From a virus (taxonomy: Duplodnaviria > Caudoviricetes): a stretch of 64,000 bases of DNA. Location: the IMG/VR virus record IMGVR_UViG_3300015607_004160; one strand, given 5' to 3'. The notes beneath the pieces are model-generated. The model did not search any database and had not been told where the DNA came from. It saw nothing but the letters and a program-made list of their open reading frames with translations. A program made the translations under genes and the position numbers. Position 1 is the stretch's first letter; every line of letters begins with the position of its first letter. Positions 1 through 64,000 of the stretch are shown here, in pieces.

Positions 1-858
1 AACATCTAATTCAACAAACTTATCTAAATTAGACGAAGTTTCTAAAATAACCGGATAGAAATTTTTATTAACAATTGGAATGATTGGAGAACTAAATAAA
101 CTTTCTAAGGTCGTTTCCTTATTTAATTCATCATCATTTATATAAATAACACCATTTTTAGAAACAGATAATCCAACAGTTAGATTTTCAGAAATTCTAA
201 AATTAACTCTATCTTCAGATATATCTGCATATTTCATAGCAGTTTCTAGTGTTCTTAAAACTCTTAATTTTTCATTATCAGTAACGTGAGTTTCGAGAGC
301 CGTTTTTTCAATATTATTTTCAGATAATAAGAACCATGATTCTCTTAATAAACAAAGATATCCATCTTCTACTTGCTCAACAATTGTGAAAATGGATTCG
401 CCTTTACCACCTGATAATAAATTAGCTCTTTGTTCTGGAGACTTTGTTAAGTTGTGAACAAAAAGTTTAATTTCAGGAACCCAATCATAAATAGCTAACT
501 CATTAAGAACTTTTGATAATCTATCTTGATCATTTTCAAGATTGATGGTTTGCAAAAGCACGTTAATAGGTTGTCTATATAATTCTCCTTGATTTTTACC
601 ATTTAAAACATTATACAAATGTTTTAACTCATAAACAAGTTGATACTCTTTCATATCAAGATTAAGTGTTTCAAGAAGTGACTTAACCTCTTTATCAAAA
701 GTATATGTTTTTAGTCTTTCATTTAAGGCAGTAACAATTTGTTTTTCTGATAATTCATTACACATATCAATATATGATTCAATTATCATGGAAACTTCTT
801 CTTGCTCAATACCTAATTTTTTTCTGAAATTAAATAGTTCTAATTTAATATTCTTCAT
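1..858 (-). CDS. hypothetical protein, partial (runs off left edge)
   Basis: ATG at 858, open frame MKNIKLELFNFRKKLGIEQEEV... with no stop before the window edge; AATATATA motif upstream. Confidence 0.75.
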   Translation of the reverse strand, partial: MKNIKLELFNFRKKLGIEQEEVSMIIESYIDMCNELSEKQIVTALNERLKTYTFDKEVKSLLETLNLDMKEYQLVYELKHLYNVLNGKNQGELYRQPINVLLQTINLENDQDRLSKVLNELAIYDWVPEIKLFVHNLTKSPEQRANLLSGGKGESIFTIVEQVEDGYLCLLRESWFLLSENNIEKTALETHVTDNEKLRVLRTLETAMKYADISEDRVNFRISENLTVGLSVSKNGVIYINDDELNKETTLESLFSSPIIPIVNKNFYPVILETSSNLDKFVELDV

Positions 859-931
859 AGTAAATTTTGTTTTTTATTTTATCTTAATCTATATATTATA
901 AACAAAAAGTCATTTTTTTCACTTTTATTTA

Positions 932-1678
932 TTAAGGATTATTATTTATATTATTATCTAAAACAAATGGAACTCCGGCTCGTCTAGATTCAATTAAATT
1001 CAAATACCATCTGGTTTTCTTTGGATTTATTACACCAGTTGTTCCATCACCACTTCGAAATGCTGGGTAATAAGTATGAACTTCAAAAGATACTGTCAAT
1101 TTGATAGTATTGTCAGTTGTAAGGTTCTTCTCTCTTGAAATTTCAACCTGATTTGCATCCGGAAGTATCATGACCGCATCTATATTCATATAGTTGTGTT
1201 CAAAATACATAAACCTATACAACCATAGGGTATTAATTATTGCCTGACTGCATTTAAAAGAATCTATTTCACTTGCTAATAAAATTGATAAGTCGTATTT
1301 AACCGATATCGGAACTGCTCTAACTTTCGTTAAAACTTTTTTAATTTCTGTTTTGTTCTCAACAACAGTTCTTAGCCAAACATTTGGATTAGCAAATTCA
1401 TCTGATTTAATATCAAATCCAGTCATTGTTAAATGACCTCTTGGTATAATATCAGTGTTTAACTCTACATATCTGTTATCAGAAACGACATCATCAGCAA
1501 AAGAATCTAAGAGAAATCTTTCATCTCCTGTCATGGAATAATAAAAAGGAACCTTAACTTCTATGTCTCCTGATGAAAATCGATTCGTCCACCAAACTTC
1601 ACCTTCTAATGTATCCAAAACACAAACTGTTAAGTCACGAAAAAACACATCTTCAAAATTAAATCTTTCTCCAATCAT
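932..1678 (-). CDS. T4 gp15-like tail sheath stabilizer/terminator
   Basis: KVPFYYS, IPRGHL, PISVKYDLSIL and terminal LTVSFEVHTYYP follow the gp15 pattern; structural context. Confidence 0.65.
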   Translation of the reverse strand: MIGERFNFEDVFFRDLTVCVLDTLEGEVWWTNRFSSGDIEVKVPFYYSMTGDERFLLDSFADDVVSDNRYVELNTDIIPRGHLTMTGFDIKSDEFANPNVWLRTVVENKTEIKKVLTKVRAVPISVKYDLSILLASEIDSFKCSQAIINTLWLYRFMYFEHNYMNIDAVMILPDANQVEISREKNLTTDNTIKLTVSFEVHTYYPAFRSGDGTTGVINPKKTRWYLNLIESRRAGVPFVLDNNINNNP

Positions 1679-1724
1679 AGATTTATATATAAAATATATA
1701 ATCTCCTATTTTAATATATAAAAT

Positions 1725-1913
1725 ATGATCGATAATTTTAAACTATTTGAAAATACACAACTAGCCAGATCAATTTTGCGAAAGTTTGGGGTGGGTGAAA
1801 ATAGCAAAACATATAATGACATAAAGGAGTTAACTAAAGATCATAATGGATATTTAGGATTCTTTGTTAAAATGTGGCTAGAACAAGATGTTAGCTTTGA
1901 ATCACTTAATTAA
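1725..1913 (+). CDS. short hypothetical protein (possibly the N-terminal fragment of a broken gene continuing at 1949)
   Basis: TAATATATA upstream; FKLFEN N-terminal motif; early stop. Confidence 0.45.
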   Translation: MIDNFKLFENTQLARSILRKFGVGENSKTYNDIKELTKDHNGYLGFFVKMWLEQDVSFESLN

Positions 1914-1948
1914 GACTCTATAAAAAAGTATTACCACAATATACAACA

Positions 1949-2680
1949 ATGAATTATGCACTAAATACTATAAAACAATGGGTTGTAAAGATTGATAGAA
2001 ATAAAAGAGATATAGATGCTCAGACAATAGTTGAATATTTCTATCCTAAATTAAAAAATGAGTCATTCTCACTTGGTAGATATGATGGTCTAGGGTTTAC
2101 ACCAACCCTTTATATGATTGCTAGTTTAGTTAAAACTGATAATATTAATTTAATGGACAGTCTAAAAATTAGTTTTAGTAAAGATCAAATGAAATACTTA
2201 ATAAGAATTTTATTTAACATGGAGTCATATAATCAAACACCTTATTTAAGAGAGGATTTTAGATTGAATGATAGCGAGAGAGAGAAACTATGTGACTGGT
2301 TGGTCAAAAATAGAACAAAGGTCAGAAAGAACTATAGTAATCAAATAGTTCCTAATATGGATATATATCAACACGAATCGGTTTCTCTAATTTATTACTA
2401 TTTTAATTGGGGGTTCCAAAACTATTTTAATTTAGTTAAAAGAACTAGAAATCAAGCTGATAAGTGGTCAAAAATAGATGGACAGGATTTTCATCAACAA
2501 GGAAGAAATCATGTAGATTATTTCAGTGAGATATTTAATTATCTAAGCCACACCAAAAAGAAAGAAGAATTGGATGAACTTGTTGATAAGATAAAATCAA
2601 ACATAGTGCTTAATCAAGGGGAAATGAAGATGATTCAAGGTATATCATCAGGAAATTCAAGATTCTATATTAGTATCTAA
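1949..2680 (+). CDS. hypothetical protein
   Basis: 243-aa ORF. Confidence 0.6.
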   Translation: MNYALNTIKQWVVKIDRNKRDIDAQTIVEYFYPKLKNESFSLGRYDGLGFTPTLYMIASLVKTDNINLMDSLKISFSKDQMKYLIRILFNMESYNQTPYLREDFRLNDSEREKLCDWLVKNRTKVRKNYSNQIVPNMDIYQHESVSLIYYYFNWGFQNYFNLVKRTRNQADKWSKIDGQDFHQQGRNHVDYFSEIFNYLSHTKKKEELDELVDKIKSNIVLNQGEMKMIQGISSGNSRFYISI

Positions 2681-2728
2681 TCCAGAAATTCTCCAATCAT
2701 AGATTTATATATAAATAAAATATGTATT

Positions 2729-3052
2729 ATGAAAATAAAATTATTTAAGGAGTATATTACTGAAAAGTTGCATACAATAGATGATGCGAATAAAGCATTG
2801 TCTTTATTACAAAAAAATATATCAAAAAATGCATCACTCATTGGTGGATTTGGGAAAGGAAAAGTTACATCCGAACACGATATTGATATATTAATACCAG
2901 ATATAGAATTCAATGATGAAGTAAAAGAACAAATATTCAAGCTATTGAATGCTGAATCTGTTGAAGATACAGATTGGGGAGGATGGTATTTCAATAATAC
3001 CGATTATGGTGATGTTGATATTTTTTACACTGATGAAGACTTTGACTATTGA
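2729..3052 (+). CDS. minimal Pol-beta-superfamily nucleotidyltransferase-like protein
   Basis: LIGG..KG..SEHDIDIL (G[GS]..DxD) plus third Asp in VDIF. Confidence 0.55.
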   Translation: MKIKLFKEYITEKLHTIDDANKALSLLQKNISKNASLIGGFGKGKVTSEHDIDILIPDIEFNDEVKEQIFKLLNAESVEDTDWGGWYFNNTDYGDVDIFYTDEDFDY

Positions 3053-3534
3053 GAATAATTATCCCTTTTATCTAAAAATTTAAAATCATCAGTTGTTAAT
3101 TGAAATCCATCAAAGTTGTTTAAGAAGGCAATAAAGGCTTCTAATGATTCATCCTCAAAGGCAAAAATAGTATTACTTGGATCAAATTTAGAATGATAAG
3201 ATGTATATTGAATAACACTAACTTTATGTGGTGCCTCTATACTAAATTCGGAAACAACCAAATCACCATATGTAATATCAACATTTAATTTTAATTGGTT
3301 ATTTATATTAATCATATAAATATCTATTTCCATTTCATCAGGATCACCATATACAATACTATCTGCTACGTAGTTTATTTGTACTAAATCACCAATACAA
3401 TCGGTATTCTCCCGATGATATTTTCTTATTTCTTTATCTTTAATTATCGTAAGTTCATTTGGAGCTTGATCTTTCCATTTTTCTCCATACATTGTGAACT
3501 GACTAAATCCTTCAAACTTTTTTAGATGTTTCAT
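3046..3534 (-). CDS. hypothetical protein with MKHLKKFE N-terminus
   Basis: start moved to ATG 3534; shares a palindromic promoter with the divergent gene. Confidence 0.7.
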   Translation of the reverse strand: MKHLKKFEGFSQFTMYGEKWKDQAPNELTIIKDKEIRKYHRENTDCIGDLVQINYVADSIVYGDPDEMEIDIYMININNQLKLNVDITYGDLVVSEFSIEAPHKVSVIQYTSYHSKFDPSNTIFAFEDESLEAFIAFLNNFDGFQLTTDDFKFLDKRDNYSQ

Positions 3535-3536
3535 TT

Positions 3537-3548
3537 TAATATATATTA
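3537..3548. promoter_or_regulatory. palindromic TAATATATATTA, putative bidirectional late promoter
   Basis: fills the short gap between divergent ATGs at 3534 and 3553; same palindrome at 7671 and 62515, a longer one at 41851. Confidence 0.6.
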
Positions 3549-3552
3549 TAAT

Positions 3553-3996
3553 ATGAAACATCTAAAATTATTTGAATCTTATTATGAAGACCTAACTCCA
3601 TATGCATATGGTCGTATACATGGTAAAGAATGCCTAAATGTCGGATGGATCGGGAGTGAAGAAAACTTTACGACTGGTGAGGTTTCTGAAGAATTTATTA
3701 AAAAGCTAGAAGCAGTAGAACGTTCAGATGAGTATACTTCAGAAAGACATAAAGGGTTTCACCGGTGCGAATTATGTGGTGTTCTTATGGGATCACAAGT
3801 TAAAAAAATTGAATATAATGGGAAATGTTATAAATTCCCAAGTAAAGTATCACACTATGTACGAGATCATAAGTATAAACCACCTCAAGAATTTATAGAT
3901 GCTATTATGAGCTTAGAAATAAAGGATCCAATTAGTAAGTCATATGGTGGTAGTGGATTTATTGGGGGTAGATATCGTGGATCACGATTTAAATAA
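3553..3996 (+). CDS. conserved hypothetical Zn-binding protein
   Basis: MKHLKLFES start; LNVGW, GFHRCELC, HY..H.YKPP.EFIDAI motifs. Confidence 0.7.
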   Translation: MKHLKLFESYYEDLTPYAYGRIHGKECLNVGWIGSEENFTTGEVSEEFIKKLEAVERSDEYTSERHKGFHRCELCGVLMGSQVKKIEYNGKCYKFPSKVSHYVRDHKYKPPQEFIDAIMSLEIKDPISKSYGGSGFIGGRYRGSRFK

Positions 3997-4006
3997 ACTT
4001 TCAAAC

Positions 4007-4038
4007 TATATCAATTTATAATTATATCAATTTATAAT
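4007..4038 (+). repeat. 16-bp tandem duplication TATATCAATTTATAAT x2 before the clamp loader start
   Basis: read directly from the sequence. Confidence 0.8.
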
Positions 4039-4039
4039 T

Positions 4040-5014
4040 ATGAAAGAACTGTTACTAAGCGAAAAATGGAGACCTAAAAAGTTTGAAGATGTTATTCTTC
4101 TACCAAGAATTCAAAAAATATTTGAGGATGGAATTAAGAAAAATGTTATTTTATACGGACATTATGGAACCGGCAAAACAACATTAGCCAGAATACTCAT
4201 TGGTAGATATTCAAAAGATAAAGCTTTCTTAGAAATAAATAGCTCCTTCTATACCTCAATTGATGTTCTAAGGACCAAAATTGATGACTTCTGTTCTAAA
4301 GTTTATATGGGGTTAGACTTAGACTACATGATCGATCAAGATTCTATGAAATATGTTTTCTTAGATGAATTTGAAAGAACATCTCCGCAATATCAAGATG
4401 CTTTAAAGGCATACATAGATGAATATTCTAGTCGAAATGTTCGATTTATATTTAATACAAATCACATTAATAAGATATCTGATGGTATTAAATCAAGATC
4501 AACACAAATTAACTTTGACTGCATTAATGCTGATGAAGAAAAATTTCTTAAAACATCCATCTATAAAAGAATAATGGATGTAATTGCTCCAGAAGAAAAG
4601 ATAGATATTAAAAAGGATGATTTAATAAAAATTATTAATAAAAATTTCCCAGATTTTCGTTCAGTGATGAATGAGCTTCAACATTTTAAAGAAACTGGAG
4701 AAGGATCCTCTAATTCAAATATAAATCTCAAATTGAGAAATGATCTATATGCAATTATTTATGACAAATCTAAAAATTATGAAGATATATATCATTTTTT
4801 AATGAACAACTTTGGTCCAGATAAAATAGATGAAATGATTAGCCTATTTGGAAAACATTTTATTCAATGGTCATTTTCTGAAAAAAGAGAAAACATTGAT
4901 AAATTGTTTCGGGTAAATTATATTATTGCAGAACATACAAAATTATTAGAAACAAATACAGATCCGATTGTATTAGGGATGACGGTTATAGGAAGATTAA
5001 GAGAATTGTTCTAA
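4040..5014 (+). CDS. clamp loader AAA+ subunit (T4 gp44/RFC-like)
   Basis: EKWRPK, Walker A GHYGTGKTT, Walker B VFLDEFE, FPDFR. Confidence 0.92.
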   Translation: MKELLLSEKWRPKKFEDVILLPRIQKIFEDGIKKNVILYGHYGTGKTTLARILIGRYSKDKAFLEINSSFYTSIDVLRTKIDDFCSKVYMGLDLDYMIDQDSMKYVFLDEFERTSPQYQDALKAYIDEYSSRNVRFIFNTNHINKISDGIKSRSTQINFDCINADEEKFLKTSIYKRIMDVIAPEEKIDIKKDDLIKIINKNFPDFRSVMNELQHFKETGEGSSNSNINLKLRNDLYAIIYDKSKNYEDIYHFLMNNFGPDKIDEMISLFGKHFIQWSFSEKRENIDKLFRVNYIIAEHTKLLETNTDPIVLGMTVIGRLRELF

Positions 5015-5437
5015 CTCGTCAAACAACTTAAATAACCCTTCTAATTGGTCACATTTGTATATACCACAAATATCTGCTTCTCGCAAATTGATATATCGCC
5101 ATTTATTCGACCCATTATCATGTAGAGTTCCAAAGTCTAATTGCACATAAAACCATTCATCTGTGGTCATTTTTATTCTACCTGATACAAAATTAGATTC
5201 CTCGTTTTTTCGATTCACAACTATAATCACGTCTACTGGATGTAATAATCTATTAGATAATGGTATATTTACCTTACTAACATTGAATTTTTTCTCTGAT
5301 AATTTTACTTTTATTTTATTAAATATATCGTCGGATATTTCAGTATACTGGTCAGGTGCAATACCTATACTGTCATAATCACTCCCAATTTTTTTATAGT
5401 AATTGGAATATTCCTCAAATAGTTGAATATGATTCAT
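4997..5437 (-). CDS. hypothetical protein, CDQ-domain family
   Basis: DEWFYV...YKCDQLEGL motif shared with other ORFs in the window. Confidence 0.7.
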   Translation of the reverse strand: MNHIQLFEEYSNYYKKIGSDYDSIGIAPDQYTEISDDIFNKIKVKLSEKKFNVSKVNIPLSNRLLHPVDVIIVVNRKNEESNFVSGRIKMTTDEWFYVQLDFGTLHDNGSNKWRYINLREADICGIYKCDQLEGLFKLFDELEQFS

Positions 5438-5454
5438 AATTATGATTTATATAT

Positions 5455-6021
5455 TTAGATATTATCTAGTAAAATATTATAAGATGTGTGTCCAATTTTT
5501 TCCATAGTTGAATTTTCTTTAACAACTTTTAATTGGTATTTTTTACATATTTCAGAGATAACATATTTGAACTTATCCAAAAAATGTAAATTATCACCCA
5601 TACTTGTTGATGGATTTTTTTCATTAATAAAAAGAACACTAATAAATTTATTAGTTATATCATTTTTGTCTATTGGGTATCCACAATATGTTAATCCATA
5701 TTCAAACCGACTCTCATACATTGTTCTTCGATGTATAAGTTCAGTTTGATAAATATTATTTTTTATTGATCCGCTATTTTTTACTATATCAAAATTTCTA
5801 TTTTGTGGATATTTATCTCTGTTTTTAAAATTAATTATGAATTTAATATCAATATCAACACCACTATCCTCAATATGAATGAACTCATCTATAAAATCGA
5901 ATACATTTATATTAAAATTATCTTCAATATTTTTTAAAATAGATTGCTTATATCTATCAAAAAACAAGATACGGTCGGCATCATTGGTAGTGTTTTCAAA
6001 CACTCGTTTAAGATACTTCAT
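5455..6021 (-). CDS. hypothetical protein with MKYLKRVFE N-terminus
   Basis: ORF; AATATATA motif upstream. Confidence 0.7.
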   Translation of the reverse strand: MKYLKRVFENTTNDADRILFFDRYKQSILKNIEDNFNINVFDFIDEFIHIEDSGVDIDIKFIINFKNRDKYPQNRNFDIVKNSGSIKNNIYQTELIHRRTMYESRFEYGLTYCGYPIDKNDITNKFISVLFINEKNPSTSMGDNLHFLDKFKYVISEICKKYQLKVVKENSTMEKIGHTSYNILLDNI

Positions 6022-6055
6022 AATATGTATATATTATTATTTAATATATATTTAT

Positions 6056-6454
6056 ATGAACTCGATAGACTTTAAAGATTTTTACATAAGATATCAAGGA
6101 CACCCTAAGTATAAAAGTGGTCAATTGATAGAGGATGATATTATAAATGTCATTATTCAAAAATATGAAATGGTCTTATTTACAAATAAAGGTGAAGTAT
6201 TAGGTGAGCCAGATTTAGGTGCCGATCTAGTATTACTTTTGTATGAAACTAGAGTTTCCGCATCATTTGTTGAAGAAATAATCAGGCAACAAATATCTAC
6301 ATTTATACCTGAATTAGACAGTATGAATTATGGATTAAAAGTTGTATTCGCCCAAGATGTTGAAAATTATCAGGATATGATGTTTATTTACTTCCAAATA
6401 GCAGATTATGAGGTATATGCTGAAGTTGGAACTAGATATGGCGGTGGATTTTAA
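6056..6454 (+). CDS. gp25-like baseplate wedge protein
   Basis: LFTNKGEVLGEPDLGADL..LLYE pattern; start moved to ATG 6056. Confidence 0.75.
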   Translation: MNSIDFKDFYIRYQGHPKYKSGQLIEDDIINVIIQKYEMVLFTNKGEVLGEPDLGADLVLLLYETRVSASFVEEIIRQQISTFIPELDSMNYGLKVVFAQDVENYQDMMFIYFQIADYEVYAEVGTRYGGGF

Positions 6455-6496
6455 AACTTTATTTATTCTTTTAAATAGAATATTTAAATAGAGTAT

Positions 6497-6799
6497 ATGA
6501 ATAAGGTTTTATTACAATTCTGGGAAGAATCAGAAAGAGGATGGGGAGTTAGACCAGATGGTGCATCACTACATATTAATGTAGAATCGTATAGAAAATA
6601 TCTTAATAATATTTATGATAGTAGAAGAGATATACAAGATGTTCCAAATGAGTATGCCAGAGTCGTTGGGTCAGTTATAGAAACAGTAGTAAGTGATGAT
6701 ATTTATAATATGCTATTATCAGAAAAAAATATAAGATTACCACAATATCAGTTGAACAATCTAATAAAATTAAAAGATATCATAGTAGATGCTAGCTAA
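6497..6799 (+). CDS. hypothetical phage protein
   Basis: WEESERGWGVRPDG.SLH motif. Confidence 0.65.
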   Translation: MNKVLLQFWEESERGWGVRPDGASLHINVESYRKYLNNIYDSRRDIQDVPNEYARVVGSVIETVVSDDIYNMLLSEKNIRLPQYQLNNLIKLKDIIVDAS

Positions 6800-7157
6800 C
6801 TTTATACATACTCTTTTTTATTTATTTCCCATATTATTTATATGGGCAGAAATTTATCACTTAAGGTTTAAGGATAGACTTTATGTTAAATTTAATCAAA
6901 AACATCTATCAACATCAAAATTAACAGATTATATATTTTATGTAACCAAAGTCTTTTACTTAATATGGCTAATAATAGGATTATTTTCTAGCCTCTCATA
7001 TTATTTCTTATTAATAATAATAGTTTCTTCTATTAAATTTTTAGTACTATTTTTCAAATCAAGAAAATTCAATGACATATATGATATGATTTCTAGCTTA
7101 GTTTGTATAGGATTGCTATCATATCTATTCCTTAAGGGAATACATTTAATTCTTTGA
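6789..7157 (+). CDS. membrane protein (about 4 TM segments)
   Basis: several hydrophobic stretches. Confidence 0.65.
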   Translation: MLANFIHTLFYLFPILFIWAEIYHLRFKDRLYVKFNQKHLSTSKLTDYIFYVTKVFYLIWLIIGLFSSLSYYFLLIIIVSSIKFLVLFFKSRKFNDIYDMISSLVCIGLLSYLFLKGIHLIL

Positions 7158-7655
7158 TAGGTGTTTTTCAGTTATTATTATAAACTCAAATCCCTTTCTC
7201 TCACAATATTCTATCATATATTTCCACTTCGATAAGTTTTTATTCCACATTTTCAAAGCATATTCAAAATTTTTCAATTGTTTAGCAGTTGGTTTAATTG
7301 GTAATTTTGGTTCTACCGTTTCATTAGAAGCTTTTACTTCAGCAACAACTCTTGACACCGATCCATCTGATCTAGTTAATTCATAATAAAAATCTGGATA
7401 ATATCCATGTGATGTGGTTTCCATTTCTTTGGTCTTACTATTGTATTCAGTTTTTTCATATGGTATTCTTAAGTGTTCAGCTCCCCACACTTTAACACTT
7501 TCATTTGAATCCAAATATATCATCATCTTATGTTCTAAACCAGATCGGTAGAAAACCCCACCATATGAATTAGCTTTAATGAGTTTTTCTTTATTCTTTG
7601 GAGTGTAAAGACCTTGTTTATATTTACCTGGTTGTCTGGGTGCACTATTTAGCAT
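7146..7655 (-). CDS. head completion protein (T4 gp4, TnsA-like nuclease fold)
   Basis: YRSGLE..M.YLD, W.AE...IPY, YYPDF, EVK, N..KW, F.IITE. Confidence 0.88.
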   Translation of the reverse strand: MLNSAPRQPGKYKQGLYTPKNKEKLIKANSYGGVFYRSGLEHKMMIYLDSNESVKVWGAEHLRIPYEKTEYNSKTKEMETTSHGYYPDFYYELTRSDGSVSRVVAEVKASNETVEPKLPIKPTAKQLKNFEYALKMWNKNLSKWKYMIEYCERKGFEFIIITEKHLSKN

Positions 7656-7686
7656 ACCACTTAAATTTTTTAATATATATTATATT

Positions 7687-8112
7687 ATGAAGTATCTCAA
7701 AAAATTTAATGAGTCAATTTCTATTATCGAAAGGGAAAAGTTCCAAAAGACATTTAAAGTTAATATAGAGGATATTGAAGATTATTTAACAGAGTTAAGT
7801 GATGACTATGATGTGTTTGTTTGTTCAATGAACAACCATCCAGTAACAAGAGCTCGAATTGTATCTTTTATCCCGGTTACCATCGATCCTTATTCATTTT
7901 CCATAATAATACAGGCTAAGTCGGAAGACGAATCATTTACTAAAGATTCAAGTAATTTTAATACTAATGCCGTTATGAAGATAATGTTGAGTTTTATAAA
8001 TAGAATTACTCATATATACCCACATATTAAATTTGATAAATATGAGTCCAAAGAATATAAAAGTGGTTTAAAATTAGTAGAATACATATTTAAAAGAAAT
8101 ATATTTACTTAA
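7687..8112 (+). CDS. hypothetical protein with MKYLKKFNES N-terminus
   Basis: ORF after palindromic TAATATATATTA. Confidence 0.7.
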   Translation: MKYLKKFNESISIIEREKFQKTFKVNIEDIEDYLTELSDDYDVFVCSMNNHPVTRARIVSFIPVTIDPYSFSIIIQAKSEDESFTKDSSNFNTNAVMKIMLSFINRITHIYPHIKFDKYESKEYKSGLKLVEYIFKRNIFT

Positions 8113-8804
8113 TGGCAGAATTGTTAGAAAGAATAAAATTAAGCAATTTAGTCCACGGTGATGGAATAGTAGAGAATTTTAAAAACAATTCTTTGTTCTT
8201 TTATAATGCCTATTCCAAATCAGATGAAAATATAATGAATATACCAATTGGTAAAATTCAATTGGGTGGATTTTATTTTCTACATTATATGGATGATTCT
8301 AATTGGATGAAATATTCTCCAATATTTACTATTGATTTTAAAAAGTTTGAAAACCTAATTATCATACATGGTGTTAATTTTAATTTCATACCATTAGAAA
8401 TAAGAGCTGCCATTTTTGATAAATTTATCTTAGAAGAAGATTTTGAAAATGATAGATTACTTAAAGTAACATATGAGGGTATGTATCGTGAATTACTAAA
8501 ATATGGATTTGAATATGCTATTGTTGAATATAATATGGCTCAAGTCAAAGCCGTACATAAAATATCCATGAGTATGGTCCCTAGATTTCTATACTCACAA
8601 CATCCTATAAATAAATATGATCCTAAAAAGTTATATGAAATATGGGAGGCAAAGATAGGTCAACAAGGGAAAAGACATCAAGAAATGTCTAAATCATTAG
8701 TAGACGAATTTTTTACTGCATCAGATGATATATTAGATAACTATAAATTATTAAAAAATCATATATTGAGAATACAAAAAAGTCTTGATAAATACGGGCA
8801 ATAA
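8112..8804 (+). CDS. DNA end protector (T4 gp2-like)
   Basis: G.FYF.HY, P.F, G.NFNFIP..R pattern; position next to gp4 and portal. Confidence 0.65.
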   Translation: MAELLERIKLSNLVHGDGIVENFKNNSLFFYNAYSKSDENIMNIPIGKIQLGGFYFLHYMDDSNWMKYSPIFTIDFKKFENLIIIHGVNFNFIPLEIRAAIFDKFILEEDFENDRLLKVTYEGMYRELLKYGFEYAIVEYNMAQVKAVHKISMSMVPRFLYSQHPINKYDPKKLYEIWEAKIGQQGKRHQEMSKSLVDEFFTASDDILDNYKLLKNHILRIQKSLDKYGQ

Positions 8805-8875
8805 ACTTATTAATATATTAGAATATAAACAATATACTATTTTTTAATATATATGAAAAAATATTTAAAATTTAA

Positions 8876-10624
8876 ATGGCTTCATACAACTCACTGAACC
8901 AGTTACAACAACCTACTAATATTGCTTCCTCAGTAGAAAATAAAGGTTTATTTAATAGGTTACTAAGAAATCTTAGTTCATTTGGTATGAAATATGATGA
9001 CATGATCATCCGAAATACGGTGGGGGTTGGTATGAATGAGGATCCATACTCACAGAAAGGAAACTCAATGTATGACTTTTTTAGTCAAAAGGCAGTAGCT
9101 CAAGTTTTAAATAAAAAATCGATTCCGTATTTAGATAGGGCATATTCAGATAAAAGAAGGATTTTAAGGGAGTATTCAATTAAAGATGAAATAAGAGATT
9201 TTATATCAACTGTTGCTGATGAATCAATTGTTTATAATGATGATAGAGACTTTTGCTTTTTAAAGCCATTATCTAATGATTATTCACAAGATGTTAAAGA
9301 TAAATATACTGAATATTTTGAAAAAATTTATAACAAATTTGGATTCTCTGATGGTATAACATCTTGGAATATGATGAAAGATTTTCTAATTGATGGATAT
9401 GTTGCATTAGAAATTGTATGGGATGATAAGAAAAAGAATATTATTCATTTTAATAGAATGAGGCCAGAAACGCTAGTTCCTGCTTATGAGCCATCTATTG
9501 GTAATCTTTGGATTCAATATCCAGAAGACCCACAATTAAGAAGAATATTTTTAGATTCACAAATTGTATTTATATCATATTCTACACAACATGATTATTC
9601 TGAAACATCTTATGTTGAAGGATTAATCAAACCATACAATCAATTAAAGATAATTGAACAAACTAGAATTATGTTCAACGTTATTAATGCCACAGTTTAT
9701 CAAAAATTTACTATACCGATTAAAGGTTTACCTAGACAAAGAGCTGAAGAGCAAGTTGGACAATTAATATCTGATTACTCTGAAGAAGTAGAATGGGATG
9801 ACTCATTAGGAACATTGACTATAAATGGTACAAAACATCTTCCTTATAATAAACAAATATGGTTTCCTGAAGGTGAAGCTGGTACACCAAATATGGAGTT
9901 AGTATCACCAGAAGGTCATAATTTGAATGAGAGTGATATGCTAACTTGGTTTTATAACGCATTAAAAAGAGCCTCTAAAATACCATTCTCAAGATTTGAA
10001 AAAGAAAATGGTGGTGGTAATATCTTTTCAGACGCATCTGAGATGACTAGAGATGAGGTTAAATTTTCAAACTTTATTAATAGAATTAGATCCAATTTTA
10101 AAGAGCTTATTGTTAAATCACTTAGGCTTCAAATGTGTATGGAATTTCCTGAATTAAAAGATGATGAGATATTCCTAAATCAAATTGATATTTCATTTAA
10201 CTCAAATCAAATATTTGAAGAATGGAAAAAATTAGCTAATATGGAAAAAAGATCATCTATACTATCAAGTCTTTTAGGAATTCAAACTGCAGAAGGTCAG
10301 CCTTATTTCCATATCGAATATTTAATTGATAAGGTTATGAAATTAACACCAGAAGAAAAAGAAGAAAATAAAGCCTACTGGATTAAATCTAAAGGAGCTG
10401 GAAGTGCCCAAGGCGGTGAAGGCGGTGGAGAATTTGGTGGCGGTGAAGGAGGTGGAGAATTTGGTGGCGATGAAGGAGGAGAATTTGGTGGAGAGGGCGG
10501 TGGTGAATTTGGTGGACCTCAAGGCGGCGAATTTGGTGGGGAAGGCGGTGGTGAAACTCCTCCAGCACAAGGTGGCGGTGAAACTCCTCCTCCAGCACAA
10601 GGTGGTGGTGAGTTTGAATTCTAA
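8876..10624 (+). CDS. portal protein (T4 gp20-like) with Gly/Glu-rich tail
   Basis: IDG, KPYNQLKIIE, SKIPFSR, TRDEVKF..FI.R.R motifs. Confidence 0.95.
   Translation: MASYNSLNQLQQPTNIASSVENKGLFNRLLRNLSSFGMKYDDMIIRNTVGVGMNEDPYSQKGNSMYDFFSQKAVAQVLNKKSIPYLDRAYSDKRRILREYSIKDEIRDFISTVADESIVYNDDRDFCFLKPLSNDYSQDVKDKYTEYFEKIYNKFGFSDGITSWNMMKDFLIDGYVALEIVWDDKKKNIIHFNRMRPETLVPAYEPSIGNLWIQYPEDPQLRRIFLDSQIVFISYSTQHDYSETSYVEGLIKPYNQLKIIEQTRIMFNVINATVYQKFTIPIKGLPRQRAEEQVGQLISDYSEEVEWDDSLGTLTINGTKHLPYNKQIWFPEGEAGTPNMELVSPEGHNLNESDMLTWFYNALKRASKIPFSRFEKENGGGNIFSDASEMTRDEVKFSNFINRIRSNFKELIVKSLRLQMCMEFPELKDDEIFLNQIDISFNSNQIFEEWKKLANMEKRSSILSSLLGIQTAEGQPYFHIEYLIDKVMKLTPEEKEENKAYWIKSKGAGSAQGGEGGGEFGGGEGGGEFGGDEGGEFGGEGGGEFGGPQGGEFGGEGGGETPPAQGGGETPPPAQGGGEFEF
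10411..10620 (+). repeat. coding repeat GGEFGG / GGGETPPAQ in the portal C-terminus
   Basis: repeated GGTGGAGAATTTGGTGG-like units. Confidence 0.85.
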
Positions 10625-11026
10625 TTACCTATATTTTTTGTTTAGAAGTTCTTTAGACTTAGATGGGTTGTCAACTCCCCATTTTTCTATCATGGTTTTT
10701 TGTATCTTTTTCTTGATCTCCTTGCTTTGAATTGGATAATCAACCCCATAGTTAAGGCTCAGTGATTTCTTTCTTTTATGTTCGGAACATTTTCGACAAT
10801 AGTATTCACCCCATTTATTACCATATTTAACGTAATTTTTAAAAATTACATCTTTAATAGTTCCACACTTATCACATTGGCAACTTATTTTTTGATGACT
10901 GCCTGTTGATAACAGTTCAATTGGTATTGTTAATTTATCACCAATTGATACATCGTATCCTAACTCTTCATAATAAGAATAGTTGGACTCGTTTATCTTT
11001 ATGGAAGCTTCTCTTGTTAATATCAT
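10625..11026 (-). CDS. homing-endonuclease-associated N-terminal module (Zn ribbon plus YGVD repeats), no nuclease domain
   Basis: CDKC/CRKC, NYGVDYP, KWGVDNPS; resembles the N-terminus of 47062-47922. Confidence 0.6.
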   Translation of the reverse strand: MILTREASIKINESNYSYYEELGYDVSIGDKLTIPIELLSTGSHQKISCQCDKCGTIKDVIFKNYVKYGNKWGEYYCRKCSEHKRKKSLSLNYGVDYPIQSKEIKKKIQKTMIEKWGVDNPSKSKELLNKKYR

Positions 11027-11254
11027 TTTTTTAGTTTTTAAATTGTTCCTGTAAAAAAGTATCTATTTATAAAATAATTTAATAAATATTAAAATCACCA
11101 TTTTTTACGAAAATTTCAAGCTTAATTACATTATTAATGATTATTATAGGATTCAAATTTGGTAAAGTTTTTCCTTTGTCTATAAATAATCCACCTTTAA
11201 AATTTTGAGGTTTTTAGAGATGAATATATACTTTACAAAAATAAATTCAAATAA

Positions 11255-13435
11255 ATGAAACCAGTATTAATTGTTGAAAACAATACAACCCCACTTAGTA
11301 TGAATGAAAACGCTGAAGGCGCTAGTAAGAAAGACTATGTGTTAGGTGGTATATTTACTGAGTTTGGTGTTAAAAACAGAAATGAAAGAATTTACACTGC
11401 AGACAAATTTATTCCATGTTTAGATGAATTAAACGAAAGAATAAATACTATGGGTGTAGTTTATGGTGAATTCGATCATCCTGATGTATTTGATACTTCA
11501 TTATCAAGATCTTCTCACCTTATTCAAAAAGCATTTTATGTTAAGGAGAGCAATAGGGTTGATGGTCAAATTAGATTATTAAATACTTATTGGGGTAAAG
11601 AAGCAAAAGCATTAGTAGATGATGGTTGTCCAATGTTCGTTTCATCAAGAGCTGCTGGTATTACAGAAGCTAATGGAACAGTTACATTGAAGAAGTTATT
11701 CACTTACGACATTGTAGCTGACCCAGGTTTTGCTTCTGCTAGATTGACATCAGTAAATGAGTCATTTGGTTACACAGACAACGCTAACTTTAGGATATAT
11801 GAAATGTCCGACGAGTCAAAAATTAACGAACTATTCAACATGAACAAAAATGAATTCGTTACCAAAGATCAATTGACAGATTATTCTAAGTATATAATCA
11901 ATGAGATTGCATCTACTAAAAAGGAAGTTAAATCTGCCTTAAAAACTGGTAACTTAAATCCGAAAAAATTAGAGCAACTTTTAGAGTACTACGAAGAGTT
12001 AAACAAAACTAACGAGCAAGTTGTTAAGTATTTAGATTACTTAGCAGAAAAAGTTCAAGTTGTAGTTAATGAAAACAAATCATTAAAATCAACTACTGAA
12101 AAATTAGTAAGTCACAATGACTACTTAGCTGAAAATTTAGAAAAAGCTATTAATTATTCTGAATACTTAGCTGAAAGCTTAGATAAGAACATTACTTACT
12201 CTGAATACTTAGCTGAAAATATCGACAAAAACATTACTTATTCTGAATATTTAGCTGAAAATATCGACAAAAACATTACTTATTCTGAATATTTAGCTGA
12301 GAATCTTGATAAGAATATTGCTTATTCTGAATATATCGCTGAAAACTTGGATAAGAACATTGCATACTCTGAGTATATCGCTGAAAATCTTGATAAGAAT
12401 ATTTCTTATTCTGAATATTTAGCTGAACACTTAGATAACTCAATTGCTTATTCTGAATATTTAGCAGAGCATGTAGAAGGAAATATCGCATATTCCGAAT
12501 ACATTGCAGAACATTTAGATGATAACATTGCTTATTCTGAATATATCGCTGAAAACTTAGACAAAACTGTAACTTATGCAGGCATGATTTCTGAGAAATT
12601 AAACGGTGGTAAAGTATTCGAAAATAGTGGTGAATCATTCCCAACACTTAACGAAGCAGGATTTGAATTGCTTCCTGAAGAAGAAGAAGAAGACGAATAT
12701 GATGAAGAATTTCCTTTGGATGATGAATATACTTCCGAAGTAGGATTACCTGGTGAAGAAGAATTTGTTGAAGAAGAAGGATTACCTAGTTCTGAATTAC
12801 CTGGTGAAGAAGTTTTACCTGGTCAATTAGATAATCAGGAAGATTGTGATGAATGTGGTAATGAAGAAGTTGGTGAAGAAGAAAGAGTATTTGGTGAAAA
12901 TACTGAATATAATGGAGAATCAGATAGCGACCTATCTTTACAAATAGACAAACTAATCGAAGAAGCTAAAAAACGTAAAGTTTCTGAGTCAAACGATTTA
13001 AATTTCTTAAAATTCTTAAACAAGTCTCAAGTTGATAGTTATTATGAACTTTCTAACGATGAGCAAGAACAAGTTAAACTTTACATAAACGAAAAGAGTT
13101 ATTACTCAAGTTCTGATGTTTTAAAATTAATCTCTGAAGCACTTTCAGTTAAGAATGAATCAATTGAAGAAAAATTAGTCAGATTGATGCCTGAAAACAT
13201 TAAGCCAATCTGGAGTCAGCTAAATGAAGCATCTAGAAAATCTATCTTATCTCAAGCTAGATTATACCCAGAATTAAATACTGAATCAAAAGTAGAACAT
13301 TTCTGGTTAACTAGAAATCTCAAGAAAAATGAATCTGTAACTAAGAAGTTAGTCGCTCACGAAAGCCTAATACAAGAAGATAGACTTTCAGACAGTGAAG
13401 TTAACGCAATTATGGAAAGATTCAGAAGCATTTAA
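11255..13435 (+). CDS. prohead protease (gp21-like) fused to a scaffold-like repeat region
   Basis: GIF...KNRNERIY, GEFDHP, VSSRAAG, TYDIVADPG; then coiled-coil repeats and an acidic region; directly upstream of the capsid gene. Confidence 0.9.
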   Translation: MKPVLIVENNTTPLSMNENAEGASKKDYVLGGIFTEFGVKNRNERIYTADKFIPCLDELNERINTMGVVYGEFDHPDVFDTSLSRSSHLIQKAFYVKESNRVDGQIRLLNTYWGKEAKALVDDGCPMFVSSRAAGITEANGTVTLKKLFTYDIVADPGFASARLTSVNESFGYTDNANFRIYEMSDESKINELFNMNKNEFVTKDQLTDYSKYIINEIASTKKEVKSALKTGNLNPKKLEQLLEYYEELNKTNEQVVKYLDYLAEKVQVVVNENKSLKSTTEKLVSHNDYLAENLEKAINYSEYLAESLDKNITYSEYLAENIDKNITYSEYLAENIDKNITYSEYLAENLDKNIAYSEYIAENLDKNIAYSEYIAENLDKNISYSEYLAEHLDNSIAYSEYLAEHVEGNIAYSEYIAEHLDDNIAYSEYIAENLDKTVTYAGMISEKLNGGKVFENSGESFPTLNEAGFELLPEEEEEDEYDEEFPLDDEYTSEVGLPGEEEFVEEEGLPSSELPGEEVLPGQLDNQEDCDECGNEEVGEEERVFGENTEYNGESDSDLSLQIDKLIEEAKKRKVSESNDLNFLKFLNKSQVDSYYELSNDEQEQVKLYINEKSYYSSSDVLKLISEALSVKNESIEEKLVRLMPENIKPIWSQLNEASRKSILSQARLYPELNTESKVEHFWLTRNLKKNESVTKKLVAHESLIQEDRLSDSEVNAIMERFRSI
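12122..12583 (+). repeat. 11 x 42-bp (14-aa) repeat Y[LI]AE[NHS][LIV]DKNI.YSE
   Basis: counted from the translation. Confidence 0.9.
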
Positions 13436-13479
13436 TCTATGAAAATAGACTAAAAAAAAACTAATCTACGAAAGTAGAC
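13433..13479 (+). promoter_or_regulatory. two tandem GAAA-tetraloop hairpins in the capsid gene leader
   Basis: TAA-TCTAT GAAA ATAGA-C and TAA-TCTAC GAAA GTAGA-C; compensatory T-A to C-G change. Confidence 0.65.
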
Positions 13480-13498
13480 AAAAAAACAAACAAAAAAA

Positions 13499-15184
13499 AT
13501 GTCACACATTAGAATAGACAAACAAAAAGCTTTCAAGAAATGGGCTCCTGTATTGGAGAACATGGGTGTTGTTAGCGAAGAAAAATTAGACTGGTTATCA
13601 GAATATGCTGAGTACCACTCTATCAATGAAAATGCATACCTTAACGCAGGTATCGCAGGTATGGGTTCAATAACCGCTCCTCAGCCTTCAACTTGGGCAG
13701 GTAGTACTATCGGTACTAACTGGTCTAGCCATGGTGGTCAAGTCGGTTCTGGTGATTTAGGTCAAAACCTTTTACCAGTAGCTATGAAAATTGCAGCTCA
13801 AACAATTGGTCTTGACCTTGTTGCTGTAAAACCTACTCCTGGTCCAAAAATCGACTTACTTTACATCGACTTCCAGTATGATGATAGTAATCTTGATAAC
13901 AATGAAAGACCTCAGGTTTTCAAAGTTAACGTTACTAGCACTAGTGAAGCTGCTGCTGTTGTTGCAGGTTTAACTGCTGCTTTAGTAAGTGCTTCAATCA
14001 CTCAAACTCAGGGTGGTTTAGCTGGTGGTAGATTATTCCAGAACATCAACACTGGTTCAACATCAACAACTGACCCAGCAACTAGTGGTGTTTCTAAACA
14101 ATATTGGACAGAATTCTTAGGATTCTCTCGTATTGATGGTTACCCAATGTTTAAGGCTTACAGACAAGCTAACGCTTTCGGTGCTGTAACTCCTAGCAGT
14201 GTAACTGGTCCTGCTCCTTGGGCATTTGACCAAACTAAAAACACTTTCAACCCAACTGCCTCTATGGTGGCTCAAATCACTTTACTTGGTGGTACTGCAG
14301 TTTCTGCATGTACAGTTGAATTAGTGTCTGCTCTTGAAGATCACATTCCTGGATTCGTATCTAACTGGACTAACGGTGGTACTTATCCAATGTCTCGTCA
14401 AGATGATGATAACAGCTACGCTGGTGTTATCGGACCTAAAGTTTCTTCTAAATCTATCGCAGTTGGTACTATTGAAGTATCTTCAGCTCTTAGAAGAAGT
14501 GAAATTGAAGATATCAAAGCTAACACTGGTATGGACATCGTTCAAAAGATGGAGTCTATCCTTGTTAATGAGTTATCTCAAACAATTTCTAAGCAAATCA
14601 TTGCTAAAATCTTCGAATTAGGTGCATTAAACAGAACATCTGCTCCTACGAGAGGTGGTAGTCCTTTATTTGACTTAGACACATCTTATGTTGGTACTTC
14701 TGGCCCAGGTGGTGAAACTACACACGCTGTACAAAGAAAACTTATCACTAAGTTAGTACACGCTTCTAACTTCATCGCAACTGAAGGTCGTGTTGGTCCT
14801 GCACAATTTGCAGTTACTAACGGAGGTCTTGCAGCAGCTTTCATGGATGTAGCTGGTTACACAATTAACCCTGCTAAATCTAAGATCAATGGTTCAGGTC
14901 AATTATACCCTGTAGGTCAAATCGGTGATATCACTGTTTATGTTGATCCTTACATGAAGTATAACGACAACAGAATCGTTCTTGGTAGAAAGAACAACCC
15001 TGATCAACCTGGTGTTATCTTTGTTCCATACTTAATGGCACAATCTATCAGCATCATTTCTGAAGCTACATTCGCTCCTAGAATGTTATTACGTTCAAGA
15101 TATGCAGTAGCTGAAGTTGGTTGGTTCCCACAAAAACAGTATATGCAACTTAACGTTACAGACGCTGGTGGATTCCTTAACTAA
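13499..15184 (+). CDS. major capsid protein (T4 gp23-like)
   Basis: KKWAPVLE, DLVAVKP..GP, VYVDPY, GVIFVPY, F.PR....SRY; strong codon bias. Confidence 0.95.
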   Translation: MSHIRIDKQKAFKKWAPVLENMGVVSEEKLDWLSEYAEYHSINENAYLNAGIAGMGSITAPQPSTWAGSTIGTNWSSHGGQVGSGDLGQNLLPVAMKIAAQTIGLDLVAVKPTPGPKIDLLYIDFQYDDSNLDNNERPQVFKVNVTSTSEAAAVVAGLTAALVSASITQTQGGLAGGRLFQNINTGSTSTTDPATSGVSKQYWTEFLGFSRIDGYPMFKAYRQANAFGAVTPSSVTGPAPWAFDQTKNTFNPTASMVAQITLLGGTAVSACTVELVSALEDHIPGFVSNWTNGGTYPMSRQDDDNSYAGVIGPKVSSKSIAVGTIEVSSALRRSEIEDIKANTGMDIVQKMESILVNELSQTISKQIIAKIFELGALNRTSAPTRGGSPLFDLDTSYVGTSGPGGETTHAVQRKLITKLVHASNFIATEGRVGPAQFAVTNGGLAAAFMDVAGYTINPAKSKINGSGQLYPVGQIGDITVYVDPYMKYNDNRIVLGRKNNPDQPGVIFVPYLMAQSISIISEATFAPRMLLRSRYAVAEVGWFPQKQYMQLNVTDAGGFLN

Positions 15185-15196
15185 TCCTCAGATTAG

Positions 15197-15234
15197 AAAT
15201 AAAAAACCCTCTCAATTGAGAGGGTTTTTTATTT
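15197..15234. terminator. intrinsic (bidirectional) terminator after the capsid gene
   Basis: perfect palindrome AAATAAAAAACCCTCTCAATTGAGAGGGTTTTTTATTT. Confidence 0.9.
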
Positions 15235-15284
15235 AGTTAGATAAATAGTTGAAGGGTATCTCTATTAATTTAATATATACTAAT

Positions 15285-16046
15285 ATGATTACGGGAATTT
15301 ATAAAATCACATGTATTCCAAATAATAGAATATATATTGGATCGGCAAAAAATATAAAGATAAGATGGAATAGACATATTAATGATCTTAACTTAGATAA
15401 ACATATAAATATATATATGCAAAGATCATTCAATAAATATGGAATAGATAATTTTAAATTTGAGATAGTTGAAAAGTGTGATACAAATATTTTATTGATA
15501 CGAGAGCAATACTATTTGGATTTATATAAACCATATATAAATGGATTTAATATAGGAATTTCATCTTCCGGTGGTGATAATCTATCATACAATCCAAATA
15601 AAAAGGAAATATGTGATAAAATTAGTAAATCACTAATTTTAACTTTTTCCAATATGACTAAAGAAGAAAAAATTATTAAATTTTCAAAACCAATGGAGAA
15701 AAATCCGAATTGGCAAAATGGAAAATCAAAGATTGTTTATTATTGCGAATGTGGAAGAACTAAAAAGCAAAATACCAATAAATGCATTAAATGTTTTGAT
15801 AAATCTGGTGATAAAAATCCATTTTTTGGCAAGAAACACTCTAAAGAATCAATAGAAAAGATGTCAAAAAGTGCATTAACTAGAGGGTATAAAGGATCAC
15901 AGAACACACCTGTAATAATAAATGAAATTGAATATTCATCATTAGGAGAGGCTTCAAATCAACTAAACATACCAATAACAACAATAAGATGGAGAATTTT
16001 AAGTAAAAATAAAAAATACAAGGAGTATAAATATAAATCTATATAG
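15285..16046 (+). CDS. GIY-YIG homing endonuclease with NUMOD-type DNA-binding repeats
   Basis: GIYKI..YIGS..R, REQ, NPFFGKKHS.E, Y.SL.EA. Confidence 0.9.
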   Translation: MITGIYKITCIPNNRIYIGSAKNIKIRWNRHINDLNLDKHINIYMQRSFNKYGIDNFKFEIVEKCDTNILLIREQYYLDLYKPYINGFNIGISSSGGDNLSYNPNKKEICDKISKSLILTFSNMTKEEKIIKFSKPMEKNPNWQNGKSKIVYYCECGRTKKQNTNKCIKCFDKSGDKNPFFGKKHSKESIEKMSKSALTRGYKGSQNTPVIINEIEYSSLGEASNQLNIPITTIRWRILSKNKKYKEYKYKSI

Positions 16047-16869
16047 CAATTTCTATATCTGATGATAACTTTTTTATTCCATTCACATTCTTAATATAGA
16101 AATCGTCAATACTAAAGTCATAAAAATCTTTCTTTGATTTCAGTTCAATATATGGGCAATCATTAATCGGCGATCTACTTAATATCTCTAATGCTGCATC
16201 ATAATGTCTATCATATATATGTAGGTTCTGAACAAAATGACAGAATTTGCCAACTTTATACCCCAGGTGTGAGGCAAACATCATTTGTAAAGAAACATAT
16301 TGTATTTTATTTATATATCCCGCCATTATATAATCGTTAGACCTCTGATTTAAAGTTAGATCTAAAAGTAAGTCATCATTTTTTTTTCTAACACTCCAAA
16401 TAGTCTCATAAGCACATGGATATAAACCTTTCGTTTCTCTTAGGTCATTTTCTTGATACAGATTTATGATATGTCTCCTAGAAAATGGATCATTTTTAAG
16501 ATTTTTTAGGATATTATTAACAAAATCATATTTTCTGATAGTTGCACCATATCGTTGTCCGATTGTTTTATCACCAATGTCCCATTCATTCCACCAATTA
16601 ATTCCCATATCCATAGCATCTTTTAAAGAGTTTGACTGCTTTTGATATATCCAAAGTATTTCCTTTATACCAGTTTTAATGGCAGTATTCCTCAATGTTG
16701 TTATTGGGAACTCTGCCTTGGAAATATCATATTCTTCAAAAACTTGTGTTATAAATTTACTATGTGCTGGTGTCCCATCTTTATATTTTGGTCGAGGATT
16801 AGAATCCAATGACCCCTCATTTATAATTTTTTTTAAATTTTCCTTATAGTAAAAATCTGCCTTATTCAT
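16039..16869 (-). CDS. thyA: thymidylate synthase
   Basis: EILW, SRR, PC, QRSND.....IN (Asn at D+8), NLHIYDRH. Confidence 0.93.
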   Translation of the reverse strand: MNKADFYYKENLKKIINEGSLDSNPRPKYKDGTPAHSKFITQVFEEYDISKAEFPITTLRNTAIKTGIKEILWIYQKQSNSLKDAMDMGINWWNEWDIGDKTIGQRYGATIRKYDFVNNILKNLKNDPFSRRHIINLYQENDLRETKGLYPCAYETIWSVRKKNDDLLLDLTLNQRSNDYIMAGYINKIQYVSLQMMFASHLGYKVGKFCHFVQNLHIYDRHYDAALEILSRSPINDCPYIELKSKKDFYDFSIDDFYIKNVNGIKKLSSDIEIAI

Positions 16870-17132
16870 ATTAAATCATTTATTTTTTCGTTCCTAGCAT
16901 CAGAGATAGATCTATTATAATTACATTTATGACAATGTTCTATTTTTTCTGAATAGAAATTGATTTTATTAAATTCATGTGAACATTTAATTTGTAAAAA
17001 CATGGATTTATGATAATCATATATACTTTTCTTTTCAGATATTGAAAGATCAGACCACCAATCTTCTATATCCTTTGATAAAGATATGTTGTATTCCCTT
17101 GATTGATCCTCAGTTAGTGTTTGCATCATATT
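16866..17132 (-). CDS. hypothetical protein with C-terminal RNEKINDLI motif
   Basis: ORF; start uncertain. Confidence 0.55.
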   Translation of the reverse strand, partial: NMMQTLTEDQSREYNISLSKDIEDWWSDLSISEKKSIYDYHKSMFLQIKCSHEFNKINFYSEKIEHCHKCNYNRSISDARNEKINDLI

Positions 17133-17913
17133 ATTTTTTATATTTTTTCCACTTTGGATCAAACCAAAATGTTCTTTTATTTGAATCTTTCATAGAGTCA
17201 CCTTTTTGATAATAAACCCAATCTATAAATGACTGTGAATCGGTATCAAATGGATTTTTCCAATCTCTTAGTTGGCCACCATTTAATTGATATGATTTTA
17301 TAGGAATATCCTTACACAAATCAAGTATTTCTGGTCTATTTTTAATTATATCCCTAGCACTTTGAAATGGATTTTCATCTAAATAATAAAGAATAGTAGA
17401 CCTAAGATAGTTTCCTATACCATTGAAATATTTTTGATTCAATAATGCTTCATAAATTGGTTTATTAAAATCTTTTTTATCTAAGTTGGATATGATATTT
17501 TTCTTAAAATTTTCAAAATCTTTCATCGGATCTGGTCCTCGTTTTGTTCCACTAAATGGTTTATTAATATTATACTTCGGACCCATATATCCACCATGTA
17601 ATAATAAAGAGTGTCCAGTTTCATCATCGAGTCTTAAGCGAACATATTTGGTATCATTCCACTCATTTGTTTTAACATATTTCCAATTACCACTCATTCC
17701 CATAAAAACAAAAATATTAATAGGATCCCTATCTCTAAAAGATAAGTTAAGATTAAGTTCTTTCCCATTATTGGTAGAATGTATTACAAACTTAGAATTT
17801 AAATATTCATTTGGAATATTTCCCTTTTCAACATTGTAGATTTTAACATACCTGTTATTGCTATGTTGATTAATATATTCAGACATTATTTTACACTCAG
17901 GTAATTCTGGCAT
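17131..17913 (-). CDS. Fpg/Nei DNA glycosylase, NEIL1-like (zincless finger)
   Basis: N-terminal PELPE, GKEL, GMSG, GPDP, LLNQKYFNGIGNYLR, C-terminal D...RTFWF with no Cys4 finger. Confidence 0.88.
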   Translation of the reverse strand: MPELPECKIMSEYINQHSNNRYVKIYNVEKGNIPNEYLNSKFVIHSTNNGKELNLNLSFRDRDPINIFVFMGMSGNWKYVKTNEWNDTKYVRLRLDDETGHSLLLHGGYMGPKYNINKPFSGTKRGPDPMKDFENFKKNIISNLDKKDFNKPIYEALLNQKYFNGIGNYLRSTILYYLDENPFQSARDIIKNRPEILDLCKDIPIKSYQLNGGQLRDWKNPFDTDSQSFIDWVYYQKGDSMKDSNKRTFWFDPKWKKYKK

Positions 17914-17983
17914 ACTTACATTATTTTTACTACAGAGATTATATAATCTAATATATATTTTATATAAAATATATAAAAAGTTT

Positions 17984-18970
17984 ATGAAAAGTAGAAGTGC
18001 ATTTATTCAATATGTAAATGAGATAGAACTTTGTAAAAATAAAGTAGAATTAAAAATTACACTTTTGAAGATAAGAGAAGAAATTAAAAATAATAGATCA
18101 TTTTCATTTTTTTTAATTAAAAATAAAAGTGTTTCACAGAAAGTTAAAAGTATTTATTTATATAATAATTCAATAAAAGAATCTGTTTTTAGAATATTAA
18201 ATGATATTGATCATGATGTAATTTGTCAGTGTGGAGGACTGTGTAGATTTTTAGATAATAATAGAGGATATCAATCCTCATGTGGATCACATAGGTGTAT
18301 ATTTGTAAATAAAAAAAGGAATGAAAGTTCAAATAAAACATTTTTATTAAAATATGGAACACATCCTATGAAAACAGAAGCAACAAAAAATAAATTAAGA
18401 AAATCAATTATTGATAAATATAGTGTAGATAGTCCAATGAAGGTTGAAGAAGTTAAACAGAAAGTTAAAAAGACTAACCTTAAAAAATATGGAGTGGAAC
18501 ACGCAATACAATCTGATATAATAAAAGATAGAGTAAGGAAGGCAAATTTTGAAAAATATGGAGGACACCCAATGCAAAAAGAAGAAAACTTTCTAAATAA
18601 TTTAAGGTCGAGAGTAAAATTTAAAAATTATACATTACCATCAGGTAAAATAATCAAAATTCAAGGATATGAAAATATAGCCTTGGATATTTTACTCTTG
18701 AAATATAAAGAAGATGATATTTTGTACACAGTCAAGGATATAAATAAGGTCACTGGGGTAATCTATTACATGGATGATAAAAATATCAGAAGAAGATACT
18801 ACCCAGATTTTTATATAAAATCCATAAATAAGATTTATGAGGCTAAATCAATATGGACATATCAGTCTAAAATAGAAAAAAACAAGAAAAAAATGGAAGC
18901 CTGTCATAGAATGGGTATGTACTTTGAATTTATAATATGTGACTATAAAGGCAATAGGATTTTTTTATAA
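17984..18970 (+). CDS. putative homing endonuclease (KYG repeats plus PD-(D/E)xK domain)
   Basis: KYGTHP/KYGVEH/KYGGHP repeats; YYPDFY...YEAKS. Confidence 0.75.
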   Translation: MKSRSAFIQYVNEIELCKNKVELKITLLKIREEIKNNRSFSFFLIKNKSVSQKVKSIYLYNNSIKESVFRILNDIDHDVICQCGGLCRFLDNNRGYQSSCGSHRCIFVNKKRNESSNKTFLLKYGTHPMKTEATKNKLRKSIIDKYSVDSPMKVEEVKQKVKKTNLKKYGVEHAIQSDIIKDRVRKANFEKYGGHPMQKEENFLNNLRSRVKFKNYTLPSGKIIKIQGYENIALDILLLKYKEDDILYTVKDINKVTGVIYYMDDKNIRRRYYPDFYIKSINKIYEAKSIWTYQSKIEKNKKKMEACHRMGMYFEFIICDYKGNRIFL

Positions 18971-18984
18971 TTAAATCTTTTTGT

Positions 18985-19290
18985 TTAGATTGCCTCTAGT
19001 ATCGTATCTAAGTTATAATCTCTTAGGTTCATTTTCTGAATAGTAGCTTCAATTTTCTTGTGTTTTATTTTGTGTATTTTTATCACTTTGAAAACTGTAT
19101 ACATTGATCGATAGGTTCGTCCATATGTATCATTCATTAAAACTTTGAATACTCTTTGTCCGTTATTTATAAAATTTCTCATTTTACTAACACTTTCAAA
19201 CTCTATTCCGACTTCGGCTTCCTCACCATCTTCATAGCTTCTGTATCTATCAGAAAAAGATAATTTTAGTTCTACTTGATTGTACATCAT
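18985..19290 (-). CDS. hypothetical protein
   Basis: ORF ending LRDYNLDTIL. Confidence 0.6.
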   Translation of the reverse strand: MMYNQVELKLSFSDRYRSYEDGEEAEVGIEFESVSKMRNFINNGQRVFKVLMNDTYGRTYRSMYTVFKVIKIHKIKHKKIEATIQKMNLRDYNLDTILEAI

Positions 19291-19712
19291 ACTAATTCGC
19301 TTAATCTTTTGTCCCTTATTAATGATAACAATTTTGGATCATTATAGGGTACATTTTCTGTGTGAAAAATAATTTTTGTATTATACCTATCCTTTATTTC
19401 ACATTCAAGATATATAGCATATTCTTTTTTATCTTTTAAATCACCAAATGAAATGAGTGATACTTTATTTGGAAGATTAAGAAATTCACTAAATTCATCA
19501 TTACCAAGATAAGACGATTTAAAATTTTCAATTGTAATAAATAAATTAACGTATTCAGATATTAACGGAAGTTTATCATTCATTTCCGTGGAAAAGGTAT
19601 CTGATTTTACTACACTATGAATCATATACCTTTCGAGACGATAACGCATTTGAATATAAAATCTTCTCCAAAATGAAGGAACTGATTTATCACGCTTTTT
19701 AAAAATATTCAT
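19287..19712 (-). CDS. hypothetical protein
   Basis: ORF ending IRDKRLSELV. Confidence 0.6.
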   Translation of the reverse strand: MNIFKKRDKSVPSFWRRFYIQMRYRLERYMIHSVVKSDTFSTEMNDKLPLISEYVNLFITIENFKSSYLGNDEFSEFLNLPNKVSLISFGDLKDKKEYAIYLECEIKDRYNTKIIFHTENVPYNDPKLLSLIRDKRLSELV

Positions 19713-20011
19713 ATTATTTCGTTTATTTTATAATTTCTAACAAAAGGTATCAAAACCGGATTTTTATGAGGGAATTCAGTATCAATCGCCATGTATTTAT
19801 TATACATACCATCAGCATAAAGGCAATATCCAAGCGATTCAAAATTTGATGATGGGAACGGGAATAATGGAACTACAAAAAATGTATTAGAAACAATTTT
19901 TGATTGATTATTACATATTTCTATAATATCCTCAATATTATCTGTTGATGATAGTAATTTAGAATTGTGTATATTACCTTTATTATCTGATATATCGTAA
20001 ACCAAATACAT
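19709..20011 (-). CDS. hypothetical protein
   Basis: ORF ending VRNYKINEII. Confidence 0.6.
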   Translation of the reverse strand: MYLVYDISDNKGNIHNSKLLSSTDNIEDIIEICNNQSKIVSNTFFVVPLFPFPSSNFESLGYCLYADGMYNKYMAIDTEFPHKNPVLIPFVRNYKINEII

Positions 20012-20526
20012 TACTTAAAAATTTCATATGTATCTAATGGTTGTCTTGGTTCAGAACTTAAAAGTTCAAACCTTTTACAACATTCTAAAATATATTTAGA
20101 GTGATCAATGTTCTTTTCATTGGCGGTACCTAAAGTTAAGTGTAATCCAAAATAAGGATCTCTTGCCAAACCAAGAGCTTCTCTGATATCTTCTGCTTCA
20201 GGAGACCATACTCTCAACCACCAGTGTTGACCATTGGAACGAGGCATATTTTGGTAGTAGAAAGTAATTTCTTTACCATTGAAAACATTAGATGCTTCCA
20301 TAAATAATTCTCTATCCATTCTATCAGAAATGAAGGTAACGTGAGTTCCTCTAAGTGGTTTATTTAAAATCAAGTTAAACCTTGTTTTTAAAAACCAAGC
20401 ATAGTAATCCGCTATGTCGCAATTTGTTTTAATCATTGCGACACATTTCCAAGAGGATTGATTTTTGTGCTTTTTAGTCACATCCTGAGGAGTAAAGTCT
20501 AATATGCCTTTTATCTTAAATAACAT
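20011..20526 (-). CDS. 2H phosphoesterase-family protein
   Basis: two HxT motifs: GTHVTFI and GLHLTLG. Confidence 0.65.
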   Translation of the reverse strand: MLFKIKGILDFTPQDVTKKHKNQSSWKCVAMIKTNCDIADYYAWFLKTRFNLILNKPLRGTHVTFISDRMDRELFMEASNVFNGKEITFYYQNMPRSNGQHWWLRVWSPEAEDIREALGLARDPYFGLHLTLGTANEKNIDHSKYILECCKRFELLSSEPRQPLDTYEIFK

Positions 20527-20530
20527 AGTA

Positions 20531-20562
20531 CAAAGATACGATTTTTAGAGGAAATAACCAAA
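20531..20562 (-). promoter_or_regulatory. Bacteroidota-type housekeeping promoter (TTTG-N20-TATCTTTG)
   Basis: -33/-7 consensus; ATG 4 nt downstream. Confidence 0.75.
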
Positions 20563-20576
20563 TTAATATATACACT

Positions 20577-20735
20577 ATGAAAAAGCGTAAAAAATTGGAT
20601 ACCAAGTTGTTAATAGAGAAATTTATTAATGATTATTGCAAACAAAAAGGCTGGAATCCAAAAAGTTTGTCTCCCAGCCAATTAATAGAAATTGTTGAAC
20701 AAAAGGAGTATAAAACTCCTAAAAATTATCTTTAA
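20577..20735 (+). CDS. small hypothetical protein (52 aa, MKKRKKLDTK...)
   Basis: ORF below the track cut-off; TAATATATA upstream. Confidence 0.5.
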   Translation: MKKRKKLDTKLLIEKFINDYCKQKGWNPKSLSPSQLIEIVEQKEYKTPKNYL

Positions 20736-21874
20736 GATACAAATACCAAATCGTATTTCAAATGAGCCACCGGAATTGTTCCAAAATGGTCAATAAACTC
20801 AACCAAATCACTTCTGTTACCAACAAATTCATTTGTAGTTTCGCCTAAATCCCTAGCCCAGCAAGATGTACCATCCCAACGTAGTTCATCAATAATACGG
20901 CCTTGTTTTTTAAACATATCCATTATTAATAGCTTCTCATGGTTAATCCATGTTTGTGAAATATAAGCTTTTGTTCTTATACCATCCCTCAGAACGAATG
21001 CGTATAAGTCAGATGAATAATCAGCAAATTCACTTGGTTGTCCAGCAGAGCAAATACTCTTATCAATTGGTGAATCATCCCATCCATAGCCATCCCAATC
21101 ACCCCATCCACAATATCCACCACTACTATACTTAACTGGATCTCTGGTTACTGGAAGCGATTCCCAATCTACTTTTTCAATAGACTTACAAAGTTTATAG
21201 AGGTGATCAATATCTTGTCTTTCCTTATGAGTATGCTCATCATAGTATCCAACAGAAATGTTTGTACATTCTGGAATAATACCCATAAATTGCGCCGAAT
21301 CAGTTAAAACACCAGTATCATCGGGTCTCATTTGTAAAAGACCACTTGTATTTAACTGTGAACAAAGTTCTTTAGCAAATTCATCTGAACAGCAAACTCC
21401 GTAAAATTGTTCTGTAATAACCGAATTCGTACTTCGTCTATCAAACGAAACAACTTTTTTAATATTTTTTAGTTCTGCTGGCACATCACCGTCTTTTTCA
21501 AGCTCATCAGCTAAGTCAGAAGAACCTATACAACCAGTTTCTTCACCAATAAAAAAGTAATAAAGTCCAGGAATTTTCTTTTCTATCATATATAAAACAA
21601 CAACCATACCCGCCTTATCATCAGCACCTAAAATGGTTGTTCCATCCGTCATTACATAACTACCACAAAATTTGTGAGTAACCTTTTCCATCTTACTACA
21701 AGATGTATCTAAGTGACAGGTAAACATTGTCGTGTAGTTATCACCAACAGAAAGATAATAGTTTCCGAACTTATCCATCTGAGTACCATCAGGCAGGAAA
21801 GATTCCAGAAACTTCTCAGTTCCATAGGGATATGTCATTCTCGTCAATTGTAAAAACTTCTTACGTATCTTCAT
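20732..21874 (-). CDS. M28/M20-family zinc peptidase-like protein
   Basis: HLDT, LGADDKAG, GEE, SFDRR, N.SVGYY.EH. Confidence 0.8.
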   Translation of the reverse strand: MKIRKKFLQLTRMTYPYGTEKFLESFLPDGTQMDKFGNYYLSVGDNYTTMFTCHLDTSCSKMEKVTHKFCGSYVMTDGTTILGADDKAGMVVVLYMIEKKIPGLYYFFIGEETGCIGSSDLADELEKDGDVPAELKNIKKVVSFDRRSTNSVITEQFYGVCCSDEFAKELCSQLNTSGLLQMRPDDTGVLTDSAQFMGIIPECTNISVGYYDEHTHKERQDIDHLYKLCKSIEKVDWESLPVTRDPVKYSSGGYCGWGDWDGYGWDDSPIDKSICSAGQPSEFADYSSDLYAFVLRDGIRTKAYISQTWINHEKLLIMDMFKKQGRIIDELRWDGTSCWARDLGETTNEFVGNRSDLVEFIDHFGTIPVAHLKYDLVFVS

Positions 21875-21892
21875 TTCACACTATTATTTTTA

Positions 21893-21924
21893 CAAATATA
21901 AAAATATTTTAATAAATAACCAAA
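21893..21924 (-). promoter_or_regulatory. Bacteroidota-type promoter (TTTG-N20-TATATTTG)
   Basis: consensus match upstream of the peptidase gene. Confidence 0.7.
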
Positions 21925-21987
21925 TTTTATATTTACTTAGAAACAAACAAATTAAAATAGAATATAAACTAAAAATAAACAATTATA

Positions 21988-22734
21988 ATGAGAGTAACAT
22001 ATGTTATCGGATACCGTCACAGAATGGATAGAATAATCAATCTAAGGAAGGTATTGGAATGGCTGGCAAGCTTCAATAATGTTGATGTAATCATCGTAGA
22101 ACAAGATAAATATTCCAAAATTTCACATCTAAATCTAAGAGCTACTCACGTATTTATAAAAAGTGATAAGCCTTACAATAGATCATGGGCATTTAATGTT
22201 GCCTTAAAAAGAAATAAAAATCCTGTAATTATTTTCGGAGACTGTGATATCGTTATGGATCCTCAAGAACTCGTTAATTCTATTAACGAATTAAATAACT
22301 TCGATGTGGTTAGTCCATATTCTTCTGTATTAGATTTAACTCCAGAGGAAACCAATTATCCATTTAATATGCTTCCACAAATACAAAGAGCTGGACGTGG
22401 TGAAAATGATAATCAAAAAATTAATCTTTGTGGTGGTATTGTTATTTTCAAAGCTGAATCAATTGTTAAAATTGGTGGATGGAATGAAGACTTCATTGGT
22501 TGGGGCGGCGAAGATGACTTTCAAACAATTAAAGTTAAGAAATTAGGGTTAACCTACAAAGAAATGCCATATAGATGTTATCATTTTTGGCATAATAGAG
22601 ATGAGGCTGATATGTCCAACTATCAAAGAACTATGAATCTATTACAACAAATGTCAACATTAGACGCATCAAAGTTACAAATGCACGTTAATGCTACGGT
22701 TGGAAAAATTGGAACCCTAAACAAATATGCTTAA
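21988..22734 (+). CDS. GT-A glycosyltransferase (GT7/galactosyltransferase-like)
   Basis: VEQD, NR.WAFN, DCD (DxD), GGWNEDFIGWGGEDDF, H.WH. Confidence 0.85.
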   Translation: MRVTYVIGYRHRMDRIINLRKVLEWLASFNNVDVIIVEQDKYSKISHLNLRATHVFIKSDKPYNRSWAFNVALKRNKNPVIIFGDCDIVMDPQELVNSINELNNFDVVSPYSSVLDLTPEETNYPFNMLPQIQRAGRGENDNQKINLCGGIVIFKAESIVKIGGWNEDFIGWGGEDDFQTIKVKKLGLTYKEMPYRCYHFWHNRDEADMSNYQRTMNLLQQMSTLDASKLQMHVNATVGKIGTLNKYA

Positions 22735-22760
22735 TAAGCAATAAAAAAATAGTTTTTATA

Positions 22761-23447
22761 ATGAAAAACAACTACACACACGTTGCTATTTTAATTGACA
22801 GATCTGGTTCAATGAATAGTATCAAATCTGATGTTATTGGTGGTTTTAACCAACTAATTGAGGATCAAAAAAATGTACCAGGTGATTTAACTGTTACTTT
22901 AGTTCAATTTGATGAGAATATGGGATTACAATTTGAAACAATTAATGATTTTTCCCCACTTAATGAGGTTAAGTTATTAAACGAATCTAACTATACCCCA
23001 AGAGGATCTACTCCCCTAAATGATTCATTAGCTAGGTTAATCAATGAGACAGGTGCTAGATTAGCAGCAAAAGATGAATCCGAAAGGCCAGAAAAAGTTC
23101 TTATTGTGTCTATTACTGATGGGCGTGAAAATGCTTCAAAAGAGCATACAAAACAAAGCGTTAAAACACTTATTGAACATCAAGAAAAGAATTACAATTG
23201 GAAGTTTATGTATATTGGTGCCAACCAAGATTCATTTGCAGAAGGATCATCTAGGGGTATCGGAGCTTCTTATAACTTTGCAGCAGATTCAAAAGGAACT
23301 AAGAAAATGAGTAAAGTATTCAGCGCTACATTAGCGTCTTATAGAAGTGCTGGTGTTTCTGCAAAAGAGTGTGATTTATCTCAAGTATTAGCTGAAGAGG
23401 CTAAAAAAGCTGACTTAGAAGAAGCAGCTGAAGATTCTAAAAAATAA
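22761..23447 (+). CDS. vWA-domain protein
   Basis: MIDAS DRSGSM, TPLND, ITDGRENAS, W.F.YIGANQD. Confidence 0.9.
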   Translation: MKNNYTHVAILIDRSGSMNSIKSDVIGGFNQLIEDQKNVPGDLTVTLVQFDENMGLQFETINDFSPLNEVKLLNESNYTPRGSTPLNDSLARLINETGARLAAKDESERPEKVLIVSITDGRENASKEHTKQSVKTLIEHQEKNYNWKFMYIGANQDSFAEGSSRGIGASYNFAADSKGTKKMSKVFSATLASYRSAGVSAKECDLSQVLAEEAKKADLEEAAEDSKK

Positions 23448-23524
23448 AAAATAGTTGGAAGTATTGATGTGGAATATCTTTCTATATAAAGAATCATATA
23501 GTGGTGGAGTAATTCATTATTACT

Positions 23525-23737
23525 ATGACATATTTAAAGTCGGTGGTTTATTATGCAACGAGTAAACAAGAGGATCCAGACACAAGTAAACAAGGAAAGT
23601 TTTTTGATTCAAATCTAATTGATATTTTACAAGGATATTTATCAGTATTGAGAAGAGTATCACCATCAAATAATAAAGAATACTTTCGTGTATTATCTTT
23701 GTACCGTGATATGCAAATTGATAGTATAAATAGCTAA
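23525..23737 (+). CDS. small hypothetical protein
   Basis: ends YRDMQIDSI, matching the C-terminal motif family. Confidence 0.5.
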   Translation: MTYLKSVVYYATSKQEDPDTSKQGKFFDSNLIDILQGYLSVLRRVSPSNNKEYFRVLSLYRDMQIDSINS

Positions 23738-23739
23738 TT

Positions 23740-24312
23740 TTATTCCATACAAACTCTAAGTTTGTTATATTTAATTAATAATTTATATAGTCTTTCATAT
23801 TCCACATCAATATTTTCAACTACCTTTTCAATCCATTGATCATTATTATAAAATTCAACAATCATTCCCTTTTTCAATTGTTCTTTTCCAGTTAAAAAAT
23901 GATATCTTTTTTGCTCTAAGAATGAGAAGGATATTCCATTATATAAGTATGTTTTATTTGTAGTATTAGAATCGTAAATTGCTACACTTAATAGCTTCTC
24001 AGATCCATTATTTAGAATTTTCTTAGCTTGTTCTTCTCCTTTATATTTTGCTATAATAGAATCCTGATCAAACTCTTCCATTAGGAAAAAAGCGTCTTTT
24101 CTTAAAATATCGTTACCATCACCACAAACAGCTATAAAAGATCTTTCATAACTTCCTTCATAGTGACCAGTTACGGGTAATATTGTATATCCTTTAGAGT
24201 AAAGAATATTACACAACTTATCACATAAGAACTTATTATCTATTTGCGTATTTGATTCCTTCTCAGGTGAGACTATAATATATGATATATTCCTATCAGT
24301 TAAATTGAACAT
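23740..24312 (-). CDS. hypothetical protein
   Basis: G.YEG..E.SF and F.QDSI motifs. Confidence 0.65.
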   Translation of the reverse strand: MFNLTDRNISYIIVSPEKESNTQIDNKFLCDKLCNILYSKGYTILPVTGHYEGSYERSFIAVCGDGNDILRKDAFFLMEEFDQDSIIAKYKGEEQAKKILNNGSEKLLSVAIYDSNTTNKTYLYNGISFSFLEQKRYHFLTGKEQLKKGMIVEFYNNDQWIEKVVENIDVEYERLYKLLIKYNKLRVCME

Positions 24313-24340
24313 AAATTATATATTAAATTAATCAACTGAC

Positions 24341-25564
24341 TTAATAATCAAACTCATCTTTTAATAGTGTATTGAATACTATTTCAACTGCTTCCTTGTG
24401 TTTTCTAGCACAAATAATACTATCATGAACAGTTATCAGTTTAATATTGGGATCTAACTCCATTATCGTCTTAATAATTCTATTAAAGATTAAGTTAGAT
24501 TCGGCCCTTTGTAGATTATAAGACAACATTCTATAATCACCCATTTCTTTTTTATAAGATTTTATAAATGTATGAATAGTCGGAAACAATTTCTTAAATA
24601 GATTATCTGCATTATTTTTGTAATTACGTCCGAATAAAACCTTATAAACAACCTCTTTAATTTCCTTTCTACTCATTTGTGATCCACAATTATCAAGTAA
24701 ATATTGATAGAATTTACCACTAGCAGTTAGTATCCTAAATAATTCCAACTCTTCATCTTTAACGATAAATATATCATTATCTTTAATGAGTTTATATAGA
24801 AACAGTGGTTGACTATTCGGTATATCTATTTCGCAAGTTTCTTCACCATCTATGAGTAGGCAATTTTTTCGAATAAATGATTTTAAGATGGTAAAGTTTG
24901 TATGCATCCTTCCATAATCATCAAAGTGATAAAATATGTGATTATCTTTAATGCATTCTACGCTATACTTATTTTTATTATAAATATCATTATCTTGATT
25001 TGTACTATCTAAGAAAAATATAGATTTTACATAATCTATATTAATTGAGAATAGATCATTAACTAATTTCTTTTTTACTTCAGTTAGTATGCCTTTTCCG
25101 TAATGAGGGCTATCAACAATTGAAATAGCATTTCGATATTTCTTTAATAAAACATTATCTTGATTCTTATACCGTTTTATCTCACCTTTTATAATCTTTT
25201 CGTTGAGCTTATATATTCGAGAATTTTTACCCTTTTGATGTTTTCTGACAAGAATAATGAATTCATTCTTGACTAGATAATCCATATAGTAATTGTATAT
25301 GTGGCCATATTTTTCTTTCAAGATGGTAGCAGATAAATTAAATGAGTTATCTTTTTTAAAATAATATTTTAGTAATAAATTATGTACAATATCTATAATA
25401 TAGGAGGTTTTTAATTCTACTCCGCCATATGATATTTTTTTTACTTTAGACAGTTCTTCAAGTGAGGCTGGTAAAAATTGCAAGCTATGTTTCTTTTTAT
25501 CAATAGTTCTTAAATAGTCTTTCTCTTTAAATTCGACAACTTTATTCATAGAAATTATACTCAT
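24341..25564 (-). CDS. family-A polymerase-like protein lacking exonuclease domains
   Basis: GRMH, motif A EIDIPNSQP, motif B R..IK..VYKVLFG, LQRAES, motif C TVHDSI. Confidence 0.65.
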   Translation of the reverse strand: MSIISMNKVVEFKEKDYLRTIDKKKHSLQFLPASLEELSKVKKISYGGVELKTSYIIDIVHNLLLKYYFKKDNSFNLSATILKEKYGHIYNYYMDYLVKNEFIILVRKHQKGKNSRIYKLNEKIIKGEIKRYKNQDNVLLKKYRNAISIVDSPHYGKGILTEVKKKLVNDLFSINIDYVKSIFFLDSTNQDNDIYNKNKYSVECIKDNHIFYHFDDYGRMHTNFTILKSFIRKNCLLIDGEETCEIDIPNSQPLFLYKLIKDNDIFIVKDEELELFRILTASGKFYQYLLDNCGSQMSRKEIKEVVYKVLFGRNYKNNADNLFKKLFPTIHTFIKSYKKEMGDYRMLSYNLQRAESNLIFNRIIKTIMELDPNIKLITVHDSIICARKHKEAVEIVFNTLLKDEFDY

Positions 25565-25604
25565 GAGTATATGTTTGTTTATGAAAAAACTTTATTTTTA
25601 CCGA

Positions 25605-26150
25605 TTAAAATATCCTAATAGGAGCAGATCTATTATTGCTAGACGGCCTATTGTTATTGTTAGCTGGCCTATTGTTAGCTGGCCTATTGTTATTGTTAGC
25701 TGGCCTATAAGTATTAAGATTAACTACTCTTGGTGTATTAACTCTTCGATTATTATTACTACTATATTGTGCTCTGTAATATGTATAGACAGGACGATAT
25801 GAGAGGTATGGATTATACCAATTATGATGATACAAATTATTATAATTTAAATATCTCCAATTGTAAGTATATCCAAAAGTAATATATCCTCGATTAGTAT
25901 ATCTATTCTGATAATACCAGTCATCATAGTCAAGTAGTCTGAATCTATAATCATACATCTGATGTCTTAAACGTATATCTTCAATTGTATAGTTATTTGT
26001 AGTCTGCTGAACATATCTATTCAATTGTGGAGAATAGTACATATCATCAGGTGTTTGTCCAGTTTTATAAATTGTGCAAGATGTAAGACTAAAAATTGTA
26101 ATTAAAACTAATGTTAGCTTACTTAGTAGGTTGAATGTTATTTTTTTCAT
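25605..26150 (-). CDS. lipoprotein with RPANNN low-complexity tail
   Basis: MKK + hydrophobic segment + lipobox LTSC; YKTGQTPDDMYYSP. Confidence 0.75.
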   Translation of the reverse strand: MKKITFNLLSKLTLVLITIFSLTSCTIYKTGQTPDDMYYSPQLNRYVQQTTNNYTIEDIRLRHQMYDYRFRLLDYDDWYYQNRYTNRGYITFGYTYNWRYLNYNNLYHHNWYNPYLSYRPVYTYYRAQYSSNNNRRVNTPRVVNLNTYRPANNNNRPANNRPANNNNRPSSNNRSAPIRIF

Positions 26151-27450
26151 CTGATATAACTGATTTTTTGGAGCCTTTTTTGCCTTTTTTCTGTTCACCA
26201 CCAGATTCTATTTCATCCCATACACTAGGGTAAACTTGACCCTCACCGTCTTTATCATATTTAATATCAAACCATTGTGAGAAGTCAACTAATCCTTTTT
26301 TAACAAATTCGGTTTCACTTTTTTTGTTAAGATACTCATCAATTTTCTTACTAATAAAATCAACAAATCTATTAAAAATGTTAATTGTATTTTCTGTAAA
26401 TACCCCTATTGGTTTTTTTCGTTTCTTATTAAATGATCCTAGAATCACTTTTAAAATATATTCTAATTTTCTATTTTCTTCAATATACTCTTTTGTTAAT
26501 TTATTGTCTATTAATTCAGTATTAATTCTAAATTTATCCTTATCAAAAAATTCTGGAACTACAAAATCAAAATTTAATAAGTCTTCTTTTACTTCAGATA
26601 CATACATATTATATAATTTACACATTAGGTAAATATAAACTTCTTCTCTTCTGCCACCTTTTAATTTAATTGAATTAAAATCAATAGATTGGCAGAAATT
26701 AAGAAAATTCACTAATATAAGACTATAAACTTCTACAAATTCTGTAGAATTGGAACTACTAATTCTTTTATATAAGGGATTTAATAATTCAAATGATACA
26801 TCTTTACCATTGACACGAATAATAAGTTTTTCAATGTTTTTTTGAAAATCATCATTCATTAAAAAAGAATTATTTATTTGTGGGTTTAAAATCTTATAGA
26901 AGAAAAATGTAAATGATTTATCTCCAAAAACATATTCCAAATCTGAATCTGAGGTGTTTAAAAAATACTTAATTGCCTCAGCTGCTTTTTCACTTAATTT
27001 ACCTTTAAATACAACAGGTATAGAATCCACATCAAATAAACGAGCATATTCCTCTATTTCATCAATAGTATAGGTGAATTTGCTTCCTTTGGCAATGGAT
27101 ACCAATACCAAATTATTTTTCGGAACTCTATTATATTCAATATTAGCTGGCTGGTTATCTGCAAAATATTCAAAGCAAAACCACCATCCTCTATTTAGTA
27201 ATCCTTTAACCCTATTATCAAGTGAATTAAAATAGTTAATTGCGTGATTATAATAGTTTTGCATAGCTAAATCTATCATGTTAATAGGATCAGAAGATAG
27301 TGATTTTGATTTTATTATAAACTCTCTTCCATTCCAGTTAACGTAGATTTTGCTTCCTTGAACATCTTCAAATATGACTATTTCGTTATCAAATAATTCA
27401 TTGAGTAATTGTTCATCCGTCATTTCGTTTAATGTTATTAACTTTGACAT
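26119..27450 (-). CDS. RNA-ligase-like protein with degenerate motif I
   Basis: FEDVQGS in place of EKxDG; FEYF; PVVFKG; EKLIIR. Confidence 0.45.
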   Translation of the reverse strand: MSKLITLNEMTDEQLLNELFDNEIVIFEDVQGSKIYVNWNGREFIIKSKSLSSDPINMIDLAMQNYYNHAINYFNSLDNRVKGLLNRGWWFCFEYFADNQPANIEYNRVPKNNLVLVSIAKGSKFTYTIDEIEEYARLFDVDSIPVVFKGKLSEKAAEAIKYFLNTSDSDLEYVFGDKSFTFFFYKILNPQINNSFLMNDDFQKNIEKLIIRVNGKDVSFELLNPLYKRISSSNSTEFVEVYSLILVNFLNFCQSIDFNSIKLKGGRREEVYIYLMCKLYNMYVSEVKEDLLNFDFVVPEFFDKDKFRINTELIDNKLTKEYIEENRKLEYILKVILGSFNKKRKKPIGVFTENTINIFNRFVDFISKKIDEYLNKKSETEFVKKGLVDFSQWFDIKYDKDGEGQVYPSVWDEIESGGEQKKGKKGSKKSVISDEKNNIQPTK

Positions 27451-27501
27451 ATTAAGTTATATATTAAAATTTTACTACTTGTTTATTTTAATATATAATT
27501 T

Positions 27502-27837
27502 ATGAATAAAATCAAAAAGTACGACGAATTATCCTCAGATATTGAGAATAAAGACTTAGATCCAGAAATACAAAAACTTAAAGGTGAGTATCAAATCGAA
27601 GAAATCTTAGATATATTTACCGACCCGAAAGATATACCTGTTACTGAAGGTGCTATTGGCATAAATACGGATTTATCAGTCAAAGAGGTTAAAAGAGGTG
27701 ATTATATTTGGATAACAGCTTTACTTAGAAAGCAAGGGCATAGCTTTACATCACCTGCCGTACAAGGTGTTATTAAATTAAGAGTTGTTGATATATTCTA
27801 TGGATTGCAATACCTAAATAAAGTTATAAATAAATGA
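27502..27837 (+). CDS. hypothetical protein
   Basis: ORF; TAATATA upstream. Confidence 0.65.
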   Translation: MNKIKKYDELSSDIENKDLDPEIQKLKGEYQIEEILDIFTDPKDIPVTEGAIGINTDLSVKEVKRGDYIWITALLRKQGHSFTSPAVQGVIKLRVVDIFYGLQYLNKVINK

Positions 27838-28865
27838 AATATTTAAAAATATTTGAAAAATTTAATACATTTTATTATAAGCTAACGCAGAATGAGTTTG
27901 ATGAAATGATACAGAGTCCTGATATATACACATTTACTCAACGTGATATGTCAGTAATATCTGATTTTGCAAAAAGAAAAAAATATATCTATCAAACTAA
28001 TAGTGTTGATATAATAAAGTTTGACTCCAGAGAATGGTCATTATCTGATGATTGGGACTTAGATAAGTGGATATCATCATCCGAAATTAGAATACACGAA
28101 GAAAACAATATTACAACATATAAAGCTAATCAAGATATTTCTAAGGGAACTCATTACTGTGGGACAATAGGACAAAAGGAAGAATATCTTAAAGTAGAAA
28201 ACTTCACAATTAGACTTAAAAAGTATATGATTAAATATCCAAATAGTAGATTTGGGGGATCGTTACCACTACCACAAAAGCATATGCTAAACATAGATAT
28301 AATGAAATGTAGTGATGAGTGGTTTTTAGTTGTATTTGACAATAATATTATGTATAAATGTGATCAATTAGATGGGCTAATAGAATTCATGTCGAATATA
28401 AATACATTGGAAGCATTTAGAGATGAATACCATTCTCTATATGATATAGAAAAAAATAGAGAGGAATATTGGAATGGATATCTTAAGAAATTAAAAGCTG
28501 ATCAGGATGAACTACAAAAAGAGATGGAAGAGGATCCACACTATTTTACAATGATTAGCCAGGATGAGGTAGATGAACTTTATGATAACTTGGTCAGCTT
28601 CAAAGATGATGAGATTGAAAAAATAAAAGAATTATTTAGCGATAAATATTTAGTATATAAAAAGACATGGAAAAAATATGACTCTGATAATACCGAAATC
28701 TTTATAGAGGCAATTAGACCAAATTGCATAATTAGAATTTGGAAATTAGAAGATGAATGGTATATAGTTTCAACAAGTGATGCAAACGATAGAGGAAGAG
28801 TGAATGATAAATGTGATCAATTTGATGGACTAAAGAGATTATTAAATAAAATATTAATAAAATGA
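27834..28865 (+). CDS. hypothetical protein with two CDQ domains
   Basis: MKYLKIFE start; DEWFLV..YKCDQLDGL and DEWYIV..KCDQFDGL. Confidence 0.75.
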   Translation: MKYLKIFEKFNTFYYKLTQNEFDEMIQSPDIYTFTQRDMSVISDFAKRKKYIYQTNSVDIIKFDSREWSLSDDWDLDKWISSSEIRIHEENNITTYKANQDISKGTHYCGTIGQKEEYLKVENFTIRLKKYMIKYPNSRFGGSLPLPQKHMLNIDIMKCSDEWFLVVFDNNIMYKCDQLDGLIEFMSNINTLEAFRDEYHSLYDIEKNREEYWNGYLKKLKADQDELQKEMEEDPHYFTMISQDEVDELYDNLVSFKDDEIEKIKELFSDKYLVYKKTWKKYDSDNTEIFIEAIRPNCIIRIWKLEDEWYIVSTSDANDRGRVNDKCDQFDGLKRLLNKILIK

Positions 28866-30760
28866 TACGTATTAAATTATTTGAAGAATTAAATAAAAGT
28901 AAGCCTAAGGTAATTATTTTTCAAGGATCGCCAAGGGATAAAGATACTTGTCCAAATATGGACAGTAAAACACATACAATAGTTGAATACATCATTGAAA
29001 AATATTCTGATGTATATGATTTTGATATAATTGATTTATCAGTAAACCAGTCTAAAAAGTCAATCATACAACCATGTAAAGGATGTGTATCAACTGCTGG
29101 GGGATATCATTGTATTGCAAAAGGTGAAAGAGTAGAAACAAAGTATGGATTTAAGAAAATTGAAGATATTCAAATTGGAGATGAACTATCTACTGGAGTA
29201 GTTGAAAATGCTTGGATGTCAGGAAAAGACTCTGATGTATTTGAAGTGATAGTTTCGGATGGTAGAAAAATAAAACTTACCGACAATCACCCAATAAAAA
29301 TAATAAATCCAATATATAAAAATGGTAATAAGAGAAAATTAATTGGATATGAAGAAAAGTGGAAAAATGTAAAAGATATCAAAATTGGTGATAGACTTCC
29401 ATTTAATTTTAATGAAAATTTTATTAACGATGATAATAACATTAATGTTTATCATATTGCTGGTATGATATGGGGAGATGGATCATATAAGAGTGGAAAA
29501 TTAAGATTGTGTTATGATATAAGAGATGAAAAACTTTTTAATTTTATATCATCTAATTTTGAAATTTCAGTTTCACAAGGTCCAATATCAAAAAATACTA
29601 CTACCAACTGGATATCTTTTAAAGATAGAAATATAAACATCTCGCTAAACACTTTAATTAAATCAGAAAAGATTAAAAATATTCACAGTAGAAGAATACC
29701 AGATATAATAATGAATTCTTCTAAAATACAAATATCTAAATTTTTAAATGGATGGTTTGCTACTGATGGATCTGTTATATTAAGAAATAATAATGGAAAT
29801 AAATATTATGAGATAAATTTAACAAGTGTTAGTAAAGATTCTCTAAGAGATTGTCAAATGTTATTATCAAAGTTTGGAATAAAATCATCAATATCATATC
29901 TAGATCATATAGAAACTTTTAGATTTAATAAATTTATTAAAAGGTCTTCTATGTTGATTATAAGCGGTAAAAATGCCAATATATTCATGCGAGAAATCGG
30001 TATAATTAACAAAGACTACAAATTTGAATATATTAAATATAGAAATTCTAAAAAGCATACATCCTTCGGAAAAATTGAAAGCATAGAAAGCATTGAAACA
30101 TCGGATGTCTATGATATATCTGTTAGTGATTCTCACAAATTTATATGTGAAGGTATTGAGGTACATAATTGTCATTGGTACTGCACATGTTATAAAAAGA
30201 ATGATGAAAAAAAGCCAGACTTTATGTATGACGGAGACATATATACCAAGCTTGAAAAGTGTGATGCTTTTTTAGTATTTAGTCCAATACATTGGTACTC
30301 TGTTAGTAGTCAAGTAAAAGCTTTATTTGATAGATTAGTTTGTGCTAGTCAAACATTACACTATGATGACGCTATTAAAGTATTGGGAAAAGGAAATTTG
30401 AAAAATTCAGAAATAACCGGTAAATTTGCACAATCCGGTGAATATAACGATTTGTTAAAGAATCACTTAGAGGGTAAAGTAGCAGGATTTTATGTACATG
30501 GTGATGATGGAGCAAACGATTATGATGATAAAGAATTGCCAGAATCATTTAAAGACGAAAAATTCACACCTAAGCAAGCAATAACGCCGATAGTAAATCA
30601 ATGTAGATACTCTGGTATAAACGTCCCTAATGACCTTATAGAGGCATTCTATATAAATAAAGATAAGGATTATTATACAGCAAATTTAGATTTAGAAAAT
30701 CTATCAAAACCATTTGATAATGCTGATAGATTATTAAAAAATTTAAAGAAATACATATGA
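28862..30760 (+). CDS. flavodoxin-like Fe-S flavoprotein (FMN reductase family) interrupted by an intein
   Basis: GSPR; spliced motif PCKGCVSTAGGYH|CHWYCTC; SPIHWYS.SSQ.KALFDRL. Confidence 0.85.
   Translation: MIRIKLFEELNKSKPKVIIFQGSPRDKDTCPNMDSKTHTIVEYIIEKYSDVYDFDIIDLSVNQSKKSIIQPCKGCVSTAGGYHCIAKGERVETKYGFKKIEDIQIGDELSTGVVENAWMSGKDSDVFEVIVSDGRKIKLTDNHPIKIINPIYKNGNKRKLIGYEEKWKNVKDIKIGDRLPFNFNENFINDDNNINVYHIAGMIWGDGSYKSGKLRLCYDIRDEKLFNFISSNFEISVSQGPISKNTTTNWISFKDRNINISLNTLIKSEKIKNIHSRRIPDIIMNSSKIQISKFLNGWFATDGSVILRNNNGNKYYEINLTSVSKDSLRDCQMLLSKFGIKSSISYLDHIETFRFNKFIKRSSMLIISGKNANIFMREIGIINKDYKFEYIKYRNSKKHTSFGKIESIESIETSDVYDISVSDSHKFICEGIEVHNCHWYCTCYKKNDEKKPDFMYDGDIYTKLEKCDAFLVFSPIHWYSVSSQVKALFDRLVCASQTLHYDDAIKVLGKGNLKNSEITGKFAQSGEYNDLLKNHLEGKVAGFYVHGDDGANDYDDKELPESFKDEKFTPKQAITPIVNQCRYSGINVPNDLIEAFYINKDKDYYTANLDLENLSKPFDNADRLLKNLKKYI
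29111..30169 (+). mobile_element. intein (353 aa) with LAGLIDADG homing endonuclease
   Basis: C1 in CIAKG, block B LTDNHP, IAGMIWGDG and FLNGWFATDGS, block F VYDISV, terminal HN followed by Cys. Confidence 0.93.
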
Positions 30761-30784
30761 AATATTTAAAAAGAATACAAGATA

Positions 30785-31171
30785 ATGAAATATTTAAAAA
30801 CATTTGAATCAAAAAAATCAGGTCCTAATTTCAAAAAAATTATAATTGATGATTTTGTTATATATCAAGGAAAAGATGCTGAGGCAAATGATTATGTTAC
30901 ATTAGAAGTAGCAAATGATAATGATATGTGGTTTCATGCAAAAGGTGTTCCCGGTAGTCACGTCGTAATGAAAATAAAAGACAAACTACCAACACAAGAG
31001 ACAATTAAAAAGGTGGCTTTAATAGCTGCTAAGAATTGTAAATCAAAAGATAATAGTATTAAAGTACTTTATTGTAAGAAAAAATTCGTTAAAAAAGAAA
31101 AAGGAATGAATCCCGGACAAGTTAAAGTAGATTATAATAACGCTGATGAAATAATCATTGAAAAAAAATAA
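30785..31171 (+). CDS. stand-alone NFACT-R (DUF814, RqcH/Rqc2-related) RNA-binding domain protein
   Basis: GKDA.AND.VT, D.WFHAKG.PGSHVV, K.V.K.KG..PG.V. Confidence 0.85.
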   Translation: MKYLKTFESKKSGPNFKKIIIDDFVIYQGKDAEANDYVTLEVANDNDMWFHAKGVPGSHVVMKIKDKLPTQETIKKVALIAAKNCKSKDNSIKVLYCKKKFVKKEKGMNPGQVKVDYNNADEIIIEKK

Positions 31172-31328
31172 TATATACCTATATGACAGGAGTTTATTTA
31201 ACAAAAGGAGCAAGTGATATCTTTGACTCTATGGAAAAATAATCATTGAAAAAAAATAATATATACCTATATGACAGGAGTTTATTTAACAAAAGGAGCA
31301 AGTGATATCTTTGACTCTATGGAAAAAT
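31149..31328 (+). repeat. exact 88-bp tandem duplication covering promoter and first 19 codons
   Basis: ATG at 31183 and 31271 in identical context; first copy ends MEK-stop. Confidence 0.92.
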
Positions 31329-32881
31329 TAGGAATAAAAAAAGTCAATAGGCTTATTAATGATCTGAAAGCTATTAATTCAAATGCACCTAACTATACAG
31401 AAAAAATTACTATTGGTAAGGATAGTCTTACTATGAAGGTACTTGAAGAGGTTTTAGGATATACTAAATACAACAAGAAAGAGTTTGAGGAATTTTTAAA
31501 GGTTTTTAAAAACATATCAAATAAAAACATGGGAAGCGGCAAAAAACAAATTGATAAAGAGAGTATCCAAATTAAATTTACGGATGACTTCGCAATGATG
31601 TTAGATAAAATAGATGATCAAATTTGTTGGGCACTGCTTGACATTGAGCAAAATCCCGAAATAAAAAATAAATTTGGCATTGAGAAATTAGATGTTTCTG
31701 ATACAGATTTCAGCTTTGATGTTTACTACCCAAATGGAAGAAGAGGATTAATTAAAATAGCGGAATTCATAAGAACATTTTTTGGAAATAAATTTGACAA
31801 AGGAACAATATATAACTTTGTAAGGGATTATAATAAAATTAAAAATAGGGCACTCAATAAATCTGATGATGAGATTCAAGTGCCTGAATTCAAATTCAAT
31901 CCTAAAGATGTTAGATCCACTTTTATATCATTAACAACCGAAACATATCCACATGGTCATGAAGAAGGTGTTTACAAATATTTACCAGAGGGATTACAAA
32001 CTGATAAATATGGTAATCTTTACCACATAATTGGCAAATCCGATACTATGTTTACATCACACTTAGATACAGCATCAAGAGATAAAAGTGATATTATATT
32101 AGTAGCACAGTCAAAAAATGGACAAGATTACATAATGAGTGATGGTACAACTATTTTAGGAGCAGATGATAAAGCTGGGGTTGCAGTAATGATGTATATG
32201 ATGGCTCATAATGTTCCCGGAGTTTATTATTTCTTCTTAGGTGAAGAAAGAGGTGGAATTGGATCTGGTAAAGTGGCCGATGATTTTAGATCCTTTGAAT
32301 TTCTTAAAGAAATTAAGAAAGTAATTTCATTTGATAGAAGAAACTATTTTTCTGTTATTACAGAGCAAATGGGAATGAGATGCTGCTCAAATGAGTTTGC
32401 TGAATCACTTTGTAAAGAATTAAATAAAAGTGGTTTAAAATTGAACCTAGATCCTACAGGTGTATTTACTGATTCCTATAATTTTGTTGATTATGTTCCA
32501 GAGTGTACTAATGTATCTGTTGGATATTTTAATGAACATACACACGATGAGATTCAGAATATGACTTATTTAGAAAGATTAGCCAAAGCTTGTGTATCCG
32601 CTGATTGGAATAAACTTACTATAAAGAGAAAAATTGGATTTGATTCTGAAGTATTGGAAAAATGGTCTGACTTAATAAGGGATCTAAAAGAGTCGATATT
32701 TTTCAATGATTCTACTATTAAAGGAGTAGAAGGTAAAGTGGTTGTTTCAATTGAATTTGATGATGTCTCTTTAAGAAATGCTTATGATGATTTATCACAA
32801 ATTGAAACAATTTTATTAATGCATAGATGTAATCCTGATATAAAATTTGATGGTAACATTTTAAAAATACAAATTGGATAA
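31271..32881 (+). CDS. M28/M20 peptidase-like protein with an N-terminal extension (paralog of 20732-21874)
   Basis: TYPHGHE, HLDT, LGADDKAG, GEE, SFDRR, PECTNVSVGY..EHT. Confidence 0.8.
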   Translation: MTGVYLTKGASDIFDSMEKLGIKKVNRLINDLKAINSNAPNYTEKITIGKDSLTMKVLEEVLGYTKYNKKEFEEFLKVFKNISNKNMGSGKKQIDKESIQIKFTDDFAMMLDKIDDQICWALLDIEQNPEIKNKFGIEKLDVSDTDFSFDVYYPNGRRGLIKIAEFIRTFFGNKFDKGTIYNFVRDYNKIKNRALNKSDDEIQVPEFKFNPKDVRSTFISLTTETYPHGHEEGVYKYLPEGLQTDKYGNLYHIIGKSDTMFTSHLDTASRDKSDIILVAQSKNGQDYIMSDGTTILGADDKAGVAVMMYMMAHNVPGVYYFFLGEERGGIGSGKVADDFRSFEFLKEIKKVISFDRRNYFSVITEQMGMRCCSNEFAESLCKELNKSGLKLNLDPTGVFTDSYNFVDYVPECTNVSVGYFNEHTHDEIQNMTYLERLAKACVSADWNKLTIKRKIGFDSEVLEKWSDLIRDLKESIFFNDSTIKGVEGKVVVSIEFDDVSLRNAYDDLSQIETILLMHRCNPDIKFDGNILKIQIG

Positions 32882-32882
32882 T

Positions 32883-33323
32883 ATGAAACTTAAAAAATAC
32901 TTTGAAATTAACGAAAGAGAAGGGTTTGATGATATAGATCAACCATTAGATGACTATCCTGAAATTCCTGAACTTGAGGAAGTTGAAGAAATAGCTCAGG
33001 ATGATATCATTGAAAACTTACTATCTACACTTAGAAAAATGATAAAAAATTCTGGATTTGAGAATTATTATGTATTTACTGATGATGAAGGCAGCATTAA
33101 TGTTCAATTTGTTTTAAATAAAACAGAAAAAATAGGTAGTGTTATGAAAATTATGAATCTACTTAAGAAGCTAGAAACTGATATCCTAATACAATACGAA
33201 TCTGAGTTCGATTTATGGGAAGTCAAAAGTGGTGAACCTTTAATAACAGCTAAATTCTTCTATGATGAAGATGTGGCGGCACCTACTTCATTAAATGATA
33301 TTGAAGGCGAAGTTCCATTTTAA
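32883..33323 (+). CDS. acidic hypothetical protein
   Basis: MKLKKYFEINE start. Confidence 0.7.
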   Translation: MKLKKYFEINEREGFDDIDQPLDDYPEIPELEEVEEIAQDDIIENLLSTLRKMIKNSGFENYYVFTDDEGSINVQFVLNKTEKIGSVMKIMNLLKKLETDILIQYESEFDLWEVKSGEPLITAKFFYDEDVAAPTSLNDIEGEVPF

Positions 33324-33337
33324 AAAAAATTTAGATA

Positions 33338-33658
33338 ATGAAACATATTAAAAAATTTAACGAAAGATTTTTTGAAAGAACTATTAAAAAAGTATCTCAT
33401 ACTGCACAGAGAATAGTTCTTCCAACATTTACCTCGAAGGAATGTGAGGATCTTGGGTATAAAATTGGATTTGAGTTAGAAAAAGATAGGTATGCCTTTT
33501 CAAGAAAAGATATTAAATTAGGAGATGAAGTGTTCTATCTTGGACATGATGGTGTTGGTGGATGGTGGTATGGAAACAAAACGATAGCTGACCAAGAATT
33601 AGTTGATAAGGCCGAAAATTTACAATTTTATAAGAAAGTTGGTGTAGTTGTAGATTAA
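33338..33658 (+). CDS. hypothetical protein (MKHIKKFNE)
   Basis: ORF. Confidence 0.7.
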   Translation: MKHIKKFNERFFERTIKKVSHTAQRIVLPTFTSKECEDLGYKIGFELEKDRYAFSRKDIKLGDEVFYLGHDGVGGWWYGNKTIADQELVDKAENLQFYKKVGVVVD

Positions 33659-34071
33659 ATTATCCATTTCGGAGGTTGTATAATTGATTGTGTATTAAAC
33701 AGTCGTTTATGCTTGTAAAATTTTTCAATTTTTAGTAAGAATTCATTCAGCTCCTCATATGTATCTAATATAAAATATCTGCTGCTATCTTTATTTGGAC
33801 TACCAAAGTCCTCAAAATCAACTGAAACTAAATAATACTCATCATATTGTTTATCTATTGATATTCTATAAAAATAATCACCATTCCTTTTATAAAACTC
33901 TAATTGAATATCAGAATTTCTTGTTAGGTAGAAAAGGTCCCATTCATTGATATCTGCGAATTTCTTTACTAGGTCTAATTCCCTTTTATTAAGTTCTTCT
34001 GGTTTATCAATTTTGTTATATTCATCGATTTTTATTTCTCTAAAATTTTCAAATAATTTAAGATATTTCAT
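33655..34071 (-). CDS. hypothetical protein (MKYLKLFE), divergent CDQ-like domain
   Basis: DEYYLV...YFILDTYEEL. Confidence 0.7.
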   Translation of the reverse strand: MKYLKLFENFREIKIDEYNKIDKPEELNKRELDLVKKFADINEWDLFYLTRNSDIQLEFYKRNGDYFYRISIDKQYDEYYLVSVDFEDFGSPNKDSSRYFILDTYEELNEFLLKIEKFYKHKRLFNTQSIIQPPKWII

Positions 34072-34092
34072 AATTAATTATATATATTAAAT

Positions 34093-34314
34093 ATGAAATA
34101 TTATTGTGATACTAAAAGACATCTAATTTGCATTCCATACTCCATTGAAAACTTACATAAAATGGCAGATAATCTTAATATTAAAAGATGTTGGTTTCAT
34201 AAAACACATTATGATATACCCAAAAGGAGAATAGACGAAATAACTAATAAGTGTTTGGTAGTAAGTACCATAGATATTGTTAGGATAATTCGTGGAATTG
34301 TCATATCTTTGTAG
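34093..34314 (+). CDS. DUF4031-like small protein
   Basis: HL....LH.MA..L.IKR.WF...HYDI. Confidence 0.65.
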   Translation: MKYYCDTKRHLICIPYSIENLHKMADNLNIKRCWFHKTHYDIPKRRIDEITNKCLVVSTIDIVRIIRGIVISL

Positions 34315-34315
34315 T

Positions 34316-34939
34316 ATGAATTATAATTTTCTCTATTCGAATTCATTTGAAAGGAAGTTTAATAGAAAACCTAAAGAGTGGACTATTGAACAAATTCATG
34401 CACTTTATGAAAAAGCCAAGGAAAGATCAAATAAAAGATGGAAATCTAGATCTGAATTTATCAAGAAAATAGTTGGTAAGATTCCAAAAAATAGTAAAGA
34501 TGAATATGTTATCTATTATTATCATCCTAAAGATAATAATAATATTTATTGTTATACTTTTAAATATAACTCTGAATATAGATCACATAGTATCGGACAG
34601 GGCAGAGTCGAATTTTCAAAAGATATAGTTGCTGGCCGTCAGGAAAAGCTTGACTTTATTCTTTCACATGATGAATCATTTGAACTAGGTCAAGAATATT
34701 ATAAACTTGATAAAATGTGTTCTTATTTAGAACATAGAGTTATGAAAATTTTATGGATGTTAATAGAGGATAAACTGAGAGCTCACTTTAAGAAAACAGA
34801 TACACTACCAAAAAGTGTATTTATAATTGATATTGGAACCAAAAAATACTATGTTAAGGTCGACGACCAGCATAGATTTGGATATATGACATTTCACTTA
34901 GGTGGAGAATATACTGATGAGATTATTAAAATTGACTAA
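34316..34939 (+). CDS. hypothetical protein
   Basis: start moved to ATG 34316, 4 nt after TATCTTTG. Confidence 0.7.
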   Translation: MNYNFLYSNSFERKFNRKPKEWTIEQIHALYEKAKERSNKRWKSRSEFIKKIVGKIPKNSKDEYVIYYYHPKDNNNIYCYTFKYNSEYRSHSIGQGRVEFSKDIVAGRQEKLDFILSHDESFELGQEYYKLDKMCSYLEHRVMKILWMLIEDKLRAHFKKTDTLPKSVFIIDIGTKKYYVKVDDQHRFGYMTFHLGGEYTDEIIKID

Positions 34940-35407
34940 ATGGACTTAATCTATAAAATATACTCGGTTTTCTTATATGATCATCAGTTAAATCATGATT
35001 ATCTCATTTTGTATAATTATGGTGATTACGATTTGCAGCGGGGGCTTGGATATGATATTGGATATTCGCTTAATAAAATTCACAATTTAGATAAATATTC
35101 TCCAAGTTTTAATGATGAATCTATTATAGAGATGCAAAATGCGGCAATAAGAGGTAATAAAATGTTTGTTAAGAATGATGGGTTCTTAACCTTAGTCAAA
35201 GGTGGAACCTCACCACGACCACGATATAATATCTATGATGTATACTGGAATGAAACAAAGTCCAATATTAATATTCATGAATATGAAGTTGCTGCTATTT
35301 GGAATGTTGGTAAGGATTCTTGCTCAGTCTATAGAATATGGGAAGAAAAAGATGAGAGAGAAAGAATAATAAGAAATAATAAGTTAAATTTACTATTAAC
35401 AATTTAA
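34940..35407 (+). CDS. hypothetical protein
   Basis: ends IRNNKLNLLL. Confidence 0.65.
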   Translation: MDLIYKIYSVFLYDHQLNHDYLILYNYGDYDLQRGLGYDIGYSLNKIHNLDKYSPSFNDESIIEMQNAAIRGNKMFVKNDGFLTLVKGGTSPRPRYNIYDVYWNETKSNINIHEYEVAAIWNVGKDSCSVYRIWEEKDERERIIRNNKLNLLLTI

Positions 35408-35447
35408 TATAAAAATATGGGTTTTCACTATTGAAATTTAAACTTTT

Positions 35448-35478
35448 TTTGAGTTTTCAAATATTATATATATCTTTG
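35448..35478 (+). promoter_or_regulatory. Bacteroidota-type promoter for the ncRNA/tmRNA cluster (TTTG-N19-TATCTTTG)
   Basis: consensus match. Confidence 0.7.
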
Positions 35479-35545
35479 TAAAGAAACAGGAAGGGTCTCT
35501 GGTCAGTCTGAAAAAGATAGGACGCACTTCTGGTCAGTTTCTTTA
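35479..35545 (+). ncRNA. putative structured RNA 1 with two AGG-N8-CTGGTCA strands
   Basis: outer stem TAAAGAAAC/GTTTCTTTA, inner hairpin GTCT-GAAAA-AGAT, symmetric 18x18 internal loop. Confidence 0.6.
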
Positions 35546-35551
35546 AATTAT

Positions 35552-35913
35552 GGGGGTGAATTGGAATAGATTCGCATCGTAATGGTAGTTAAGCAAGCAT
35601 CGGCTGAGTTATCCGATTAATAAATTGACATCAACGCTTTAAACGGCAAAACAAACGAAGTAGCAAGCAAAGAAGATTTAGTATTTGCTCTACGCAACAA
35701 CTTACTCACTGTGAATGAGTTTGAAGTAGCTTAATTGATACTTTCATAAAAATGTCACCTGAATCACAACAGTAAATAGTGATAGTTTTTTGTTAAATTC
35801 TTTGTGAACATAAAAATTAACTATTTTGATAATTTAGAAAAATTATCTAAGCTTGTGAATGATTAGTTATTATTAACTGAAGAAGACGGGAGAGTCGGAG
35901 CTCCCCACCTCCA
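35552..35913 (+). ncRNA. ssrA: tmRNA
   Basis: 5' GGGGGTG pairs with 3' CACCTCC-A including the G3.U Ala determinant; T-stem GGGAG/CTCCC; AAGC..CTAAGCTTG helix; internal tag ORF 35645-35734. Confidence 0.88.
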
Positions 35914-35917
35914 CAAA

Positions 35918-35996
35918 AAACCAACAAGGTAGGATAAAAAGCTGGACAGCCTTGAAAAAATAGGTAGGTGTTTTCTCTGGTCAGCCGAGTTGGTTT
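35918..35996 (+). ncRNA. putative structured RNA 2 with two AGG-N8-CTGGWCA strands
   Basis: outer stem AAACCAAC..GGT/GCC..GTTGGTTT, inner stem GCCT/AGGT, same loop geometry as RNA 1. Confidence 0.6.
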
Positions 35997-36077
35997 CTTT
36001 TTAATAACCTCAGCGGAATTGGACTGCTGTTTATTTCTTTTTATGATTAAAATATACATCTACACTAAAGAGCTCAA

Positions 36078-36106
36078 ATTTTGTTAAGTTTAAAACTTAA
36101 CAAAAT
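36078..36106. repeat. perfect 14-bp inverted repeat just before ATG 36109
   Basis: ATTTTGTTAAGTTT-A-AAACTTAACAAAAT. Confidence 0.8.
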
Positions 36107-36108
36107 AT

Positions 36109-36822
36109 ATGAGAAAAAACAAACACTTTGAAAAAGAGAAGGAATTCATTCGCCTTCAGAAGCAACTTGCTAAAAATTGGGAAACACAAAGGAGTTTAGG
36201 TTGGTCTGAACTTACTGAGCCCAAATTTATTGGATACAATGCTTATCTTGAACCAAGACAAGATATACAAAATCGTGATGATGCTTGGGTATTCTGGTAT
36301 ATCTGCCAAAACTTCGGAACAAAAACATTTGCTAAAAAAATTGAACTTTTTGATTGGGAAAGGAAAGGTAAATCTATATACAAAACAATGATTTATCATA
36401 TGCCTCGCATACATGGAATTAATGAATGGACTTATCTTAATCTTCCTCCACAAATAAAAAAATGGTTTACTGATGAGATTCCATTCCATGTACATGGATG
36501 GAACAGACATTCAAAATCTTACTATTGTAAAATACCAAATTTTTACTTTGATATCAAATATGAAAAAGAGTATAAAACTAAAGTAAAAATTTACAGCACT
36601 ATTCTCGAACAAGAAGAAGCTGAAATTGAATACATTCTTGATACTAAGTTTTACCATGAATGTAAAAATTACAGAAGACATAGAAAAGCGCCCAAACATT
36701 TCAGAAAATTTTTAAATAGATCACAAAGAGCTAAGTCTAAACAAACTCTTTTTAATATAATGGATGGAAAAGACTGTGAATTTGAGGATAATTACAGTGG
36801 GGCAGATTGGTTATGGGATTAA
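36109..36822 (+). CDS. basic, aromatic-rich hypothetical protein
   Basis: 237-aa ORF immediately downstream of the RNA cluster. Confidence 0.75.
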   Translation: MRKNKHFEKEKEFIRLQKQLAKNWETQRSLGWSELTEPKFIGYNAYLEPRQDIQNRDDAWVFWYICQNFGTKTFAKKIELFDWERKGKSIYKTMIYHMPRIHGINEWTYLNLPPQIKKWFTDEIPFHVHGWNRHSKSYYCKIPNFYFDIKYEKEYKTKVKIYSTILEQEEAEIEYILDTKFYHECKNYRRHRKAPKHFRKFLNRSQRAKSKQTLFNIMDGKDCEFEDNYSGADWLWD

Positions 36823-36835
36823 AAAATTTTTAACT

Positions 36836-37058
36836 ATGAAAATAGTTTGCATAAGTAAAAAATTACCGGGTAGAACAAAAGAAGAGTATCTATATCTAGC
36901 CATAGGTAAAATATACGACTGCCTAAATAAATCAATTTAAAGATGATCCAATGATTAAAATAAAAGATGATAATGGAGAAGTTGTCTACTATCATAAAAA
37001 ATGTTTTGAAACATTGGAAATCAATAGATATGAAAAACTTAATGAGTTAGGGATTTAA
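36836..37058 (+). pseudogene. frameshifted small gene (MKIVCI...GKIY / DDNG...NRYEKLNELGI)
   Basis: 223 nt = 74 codons + 1 base; second half in another frame ends in the C-terminal motif. Confidence 0.55.
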
Positions 37059-37074
37059 TTAGTATCTTTGTAAT

Positions 37075-37572
37075 ATGTTAAAAGTAGGTGATATATATTA
37101 TCTTTCTGACCAGTTTGGCCCTAAATTTGTCAAAATTATTATGATTGGTGATATCCATGAAAAAAATGATAATTGGGTCTACTTTTATAAATCTACTTGG
37201 CTTAATAATATTGTTAAAGTTAGTTATCCTGAAAATGGTCTTGGAAACCTTGGTTGTGATAAATCACAAGTAAAAAAATGGCATTTTGAAAAACTACTTG
37301 ATAGGTTTACTTATACTTCAAGCTTTAAAGGATGTATTAAAATTAATGGTGAAATAGTTCAAGCAATTAAAGATAATAGAGAGTCAGACATAATTAAATT
37401 AATTAAGAATGACCCAAATATATATCCATATATGGAAGTGATTCGTGGTGATAGATGTTTACTTCAACATGACGAAAAATTAGTCGATTTTGATAAATGT
37501 GATATAATCACTTGTAAAAAAATTTCAAAACAAGACTTCAGAAATATAAAATTAAATAAGATATTAGAATAA
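37075..37572 (+). CDS. hypothetical protein
   Basis: TATCTTTG 4 nt upstream; ends FRNIKLNKIL. Confidence 0.7.
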   Translation: MLKVGDIYYLSDQFGPKFVKIIMIGDIHEKNDNWVYFYKSTWLNNIVKVSYPENGLGNLGCDKSQVKKWHFEKLLDRFTYTSSFKGCIKINGEIVQAIKDNRESDIIKLIKNDPNIYPYMEVIRGDRCLLQHDEKLVDFDKCDIITCKKISKQDFRNIKLNKILE

Positions 37573-39066
37573 TTCTTCTTCTAATTGTTTTATTTCATCT
37601 AATACCGCTTTTAATTCTTCCTTTCTATTCATCATTATCTTCTTATTCTTTTTCCTATCATCATAAACATCCTTCAACATTTTTATTGTTGGGGATTCTC
37701 TTTTTAAGAAAACAGCGTTATTAGCACAAATAACATGATTAATTGGGTCTATAGGAAGTCCATTATCACAATATTCCGGATTCTTATCATCTTTTATTCC
37801 AATAAAATTTTCAGGTGCAATATAGAACTGCCGTTGTGTTGTTGGATAAAGACTAGCGAAGTCATAAATTGCACACCATTGATTCATACCAACAATTGGA
37901 TCTTTAACCCATCCACCAGCAATACCATGACCGCCATTACTAGATTCATCCTTTTCAGGTCTAAATAGGACTATGTTATCTTGTTCTCTAAATCTATTTC
38001 TTAAAACTCCCTCTGTAATAGCAAGTGATCCTAAAGCATTATTCATTTGAGAAATAACATCAACAATTTTAATCTTTGCTAATGAAGAAATCGCATATAT
38101 AATTGAGATATAGTTTCGGGCTTCATGTATTTTTTGAACAAGAACAGAGTCAACTGCATTATAATACATAAATGTCTCAAAATCCTCTTCATATAGTTTT
38201 TGTAATGATCCAGTATATTTAATCTTCTCAACACCAACCAACTTATTAGAAACAAAGTCTAATGATGATGATTCTTTTACCTTAATTGAAGTATCACATA
38301 TTTCATAAAGTTGCATGTAATCAAATATCATTCTATGTGCAGGAATTTCCTCTGTAGAATTCCAAACCTTATTTAGCCTCTTTGTTGGAGAAGAAACCGC
38401 TGGATTTATGGAATATTCTTTACCATTAAAATTCTTCTTAAGCTTTTTACTTCTATTAACCAAGTAAACCCAGTCATAATTAATAAAGTTCCAACCAGTA
38501 ATGATCGGCATCTTAATTGTCATTTTATTGAAGAATGCATATAACATATCAAATTCATCATCATATTTGATGTATTTAAATTTATAATCAGAATTAAATT
38601 TCTCAAAATACTTATTCGTATTAGTTCTAATTCTTTCCTGCATATCCTCCGGCATATCTCTTAGACCCAATAAAATAATTTTATCCTCATAAACGATTGA
38701 TATAGATAAAACTCTAGTAGGAGCTGTTTCAGCATCAGGAAATCCATCCACGATTTCGGTTTCAATATCGACAAAGTATATACCAGGTAGATTATATTCA
38801 AATATTTCTTCTTTTTCTGAATCTGGAAGTTGGTCTAAAAATTCATAAATGGCATATCTATCCGGGTGTGTTACTTCAATTAGTTTAACATGCTTACCAT
38901 CCCATGATTTATATAGTGGGTGCGCATCCTTATCATTTTCATCACAAACAACATATTTTTGTGGATTATCCCACTCATAATATTTAAGCTTGATATCACC
39001 TGATTTATCTACATAACTAACAACCAATCTTTTAGTATTGGTTAAATATTGAGTATCGACTAACAT
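37564..39066 (-). CDS. family-B DNA polymerase, N-terminal half (exonuclease plus motif A; split gp43-like)
   Basis: ExoI DIETE, ExoII GWN...YD, ExoIII YNAVD, GGWV..P, DFASLYP; stops before motifs B and C. Confidence 0.88.
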   Translation of the reverse strand: MLVDTQYLTNTKRLVVSYVDKSGDIKLKYYEWDNPQKYVVCDENDKDAHPLYKSWDGKHVKLIEVTHPDRYAIYEFLDQLPDSEKEEIFEYNLPGIYFVDIETEIVDGFPDAETAPTRVLSISIVYEDKIILLGLRDMPEDMQERIRTNTNKYFEKFNSDYKFKYIKYDDEFDMLYAFFNKMTIKMPIITGWNFINYDWVYLVNRSKKLKKNFNGKEYSINPAVSSPTKRLNKVWNSTEEIPAHRMIFDYMQLYEICDTSIKVKESSSLDFVSNKLVGVEKIKYTGSLQKLYEEDFETFMYYNAVDSVLVQKIHEARNYISIIYAISSLAKIKIVDVISQMNNALGSLAITEGVLRNRFREQDNIVLFRPEKDESSNGGHGIAGGWVKDPIVGMNQWCAIYDFASLYPTTQRQFYIAPENFIGIKDDKNPEYCDNGLPIDPINHVICANNAVFLKRESPTIKMLKDVYDDRKKNKKIMMNRKEELKAVLDEIKQLEEELF

Positions 39067-39314
39067 TCTACTATTTTATTTATTTTTATATCTCTCATTT
39101 CTTCTTTTGTGTAAAAATAATCATATAGGTATGGTCTGATTGTTCCCCCTCTGGTATCATCAAATGGTATAATATTTTGGTTATCTTTACTATATTCTTT
39201 ATCAGATACAAAGTGATTTAATCCTTGAAAGTTGCTCCAATAGAAATACATTTCTCCTTCTATATAATCAAATCCAAGTGCTCTAAAGCTTTTTTTACAC
39301 ATTAATTTTTCCAT
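39060..39314 (-). CDS. hypothetical protein
   Basis: ends MRDIKINKIV. Confidence 0.6.
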   Translation of the reverse strand: MEKLMCKKSFRALGFDYIEGEMYFYWSNFQGLNHFVSDKEYSKDNQNIIPFDDTRGGTIRPYLYDYFYTKEEMRDIKINKIVEC

Positions 39315-39316
39315 AA

Positions 39317-39844
39317 TTAGAAACTTACATCATAATATTCGAATTCTTTACCCTTTGAATTCACAAATAATAATTCATCTCTTTTAACTAAATTAAATTC
39401 AAAATATTTACTTGTTCTGAAGAGAGATCTGATAAATGGTATATCTTCACTATCAGTATTAATTCTATCGGAATCAACCATTAAGCAAAGAACCTTTTTA
39501 TCATCCTCTGTGCTATAGTTAACAATTTCATCTTGTGAATCTCTATCTACACCTTTTTTAGAATAGCATATAAATTTTGTTTCAAGTTCCTCACCAGATG
39601 GAATATGTTTAATTTTGATAACATCATCTGGCATGCAAGATTTATCCTCATTATTTAGATAAACTCTTATCCAAAAGAATACCTTTTGTTTTTCTGCAAT
39701 TTTTGTTCTTGGTTTAAAATCACCCTTAGAAAAATCAATCTTTTCTACATCAATTGATTTAATTTCCTCGACTAAGGTATCTTGATATCCTTGTGATTTT
39801 TTATTGTCTAATATTTCTTTTCTACTTGGAAAAATGTCATCCAT
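39317..39844 (-). CDS. hypothetical protein
   Basis: 175-aa ORF. Confidence 0.7.
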   Translation of the reverse strand: MDDIFPSRKEILDNKKSQGYQDTLVEEIKSIDVEKIDFSKGDFKPRTKIAEKQKVFFWIRVYLNNEDKSCMPDDVIKIKHIPSGEELETKFICYSKKGVDRDSQDEIVNYSTEDDKKVLCLMVDSDRINTDSEDIPFIRSLFRTSKYFEFNLVKRDELLFVNSKGKEFEYYDVSF

Positions 39845-39882
39845 ATTTATTAATAATTTTTAATTTATATGGATTATATATG

Positions 39883-41832
39883 TTATTGTTTAAATTGGCT
39901 ATAATTAGATAGATAATAGTAAAATATGTAAGCTTCTTTCATATTTGAATTTATAATTCTTTGTATTAATCTTTCACAAGTCCCTGCTATTGAATAAGCA
40001 ATTTGTTTTGCTTTTTCTGGATCTATGTCTTTATGATTTTCTACTACCTTGCCTATTATTGTATTCAAGTCATCTCCTCTATAAATATTTGATAAATACT
40101 TTCCATTAATTATAGGATTAAGTGAGAAGTATTTTACCTCATCTTTATAATTTACAACCTCAGGCCACCCAATTCTATTTTTTAAAAGTTCAAATACCTG
40201 ATCAAATTCTGATTCTATCAGTTTTCTATATTCTTCCATAATTTTATCATGATCACCATTAAATTTCTCATATAGCTCATTATTAGTTCTATAAAAGTCA
40301 TTTAGTCTAAGTAAATCATTTGCCTCATTGAGCTCTGTAATTTTCAAATCAATATATTTCTTATCAACACCCTCTATGGAATTTAATTTTTCCATAAATT
40401 CCTTATACCTAACATTTCTATAAACATTTTGATAGTAGTTACGTTTTGATTCTACATCAAAATGTTCTGACAATTTGAATCCAAATACTTTAGAATCTAT
40501 TTCTGGTGATGCAAAGTAGGATGACTTATAGATTTTCTTATAATCTTCTTCTGATTCTTCTAAAATAGTATAAACAAAGACAGCTTTGCTTTTTAAATAA
40601 TATAATCCGTTATGTTCAAATAGTAATTCCTTTAAGTAATAATTTCCAGTGAGCTCATCAGCCTCATATACTTCTCGATATTTACTATCATCTGGATACC
40701 AATCTCTATTTTTACCATTGTCATCCATAAAAACTTCAATAGCATCTCTTGAGTCTAAATAGTCATTAATAGCTTTTGATTTAACTGCATTATCTGCATA
40801 TAAATGTGAGTCATAATAATCACTCCAAACAGTCATATGTTCAGGCAAATAGCTACGTAATTTCTCAGACCAAACACATTCATCTTCTGGCCATGACTCA
40901 TCTATATATTCACAATATCTTTGATCTTGCCTATCGGCACTACCATCAGTTTCTTGTAAATAAAATAATTTTTTTCTATCTACGTTATTAGGTTCATAAT
41001 TATATAATTTTTGTTCACCAGCATGAAAGTAAACAAACGAATCCATGTAAGGATATTCACCATAGTCTGATGTTGGTCCCAATTTAATTTCAAATCTACC
41101 CCTACTTGTAAAAAAAACAACATTTTTATCTTTGAATTTCTCCTTTACCCATGACTGTAACAATCCAGTATCCGAATCGTTTGTATAGTAAACCCTATCC
41201 AAATAAATCGAATTATCTGTTGTTTCCCATAATAAGGCTCTTGATAGAAGTTTATTTTTTTCATCTACTTGTATTACTAATTTACAAACATCTGGATTTT
41301 TAACGTAGATATTAAGATAACCCTGAGCCTCTTCATATCTCATACAAGATTTTCCTAAACTTCCCTTACCCCTTCTAGTGTCTATACAATATCTCTCATC
41401 AAAGTACCAATATCTAATATCCTCACCACTAACTATTCTTATTGAATCCTCTTGTGTATTAATTTTATCATAAGCCGCTTTAAATCCATTAACAAAATTC
41501 TCCATTTCTTTATCCGTTTTACTAATTCCATTATCATTTAATATTGAACGACATATTCTACCAATAGAAGTTGTGTTAGCTTTACTTAAAAATAAAGCTG
41601 GTAAATTTATAGATTTTAGTTTTGTAGTTGCCTGATTATCAGGTATAAATGAAACAGTATCATTTTTATCTGTTGTCTTAAGTATATTATAGTTGGTCTT
41701 AATATCTTTATCAATTAATGATAGTAAATCTTTAGCTGTTGGATCACTCATGGATGATAAAACAGTCTTAAATTCATCAGATGTATGTAAAATAGACTCT
41801 AACAAAAAATCACTATATGTCTTTAATTTCAC
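39883..41832 (-). CDS. hypothetical protein, SCM/RALLW/DRVY family paralog 1
   Basis: GSLGKSCM, RALLW, YLDRVY, YPYMDS. Confidence 0.8.
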   Translation of the reverse strand: MKLKTYSDFLLESILHTSDEFKTVLSSMSDPTAKDLLSLIDKDIKTNYNILKTTDKNDTVSFIPDNQATTKLKSINLPALFLSKANTTSIGRICRSILNDNGISKTDKEMENFVNGFKAAYDKINTQEDSIRIVSGEDIRYWYFDERYCIDTRRGKGSLGKSCMRYEEAQGYLNIYVKNPDVCKLVIQVDEKNKLLSRALLWETTDNSIYLDRVYYTNDSDTGLLQSWVKEKFKDKNVVFFTSRGRFEIKLGPTSDYGEYPYMDSFVYFHAGEQKLYNYEPNNVDRKKLFYLQETDGSADRQDQRYCEYIDESWPEDECVWSEKLRSYLPEHMTVWSDYYDSHLYADNAVKSKAINDYLDSRDAIEVFMDDNGKNRDWYPDDSKYREVYEADELTGNYYLKELLFEHNGLYYLKSKAVFVYTILEESEEDYKKIYKSSYFASPEIDSKVFGFKLSEHFDVESKRNYYQNVYRNVRYKEFMEKLNSIEGVDKKYIDLKITELNEANDLLRLNDFYRTNNELYEKFNGDHDKIMEEYRKLIESEFDQVFELLKNRIGWPEVVNYKDEVKYFSLNPIINGKYLSNIYRGDDLNTIIGKVVENHKDIDPEKAKQIAYSIAGTCERLIQRIINSNMKEAYIFYYYLSNYSQFKQ

Positions 41833-41874
41833 TTTTAAGTTGTATGGTTTTAATATATATATTAAAATTTAACA

Positions 41875-42645
41875 GTGAATATGATATCCAAATTTCTAGA
41901 ATTTAAAGACGAGTCTGCACAAGCTCAACCAGAAGAGTTTAAGCCTATTAAGTCTTTTTATCTAAAAGATGAATTAAATTCTAAAATATGGACTGATTTT
42001 GAGATTAATGATGAGGTTAGAGAAAAATTATCACAAATCGCCAATGATTATATAGAGCATATGGATATTGGTGATATAGAAATTAAGGATATTATATTAA
42101 CCGGATCATTAGCAAATTACAACTGGAGTGAATATTCCGACTTTGATTTGCATGTGCTTTTTGACTTTACTCAAATAAATGATGATATTGAATTAGTTGG
42201 TAAGTATTTAGCAGCCGCTGGCAAATTATGGAATGAGGAACATGACATTTTAATTTTAGGATATGAAGTAGAGTTATATTCACAAGATACAAGTGAGGAA
42301 CATATATCAAGTGGTCAATTTTCAATATTGAATAATAAATGGATTAAAAAGCCAACTAAAGAAGACTTTGAACCAGATGAAGATTTAATAAAGAAAAAAG
42401 CTGGTATGATAATGGATCGAATTGATGATTTAGAAATAGATTATGAAAATCACTTTTCATATAGTGTGCTTTCTGAAAAAATTAAAAAGGTGTGGAAAAA
42501 GGTTAAAGATAATAGGCAAAAAGGATTAGATAAAGAAGGGGAATTTTCTATTGAAAATTTGGTATTTAAGTTAATGAGAAGAAATGGATATATTAAAAAA
42601 TTAATAGACTTGAGAAATAAAGTCTATGATAAACAATTTAAATAA
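41875..42645 (+). CDS. Pol-beta-superfamily nucleotidyltransferase
   Basis: LTGSLANYNWSEYSDFDLH, VELY, GEFS.ENLVFK..R. Confidence 0.78.
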   Translation: MNMISKFLEFKDESAQAQPEEFKPIKSFYLKDELNSKIWTDFEINDEVREKLSQIANDYIEHMDIGDIEIKDIILTGSLANYNWSEYSDFDLHVLFDFTQINDDIELVGKYLAAAGKLWNEEHDILILGYEVELYSQDTSEEHISSGQFSILNNKWIKKPTKEDFEPDEDLIKKKAGMIMDRIDDLEIDYENHFSYSVLSEKIKKVWKKVKDNRQKGLDKEGEFSIENLVFKLMRRNGYIKKLIDLRNKVYDKQFK

Positions 42646-42647
42646 TT

Positions 42648-43340
42648 ATGGCAAGCATAAGAATCGCAGAAATAGAAGAAGTTTTTAAAGAAATATTTGA
42701 TGAAGAAGAAGGAAAGGTAAGCTCAGTAGAAACTGTTTATGAAGAGTCTGACAATGAGGATTATTATAAGCTCGTTGTATCTATACATAATCTTTCTATA
42801 AAAGAAACTCTTATTATACATACAAAATTTATCTTTAAAACAGACAAACATAAACATTTTGTTACAGATGAATCTTTTATTTATCTATATGATATTAATT
42901 GTGTTTATCATAAAGTAGATTTTGAAAATATTGTTGATTTGAAAGATAAAATTGAAAATATTGTTGAGTCTAATAATTTTGGACTTGATATTCAAATATT
43001 ATCTGATTTTATTGAAGCCCCAGCTATGTTTTTAAATTATTATATGAAAAAATCAAATATTACTGATTATTCAATATTTGATGTAACATATGATCCAAAA
43101 TTCAAAACTGTTCCTTGTGATCAAGTTACTTTTGATTTTGATATTAATATCAATAATAATTATACAATAAATTTATCAATTAAGAAACTGGATAGAAAAG
43201 AGGATGAAGATTATGATACATATAAACTTCATTTCACTTTCTTAGATGACCATGAAACTGTTGAAGTCGATACTCTTAAGAATATTCACTTTACAATAGG
43301 TTCAACCATAGCTAAAATGTTAGATGAAAAATTAAAATGA
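42648..43340 (+). CDS. hypothetical protein
   Basis: 230-aa ORF. Confidence 0.7.
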   Translation: MASIRIAEIEEVFKEIFDEEEGKVSSVETVYEESDNEDYYKLVVSIHNLSIKETLIIHTKFIFKTDKHKHFVTDESFIYLYDINCVYHKVDFENIVDLKDKIENIVESNNFGLDIQILSDFIEAPAMFLNYYMKKSNITDYSIFDVTYDPKFKTVPCDQVTFDFDININNNYTINLSIKKLDRKEDEDYDTYKLHFTFLDDHETVEVDTLKNIHFTIGSTIAKMLDEKLK

Positions 43341-44065
43341 TAACTAAATTTGATCAATTTTATAATATAAATGAGAATTGGCAATCCGAATTAAAAGAGG
43401 GTGCTATAGAGTTAATAAAAGACCATATAACCCCCGATGAAATTGAGGATTATTTTTTGGATCTAAGAGATATTGGATTTACATTTAATACAGATTTGCT
43501 AATTGGATATGGTGAAAAAAATAGTTTTAGAATAGTTGATCAAAAAAGAGATATAGTTCAAAATCAATGCTACCCTTGTTATAGAGTTAGGGTAAATAAA
43601 GATATAACGTCTTCAAATACACTCAATAGTACAAAAAAGAAGTTAGAATTTTTTACTAATGTTGTGAACAAATACCAGTTAGCCTTTGATAGAATATCAT
43701 CTATACATGATACAGAAGTAGTTGCTGAACAGTGTGATATAAATAACAATGGCATTAGACTTGAGTTTAAGTTAAAGATAAATGTTGAAATACCTAAAAA
43801 TTATGGGGAAATCAGCCCGAAAAGAAAAGCATTAATAGAAAGAAAAATGCCTTATACTAGGGTTATGAGTATATTAACTAATAATAAAATATTTAATATT
43901 ATCAAAGGTGTTCAAGATAAGTCAATAACATTTGAAGTAGATTATGATAATCCGGACGCAGATAGAATTGTCAGAAGCATTTTTCGCCTTTTTAATAATT
44001 CAATTCAGTTAAGAAAAATAGAGGATAAGAGATATGAAATTACTATATTAAAAAATAATATATAG
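43337..44065 (+). CDS. hypothetical protein (MITKFDQF..INE)
   Basis: ORF. Confidence 0.7.
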   Translation: MITKFDQFYNINENWQSELKEGAIELIKDHITPDEIEDYFLDLRDIGFTFNTDLLIGYGEKNSFRIVDQKRDIVQNQCYPCYRVRVNKDITSSNTLNSTKKKLEFFTNVVNKYQLAFDRISSIHDTEVVAEQCDINNNGIRLEFKLKINVEIPKNYGEISPKRKALIERKMPYTRVMSILTNNKIFNIIKGVQDKSITFEVDYDNPDADRIVRSIFRLFNNSIQLRKIEDKRYEITILKNNI

Positions 44066-44086
44066 TTTATAAAATAAAAAATTATT

Positions 44087-44584
44087 ATGCCATATAATCC
44101 AAATGATCCAAATTTTCAAACAAAAAATTCGAGAGTTCTTAGTTTTAATGACTTTGAAGAAAATATTGGCAAAGAAAAGGAAGAATTAAAAAAGGTTAAT
44201 AGATCTTTTAAAAAACCCGATTCTGAGATAAATCAAACTCCAGGTAATCCTAAATTTAAATATAATAAGGTTACACATAAGATCGACACTTTATCTAAAG
44301 CTGAAGTGGAAGATGATCTTGATGCTATTGAGGACATGGGAGTTAAAGATAAAGGACACAAATACAAAATTGTTGAGGATTTAGAAACTGGTGGTGATCC
44401 AGATAATTACATGTTCTTTTCAAATTTGGAAACAATTAAAAGATTATCTGAAATGTTGTTAAATATGGATAGAGATAAAATTGATCAAGTTCTAAATGAA
44501 CATGATTGGGCTTCAGACCATATAGCAACTTCAAAAGATGATATTGAAGAAGTATTTAACTTCTTTGCATCAAAAAAAGACTAA
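44087..44584 (+). CDS. hypothetical protein
   Basis: NYMFF.NL and HDWA.DHI motifs. Confidence 0.7.
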   Translation: MPYNPNDPNFQTKNSRVLSFNDFEENIGKEKEELKKVNRSFKKPDSEINQTPGNPKFKYNKVTHKIDTLSKAEVEDDLDAIEDMGVKDKGHKYKIVEDLETGGDPDNYMFFSNLETIKRLSEMLLNMDRDKIDQVLNEHDWASDHIATSKDDIEEVFNFFASKKD

Positions 44585-44590
44585 ATAATA

Positions 44591-46126
44591 ATGAAAATGT
44601 TATCTAAATATGATGATTTTATACTTGAGCAGGCATTAACGATGATTAATGAATCAGAAATTGTCTATTCTCAAAAATTTAGAAATTTATTAAAAGGAAT
44701 TGATTCACCTGTTGCTAAATCATTAGTTGATATAGAATCAAAGGATTTAAAAGTTCCTTCTAACTATTTTGATATTGCTGATAATAAAGACACTATATCT
44801 TTTATAGCGGATAGAAAAGCTCAAGAAATTTTAGGCGAGTCTAAAGGTAAATATGTACTTTATAAAAATGGTCCTATATTAACACATAATATAGAACAAA
44901 ATGGTAGAATATTTGATTTATTAGGATATATTCCTAAAGGTGATACTGGATATAAGCCAGAAGATGAAGAAAGGGGAGAAATAATTAAAAAAGCAATATC
45001 TCCGAGTAGTGGGAAAACCTACTTATATGTTAAGTTTGAAGATGGTGAGTGTGTAATAAATGAGCAAAACATCACTTATGATGAAAATACAGAGGTATGG
45101 TCTAAAAATAGACAATCGGTTCGAACTGGTAGAGGAATAAGAGCATTATTAGCTGCATCTGGATCTTCATTTAAAGATGCTGAAATTGAAGACTTTGTCA
45201 ATAAATACAAATCAGCCTATGATAGAATGAATGATATTTTTAGAAGCTTCGAGTTGGTCTCTGGTGATGATATCGGACACTTTTATAACTCTAAAAATTA
45301 TTTACATGGAACAAATAGAGGAACATTAGGAAATTCGTGTATGGCAACTGTCCCTGTATCATTTTTTCAAATTTATACAAAAAATCCAGAGGTTTGTAGT
45401 TTATTAATACTTAGAAGTGATGATAATCCGGATAAAATAAAAGGTAGAGCACTTGTTTGGAAATTAAGTGATCCTGAAATAATATTTATGGATAGAATCT
45501 ACACACAAGATGACTCTGATGTACAATTATTTAAAGATTATGCAAAGTCTAAAAAATGGTTTAGTAAAAAAAGAAACGATAGTAGTCCTGAAGGAACAGT
45601 AATATCTCCAGAAGGAAAAGAAATTTACCATGATGAACTATCCGTTAAAATTAATAATAGTATTGTTTATACAAAATTTCCTTATGTAGATACATTAAAA
45701 AATTTTGATAGCGATAATGGTATATTAAGCACCGATGATATTCGTGGATCAAAATGCTTAGAAAGTACCAGTGGTGGATATGAAGGGTCAAATAATGACT
45801 GTGATAGATGTGATGGAGAGGGAAGAATTGAATGTTATGAATGTGATGGTGAAGGTAGAGTTGAGTGTTCCGAATGTGATGGCAATCGAACAGTTGATTG
45901 TAGAGACTGTGATGGAGAGGGTAAAGTTGATTGTGACTCATGTGATGGCGAAGGTGTGGATGACGATGGTGTAAAATGTGAAGATTGTAAAGGTAAGGGT
46001 AAAGTTGATTGTGATGAATGTAGTGGTGGAGGTGAAGTTGATTGCTCCGAATGTGATGGCCGTGGAAGGCATACATGTAACCGTTGTGATGGTGACGGTA
46101 TGATAAATTGCCCAGATTGTAACTAA
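44591..46126 (+). CDS. SCM/RALVW/DRIY family paralog 2 with a C-terminal DnaJ-type CxxCxGxG array
   Basis: GTLGNSCM, GRALVW, MDRIY, FPYVDT; 10 CxxC units from 45800. Confidence 0.8.
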   Translation: MKMLSKYDDFILEQALTMINESEIVYSQKFRNLLKGIDSPVAKSLVDIESKDLKVPSNYFDIADNKDTISFIADRKAQEILGESKGKYVLYKNGPILTHNIEQNGRIFDLLGYIPKGDTGYKPEDEERGEIIKKAISPSSGKTYLYVKFEDGECVINEQNITYDENTEVWSKNRQSVRTGRGIRALLAASGSSFKDAEIEDFVNKYKSAYDRMNDIFRSFELVSGDDIGHFYNSKNYLHGTNRGTLGNSCMATVPVSFFQIYTKNPEVCSLLILRSDDNPDKIKGRALVWKLSDPEIIFMDRIYTQDDSDVQLFKDYAKSKKWFSKKRNDSSPEGTVISPEGKEIYHDELSVKINNSIVYTKFPYVDTLKNFDSDNGILSTDDIRGSKCLESTSGGYEGSNNDCDRCDGEGRIECYECDGEGRVECSECDGNRTVDCRDCDGEGKVDCDSCDGEGVDDDGVKCEDCKGKGKVDCDECSGGGEVDCSECDGRGRHTCNRCDGDGMINCPDCN

Positions 46127-47038
46127 TTAAAGCTTTTCTCCTGTTTCAGGATTATAATTCATTATTAAAAGTTCAACACCCTTGGACTTATTTTCTGAAA
46201 ATGATGATGATGATCTATGAAACTCTTTTGATGTCCAATGATATTTATCTTTGGGAAACCATTCTTCCAACTCTTTAAAATAATAGTAAGATAAAGACCA
46301 TCTTGACTTACATTTTTGTAATGTCTTTGCCAATCTTTCATGTGACTCATCACCAAATATATTTTTAGATCCATAATCTTGATCATGTGTCCCAATACCA
46401 TCCGTATATTTGTAAGGAGGATCTAAGTATAAATAGGTATCTTCTCTATCACATTTATTAATCAGTTCCTCAAAATCTAAATTTTTAATATATGATATAC
46501 CCGTTAGCTTTTTTTGAAATTCTTCCTTTTTTAATTTATTTATAAGTGTTGTTAGCTTTAATTTACCAGAACTAGAGAATCCTGAAAATCCAGCTCCCCT
46601 TGCGTGACAAGCGTTAAACGCTGATGTTATCATAAATGAATAAATTACACCCTTTTCGTAGTTTGGTATATCAAAATTTGGATCGTCGTAGAAATCACAT
46701 TTTTCCGGATTTTTTGTATTAGTATACAGATCACGATAATATTTTTTAATATCATCTTTATTAGTTTTATTACAATAAAGAAATCCACCTGGTTTAAATG
46801 ATTTATCAATTTCGAATATCATCTTATTGTGATCTTTACAACAAGCCATAAAATTGGTCTGCCACTTATTAGCATCATTATAAATGATCCTATCACAATG
46901 TGAAAAGTCCTCATTAAAATAAATTGCAAAAGATCCGCTGAATACTTCTACATATGTTTTAATATCCTTTGGAATATAAGAATATATCCATTCTGACATA
47001 GAGTTCTTGCCTCCAAAATATCCTGTAAGTGCAGCCAT
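46127..47038 (-). CDS. dam: DNA adenine methyltransferase (Dam/D12 class)
   Basis: YFGGK, YVEVFSGS, YLDPPY, ELLIMNY. Confidence 0.88.
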   Translation of the reverse strand: MAALTGYFGGKNSMSEWIYSYIPKDIKTYVEVFSGSFAIYFNEDFSHCDRIIYNDANKWQTNFMACCKDHNKMIFEIDKSFKPGGFLYCNKTNKDDIKKYYRDLYTNTKNPEKCDFYDDPNFDIPNYEKGVIYSFMITSAFNACHARGAGFSGFSSSGKLKLTTLINKLKKEEFQKKLTGISYIKNLDFEELINKCDREDTYLYLDPPYKYTDGIGTHDQDYGSKNIFGDESHERLAKTLQKCKSRWSLSYYYFKELEEWFPKDKYHWTSKEFHRSSSSFSENKSKGVELLIMNYNPETGEKL

Positions 47039-47061
47039 TTTAATTTTTTATTTTATATTTT

Positions 47062-47922
47062 TTATTTTATATACTCTTCTTTTATATAAGTTTTATATTT
47101 ACTCAATAGTTCTATACAATCATTATCCATATTATTATGTCTTGATATATTCATTCTTTTATTATAAGGTCTTAAATTCTCTAAAGAGTTTACAATTTCA
47201 CAGGGAGTATCATCTTTAAAATAGCTCAAATGTATTATATGATCTATATGCCAATTTGTACCATAGTTATCCCAATTCATATCATCAACAAACAAATTTG
47301 ATAAGTGATTTTTTATTTCCTCTGTTGAATATTTTAGTAAATTAAGTGTTTTATCATTCTTTTTTATATTTTTCCTAAGTAAATACCCTTTTAGTATATT
47401 TCTCCATGCTTTTACATGAGGATTTTTATTAAGCCTACTGTAATGTAATGAATTTCTACATAACCTACATATATGTTTATATCTACCATTTTTTACTAAA
47501 AATTCATCTAAACTATTATCTAAATTACATTTGATACAATTGATATATCCCCTTTCTTTAACTTCATTTGTAATAATATCATATTTATCTCTAATGGTTT
47601 CCTTCAAGAGTTTTGTATTTACATAGTTTTTATTTCCATATCTCTCTAAATTTGTTTTTTTTATTTTGAATTGTGCGCATATTGTGGAGCAGGTATATAT
47701 ACCATATTTAGAAATATTTTTATTGTATTTTTGATAGAAAATGATCTTTTCCTGATTACAAATATCACATTTCACCAATATTTTTAAATTTGATTCTTTT
47801 GGTAGATGTTCAATCGGGACAATAATTGATTGATTACATTTTATATTATCATATCCAATTGATGTATAATGATTTATGTTGAAATGGCTTATAGTCGTTT
47901 TTATTTCTTTACTTAAAATCAT
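47062..47922 (-). CDS. HNH homing endonuclease
   Basis: Zn ribbons; MNWDNYG..WHIDHI...SLENLRP....N. Confidence 0.78.
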   Translation of the reverse strand: MILSKEIKTTISHFNINHYTSIGYDNIKCNQSIIVPIEHLPKESNLKILVKCDICNQEKIIFYQKYNKNISKYGIYTCSTICAQFKIKKTNLERYGNKNYVNTKLLKETIRDKYDIITNEVKERGYINCIKCNLDNSLDEFLVKNGRYKHICRLCRNSLHYSRLNKNPHVKAWRNILKGYLLRKNIKKNDKTLNLLKYSTEEIKNHLSNLFVDDMNWDNYGTNWHIDHIIHLSYFKDDTPCEIVNSLENLRPYNKRMNISRHNNMDNDCIELLSKYKTYIKEEYIK

Positions 47923-47976
47923 AACTTATTTTCTTTTTAGTACTATAATTATATATTAAAAATAACTTATTCCCTT

Positions 47977-48150
47977 ATGGAAAAATACAAAGAAATTAAA
48001 AAAATATCCAGAAAGAGATATAACTCTGATAAGACTTACATTCAGGTATCAAAAAGTTTACATAAAAAAATTAAGGAATACTGTCTGAATAATAATTTGA
48101 AGATGAAAGACTTCATATCACACTCATTAGAAAAGTCAATAAAAGATTAA
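47977..48150 (+). CDS. small ribbon-helix-helix-like protein (57 aa)
   Basis: TYIQVSKSLHKKIKEYC..NNLKMKDFI pattern; below the track cut-off. Confidence 0.55.
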   Translation: MEKYKEIKKISRKRYNSDKTYIQVSKSLHKKIKEYCLNNNLKMKDFISHSLEKSIKD

Positions 48151-48386
48151 TAAACTATAATTATCTCCTCAGCTAATATGTGAACGGTTACTTCTGATAC
48201 TTTGGCTAAATACTCAACTATTTCACTTGAAATTTTATAAACTTCAGATATAGTTTTTAAATGACAAGAAGCATTACTATTTCCAATTTTTTTAATTAGA
48301 ATTTTAATTATATTTCTACCATCATATTTCATGGATTCTTTTTCTGCTGGTATCTTATCGTATAAATGTTTTATAAAATTATCCAT
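48147..48386 (-). CDS. hypothetical protein
   Basis: 79-aa ORF coupled to the upstream gene. Confidence 0.55.
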   Translation of the reverse strand: MDNFIKHLYDKIPAEKESMKYDGRNIIKILIKKIGNSNASCHLKTISEVYKISSEIVEYLAKVSEVTVHILAEEIIIVY

Positions 48387-49779
48387 TTTTATGTTTATAT
48401 TTTATGCCACTCCAGTTTATATCAGGTAGCTCTTTTTTAACCATAGATGTTACTTTATTTACCCATTTTGAATTATCGTCATAAAATTCAACTTTTTTAA
48501 ATCCTGACTTTTTTATAAGATCAACTATTGTTTTAGCCTTCCATAATGCTACTTTATCACTTGTTTGAGCCTTTGCTGGATAACAATGTAATCCATAATT
48601 TGGCATTTCTAAATTAAATTTATTCAAAGAATCAACTATTTTATCTTTTATGTCATTTGCTCTACCAGTAACTATAGCTTTATTCTCCACACTATTATAA
48701 AATTCTGATAAATTTGTTGTATCTATTGGTAGGCTCATATCTGTAAAATAAAACCTATCAGGAGGAATTAAATAAACCCTTTTCCCCTTTCTAACCCAAT
48801 TTCCCTTAACCTCTATTTCTTGATTAGGATCATCAACATATATCTTACCATTTTCCCATCTTAATTTATCCATTGTTACCCCAATTCTTCTATTTGAAGA
48901 TTGTAATAATGAACGAATAGTAACATCTTCTTTAAGATATTCAATTGCCAATTCTTCAAATCTTGGATTTAAAACTAATGTATCATCAAAATCAAATATG
49001 TATAAAGTATCGTCCTTTTTTGATTCTAATAAATAATGGCTAGTTGCGGATGGATTTATAACAATAATTTTAATAAATTTAAATTTTTGATTATATGGTT
49101 TACTTGGAGATATATTTTCTTCAATGATTGATTTATATCCAAATTTATTTATTCTATTAACATAATTTTTAATATTAGGCAAAGTACCATTTATTATAAT
49201 TTCCACCTCGAATTTTTTTGGAATAAATTTATAATCATATTCTTTCATATCATTTATTGGTGTTAATATTCCAACTTTATTTAATTTGTATTCATCAACA
49301 TATGTTTGAAATAAATCTTTTATATCATCAAACCATTTATTTTTAGTATCTATTACTGACTCATTTACTTTATTGGTAACACCTTTAATTGTTAAAAGTT
49401 TAGACAATCCATCTAATTGATCACAGTAATAATACTCACCATGTCTATTTGAATATTTAATGTCGTCGGTATTACATACCTCAACTATAAAATATTCATC
49501 TCTCTTCTTAGATATTATATACGTTTTATCTTTCCCAATGATCATAATTTGCGGAGCTTGATTTGAATACCCACGCTCATCATCCTTAAAAATATGAGAA
49601 TTGTTTATTCTATATTCTACTTTGTAGTCTTTGGATATTAAATTTAGGAGAAATTCATAATCACTTTTATAGAACTTTACCAAATTATTGAATCGTTCAT
49701 AATATTGTGAATTTGTCAATGATCCACAATAAAATTCAGATGATGACTCATTAAATTGAGAAAAATTTCGTATCTTCAT
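48379..49779 (-). CDS. multidomain protein: CDQ domain plus C-terminal HAD phosphatase
   Basis: YYYCDQLDGL; FDFDDTL, VTGR, K, FYDD. Confidence 0.75.
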   Translation of the reverse strand: MKIRNFSQFNESSSEFYCGSLTNSQYYERFNNLVKFYKSDYEFLLNLISKDYKVEYRINNSHIFKDDERGYSNQAPQIMIIGKDKTYIISKKRDEYFIVEVCNTDDIKYSNRHGEYYYCDQLDGLSKLLTIKGVTNKVNESVIDTKNKWFDDIKDLFQTYVDEYKLNKVGILTPINDMKEYDYKFIPKKFEVEIIINGTLPNIKNYVNRINKFGYKSIIEENISPSKPYNQKFKFIKIIVINPSATSHYLLESKKDDTLYIFDFDDTLVLNPRFEELAIEYLKEDVTIRSLLQSSNRRIGVTMDKLRWENGKIYVDDPNQEIEVKGNWVRKGKRVYLIPPDRFYFTDMSLPIDTTNLSEFYNSVENKAIVTGRANDIKDKIVDSLNKFNLEMPNYGLHCYPAKAQTSDKVALWKAKTIVDLIKKSGFKKVEFYDDNSKWVNKVTSMVKKELPDINWSGIKYKHKNG

Positions 49780-49830
49780 ATGTCTATATATTAAATTAAA
49801 CATCTAATTACTTTTTACATATATTATTGT

Positions 49831-51489
49831 ATGTCAGACATAAGAAAAGATATGGTAAAGTTCACACCAAGAGAGGAACAAGAAAGGGTTAATGACTTTA
49901 TCTTCAAAGTCAAGAAAGAAAGTCCAGATATGAAATTTTTTCTTTTAAATCTACCAACAGGTGTTGGGAAAAGTCATCTGGCTATGATGATAGCTAATTC
50001 TTACATTAATAAAGTTGATAATGGAGCTAAAGTAGATATAATTACAGCAAGTAAAATTCTACAAGATCAATATGCAGATACATATGAATCTATTAGTGAT
50101 TTAAAAGGTAAAGAAAATTATAAATGTAGTCAATATGCCTGTAGTTGTGCTCAAGGTATGGAATTCAACAAGTTAAATAAGACAAAATGTGATTTTTGTC
50201 CTTATGATAGTGCCAAACAAGGATATATTGGTGGTAAAGTTTCTTTAACTAATTTCTATCTATATTTAATATATGCTATTTATAGTCCTAAAATATTAGA
50301 AAGTAGAGGATCAAAAGTATTAATTGTTGATGAAGCGCATGAATTTGATGATGTTATGAGTGACTTCATTTCTATAAAAATGACAGAAGGCATAATTAAA
50401 AGAATGAAATTTACTAATGAATATCAAATTCTTAAAGATTTCAATAAAGTTAAAAATATAAAAGGCTACATAGAATTTTTAACACAACTAAACATTGAAA
50501 TTGTTGAAACAATAGATGCTATTGATAAATCAATGGAAGGAGGAAGAAGTCCTTTGGCAGACAAACGAGATCTAAAAATTGCTAAAATAACTGGTGGGGC
50601 GAATCAAGATTTAAAATTATTTCAAATAATAGCTGATCTAAAACAATATCAATTAAAAATTGAAATCTTCTTAAAAGAATATAAGGAAAATCCGGATAAC
50701 TGGGTACTAGAAACATCAGTGAATCCGAAAACAAATCAAAATGAATTGTCATTAGAACCAATATGGGCTTATGACTATTTAAATAAATATGTTTGGGGTA
50801 ATTATGACATGGTTATCCTAATGTCTGGGACAATCCTAAATAAGCAAATATTTACCACTCTAAATGGTATAGATGTTTCAAAGTCGGCGTATTATTCTAT
50901 GCCTTCTCCATTCCCCGCAAAAAACAGACCTATTTATTATATGCCTGTTGGAAAAATGAGTTACACTCAGAAAGAAGAAACTTTTAAAAAATATGTACCT
51001 TTTATTGATAAATTATTAAATAAATATAAAGGCAAAAAAGGAATTATACATACCAATTCATTTGAGTTAGCTGATTGGATTAAAAATGATGTTGGAAATA
51101 GTAGATTAGTATTTCATACATCTGAAGATAAAAACGAAGCATTACAAAATCATTTTGATTCAGAAGATGATACGGTAATTGTTAGTCCATCCATGGGTAC
51201 TGGTGTTTCCTTTGATCATGATAAAAGTAGATTCCAAATAATTGCTAAAGTTCCATATCCAAGTTTAGCATCACAGAAGAATAAGCTAAGACAAAAAAAT
51301 AATCCAGAGTGGTATGCTTGGAAAACGGTTTGTGGATTATTACAGATGACAGGTCGTTCTGTAAGAAGTAAAACAGACCATGCAGACACTATAATTATTG
51401 ATGGATCTTTCTCTGATGTATTAAGATATAGTTCTCAATATATTCCTAATTGGGTACAAGAGTCAATTAAGAAAATAGATGTAAAGTAA
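49831..51489 (+). CDS. DinG/XPD-like SF2 helicase
   Basis: PTGVGKS, Cys cluster, DEAH, MSGT, KVPYP, Q.TGR.VRS..D. Confidence 0.88.
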   Translation: MSDIRKDMVKFTPREEQERVNDFIFKVKKESPDMKFFLLNLPTGVGKSHLAMMIANSYINKVDNGAKVDIITASKILQDQYADTYESISDLKGKENYKCSQYACSCAQGMEFNKLNKTKCDFCPYDSAKQGYIGGKVSLTNFYLYLIYAIYSPKILESRGSKVLIVDEAHEFDDVMSDFISIKMTEGIIKRMKFTNEYQILKDFNKVKNIKGYIEFLTQLNIEIVETIDAIDKSMEGGRSPLADKRDLKIAKITGGANQDLKLFQIIADLKQYQLKIEIFLKEYKENPDNWVLETSVNPKTNQNELSLEPIWAYDYLNKYVWGNYDMVILMSGTILNKQIFTTLNGIDVSKSAYYSMPSPFPAKNRPIYYMPVGKMSYTQKEETFKKYVPFIDKLLNKYKGKKGIIHTNSFELADWIKNDVGNSRLVFHTSEDKNEALQNHFDSEDDTVIVSPSMGTGVSFDHDKSRFQIIAKVPYPSLASQKNKLRQKNNPEWYAWKTVCGLLQMTGRSVRSKTDHADTIIIDGSFSDVLRYSSQYIPNWVQESIKKIDVK

Positions 51490-51525
51490 TTAACTTACCA
51501 CAATTGAAATTTATTACGTTAATAT

Positions 51526-51554
51526 AAAAAAAAGCCACTTAAAAAAAGTGGCTT
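51526..51554 (-). terminator. intrinsic terminator
   Basis: AAGCCACTT-N5-AAGTGGCTT with a U-tract on the minus strand, between convergent genes. Confidence 0.75.
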
Positions 51555-51578
51555 GGTTATATTTTTAAAATTAGCAGT

Positions 51579-51881
51579 TTACTTTTGTTTAGCTAAAATT
51601 GCTTTTTGAAAAGCTTCTGGTAATTTCTTTTGTTTAGCGGTTAATCCCTTTTTCTTTACATGCTTATCTTCTTTATCTTCCTTTTCTTTCTTTGGTGCTT
51701 TCTTTTTTTCAGTAACACTCTCCCCTTGACAATTTTTGCAATCACATTCATCACAATCACATTCATCACAATTGCAATTACAGTCAGGACATTTTTCATT
51801 AAAAACTTCCTCATCTAAAAGTTCTTCAACTGCGTATGCTTTATTAATTCCGAATGTCTCAAACGTTTTTAAATATTTCAT
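51579..51881 (-). CDS. small Cys-rich protein with basic tail (MKYLKTFE)
   Basis: CPDCNCNCDECDCDECDCKNC; LTAKQKKLP. Confidence 0.7.
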   Translation of the reverse strand: MKYLKTFETFGINKAYAVEELLDEEVFNEKCPDCNCNCDECDCDECDCKNCQGESVTEKKKAPKKEKEDKEDKHVKKKGLTAKQKKLPEAFQKAILAKQK

Positions 51882-51954
51882 AATTTTTTATTTGTTTTTG
51901 TATATTATATATTAGATTTGAAAAATCAAAAAGATTTTCTTAATATATACTCAT

Positions 51955-52758
51955 ATGAAACTTTTAAGATATTCTGATCACAGTAAGACCATAGATATGG
52001 CAGAAGAATTTCTAAATATTATTGGAAATGATACAATAAATGAATCTGAAAAGACAGAATATGATACTGTTCTTAAAAAGATAGTAAGCGACTTAAAGTT
52101 AAACGTTCAAATGATTTTAACATTTGGGGTGGGTATGCAGTCAATGTTTCCTGTAGTAAACAAATTAGTTGCCAATATGAGTCTGAATATAGACTTGACA
52201 CCAGAAACAATTGTTTTAATGACAATTGCTGGAATGACAATTGCCTATTTAGAAGAGCATAAAGAATTACAAGAAAGAAAAAAGTTAGAAAAGGATGCTA
52301 AATCCATGTTAGAAGAACTAAAACTAAGAGGAGTCGGAAATGGAATTGTCAAAAAATTAGTATCGTGTATTAAATCAATGGGTAACATATTTAAAATACT
52401 ATTCAAAAATAAAAGACATGTTATAAATGGATTCTTTGATATGTTTGGATATACATCGCTTTTAATGCCTGTATTAAATGCTATTTCTTATATGATTGGT
52501 AAATATGATATGAATCTAGAAACCTTGCCATCTAATTTCTTATCATTAGGATTAGGAGTAACTACCCTCGCCGCAAAGCATGGATTGAATTATCTAATTG
52601 ATTTACTAAAGGATAAGTTAAAAATAAATAAAAAAGACATATTCAAACATGTCAATGATGTTGATGACCCTATATTAAAAAAGTATCCACATCCTGAATA
52701 TATAGATGTAGATTATGATAATATAGAAAACGATAAATTAATTAAAGAACATGATTAG
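51955..52758 (+). CDS. hypothetical protein with hydrophobic helices
   Basis: ORF; TAATATATA upstream. Confidence 0.7.
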   Translation: MKLLRYSDHSKTIDMAEEFLNIIGNDTINESEKTEYDTVLKKIVSDLKLNVQMILTFGVGMQSMFPVVNKLVANMSLNIDLTPETIVLMTIAGMTIAYLEEHKELQERKKLEKDAKSMLEELKLRGVGNGIVKKLVSCIKSMGNIFKILFKNKRHVINGFFDMFGYTSLLMPVLNAISYMIGKYDMNLETLPSNFLSLGLGVTTLAAKHGLNYLIDLLKDKLKINKKDIFKHVNDVDDPILKKYPHPEYIDVDYDNIENDKLIKEHD

Positions 52759-54964
52759 TAAATATAGTAATTTTTTAATTGACAAATTATTAGAATCAGT
52801 GATGGTTAGTTCTGCTGATTTTCTATCTATTCTAAATGGTATGACTAACACTGCAATTGGTAATAAGCTATATGGTGTAATTGTTGGAGAGCATGATGTT
52901 AAAACAAACTATAACTTAATAGGACTATCTGATAAAAATGATGAAATTTCATTTCTACCAGATAGTCAATATCAAAGATTTAAAGAAAAGGGTGAAAATC
53001 CATGGACTAAAACCAAAAGCAAATCTAAGATTGGTCGAATGGTTCGTCAGTTATTAATGGATAATGGATCCAATGTAACAGATGCTCAAATTGAGGAATT
53101 TGTTAATCAATTTAAGGCAGAGTGGGATAAGAGAAATTCTACAAATAGAAAAATAGAAATAGTTAATGGTGATAAGATATTGTATTGGTATAATCAAGAT
53201 CACTATTATGGAAGTGGTGGAACACTAGGCAACTCATGTATGAGATTTCCTGAAAAGAATAAATACATGAAAATATATGCATCTAATCCAAATAAAATAT
53301 CTATGGTCATACTAACCGAGGATAATAAATTGATAGCAAGGGCCTTATTATGGAAATTAGATCAATCAACAAATGGTAAAAAAATATACTTAGATAGGGT
53401 CTATTATAAAAATGATAGCGATTATAGATATGTGCATGATTGGGTCTTCGAAAACATTGCCAAAGGAGATGAAAACATATTTGCGTCACACTCGAAAATT
53501 GGAGGTGGCGAAATGATGTGTAAATTAGAAAATGTTAAGTTTGATGAATATCCTTACGCTGATACTTTTAACTGCTTATATAAAAGATTAGAAGGAGGTA
53601 AAATAACAGGAGATGGAATGGTATCAAATGTCAATAAAAGTAGTGAATATCCTAATTTTGTTATATCTGAATTATTAGATACTGCTGGAAGGGAAGACAT
53701 AAAAACACATAGATATTCAGTTAGTCTAGACGTTTATATAAAGAGAGATGATGCTGTTTTTATAGAATCATTAGACTCATATATTTATAAAAAGGATGCA
53801 AAATATAGCAATTATACCGGATCATATTATTTGGAGAAAGAAGTTATTTACTCTAAAGCAATGGACGATTGGATTCCTAATAAAATTGCTGTGGATCATC
53901 CAAAATATGGAGTAATACCTACCAGCTACTTAGTTGACGTTATAACCGAATACATTGGTACCAAAACTACAACATTGGGTATTTATCATGATATGCGTAA
54001 TTACCAATCCTGTACAAAATCAGAAAAGATGCTTAAAAATGGAGATGAATATTTCCGTGCTACAAATAGCCCGGTTTATTCTGCTAGAAATTATGATGTG
54101 AAACTTAAGATATCTGATATATGGGGATATAACTATCCAAATTTCATTTGCTTTAAGGTATATAAAGTTAAAGATCAAGATGAATTTTCAAAAATTGTTG
54201 ACGAACTTAAAATACCATACACATCAAGAAATGATTATTTTATAACCAAAGAAACATCAGATTTTTTTAATATTCCGGTTGAAGAGACAGATAGATATGT
54301 TTATCCTACTGACTATATTGAAAGGTTAGATATTAATTTTTATTTTGATTATCTTAAAATAAAAGATGAAATAAAAGCATCTGAGGAAATAACAATTAAA
54401 TATGATGAATTTATGAAGGAGTTACATGATTTTAGATATCAAACAGATGGCTCATATAGGCAAAATGTAAATGATCAAAAAATAAGTAAAAAAATAGGTA
54501 AAGAGAAATATGAAATATTAAAAGAAATTGTAGGTAACTCGATTGATGAGGTAGTAAAAAATATTGATCCAATTAGATTTAAACGTATGTTAGAAGACAT
54601 CGGATCTAATAGCCTGAATGATGGTGAAATAACAATCATGATGAAGCTTATGCCACTATCATATATATATTATATGCTTACTGATAGTTGGAACTCTTCA
54701 TATAGAGAAGTGAGAAATTTTTTATATTCAAAAAATGATTCTATTTCAAGGAATGTTGCAGAAGTCGCATCAGCATTAACCATTTATGAATTAGGAAATA
54801 TGATTCGTAGTGTATTTGATAGAAATTTAGACAAACTTATAAATGATTCAAAACTAGAAATAGATATTTCTGATTTTAAGTCCTACTTATTATCAAATTA
54901 TAGTAAGGATAAATTATATAAAGTATATTCTGATTTAGATTTAGGAATTGATACCTCAAAATAA
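52751..54964 (+). CDS. SCM/RALLW/DRVY family paralog 3
   Basis: GTLGNSCM, ARALLW, YLDRVY, YPYADT. Confidence 0.8.
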   Translation: MISKYSNFLIDKLLESVMVSSADFLSILNGMTNTAIGNKLYGVIVGEHDVKTNYNLIGLSDKNDEISFLPDSQYQRFKEKGENPWTKTKSKSKIGRMVRQLLMDNGSNVTDAQIEEFVNQFKAEWDKRNSTNRKIEIVNGDKILYWYNQDHYYGSGGTLGNSCMRFPEKNKYMKIYASNPNKISMVILTEDNKLIARALLWKLDQSTNGKKIYLDRVYYKNDSDYRYVHDWVFENIAKGDENIFASHSKIGGGEMMCKLENVKFDEYPYADTFNCLYKRLEGGKITGDGMVSNVNKSSEYPNFVISELLDTAGREDIKTHRYSVSLDVYIKRDDAVFIESLDSYIYKKDAKYSNYTGSYYLEKEVIYSKAMDDWIPNKIAVDHPKYGVIPTSYLVDVITEYIGTKTTTLGIYHDMRNYQSCTKSEKMLKNGDEYFRATNSPVYSARNYDVKLKISDIWGYNYPNFICFKVYKVKDQDEFSKIVDELKIPYTSRNDYFITKETSDFFNIPVEETDRYVYPTDYIERLDINFYFDYLKIKDEIKASEEITIKYDEFMKELHDFRYQTDGSYRQNVNDQKISKKIGKEKYEILKEIVGNSIDEVVKNIDPIRFKRMLEDIGSNSLNDGEITIMMKLMPLSYIYYMLTDSWNSSYREVRNFLYSKNDSISRNVAEVASALTIYELGNMIRSVFDRNLDKLINDSKLEIDISDFKSYLLSNYSKDKLYKVYSDLDLGIDTSK

Positions 54965-55081
54965 TTTTTATTCGGATTTTTAGAAAAATAAGACATTAAT
55001 CTCGGTCATTCATTTTAGGAAGAAATATATAATAAACTTAAATTTTTTCTACCTATATAATATAAAAACTATGCAAAAAGA

Positions 55082-56422
55082 ATGACCATATCTCTCGAAA
55101 AAATATTTTTCGCTTATATACTCAACAATAAAAAATACTTCGAGATAGTAGAACCCTTTTATTTTAAAAATAACGAAATACAATTTGTATATAATGTTAT
55201 TAGGAAATATATGCTTAAAAATATTGAAGTAGATATTCCTACACCTAAACAAATACTTGAAATGGTCTCTTTGGAAGATAAAGAAGGACTTATTACTAAA
55301 GATATACTTAAAGCTATTTTAACTACAACATTAAAAGACTATGATGAAAACAATTTCATTGTTCCTAAAATGAATGCATGGATTTTATCCAATAGAATAA
55401 AAAGTGGAACTATTGATATTATTGATGAAACTAGAAACTTAGATGCAATAACTGATTTTGAAGAAGCGGTTTTATCAGCAAATAAGATTAAAGGAATTGT
55501 TGACCAAATGTCTAATACAAGTTTTGTACATGATGAGGATATGGGAACCGATTTTGATGACGCGGAATCACACATACAGGATACTGCAAAATTTAAAGTT
55601 AGATCTGGATTTGAAACAATAGACCATATGTTGGGTGGTGGATGGGATATTCAAACGCTCAATGTGGTTATGGCGGAAACCAACAATGGTAAATCACTAT
55701 GGATGCAAAATTTTGCTGCTAGGTCCGCTGATATGGGATATAATGTTCTTTATATAACATTAGAGATGAGTGAACGCAAGGTCCTTAAAAGGATAGGATC
55801 TATGAGATTAAAAATACCTATTAACGACTATGATAGAATATCAAAAGATACAGAATCAATTAAGAGAAAGATACAGAGTTTAAAAAGTTCATCCAATGGA
55901 ATTGGCGATGATATTTTCGAAAAGAAAGTTGGAAAAATTATGACAAAGTTCTGGGCTGCTGGAACTGCTACTGTTAATGAATTTGATAGTTATATAACCA
56001 AATTAAGGGAGAAAAAAGGTATCAAAATTGATTTGGTTATTGTAGACTACATTACTTTAATAGCTCCACAAAAAGGAATGAGTACAGATAATCTATACTC
56101 CAAAGGTAAGTCATTGGCTGAAGGGCTAAGAGCAATTGCTGCGAAATATAAAATACCATTAATAACTGGAGTTCAAGTGTCTAAGGATGCATGGAATTCT
56201 AATGATATAACACTAGAGCAAGTTCCTGAGTCAAAAGCAATTGCTGAAACAGCGGATACCTTCTTTGCTATAATAAGAACAGAGGAAATGAAGCGTCAGA
56301 ATCTCTATAGATTTAAATTATTAAAACAAAGAGATGGTGACTTTTTAAAATCCCAAGTTAGAATTAATTTAAATCCGGTTTATCTAACATTAGAAAATGA
56401 TGTCTTTTTAGATTCTATGTAA
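55082..56422 (+). CDS. replicative helicase (T4 gp41/DnaB-like)
   Basis: AETNNGKS, YITLEMSE, IVDY, ES.AI..TAD, KQRDG. Confidence 0.92.
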   Translation: MTISLEKIFFAYILNNKKYFEIVEPFYFKNNEIQFVYNVIRKYMLKNIEVDIPTPKQILEMVSLEDKEGLITKDILKAILTTTLKDYDENNFIVPKMNAWILSNRIKSGTIDIIDETRNLDAITDFEEAVLSANKIKGIVDQMSNTSFVHDEDMGTDFDDAESHIQDTAKFKVRSGFETIDHMLGGGWDIQTLNVVMAETNNGKSLWMQNFAARSADMGYNVLYITLEMSERKVLKRIGSMRLKIPINDYDRISKDTESIKRKIQSLKSSSNGIGDDIFEKKVGKIMTKFWAAGTATVNEFDSYITKLREKKGIKIDLVIVDYITLIAPQKGMSTDNLYSKGKSLAEGLRAIAAKYKIPLITGVQVSKDAWNSNDITLEQVPESKAIAETADTFFAIIRTEEMKRQNLYRFKLLKQRDGDFLKSQVRINLNPVYLTLENDVFLDSM

Positions 56423-56460
56423 ACATAACCTAAAGATATAATATAATTAAAAAATAACTA

Positions 56461-57426
56461 TTGGAAATGCCAAAGAAAAAGAAGATAGAAATAATTGATG
56501 AATCAGAGGAAATGATTAAAGAGGAATTAGAGGAAGTAATTGAAGACTTAGGTGAGGAAGAGTCAATTGAAATTGAAGAGTCTATAGAGGACGATCATGT
56601 TGATTCTGTTATAGAAATTGAAGATGACGATCTAATCTTTGATATAAAGGAAGAGGAATTTATTGAAGAAGATGATGAAGAAATTGATGATGAAGAAAAA
56701 GATGAGTCTAATGATATAGTATTATCTAAACACACAATTGAAGGGAAACATAGCTTAAAATATGACTCTATCTTTAAGGGTAAAAAAGAAGAAACTCCCG
56801 ATAATGAAGACTTTGATACCATGTTCTTTAATGAAAAATTTGAAGTAGATAAGGCCTCTCAATATTGGTTTGAATCCATTGATAATGAAAATTATACCAA
56901 AGAAAAAAGAGTTAAGGAAAAGGTATATGAGGTTCTATCCGCTCATACTGATATTAGTTTCCTAAATAATAGGAGAAAACCATCTAGAGTAGATTTCAAT
57001 CACTATTATTATTTATTGAAGACACATCTTAAAAAAGAAAATTTCACAAACATTGAATTGTTTAATGAACTATCCGTCTATTTTTCAGATAATTTGTTTA
57101 ATATGTTTAAATTATTAGACAACAAATGGAGAAATTTGATAATAAATGAATTACAGGATCATATCGGTAAGAAAAATTATTCAAATGAGGTTGTTCAAAG
57201 AAACATACACAAAGGAACTGAAATTGAATTTGAATGGCTTGACAATGATAATAAACTAAAGTTAATAACAGGAGTTGTTATTGAAGTTGATTATGAAATA
57301 TTTGAGTATAAAGTTGATTCATATGAAAACATTTATTTAGTTACTATTGAAATAGTAACCAAAATATTAAATAATAGTAAATTTAAATACAACTTGAATA
57401 AACTCAATAATATTGACTTTTTATAA
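56461..57426 (+). CDS. hypothetical protein with acidic N-terminus
   Basis: 321-aa ORF. Confidence 0.7.
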   Translation: MEMPKKKKIEIIDESEEMIKEELEEVIEDLGEEESIEIEESIEDDHVDSVIEIEDDDLIFDIKEEEFIEEDDEEIDDEEKDESNDIVLSKHTIEGKHSLKYDSIFKGKKEETPDNEDFDTMFFNEKFEVDKASQYWFESIDNENYTKEKRVKEKVYEVLSAHTDISFLNNRRKPSRVDFNHYYYLLKTHLKKENFTNIELFNELSVYFSDNLFNMFKLLDNKWRNLIINELQDHIGKKNYSNEVVQRNIHKGTEIEFEWLDNDNKLKLITGVVIEVDYEIFEYKVDSYENIYLVTIEIVTKILNNSKFKYNLNKLNNIDFL

Positions 57427-57573
57427 AAAAATCAATAAAAAGTGGTTGTAAAAAATTTTTGGTTTTTTATGATTGATGAAAAATATTAAAAAAATTCTTC
57501 AATATATAAAAAACACTTTAAGAAAAATATTAGCATTTCAAGCTAAAAAATAAAAAAAAATATAAAGATTTTT

Positions 57574-60081
57574 ATGAAGAAAAACAATACGAGCTTTATT
57601 AATGAAGCAAGTGAGGAAATCTATTTGCAAACCTATAAATTTCACGGAGATGAAAGTAGAAAGGCGGATGATGATATTAACGATACTCACTTCAGAGTAG
57701 CCAATGACCTAGCACAAAATGAGGATAATAAAGAAAAGGTAACAAATGATTTTCTAACTATATTAGAAGATTTTTCTTTTATGCCCGGAGGAAGAATAAC
57801 ATCTAACGCAGGAACTGGATTAAAAGGAACTACTTATATTAACTGCTTTGTTGACGGATTTACTGGTGAATCACAAGATTCCATGGAAGGAATTCTAGAC
57901 ACACTCAGAAGACAGGCATTAATATTAAAATCAGAAGGTGGGTATGGATTTAACTCTGATGTTATGAGGCCAAAGGGAGCTTATATCGGAGGTATCGGAA
58001 ATGAATCCCCAGGCTCGGTGGAAATGTTAGATATGTGGGACACACAATCTGCAGTTATCACAAAAGGATCAGGAAAGAAAAGTAAGAAAGGAAAGCAAAA
58101 GATTAGAAAGGGCGCCCAAATGGTAACTAAAAGTGTTTGGCACCCAGATATTGAAGAATATATTACTGTTAAACAAACTGAGAACAAATTAACTAAATTC
58201 AACATGTCTATCCTTTGTGATGACGATTTTATGAACGCAGTTAAACACAACAAACCTTGGAACTTAAAATTTCCTGATTTTGAAAATTGTAAAGATCTTT
58301 ATAATAAAGAATGGGATGGTAATATCAGACTATGGGAAAGTAAAAACTATCCAGTAAAAATCTACAAAACATATGAAAATGCAAATGAGTTATGGGATTT
58401 AATTAGTAAATCTACATATAATAGAAATGAACCTGGTGTTCTTTTCGTAGATACGATTAATAGATTAAATAATCTATGGTATTGTGAGTATATTAATGCT
58501 ACTAACCCATGTGGAGAACAAATATTACCTATTGGCGGTGTTTGTTTATTAGGTAGCCTAAACTTAGCTCAGTTTATAAATGATAACAGAGAATTTGACT
58601 TTGAAAAGTTCAAAAACTTTATCCCTAAAGCTGTTAGAATGATGGATAATGTGAATGATATCTCATACGTTCCATTAGATTCACAAAAAGTAAATCTTCA
58701 GAACAAAAGAAGAATTGGACTTGGAATAATGGGATATGGTAGTGCTCTTTTAATGATGGGATTAAAATATGGTTCTGAAAAAGCACTTAAATTTACAGAT
58801 GAGGTTATGTCTTGTTTAGCTAACACAGCTTATCAGGCTTCTGCTTTCTTAGCTAAGGAAAAAGGTGCATTTCCTTTATATGACGAAGATAAATATCTAC
58901 AATCTAAATTTATTCAAAATGTATTGAGTGATGAGACTAAAGCGTTAATTAAAAAACATGGTATCAGAAATAGCCACTTATTAAGTATTCAACCAACTGG
59001 TAACTCAAGCTTCTTTGGAAACAATGTTAGTGGTGGTGGAGAACCTATTTTCTTATTTGATTATATCAGAACAGCTATTCAACCATTTGCTCCAGAAGGA
59101 TTGGATGTTCCAAAAAACATTGACTTTTCAAATAAAACTTATGATAGTACAACTGAATGGAAATGGAAAAAAGAAGGCGACGAAAATATGCTGTGGACAG
59201 AGTTTAACGGGGTAATATGGAAGTATGACAAAAATAGAGGGCTTCTTAAAGAAATTAAAGTAGAAGATTATGGTGTATGGTGGCTAAGACAAAGAGGATT
59301 ATGGGATGAAAATGCAGATTATTCTGTAAATGCTTATAAATTAACTGTTGACGACCACGTTAAAACTATGGAGGTATTAGCTAAATACTTAGATAGTGCG
59401 ATGTCTAAAACAATTAATCTTCCAGAAAATTATCCATATGAAGATTTTAAGAGTGTTTATTTTAAATGCTGGGAAACTGGTGTAATTAAAGGATGTACTA
59501 CTTATAGAGATGGTACGATGGCAGCAGTTCTATCAAAATCTTCAACTACAGAGATAAATGAGAATGAATTTCACTATCATAACGCTCCAAAAAGACCAAA
59601 AGAATTACCATGTGATGTATTTAAAATTACAGCTAAAGGTAAAAAATGGACAGTTATTGTTGGATTATATGATGACAAGCCATATGAATGTTTTGGTGTT
59701 GAACACGATGTTACGGAAATTCCTGAAAACTTTAAAAGAGGTTTACTTGTAAAAGAAGGAAAGGGTAGTTACACATTAAAAAATGAGAAATATACTATCA
59801 ATGATGTTACAGCTAATATGACTGATGAAGAAGAATCATTAACAAGAATGATATCAACGGCTTTAAGACACGGATCTTCTATCGATTTTATTGTTGATCA
59901 GTTAAATAAATCAAATGGTACAGTAGTTAGCTTCAATAAAGCAATCGCTAGAGTTCTTTCCAAATATGCTAAAGAACTTAGTGAATCTAAAAAGAAATGT
60001 GAGGAATGTGGTGGAATAAATATAGCATTTGAAGAAGGATGTTTTAAATGTTATGATTGTTCTCATAGCAAGTGTCAGTAA
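57574..60081 (+). CDS. nrdJ: ribonucleotide reductase, class II (B12-dependent) type
   Basis: PGGR, NCFV, EPG.LF.D, TNPCGEQ, C.LGS.NL, RRIGLG, PTG, SKTIN; C-terminal domain plus Zn ribbon; no small subunit adjacent. Confidence 0.85.
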   Translation: MKKNNTSFINEASEEIYLQTYKFHGDESRKADDDINDTHFRVANDLAQNEDNKEKVTNDFLTILEDFSFMPGGRITSNAGTGLKGTTYINCFVDGFTGESQDSMEGILDTLRRQALILKSEGGYGFNSDVMRPKGAYIGGIGNESPGSVEMLDMWDTQSAVITKGSGKKSKKGKQKIRKGAQMVTKSVWHPDIEEYITVKQTENKLTKFNMSILCDDDFMNAVKHNKPWNLKFPDFENCKDLYNKEWDGNIRLWESKNYPVKIYKTYENANELWDLISKSTYNRNEPGVLFVDTINRLNNLWYCEYINATNPCGEQILPIGGVCLLGSLNLAQFINDNREFDFEKFKNFIPKAVRMMDNVNDISYVPLDSQKVNLQNKRRIGLGIMGYGSALLMMGLKYGSEKALKFTDEVMSCLANTAYQASAFLAKEKGAFPLYDEDKYLQSKFIQNVLSDETKALIKKHGIRNSHLLSIQPTGNSSFFGNNVSGGGEPIFLFDYIRTAIQPFAPEGLDVPKNIDFSNKTYDSTTEWKWKKEGDENMLWTEFNGVIWKYDKNRGLLKEIKVEDYGVWWLRQRGLWDENADYSVNAYKLTVDDHVKTMEVLAKYLDSAMSKTINLPENYPYEDFKSVYFKCWETGVIKGCTTYRDGTMAAVLSKSSTTEINENEFHYHNAPKRPKELPCDVFKITAKGKKWTVIVGLYDDKPYECFGVEHDVTEIPENFKRGLLVKEGKGSYTLKNEKYTINDVTANMTDEEESLTRMISTALRHGSSIDFIVDQLNKSNGTVVSFNKAIARVLSKYAKELSESKKKCEECGGINIAFEEGCFKCYDCSHSKCQ

Positions 60082-60140
60082 TAAATAAATCAATCACATC
60101 ATTTACAACAACGTAGAAACCATATTCTAATATATAGAAT

Positions 60141-60848
60141 ATGGTTTCTTGTTTTATATGTAAAGTAGAATTTATTAATAACAATGGCGGTCAGCTCACT
60201 AATCACATAAAAAAACATCATAATATCAATCTAGTGGATTATGTTATTTTAACAGAATATAATAATATTCCACCAAAATGTAAATGTGGATTATGTGATG
60301 AAGTTCCGCATTTATATAGAGGTAAATTTTTAAACTATGCTAAAGGACATGATGGGTTTAAATTTAAAGAAAATGAATATATTAAAAAATATGGTATTCC
60401 GAAATGCAAAAAATGTGATAAGGAGGTGGGATTTTATCGTGGAAGTCCAAATAAATATTGTAAATGTAGACCAAGATACAAATCAATTAATGGTGAAATT
60501 TTTGAATGGGGAAGGCTAATTATAAATAAGAGATATAAAAAAACAAACATTTTATATCAAAGCAGCTATGAATATGATTTTTTAAAATTTTGTGAAGAAA
60601 ATAATGTTCTACATCTGGTATCAAGATCTCCATCATTTAAATACTTAAATAGTAAATCACATCATTTTCCAGATTTTCTATTTAATGATGAATATGTTAT
60701 AGAAATAAAATCAAAGTGGATATTAGATTTACAAGGTGGAATGGATATTATACAAGAAAAGATTAAATCAATCGGATCCAAATATAAATATTTACTTATA
60801 TTAGACAAAGATTATTATAAATTTAATAAAATTTTAAAAGGTGTATAA
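60141..60848 (+). CDS. putative homing endonuclease (Zn fingers plus PD-(D/E)xK)
   Basis: C2H2-like start, PKCKCG.C, SSYE..F, HFPDF...IEIKS. Confidence 0.72.
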   Translation: MVSCFICKVEFINNNGGQLTNHIKKHHNINLVDYVILTEYNNIPPKCKCGLCDEVPHLYRGKFLNYAKGHDGFKFKENEYIKKYGIPKCKKCDKEVGFYRGSPNKYCKCRPRYKSINGEIFEWGRLIINKRYKKTNILYQSSYEYDFLKFCEENNVLHLVSRSPSFKYLNSKSHHFPDFLFNDEYVIEIKSKWILDLQGGMDIIQEKIKSIGSKYKYLLILDKDYYKFNKILKGV

Positions 60849-61281
60849 ATTTATAATCAAATCTGGTCCGTGTTGTATGTCACTTGAGTTTCATGGTGAT
60901 ATTATTTTATTTATAGGAGATAAGGATAGATTCATTTATTATATTGAGGTAGATAAAAAAACGTCAATTAATATTAAAAATAGTATAAAAATTACTACAT
61001 CAAGTATAATACTCTCTAAAGGTATAGAAGATCCAAATAGATATTTTTTACAAATAAGAGGTGGTTTTTCATATATTGATTGTGATAAGGCTATTGAATC
61101 AATTTATTATATCACATCTCATAAAAATAAAAGAGATATAAATAGTGATAAATATCATTCAAAAAATTATAGAGATTTGTGTAAATCAATAGAGGTTTAT
61201 GATGACCATAATGTAAAAATTACTACCGAAGATGAATGGGAAAAATTTATAAGAGATATAAAGTTGAAATCACTAGTTTAG
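60841..61281 (+). CDS. hypothetical protein
   Basis: ends IRDIKLKSLV. Confidence 0.6.
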   Translation: MYKFIIKSGPCCMSLEFHGDIILFIGDKDRFIYYIEVDKKTSINIKNSIKITTSSIILSKGIEDPNRYFLQIRGGFSYIDCDKAIESIYYITSHKNKRDINSDKYHSKNYRDLCKSIEVYDDHNVKITTEDEWEKFIRDIKLKSLV

Positions 61282-61325
61282 GATAATCTTTTTAATTAGT
61301 TAAAATAAAATCGTATCTTTGTAGT

Positions 61326-61682
61326 ATGTATAATAGAGGAGAAATAAGAAAAATCGTAGAACAATACGTTATTACAGATGATGGAGTTACTCACATATCT
61401 GATATGTTAGAAGAAATTCAAAATCGTATGTTTTCTATAATTAAAGATACTCACTATTATACCCCGGATAAATATACTCAAAGTAGAGCGGGTCAAAGAA
61501 GTTCTAAATTTGTTGAGTTATGTGCCTCTGAAAAGTGGGAAGATGCTTTATCAATGGCCGACTATATGAATAAGACAATTCTAGAAAAAACTCCTTGTTT
61601 TCAAAATTTTGTCAAGTCAATCAAAGAATCATCAGATTATATTTCAACTACAAGAGAAATGAAGTTAAGATTTATACTTTAA
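61326..61682 (+). CDS. hypothetical protein
   Basis: TATCTTTG 4 nt upstream; ends TREMKLRFIL. Confidence 0.65.
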   Translation: MYNRGEIRKIVEQYVITDDGVTHISDMLEEIQNRMFSIIKDTHYYTPDKYTQSRAGQRSSKFVELCASEKWEDALSMADYMNKTILEKTPCFQNFVKSIKESSDYISTTREMKLRFIL

Positions 61683-62493
61683 ATTTCTTATTTGTGATAA
61701 TCATCTTAGCATGTGTTTTCTTATTTATATCAATTCCAAAATCATTTTTAAATTGACTTGGTAGATGTGGAAGTAGGAAACTCTCTTGATAGGTTATCTG
61801 ATATCCAGTTGGTATAAGAGCATATAGTTCTTCCAACATTAAAGGGAAATAGTTTTCTTCTACTTCTCTATTCCAATTTTCAACATATTTATATTTCAAT
61901 AGTAAGTGCATTAGAGACTTATAATCTTTAATTTCTCCCCATACATTTTCATATGAGTTTATTAAATGTGGATCAATATTTTTTCTAACACTCGAAATAT
62001 CATTACTAAAATTCGCCATATTATTATTTATTTGAATAGAAGGCATCATATCTCTAATACAAATCCATTTAAATATTCCGGAAAATATATGATCCCAAAA
62101 TTTATCAATATCAGATTGATTTGAGTATGAATAAACTTCATGTATAACAGATGATAATAAAATAGCAGGCCTGCTATATTTAGCAACTTCTTTAACTACT
62201 TCATCCCAATCAGATGTTAAAAAAGCATCGTCTAAATGTGATTTAGCAATAGATAACATTTTTTCATCTGGTTCATATCCGATAAGCTTAATACCAGGTT
62301 TTTTATTTTTTACTTTAACTAATATAGAGCCATCAGCACATCCGAAGTCAACAATCACATCAGGATTGATTTTATTTAAAAAAAATAGTTTGTCTTCCCA
62401 TCCGACTTCCATTCTTTTATTATAAATATCAATATTAAAAATTGGTATTTCACCTATTGATTCGAGGAACTGTTCCCATCTAAGTATATTCAT
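61672..62493 (-). CDS. class I SAM-dependent methyltransferase
   Basis: VDFGCADG, LSSVIHEVYSY, IRD. Confidence 0.8.
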   Translation of the reverse strand: MNILRWEQFLESIGEIPIFNIDIYNKRMEVGWEDKLFFLNKINPDVIVDFGCADGSILVKVKNKKPGIKLIGYEPDEKMLSIAKSHLDDAFLTSDWDEVVKEVAKYSRPAILLSSVIHEVYSYSNQSDIDKFWDHIFSGIFKWICIRDMMPSIQINNNMANFSNDISSVRKNIDPHLINSYENVWGEIKDYKSLMHLLLKYKYVENWNREVEENYFPLMLEELYALIPTGYQITYQESFLLPHLPSQFKNDFGIDINKKTHAKMIITNKKFKV

Positions 62494-62543
62494 AAATTTG
62501 GGCAAAACGGTTTATAATATATATTAAAAATATTAAATTATAA

Positions 62544-63311
62544 ATGGGTTTGTTAGAGATATTAAAAGGTTTATTAGTAGAAACAAAAGTTATTGAAGTA
62601 AAAAAACTTCCATCACAAGCACTATTTTATAAAGAAGATTTTTCTATTAAAATAAAAAAAGCTGAAATCGAGGATATTATTGCTTATGAATATAACTATG
62701 TAGAAAATAATATAATATCGGCTCTTGAATGTATTAAGATGATAGTTAATAGAAATGTAATATTAACTGACCCATATTCATATAAAGATATTAAAAGCGT
62801 AGATATTATATTTATATTTTTAGAAATTGTAAAATTTACAACTAGTAAGGAAATTAAAATCCCATATGTCAATAGGTTAGGTATAGAAGAGTCTATTAAC
62901 TTTGACATTGATCACTTTAATTATTTTAATTTTTCTAATTACATGAAAAACTATGATTCAGAGACTAGAGAAATTGTGTTAGATGGATATAGATTCTCTT
63001 TACCATCAATAGGAGTAGAAACTTCATTAACCCAATATTTATCAACAAAGTCAGAGAAAAAGGAAATCGAAGATCTAAATAAGGTTTCTTATGATTTTAT
63101 GTTTTTCCTAGGTGGAAAAGATAAATTAGAGTTCTCTGAAATAGATAATCTAATTCAGATATTCAACTATGATTTAGAGGATAGTGAAATATCAAAAATT
63201 AGAAAGATTGTAGGAAAATTTAAAGGAATTGTTGGATATTCTTTAGTTATAGATGGTGATCCAATAGAAATCAAGACCAAGATAAATTTACAGGATATTT
63301 GGAAAATCTAA
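62544..63311 (+). CDS. baseplate hub assembly protein (T4 gp26-like)
   Basis: LPSQ..FY and D..FIFL.I patterns. Confidence 0.5.
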   Translation: MGLLEILKGLLVETKVIEVKKLPSQALFYKEDFSIKIKKAEIEDIIAYEYNYVENNIISALECIKMIVNRNVILTDPYSYKDIKSVDIIFIFLEIVKFTTSKEIKIPYVNRLGIEESINFDIDHFNYFNFSNYMKNYDSETREIVLDGYRFSLPSIGVETSLTQYLSTKSEKKEIEDLNKVSYDFMFFLGGKDKLEFSEIDNLIQIFNYDLEDSEISKIRKIVGKFKGIVGYSLVIDGDPIEIKTKINLQDIWKI

Positions 63312-63312
63312 A

Positions 63313-63789
63313 CTATCTATTCATTAAATATTCCTTTTTATTTTTAATAAAATTTTCAAATCCAAAAATATCATCACAAACAAAATGTGTTTCTACAGGT
63401 ACGATACTATCGTTATAATTTATAATACTGCAAAATATCCAATTATCATCATAAAAATCAACAATTAATAATTTTCTATTTGATTTCTCTCTCTCTTTAT
63501 AGCTCATGTGTGTTTTATCACTATACATATGGCAATATAATTGTTTAAATTCTGGTCTCCATTTTAAATTTACTATTTTGTTATTTAGATATTTTTCTAA
63601 TATATCTTTAACTTGTTCAAGTATGATGTCTTGCGGGTTAATACGCTTTCTGCCATCCCTAAAATGATCCCAAGAGTTAAATGTTAGATGAGTGTATGCT
63701 GATGTTCCATCAAACTCCAACCAACCATCTGCATTAAAATTATCAGCAAATGATTCAAAAAATTTATTAAAGGCATATAAATGTTTCAT
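63313..63789 (-). CDS. hypothetical protein (MKHLYAFNKFFES), CDQ-like C-terminus
   Basis: DNWIF...FVCDDIFGF. Confidence 0.7.
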   Translation of the reverse strand: MKHLYAFNKFFESFADNFNADGWLEFDGTSAYTHLTFNSWDHFRDGRKRINPQDIILEQVKDILEKYLNNKIVNLKWRPEFKQLYCHMYSDKTHMSYKEREKSNRKLLIVDFYDDNWIFCSIINYNDSIVPVETHFVCDDIFGFENFIKNKKEYLMNR

Positions 63790-63791
63790 AG

Positions 63792-64000
63792 TTATATCAT
63801 ATAAATGGTTATTGACCAATACGACTTTCGTAGGTTAGGCATTTCTCTATTTAAACTTAAATTTGTAAGCTTTTTAATTCTATCCATACACTTATTAAAA
63901 TCATCATTTATAGATTCTCTCCATTTGTCACCTAATTCAGGCATTTTACCCGCATTATGTCCTTGTATGAAAAATTCTTTTTCTCTATGCTCTTTAGGAA
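63792..64000 (-). CDS. hypothetical protein, partial (3' end)
   Basis: open frame from the right edge to TAA at 63792. Confidence 0.5.
   Translation of the reverse strand, partial: PKEHREKEFFIQGHNAGKMPELGDKWRESINDDFNKCMDRIKKLTNLSLNREMPNLRKSYWSITIYMI

Follow-up and report, generated by a model that had tools for sequence, protein, structure and literature searches.

Two boxed hairpins around a tmRNA-like gene

The window, by which we mean the whole 64,000-nucleotide stretch of viral DNA that was analysed, carries a putative promoter, a tmRNA-like gene and two hairpin elements that flank this gene on the same strand (Table 1). Each element holds two copies of the motif AGG-N8-CTGGWCA. Within the 64-kb window, a pattern scan found exactly four matches to this motif, each of them on the + strand (35488, 35519, 35931 and 35966), compared with a mean of 0.05 in shuffled versions of the window, of which 0/100 reached four matches. 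This confirmed all four boxes of the original prediction, which had been made from the DNA letters alone, as well as their pairing into two hairpins with an outer stem and an inner hairpin. Extending the pattern scan to the whole 144-kb viral record from which the window comes, as had been proposed, gave these four copies only.

Table 1. Positions of the features at the tmRNA-like locus, numbered from the first letter of the window.
Feature	Position	Strand	Details
Putative Bacteroidota-type promoter	35448..35478	+	-33 TTTG 35448-35451; -7 TAtcTTTG 35471-35478; spacing 19 nt
Element 1	35480..35544	+	outer stem 35480-87/35537-44 = AAAGAAAC/GTTTCTTT
Element 1, 5' half		+	AGG 35488-90; N8a 35491-98; CTGGTCA 35499-505
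Element 1, inner hairpin	35506-18	+	GTCT-GAAAA-AGAT
Element 1, 3' half		+	AGG 35519-21; N8b 35522-29; CTGGTCA 35530-36
tmRNA-like gene	35552..35916	+	acceptor stem GGGGGTG/CACCTCC with G3:U70; discriminator A 35913; no encoded CCA
Element 2	35918..36002	+	outer stem 35918-25/35989-96 = AAACCAAC/GTTGGTTT; second tier GGT/GCC
Element 2, 5' half		+	AGG 35931-33; N8a 35934-41; CTGGACA 35942-48
Element 2, inner hairpin	35949-65	+	GCCT...AGGT
Element 2, 3' half		+	AGG 35966-68; N8b 35969-76; CTGGTCA 35977-83; T-run 35997-36002

The gene between the two elements had been described as a tmRNA, and this description stood in part. The acceptor stem with its G3:U70 pair, a visible T-arm, a tag reading frame that ends in NEFEVA-stop and homologous regions in two ~640-kb uncultured phages (LR745206 and LR756502) all support it. 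However, the full-length alignment to Rfam RF00023 (E = 7.3e-10) reached only 29.3 bits where the gathering score is 47, and the gene went undetected by ARAGORN in the window. The elements do flank it tightly, as claimed: element 2 starts 4–5 nt after the discriminator A, and element 1 is separated from the 5' end (GGGGGTG) by a gap of 7 nt instead of the proposed 6 nt.

Ahead of element 1 stands a TTTG/TAtcTTTG motif which, on the established Bacteroides promoter consensus, we take to be a promoter. Read from the sequence, it agrees with the single host-type promoter that had been placed in front of both elements, and it would drive element 1, the tmRNA-like gene and element 2. The same motif precedes the tmRNA in the LR745206 and LR756502 loci (L001 and L002). 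The predicted transcription start falls within the 5' strand of the element 1 outer stem. At the other end of the putative operon, the outer stem of element 2 and the T-run behind it also serve as the operon terminator.

A conserved RNA family with a bulged-rod structure

Further members were sought by scanning collections of viral, metagenomic and genome sequences for the pattern. Most raw matches were chance occurrences or coding repeats, and about 25 distinct true members remained once both stems, outer and inner, were required. The covariance model built from these 25 members (R1) recovered both window copies (element 1, 62.4 bits, E = 7.5e-15; element 2, 55.9 bits, E = 6.2e-13) and also picked up divergent members, and the family now stands at about 40 distinct members. 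Of the roughly 25 filtered members, those from bacteria belong to four Pedobacter species, a Flavobacterium and MAGs of Flavobacteriales, Sphingobacteriales and Bacteroidales, and those from viruses to contigs of 33–360 kb. The bacterial RNA is a stand-alone gene of ~95 nt, made up of a TAnnTTTG promoter 11–14 nt upstream, the hairpin and a rho-independent terminator, and these promoters and terminators put the RNA on the AGG...CTGG strand. Copies are solitary, with one or two per genome and no arrays.

The element was unmatched in Rfam 15 both at the gathering threshold, where no family fell on either element of the window, and at an E-value threshold, with positions 35300–36150 and eight member loci as queries. 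A consensus-like member likewise had no match among the cultured phages of INPHARED, and our literature search found no account of the RNA or of its ~180-aa partner protein (see below). The elements belong to a real, conserved and structured RNA family that is new to Rfam 15. The boxes are fixed and the stems covary across this family, and no known family matches the element; both points had been put forward for checking in the original prediction.

Pairing was counted over 40 distinct homologues, in an alignment that was fitted to the two stems of R1 and in which the N8 columns were modelled as unpaired. All 10 pairs of the outer and inner stems had changed on both sides, and 92% of stem cells were paired, compared with 79% in shuffles (0/500 reached the observed value) and 25–39% when the partner strand was slid. 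The two N8 segments of an element also pair with each other. Aligned antiparallel, N8a and N8b were paired in 67% of cells (53% when shuffled, with 0/500 reaching the observed value, and 34–50% in slid versions), and cells with changes on both sides numbered 40, compared with 19 in shuffles. As the N8 columns were modelled as unpaired in R1, this covariation is not a product of the model fit.

Two members, L193 (AGGTTAAT / ATTAATTT) and L371 (GTAAAGAT / GTTTTTAT), have N8 pairs that are complementary at 8/8 positions. The N8 sequences of the window are unlike the family consensus, RTWAAAAT, yet they too are 6/8 paired in element 1 (AAGGGTCT / ACGCACTT) and again in element 2 (ATAAAAAG / TGTTTTCT). 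With a pairing chance of ~0.375 per position, at least 6/8 pairs would arise by chance with a probability of ~0.04 per element. The 8-mers vary because each compensates the other within one helix.

Unconstrained minimum-free-energy folding gave a bulged rod for all four members that were folded (L371, L370, L384 and L193). From the outer to the apical end, the rod consists of the outer stem, a bulge on the 3' strand, a central helix, a bulge on the 5' strand and the apical hairpin. The central helix, of ~12–14 bp, is formed by AGG:CUG, N8a:N8b and CUG:AGG, and the two bulges are the (G)GWCA segments, each 4–5 nt long, one on each strand and at opposite ends of the helix. The RNA is a pseudo-two-fold-symmetric bulged rod. 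The symmetric 18x18 internal loop of the original prediction thus held for its closing outer and inner stems but not for the open loop itself, where N8a pairs with N8b.

Several other foldings and readings of the boxes were tried and rejected. Pairing CUGG with CUGG, which leaves two 8-nt bulges, loses both C-G pairs in a divergent clade with CUGA in both halves, and pairing AGG with WCA is lost in the CUGAUGA and CUGAAAA clades. A local AGG-N8-CUGG hairpin in each half has conserved pairs without covariation and is equal to shuffles. The canonical K-turn fails in the main clade, which has a G at the required sheared A, but a K-turn might fit the CUGAUGA clade. An integron attC site or a MITE was dismissed on the variable stems, the lack of R/L cores and the 1–2 copies per genome, and a minus-strand reading as TIGR CCA...TG boxes on the promoters and terminators that mark the AGG...CTGG strand as RNA.

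The helical pairing of the N8 segments bears directly on the proposal that the elements are programmable dual-guide RNAs, each N8 serving as a guide as it would in box C/D, TIGR or IS110 RNAs. Their layout does resemble that of stem-loop tigRNAs (stem, box, segment, box, loop, box, segment, box, stem), and the CUGAUGA boxes of one divergent clade resemble box C. Against this, N8a and N8b covary as a single helix, the segments follow a consensus where hypervariability had been looked for, and the elements are solitary. The target check that had been suggested gave no 8+8 site in the 144-kb record, in any orientation and with a gap of up to 12 nt, and no N8 complementarity to the adjacent tmRNA. 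The boxes on the transcribed strand do not fit the TIGR definitions. PF01798 (Nop) matched nothing at E ≤ 1 in five viral records that carry the RNA, G000 among them, and the same search was positive in control archaea; the earlier reading had likewise seen no Nop-domain protein in the window. The fold of the partner protein is a different one. We regard a guide function as very improbable. The earlier wording had offered protein-sponge RNAs as the alternative to guides, and this second option comes close to the explanation that we favor.

A protein gene linked to the bacterial RNA

A search for a co-occurring protein family had been recommended. When the ORFs near member loci were clustered, a single conserved ORF of ~180 aa emerged beside the RNA, usually 30–150 nt upstream and on the same strand; examples of the protein gene are those of Pedobacter petrophilus LMG 29686 (G007:C11:53864-54400) and Flavobacterium CP109995 (locus L378). 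An HMM of this protein showed that it adjoins the RNA in 21 pattern-found loci, two of them convergent. When bacterial loci were instead anchored on the protein, 8/8 tested had the RNA 75–140 nt downstream (L378, L379 and L380–L385), and a third, very divergent protein clade (L387 and L388) was accompanied by a matching divergent RNA. The RNA lay beside the protein in every one of the protein-bearing loci examined, about 30 in number, and the protein was never seen there without it. In a sample of Bacteroidota the protein profile matched 3/401 genomes and the RNA model 3/151; these were the identical three genomes, with the two genes adjacent. Another 40 Sphingobacteriaceae genomes yielded one more RNA match, an orphan. 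Overall the distribution of the module is sporadic, at about 0.5%.

The 7-nt box differs by protein clade and does so in both halves together, reading CUGGWCA, CUGAUGA(A) or CUGAAAA, which is the outcome expected from recognition by a symmetric protein. The RNA also persists where the protein gene has decayed, as it was found next to copies of that gene that are truncated or frameshifted or have internal deletions (L288, L133, L178 and L388). Orphan bacterial RNAs (L262, L317 and L372) and second copies (L367 and L368) keep their promoter and terminator. A defence island that includes Shedu SduA_C, MutH + Dcm and AIPR surrounds one bacterial module, whereas most bacterial contexts are ordinary and several are housekeeping neighborhoods. 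An IS110 transposase was a neighbor at one of about 30 loci (L378) and was unlinked elsewhere.

The ~180-aa protein was unmatched in Pfam, NCBIfam and PADLOC at E ≤ 0.1–1, belonged to no PHROG family and had no solved sequence homologue in the PDB. Its family comprises 65 clusters at 90% identity, all annotated as 'hypothetical', and 181 clusters at 50% identity. These small, stand-alone proteins form a family that is new to current libraries.

An AlphaFold2 model of the protein, built with 72 sequences, had a pLDDT of 94.9. Foldseek with the protein models returned nothing at E ≤ 0.001. The best PDB matches by VIA-align were RelE1 (Z 5.0, rmsd 3.8, 77 residues aligned), RelE (4.9) and HigB2 (4.8), where Z 8 is the level taken as reliable; PrpT, ParE, YoeB, YafQ, BrnT, CdiA-CT and T4 RegB were also near the top with both models. 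The top matches (Z 3.4–5.6; Z 3.6–5.0 for the best PDB matches to RelE, HigB, ParE, YoeB, BrnT and CdiA-CT toxins) cover residues ~43–150. The RelE/ParE (BECR) superfamily, which is marked by a common beta-alpha-alpha-beta-beta-beta microbial RNase fold with acid/base residues, makes up approximately half of the top 50, and a search of the ESM Atlas placed a BrnT cluster among its weak matches. These comparisons are suggestive only of a weak resemblance of the protein core to RelE/BrnT RNase toxins. Four residues are invariant (H51, E136, T138 and T141) and four more nearly so (R55, R65, N122 and Q154), a set that would be compatible with a metal-independent RNase.

The protein is also predicted to form a homodimer. 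The prediction scored 0.82 compared with 0.00 for the best of three controls, and the mark it attained was reached by 20/30 proteins solved as same-chain pairs and by 1/23 solved as single chains. At least 86% of contacts agreed between runs, and the partner pLDDT was at least 81. As there is no solved sequence homologue, it is unlikely that this pass merely reproduces a known structure. In the prediction the two chains form a symmetric, strand-swapped dimer, which matches the two-fold RNA.

Phage copies, proposed mechanism and known systems

Phage copies of the RNA occur in at least seven lineages, mostly inside tRNA or tmRNA operons. At five phage-like loci the RNA heads or sits within a tRNA array on the same strand, and in the window phage the two copies bracket the tmRNA-like gene. 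The protein profile found no match in four complete RNA-bearing phage genomes of 360, 134, 103 and 39 kb (G001, the 360-kb genome, G002, G003 and G005). Two phage fragments, G000 and G006, also gave no match; one of them is the record of the window, for which the result spans 144 kb, or about 23% of the phage genome. In IMG/VR the protein was found at only three loci, one of them a provirus, with a 10-sequence alignment as query.

Comparison with the two related phages showed how the elements are distributed at the tmRNA locus. LR745206 and LR756502 share the promoter and the tmRNA with the window and lack both elements at this locus, and a search of both whole records with R1 found no copy of the RNA anywhere. 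As these related ~640-kb phages are without the RNA at the tmRNA locus and genome-wide, the RNA elements are accessory to the phage. In L001 the position of element 2 is occupied by a plain terminator hairpin, CCAACT...AGTTGG with a T-run, and element 2 of the window is built inside a CCAAC...GTTGG stem.

Such a replacement of a plain terminator by the outer stem and T-run of element 2, together with the location of element 1 in the leader, could mean that the elements act in cis only, as stability or processing hairpins and as a terminator of the tmRNA operon gained by recombination, with no function in trans. A plain hairpin, however, would not need four invariant boxes while its stems and N8 segments diverge with compensation. 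The same boxed RNA recurs in unrelated phages, five times in tRNA arrays, and the tmRNA of the relatives manages without it, which makes a role in cis alone improbable. The apparent insertion of element 2 into a terminator hairpin, and the presence or absence of the RNA at one locus in related phages, would also be expected of a miniature mobile element, such as a MITE or an insertion hairpin, that settles in the loops of hairpins and in leaders and whose RNA is functionless. We consider this highly unlikely: there are only 1–2 copies per genome, those in bacteria come with a promoter and a terminator of their own, no target-site duplications were seen and no terminal repeats beyond the structural stem, and the compensatory changes reflect selection on RNA structure.

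A protein that is never found without the RNA, an RNA that outlives decay of the protein gene, the patchy spread of the module and the RNA-only copies in phages together point to a toxin with an RNA antitoxin, and to viral mimicry of the latter. Our main reading is that the bacterial pair is a toxin/RNA-antitoxin (type III-like) or abortive-infection module and that the phage copies are antitoxin mimics freed by tRNA-type processing, to which we assign a probability of about one half. Points against it are the weak fold similarity, a gene order and a separate RNA promoter unlike those of canonical type III systems, the ordinary setting of most bacterial loci, and the predicted transcription start inside the outer stem of element 1. 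A more specific form of this reading, which we put forward tentatively, is an unrecognised class of RNA antitoxin in Bacteroidota, in which a homodimeric RelE/BrnT-like RNase is kept inactive by one pseudo-symmetric, doubly bulged hairpin and is countered by diverse phages, one of them of ~0.6 Mb, through RNA mimics in tRNA/tmRNA operons, freed by the tRNA-processing enzymes of the host.

The RNA and the ~180-aa protein might also be partners of another kind, with the protein acting as an RNA-binding or processing factor, or as a regulator tuned by the RNA, and with the phage RNA hijacking or modulating this host protein. Adjacency, co-occurrence and covariation of box with clade demonstrate partnership without giving its sign; structural evidence that the protein is an RNase toxin is weak, and several loci lie in housekeeping neighborhoods. 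Nevertheless, an inhibitor of a harmful protein fits better with a protein that never occurs without its RNA, with intact RNAs beside decayed genes and with the orphans. A partnership of this other kind, which we think unlikely, also fits less well with the sporadic distribution (~0.5%) and with the occurrence of the RNA alone in at least seven lineages of phages.

On the toxin/antitoxin reading, each element of the window would be the RNA half of a two-gene, protein plus RNA module of Bacteroidota. In the bacteria, a strong promoter of its own would drive the RNA beside the ~180-aa protein gene, and one RNA would offer two identical bulge/box sites to a symmetric RelE/BrnT-like dimer. The RNA would most likely hold this dimer inactive, and so act as an RNA antitoxin. 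The phage, for its part, would use a host-type promoter to transcribe two RNA-only copies along with the tmRNA. Both elements are so placed that they would be freed when the tmRNA precursor undergoes RNase P/RNase Z-type processing: the RNase P cut at the tmRNA 5' end (35551/35552) would release element 1, and 3' processing would release element 2, as argued from the established maturation of tmRNA and tRNA. Once freed, the phage RNAs would probably act during infection by titrating or neutralising the host protein, much as phage phiTE carries a pseudo-ToxI RNA as an evasion route against ToxIN (PMC3401426, PMC3475682).

If this is correct, the RNA-antitoxin systems would gain a protein fold and an RNA architecture that are new to them, and would now reach Bacteroidota. 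Mimicry of antitoxin RNA would then be a recurrent natural strategy of phages, beyond a laboratory curiosity of one phage, and the non-tRNA hairpins within phage tRNA/tmRNA clusters would gain a concrete function. The ~65-nt RNA and the 180-aa predicted dimer form a compact, symmetric pair that could become an orthogonal module for RNA-protein recognition. Regardless of function, the analysis adds one new RNA family and one new protein family, both outside current libraries.

Several known systems share parts of this arrangement. The original prediction had remarked that the boxes do not match those familiar from the box C/D, TIGR and IS110 families, and AGG/CTGG(T/A)CA indeed falls outside the box C/D and TIGR definitions. 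Stem-loop TIGR arrays and their tigRNAs act with Nop-domain Tas proteins (PMC12045711; 10.64898/2026.09.09.750476). Like the tigRNAs, the RNA described here is a pseudo-symmetric hairpin in which fixed boxes, present twice, enclose a short segment of fixed length, and it is found in phages; both are probably read by a symmetric protein dimer. Its boxes, however, are AGG and CUGRWNA where those of tigRNAs are CNA and YG, its N8 segments pair together where tigRNA spacers are free, its units are single and not arrayed, and it has no Nop-domain protein but a partner of unrelated fold.

The box order and two-fold layout, and the CUGAUGA of one divergent clade, recall box C/D sRNAs, whereas the window copies are without the RUGAUGA/CUGA K-turn pair and without free guides, the context is without L7Ae, Nop5 or fibrillarin, and the Rfam C/D families did not match the elements in the scan of 35300–36150. 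The IS110 bridge RNA has two guide loops and is encoded at the 5' end of an IS110/IS1111 element, beside a DEDD/Tnp_20 recombinase, unlike the single ~65-nt hairpin seen here. RNA anti-CRISPRs are phage mimics of host immune RNAs and are made of solitary repeat units. The elements are like them in being phage copies of the RNA part of a host protein-RNA system with the protein absent, and differ in that the host system is another, uncharacterised one.

There are parallels, too, with the type III systems ToxIN, CptIN and TenpIN. As in these, a small protein, here one whose fold weakly resembles RNase toxins, is paired with a structured RNA, here one of two tandem ~32-nt repeat units, and the distribution is sporadic and at times in defence islands; the RNA-only look-alikes in phages have their counterpart in phiTE. 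The differences lie in the protein, which has no sequence match to the ToxN/AbiQ/CptN/TenpN families and whose core instead looks RelE/BrnT-like, and in the RNA, which is one bulged hairpin and not an array of pseudoknot units. Type III RNAs bind and neutralise the toxin, which processes them; for the module, the signs of such an interaction are indirect and consist of the strict linkage, the change of box with clade and the asymmetric decay. Gene order differs as well. In canonical type III systems the repeat-array RNA precedes the toxin gene within a single operon and a terminator stands between the two, whereas the module has its RNA gene, with a separate promoter, downstream of the protein gene or convergent with it. 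With a different toxin family, RNA architecture and gene order, the module stands outside the type III definition and can at most be said to work like a type III system.

The tmRNA-like gene and a related trailer

The tmRNA-like gene that the two copies of the doubly bulged hairpin RNA flank in the window was not detected by ARAGORN. CCA is not encoded, the 3' end reading ...CCTCC-A-CAAAAAA, and the tag frame is long (~29 codons), with NEFEVA as its terminal residues. Tags of the tmRNA homologues in the related phages LR745206 and LR756502 end in PATV and LAVA, respectively. The tmRNA trailer of LR756502 carries a distinct long hairpin (AAAAGCCATTTGC...GCAAATGGCTTTT), with two AGG triplets inside, no CUG boxes and no match to R1, the covariance model of the RNA family. 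This hairpin may be another RNA module inserted at the same tmRNA-trailer site.

Coordinates of the features described
Feature	Location	Strand	Remark
tmRNA-like gene	window 35552-35916		score under Rfam threshold
LR756502 trailer hairpin	L002 990-1050
RNA in the 360-kb phage	L013 1100-1160	-
Half-length R1 matches	G000:C1:130719-130754; G005:C1:130736-130771; G001:C1:264293-264346		weak, E 0.04-0.4
161-aa ORF	L046 3322-3804	-
Flavobacterium protein+RNA module in defence island (L378)	CP109995 1761629-1774198
RNA of the most divergent bacterial clade	L380/L384 6646-6715

Phage copies and bacterial neighbors

Between the RNA and the tRNA array of the 360-kb phage lie a signal-peptide-like ORF of ~30 codons and a terminator. 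The half-length R1 matches resemble lone AGG...CUGG arms or plain hairpins, and are probably noise.

In provirus L046, a close relative of locus L058, the position upstream of the RNA is occupied not by the ~180-aa protein but by an unrelated 161-aa ORF, which had no match in PHROG and could be an alternative partner, or a replacement. The Flavobacterium defence island surrounding the protein and RNA encodes SduA_C (Shedu), MutH with a DNA methylase and HTH, AIPR and two IS110 transposases.

A divergent box variant

A K-turn cannot form in the main clade of the RNA. Both halves in the most divergent bacterial clade carry the 7-nt box CUGAUGA(A), and a K-turn might form there, with A at position 1 of the 8-nt segment. 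In C/D RNAs, the box C consensus has this 7-nt sequence as its core.
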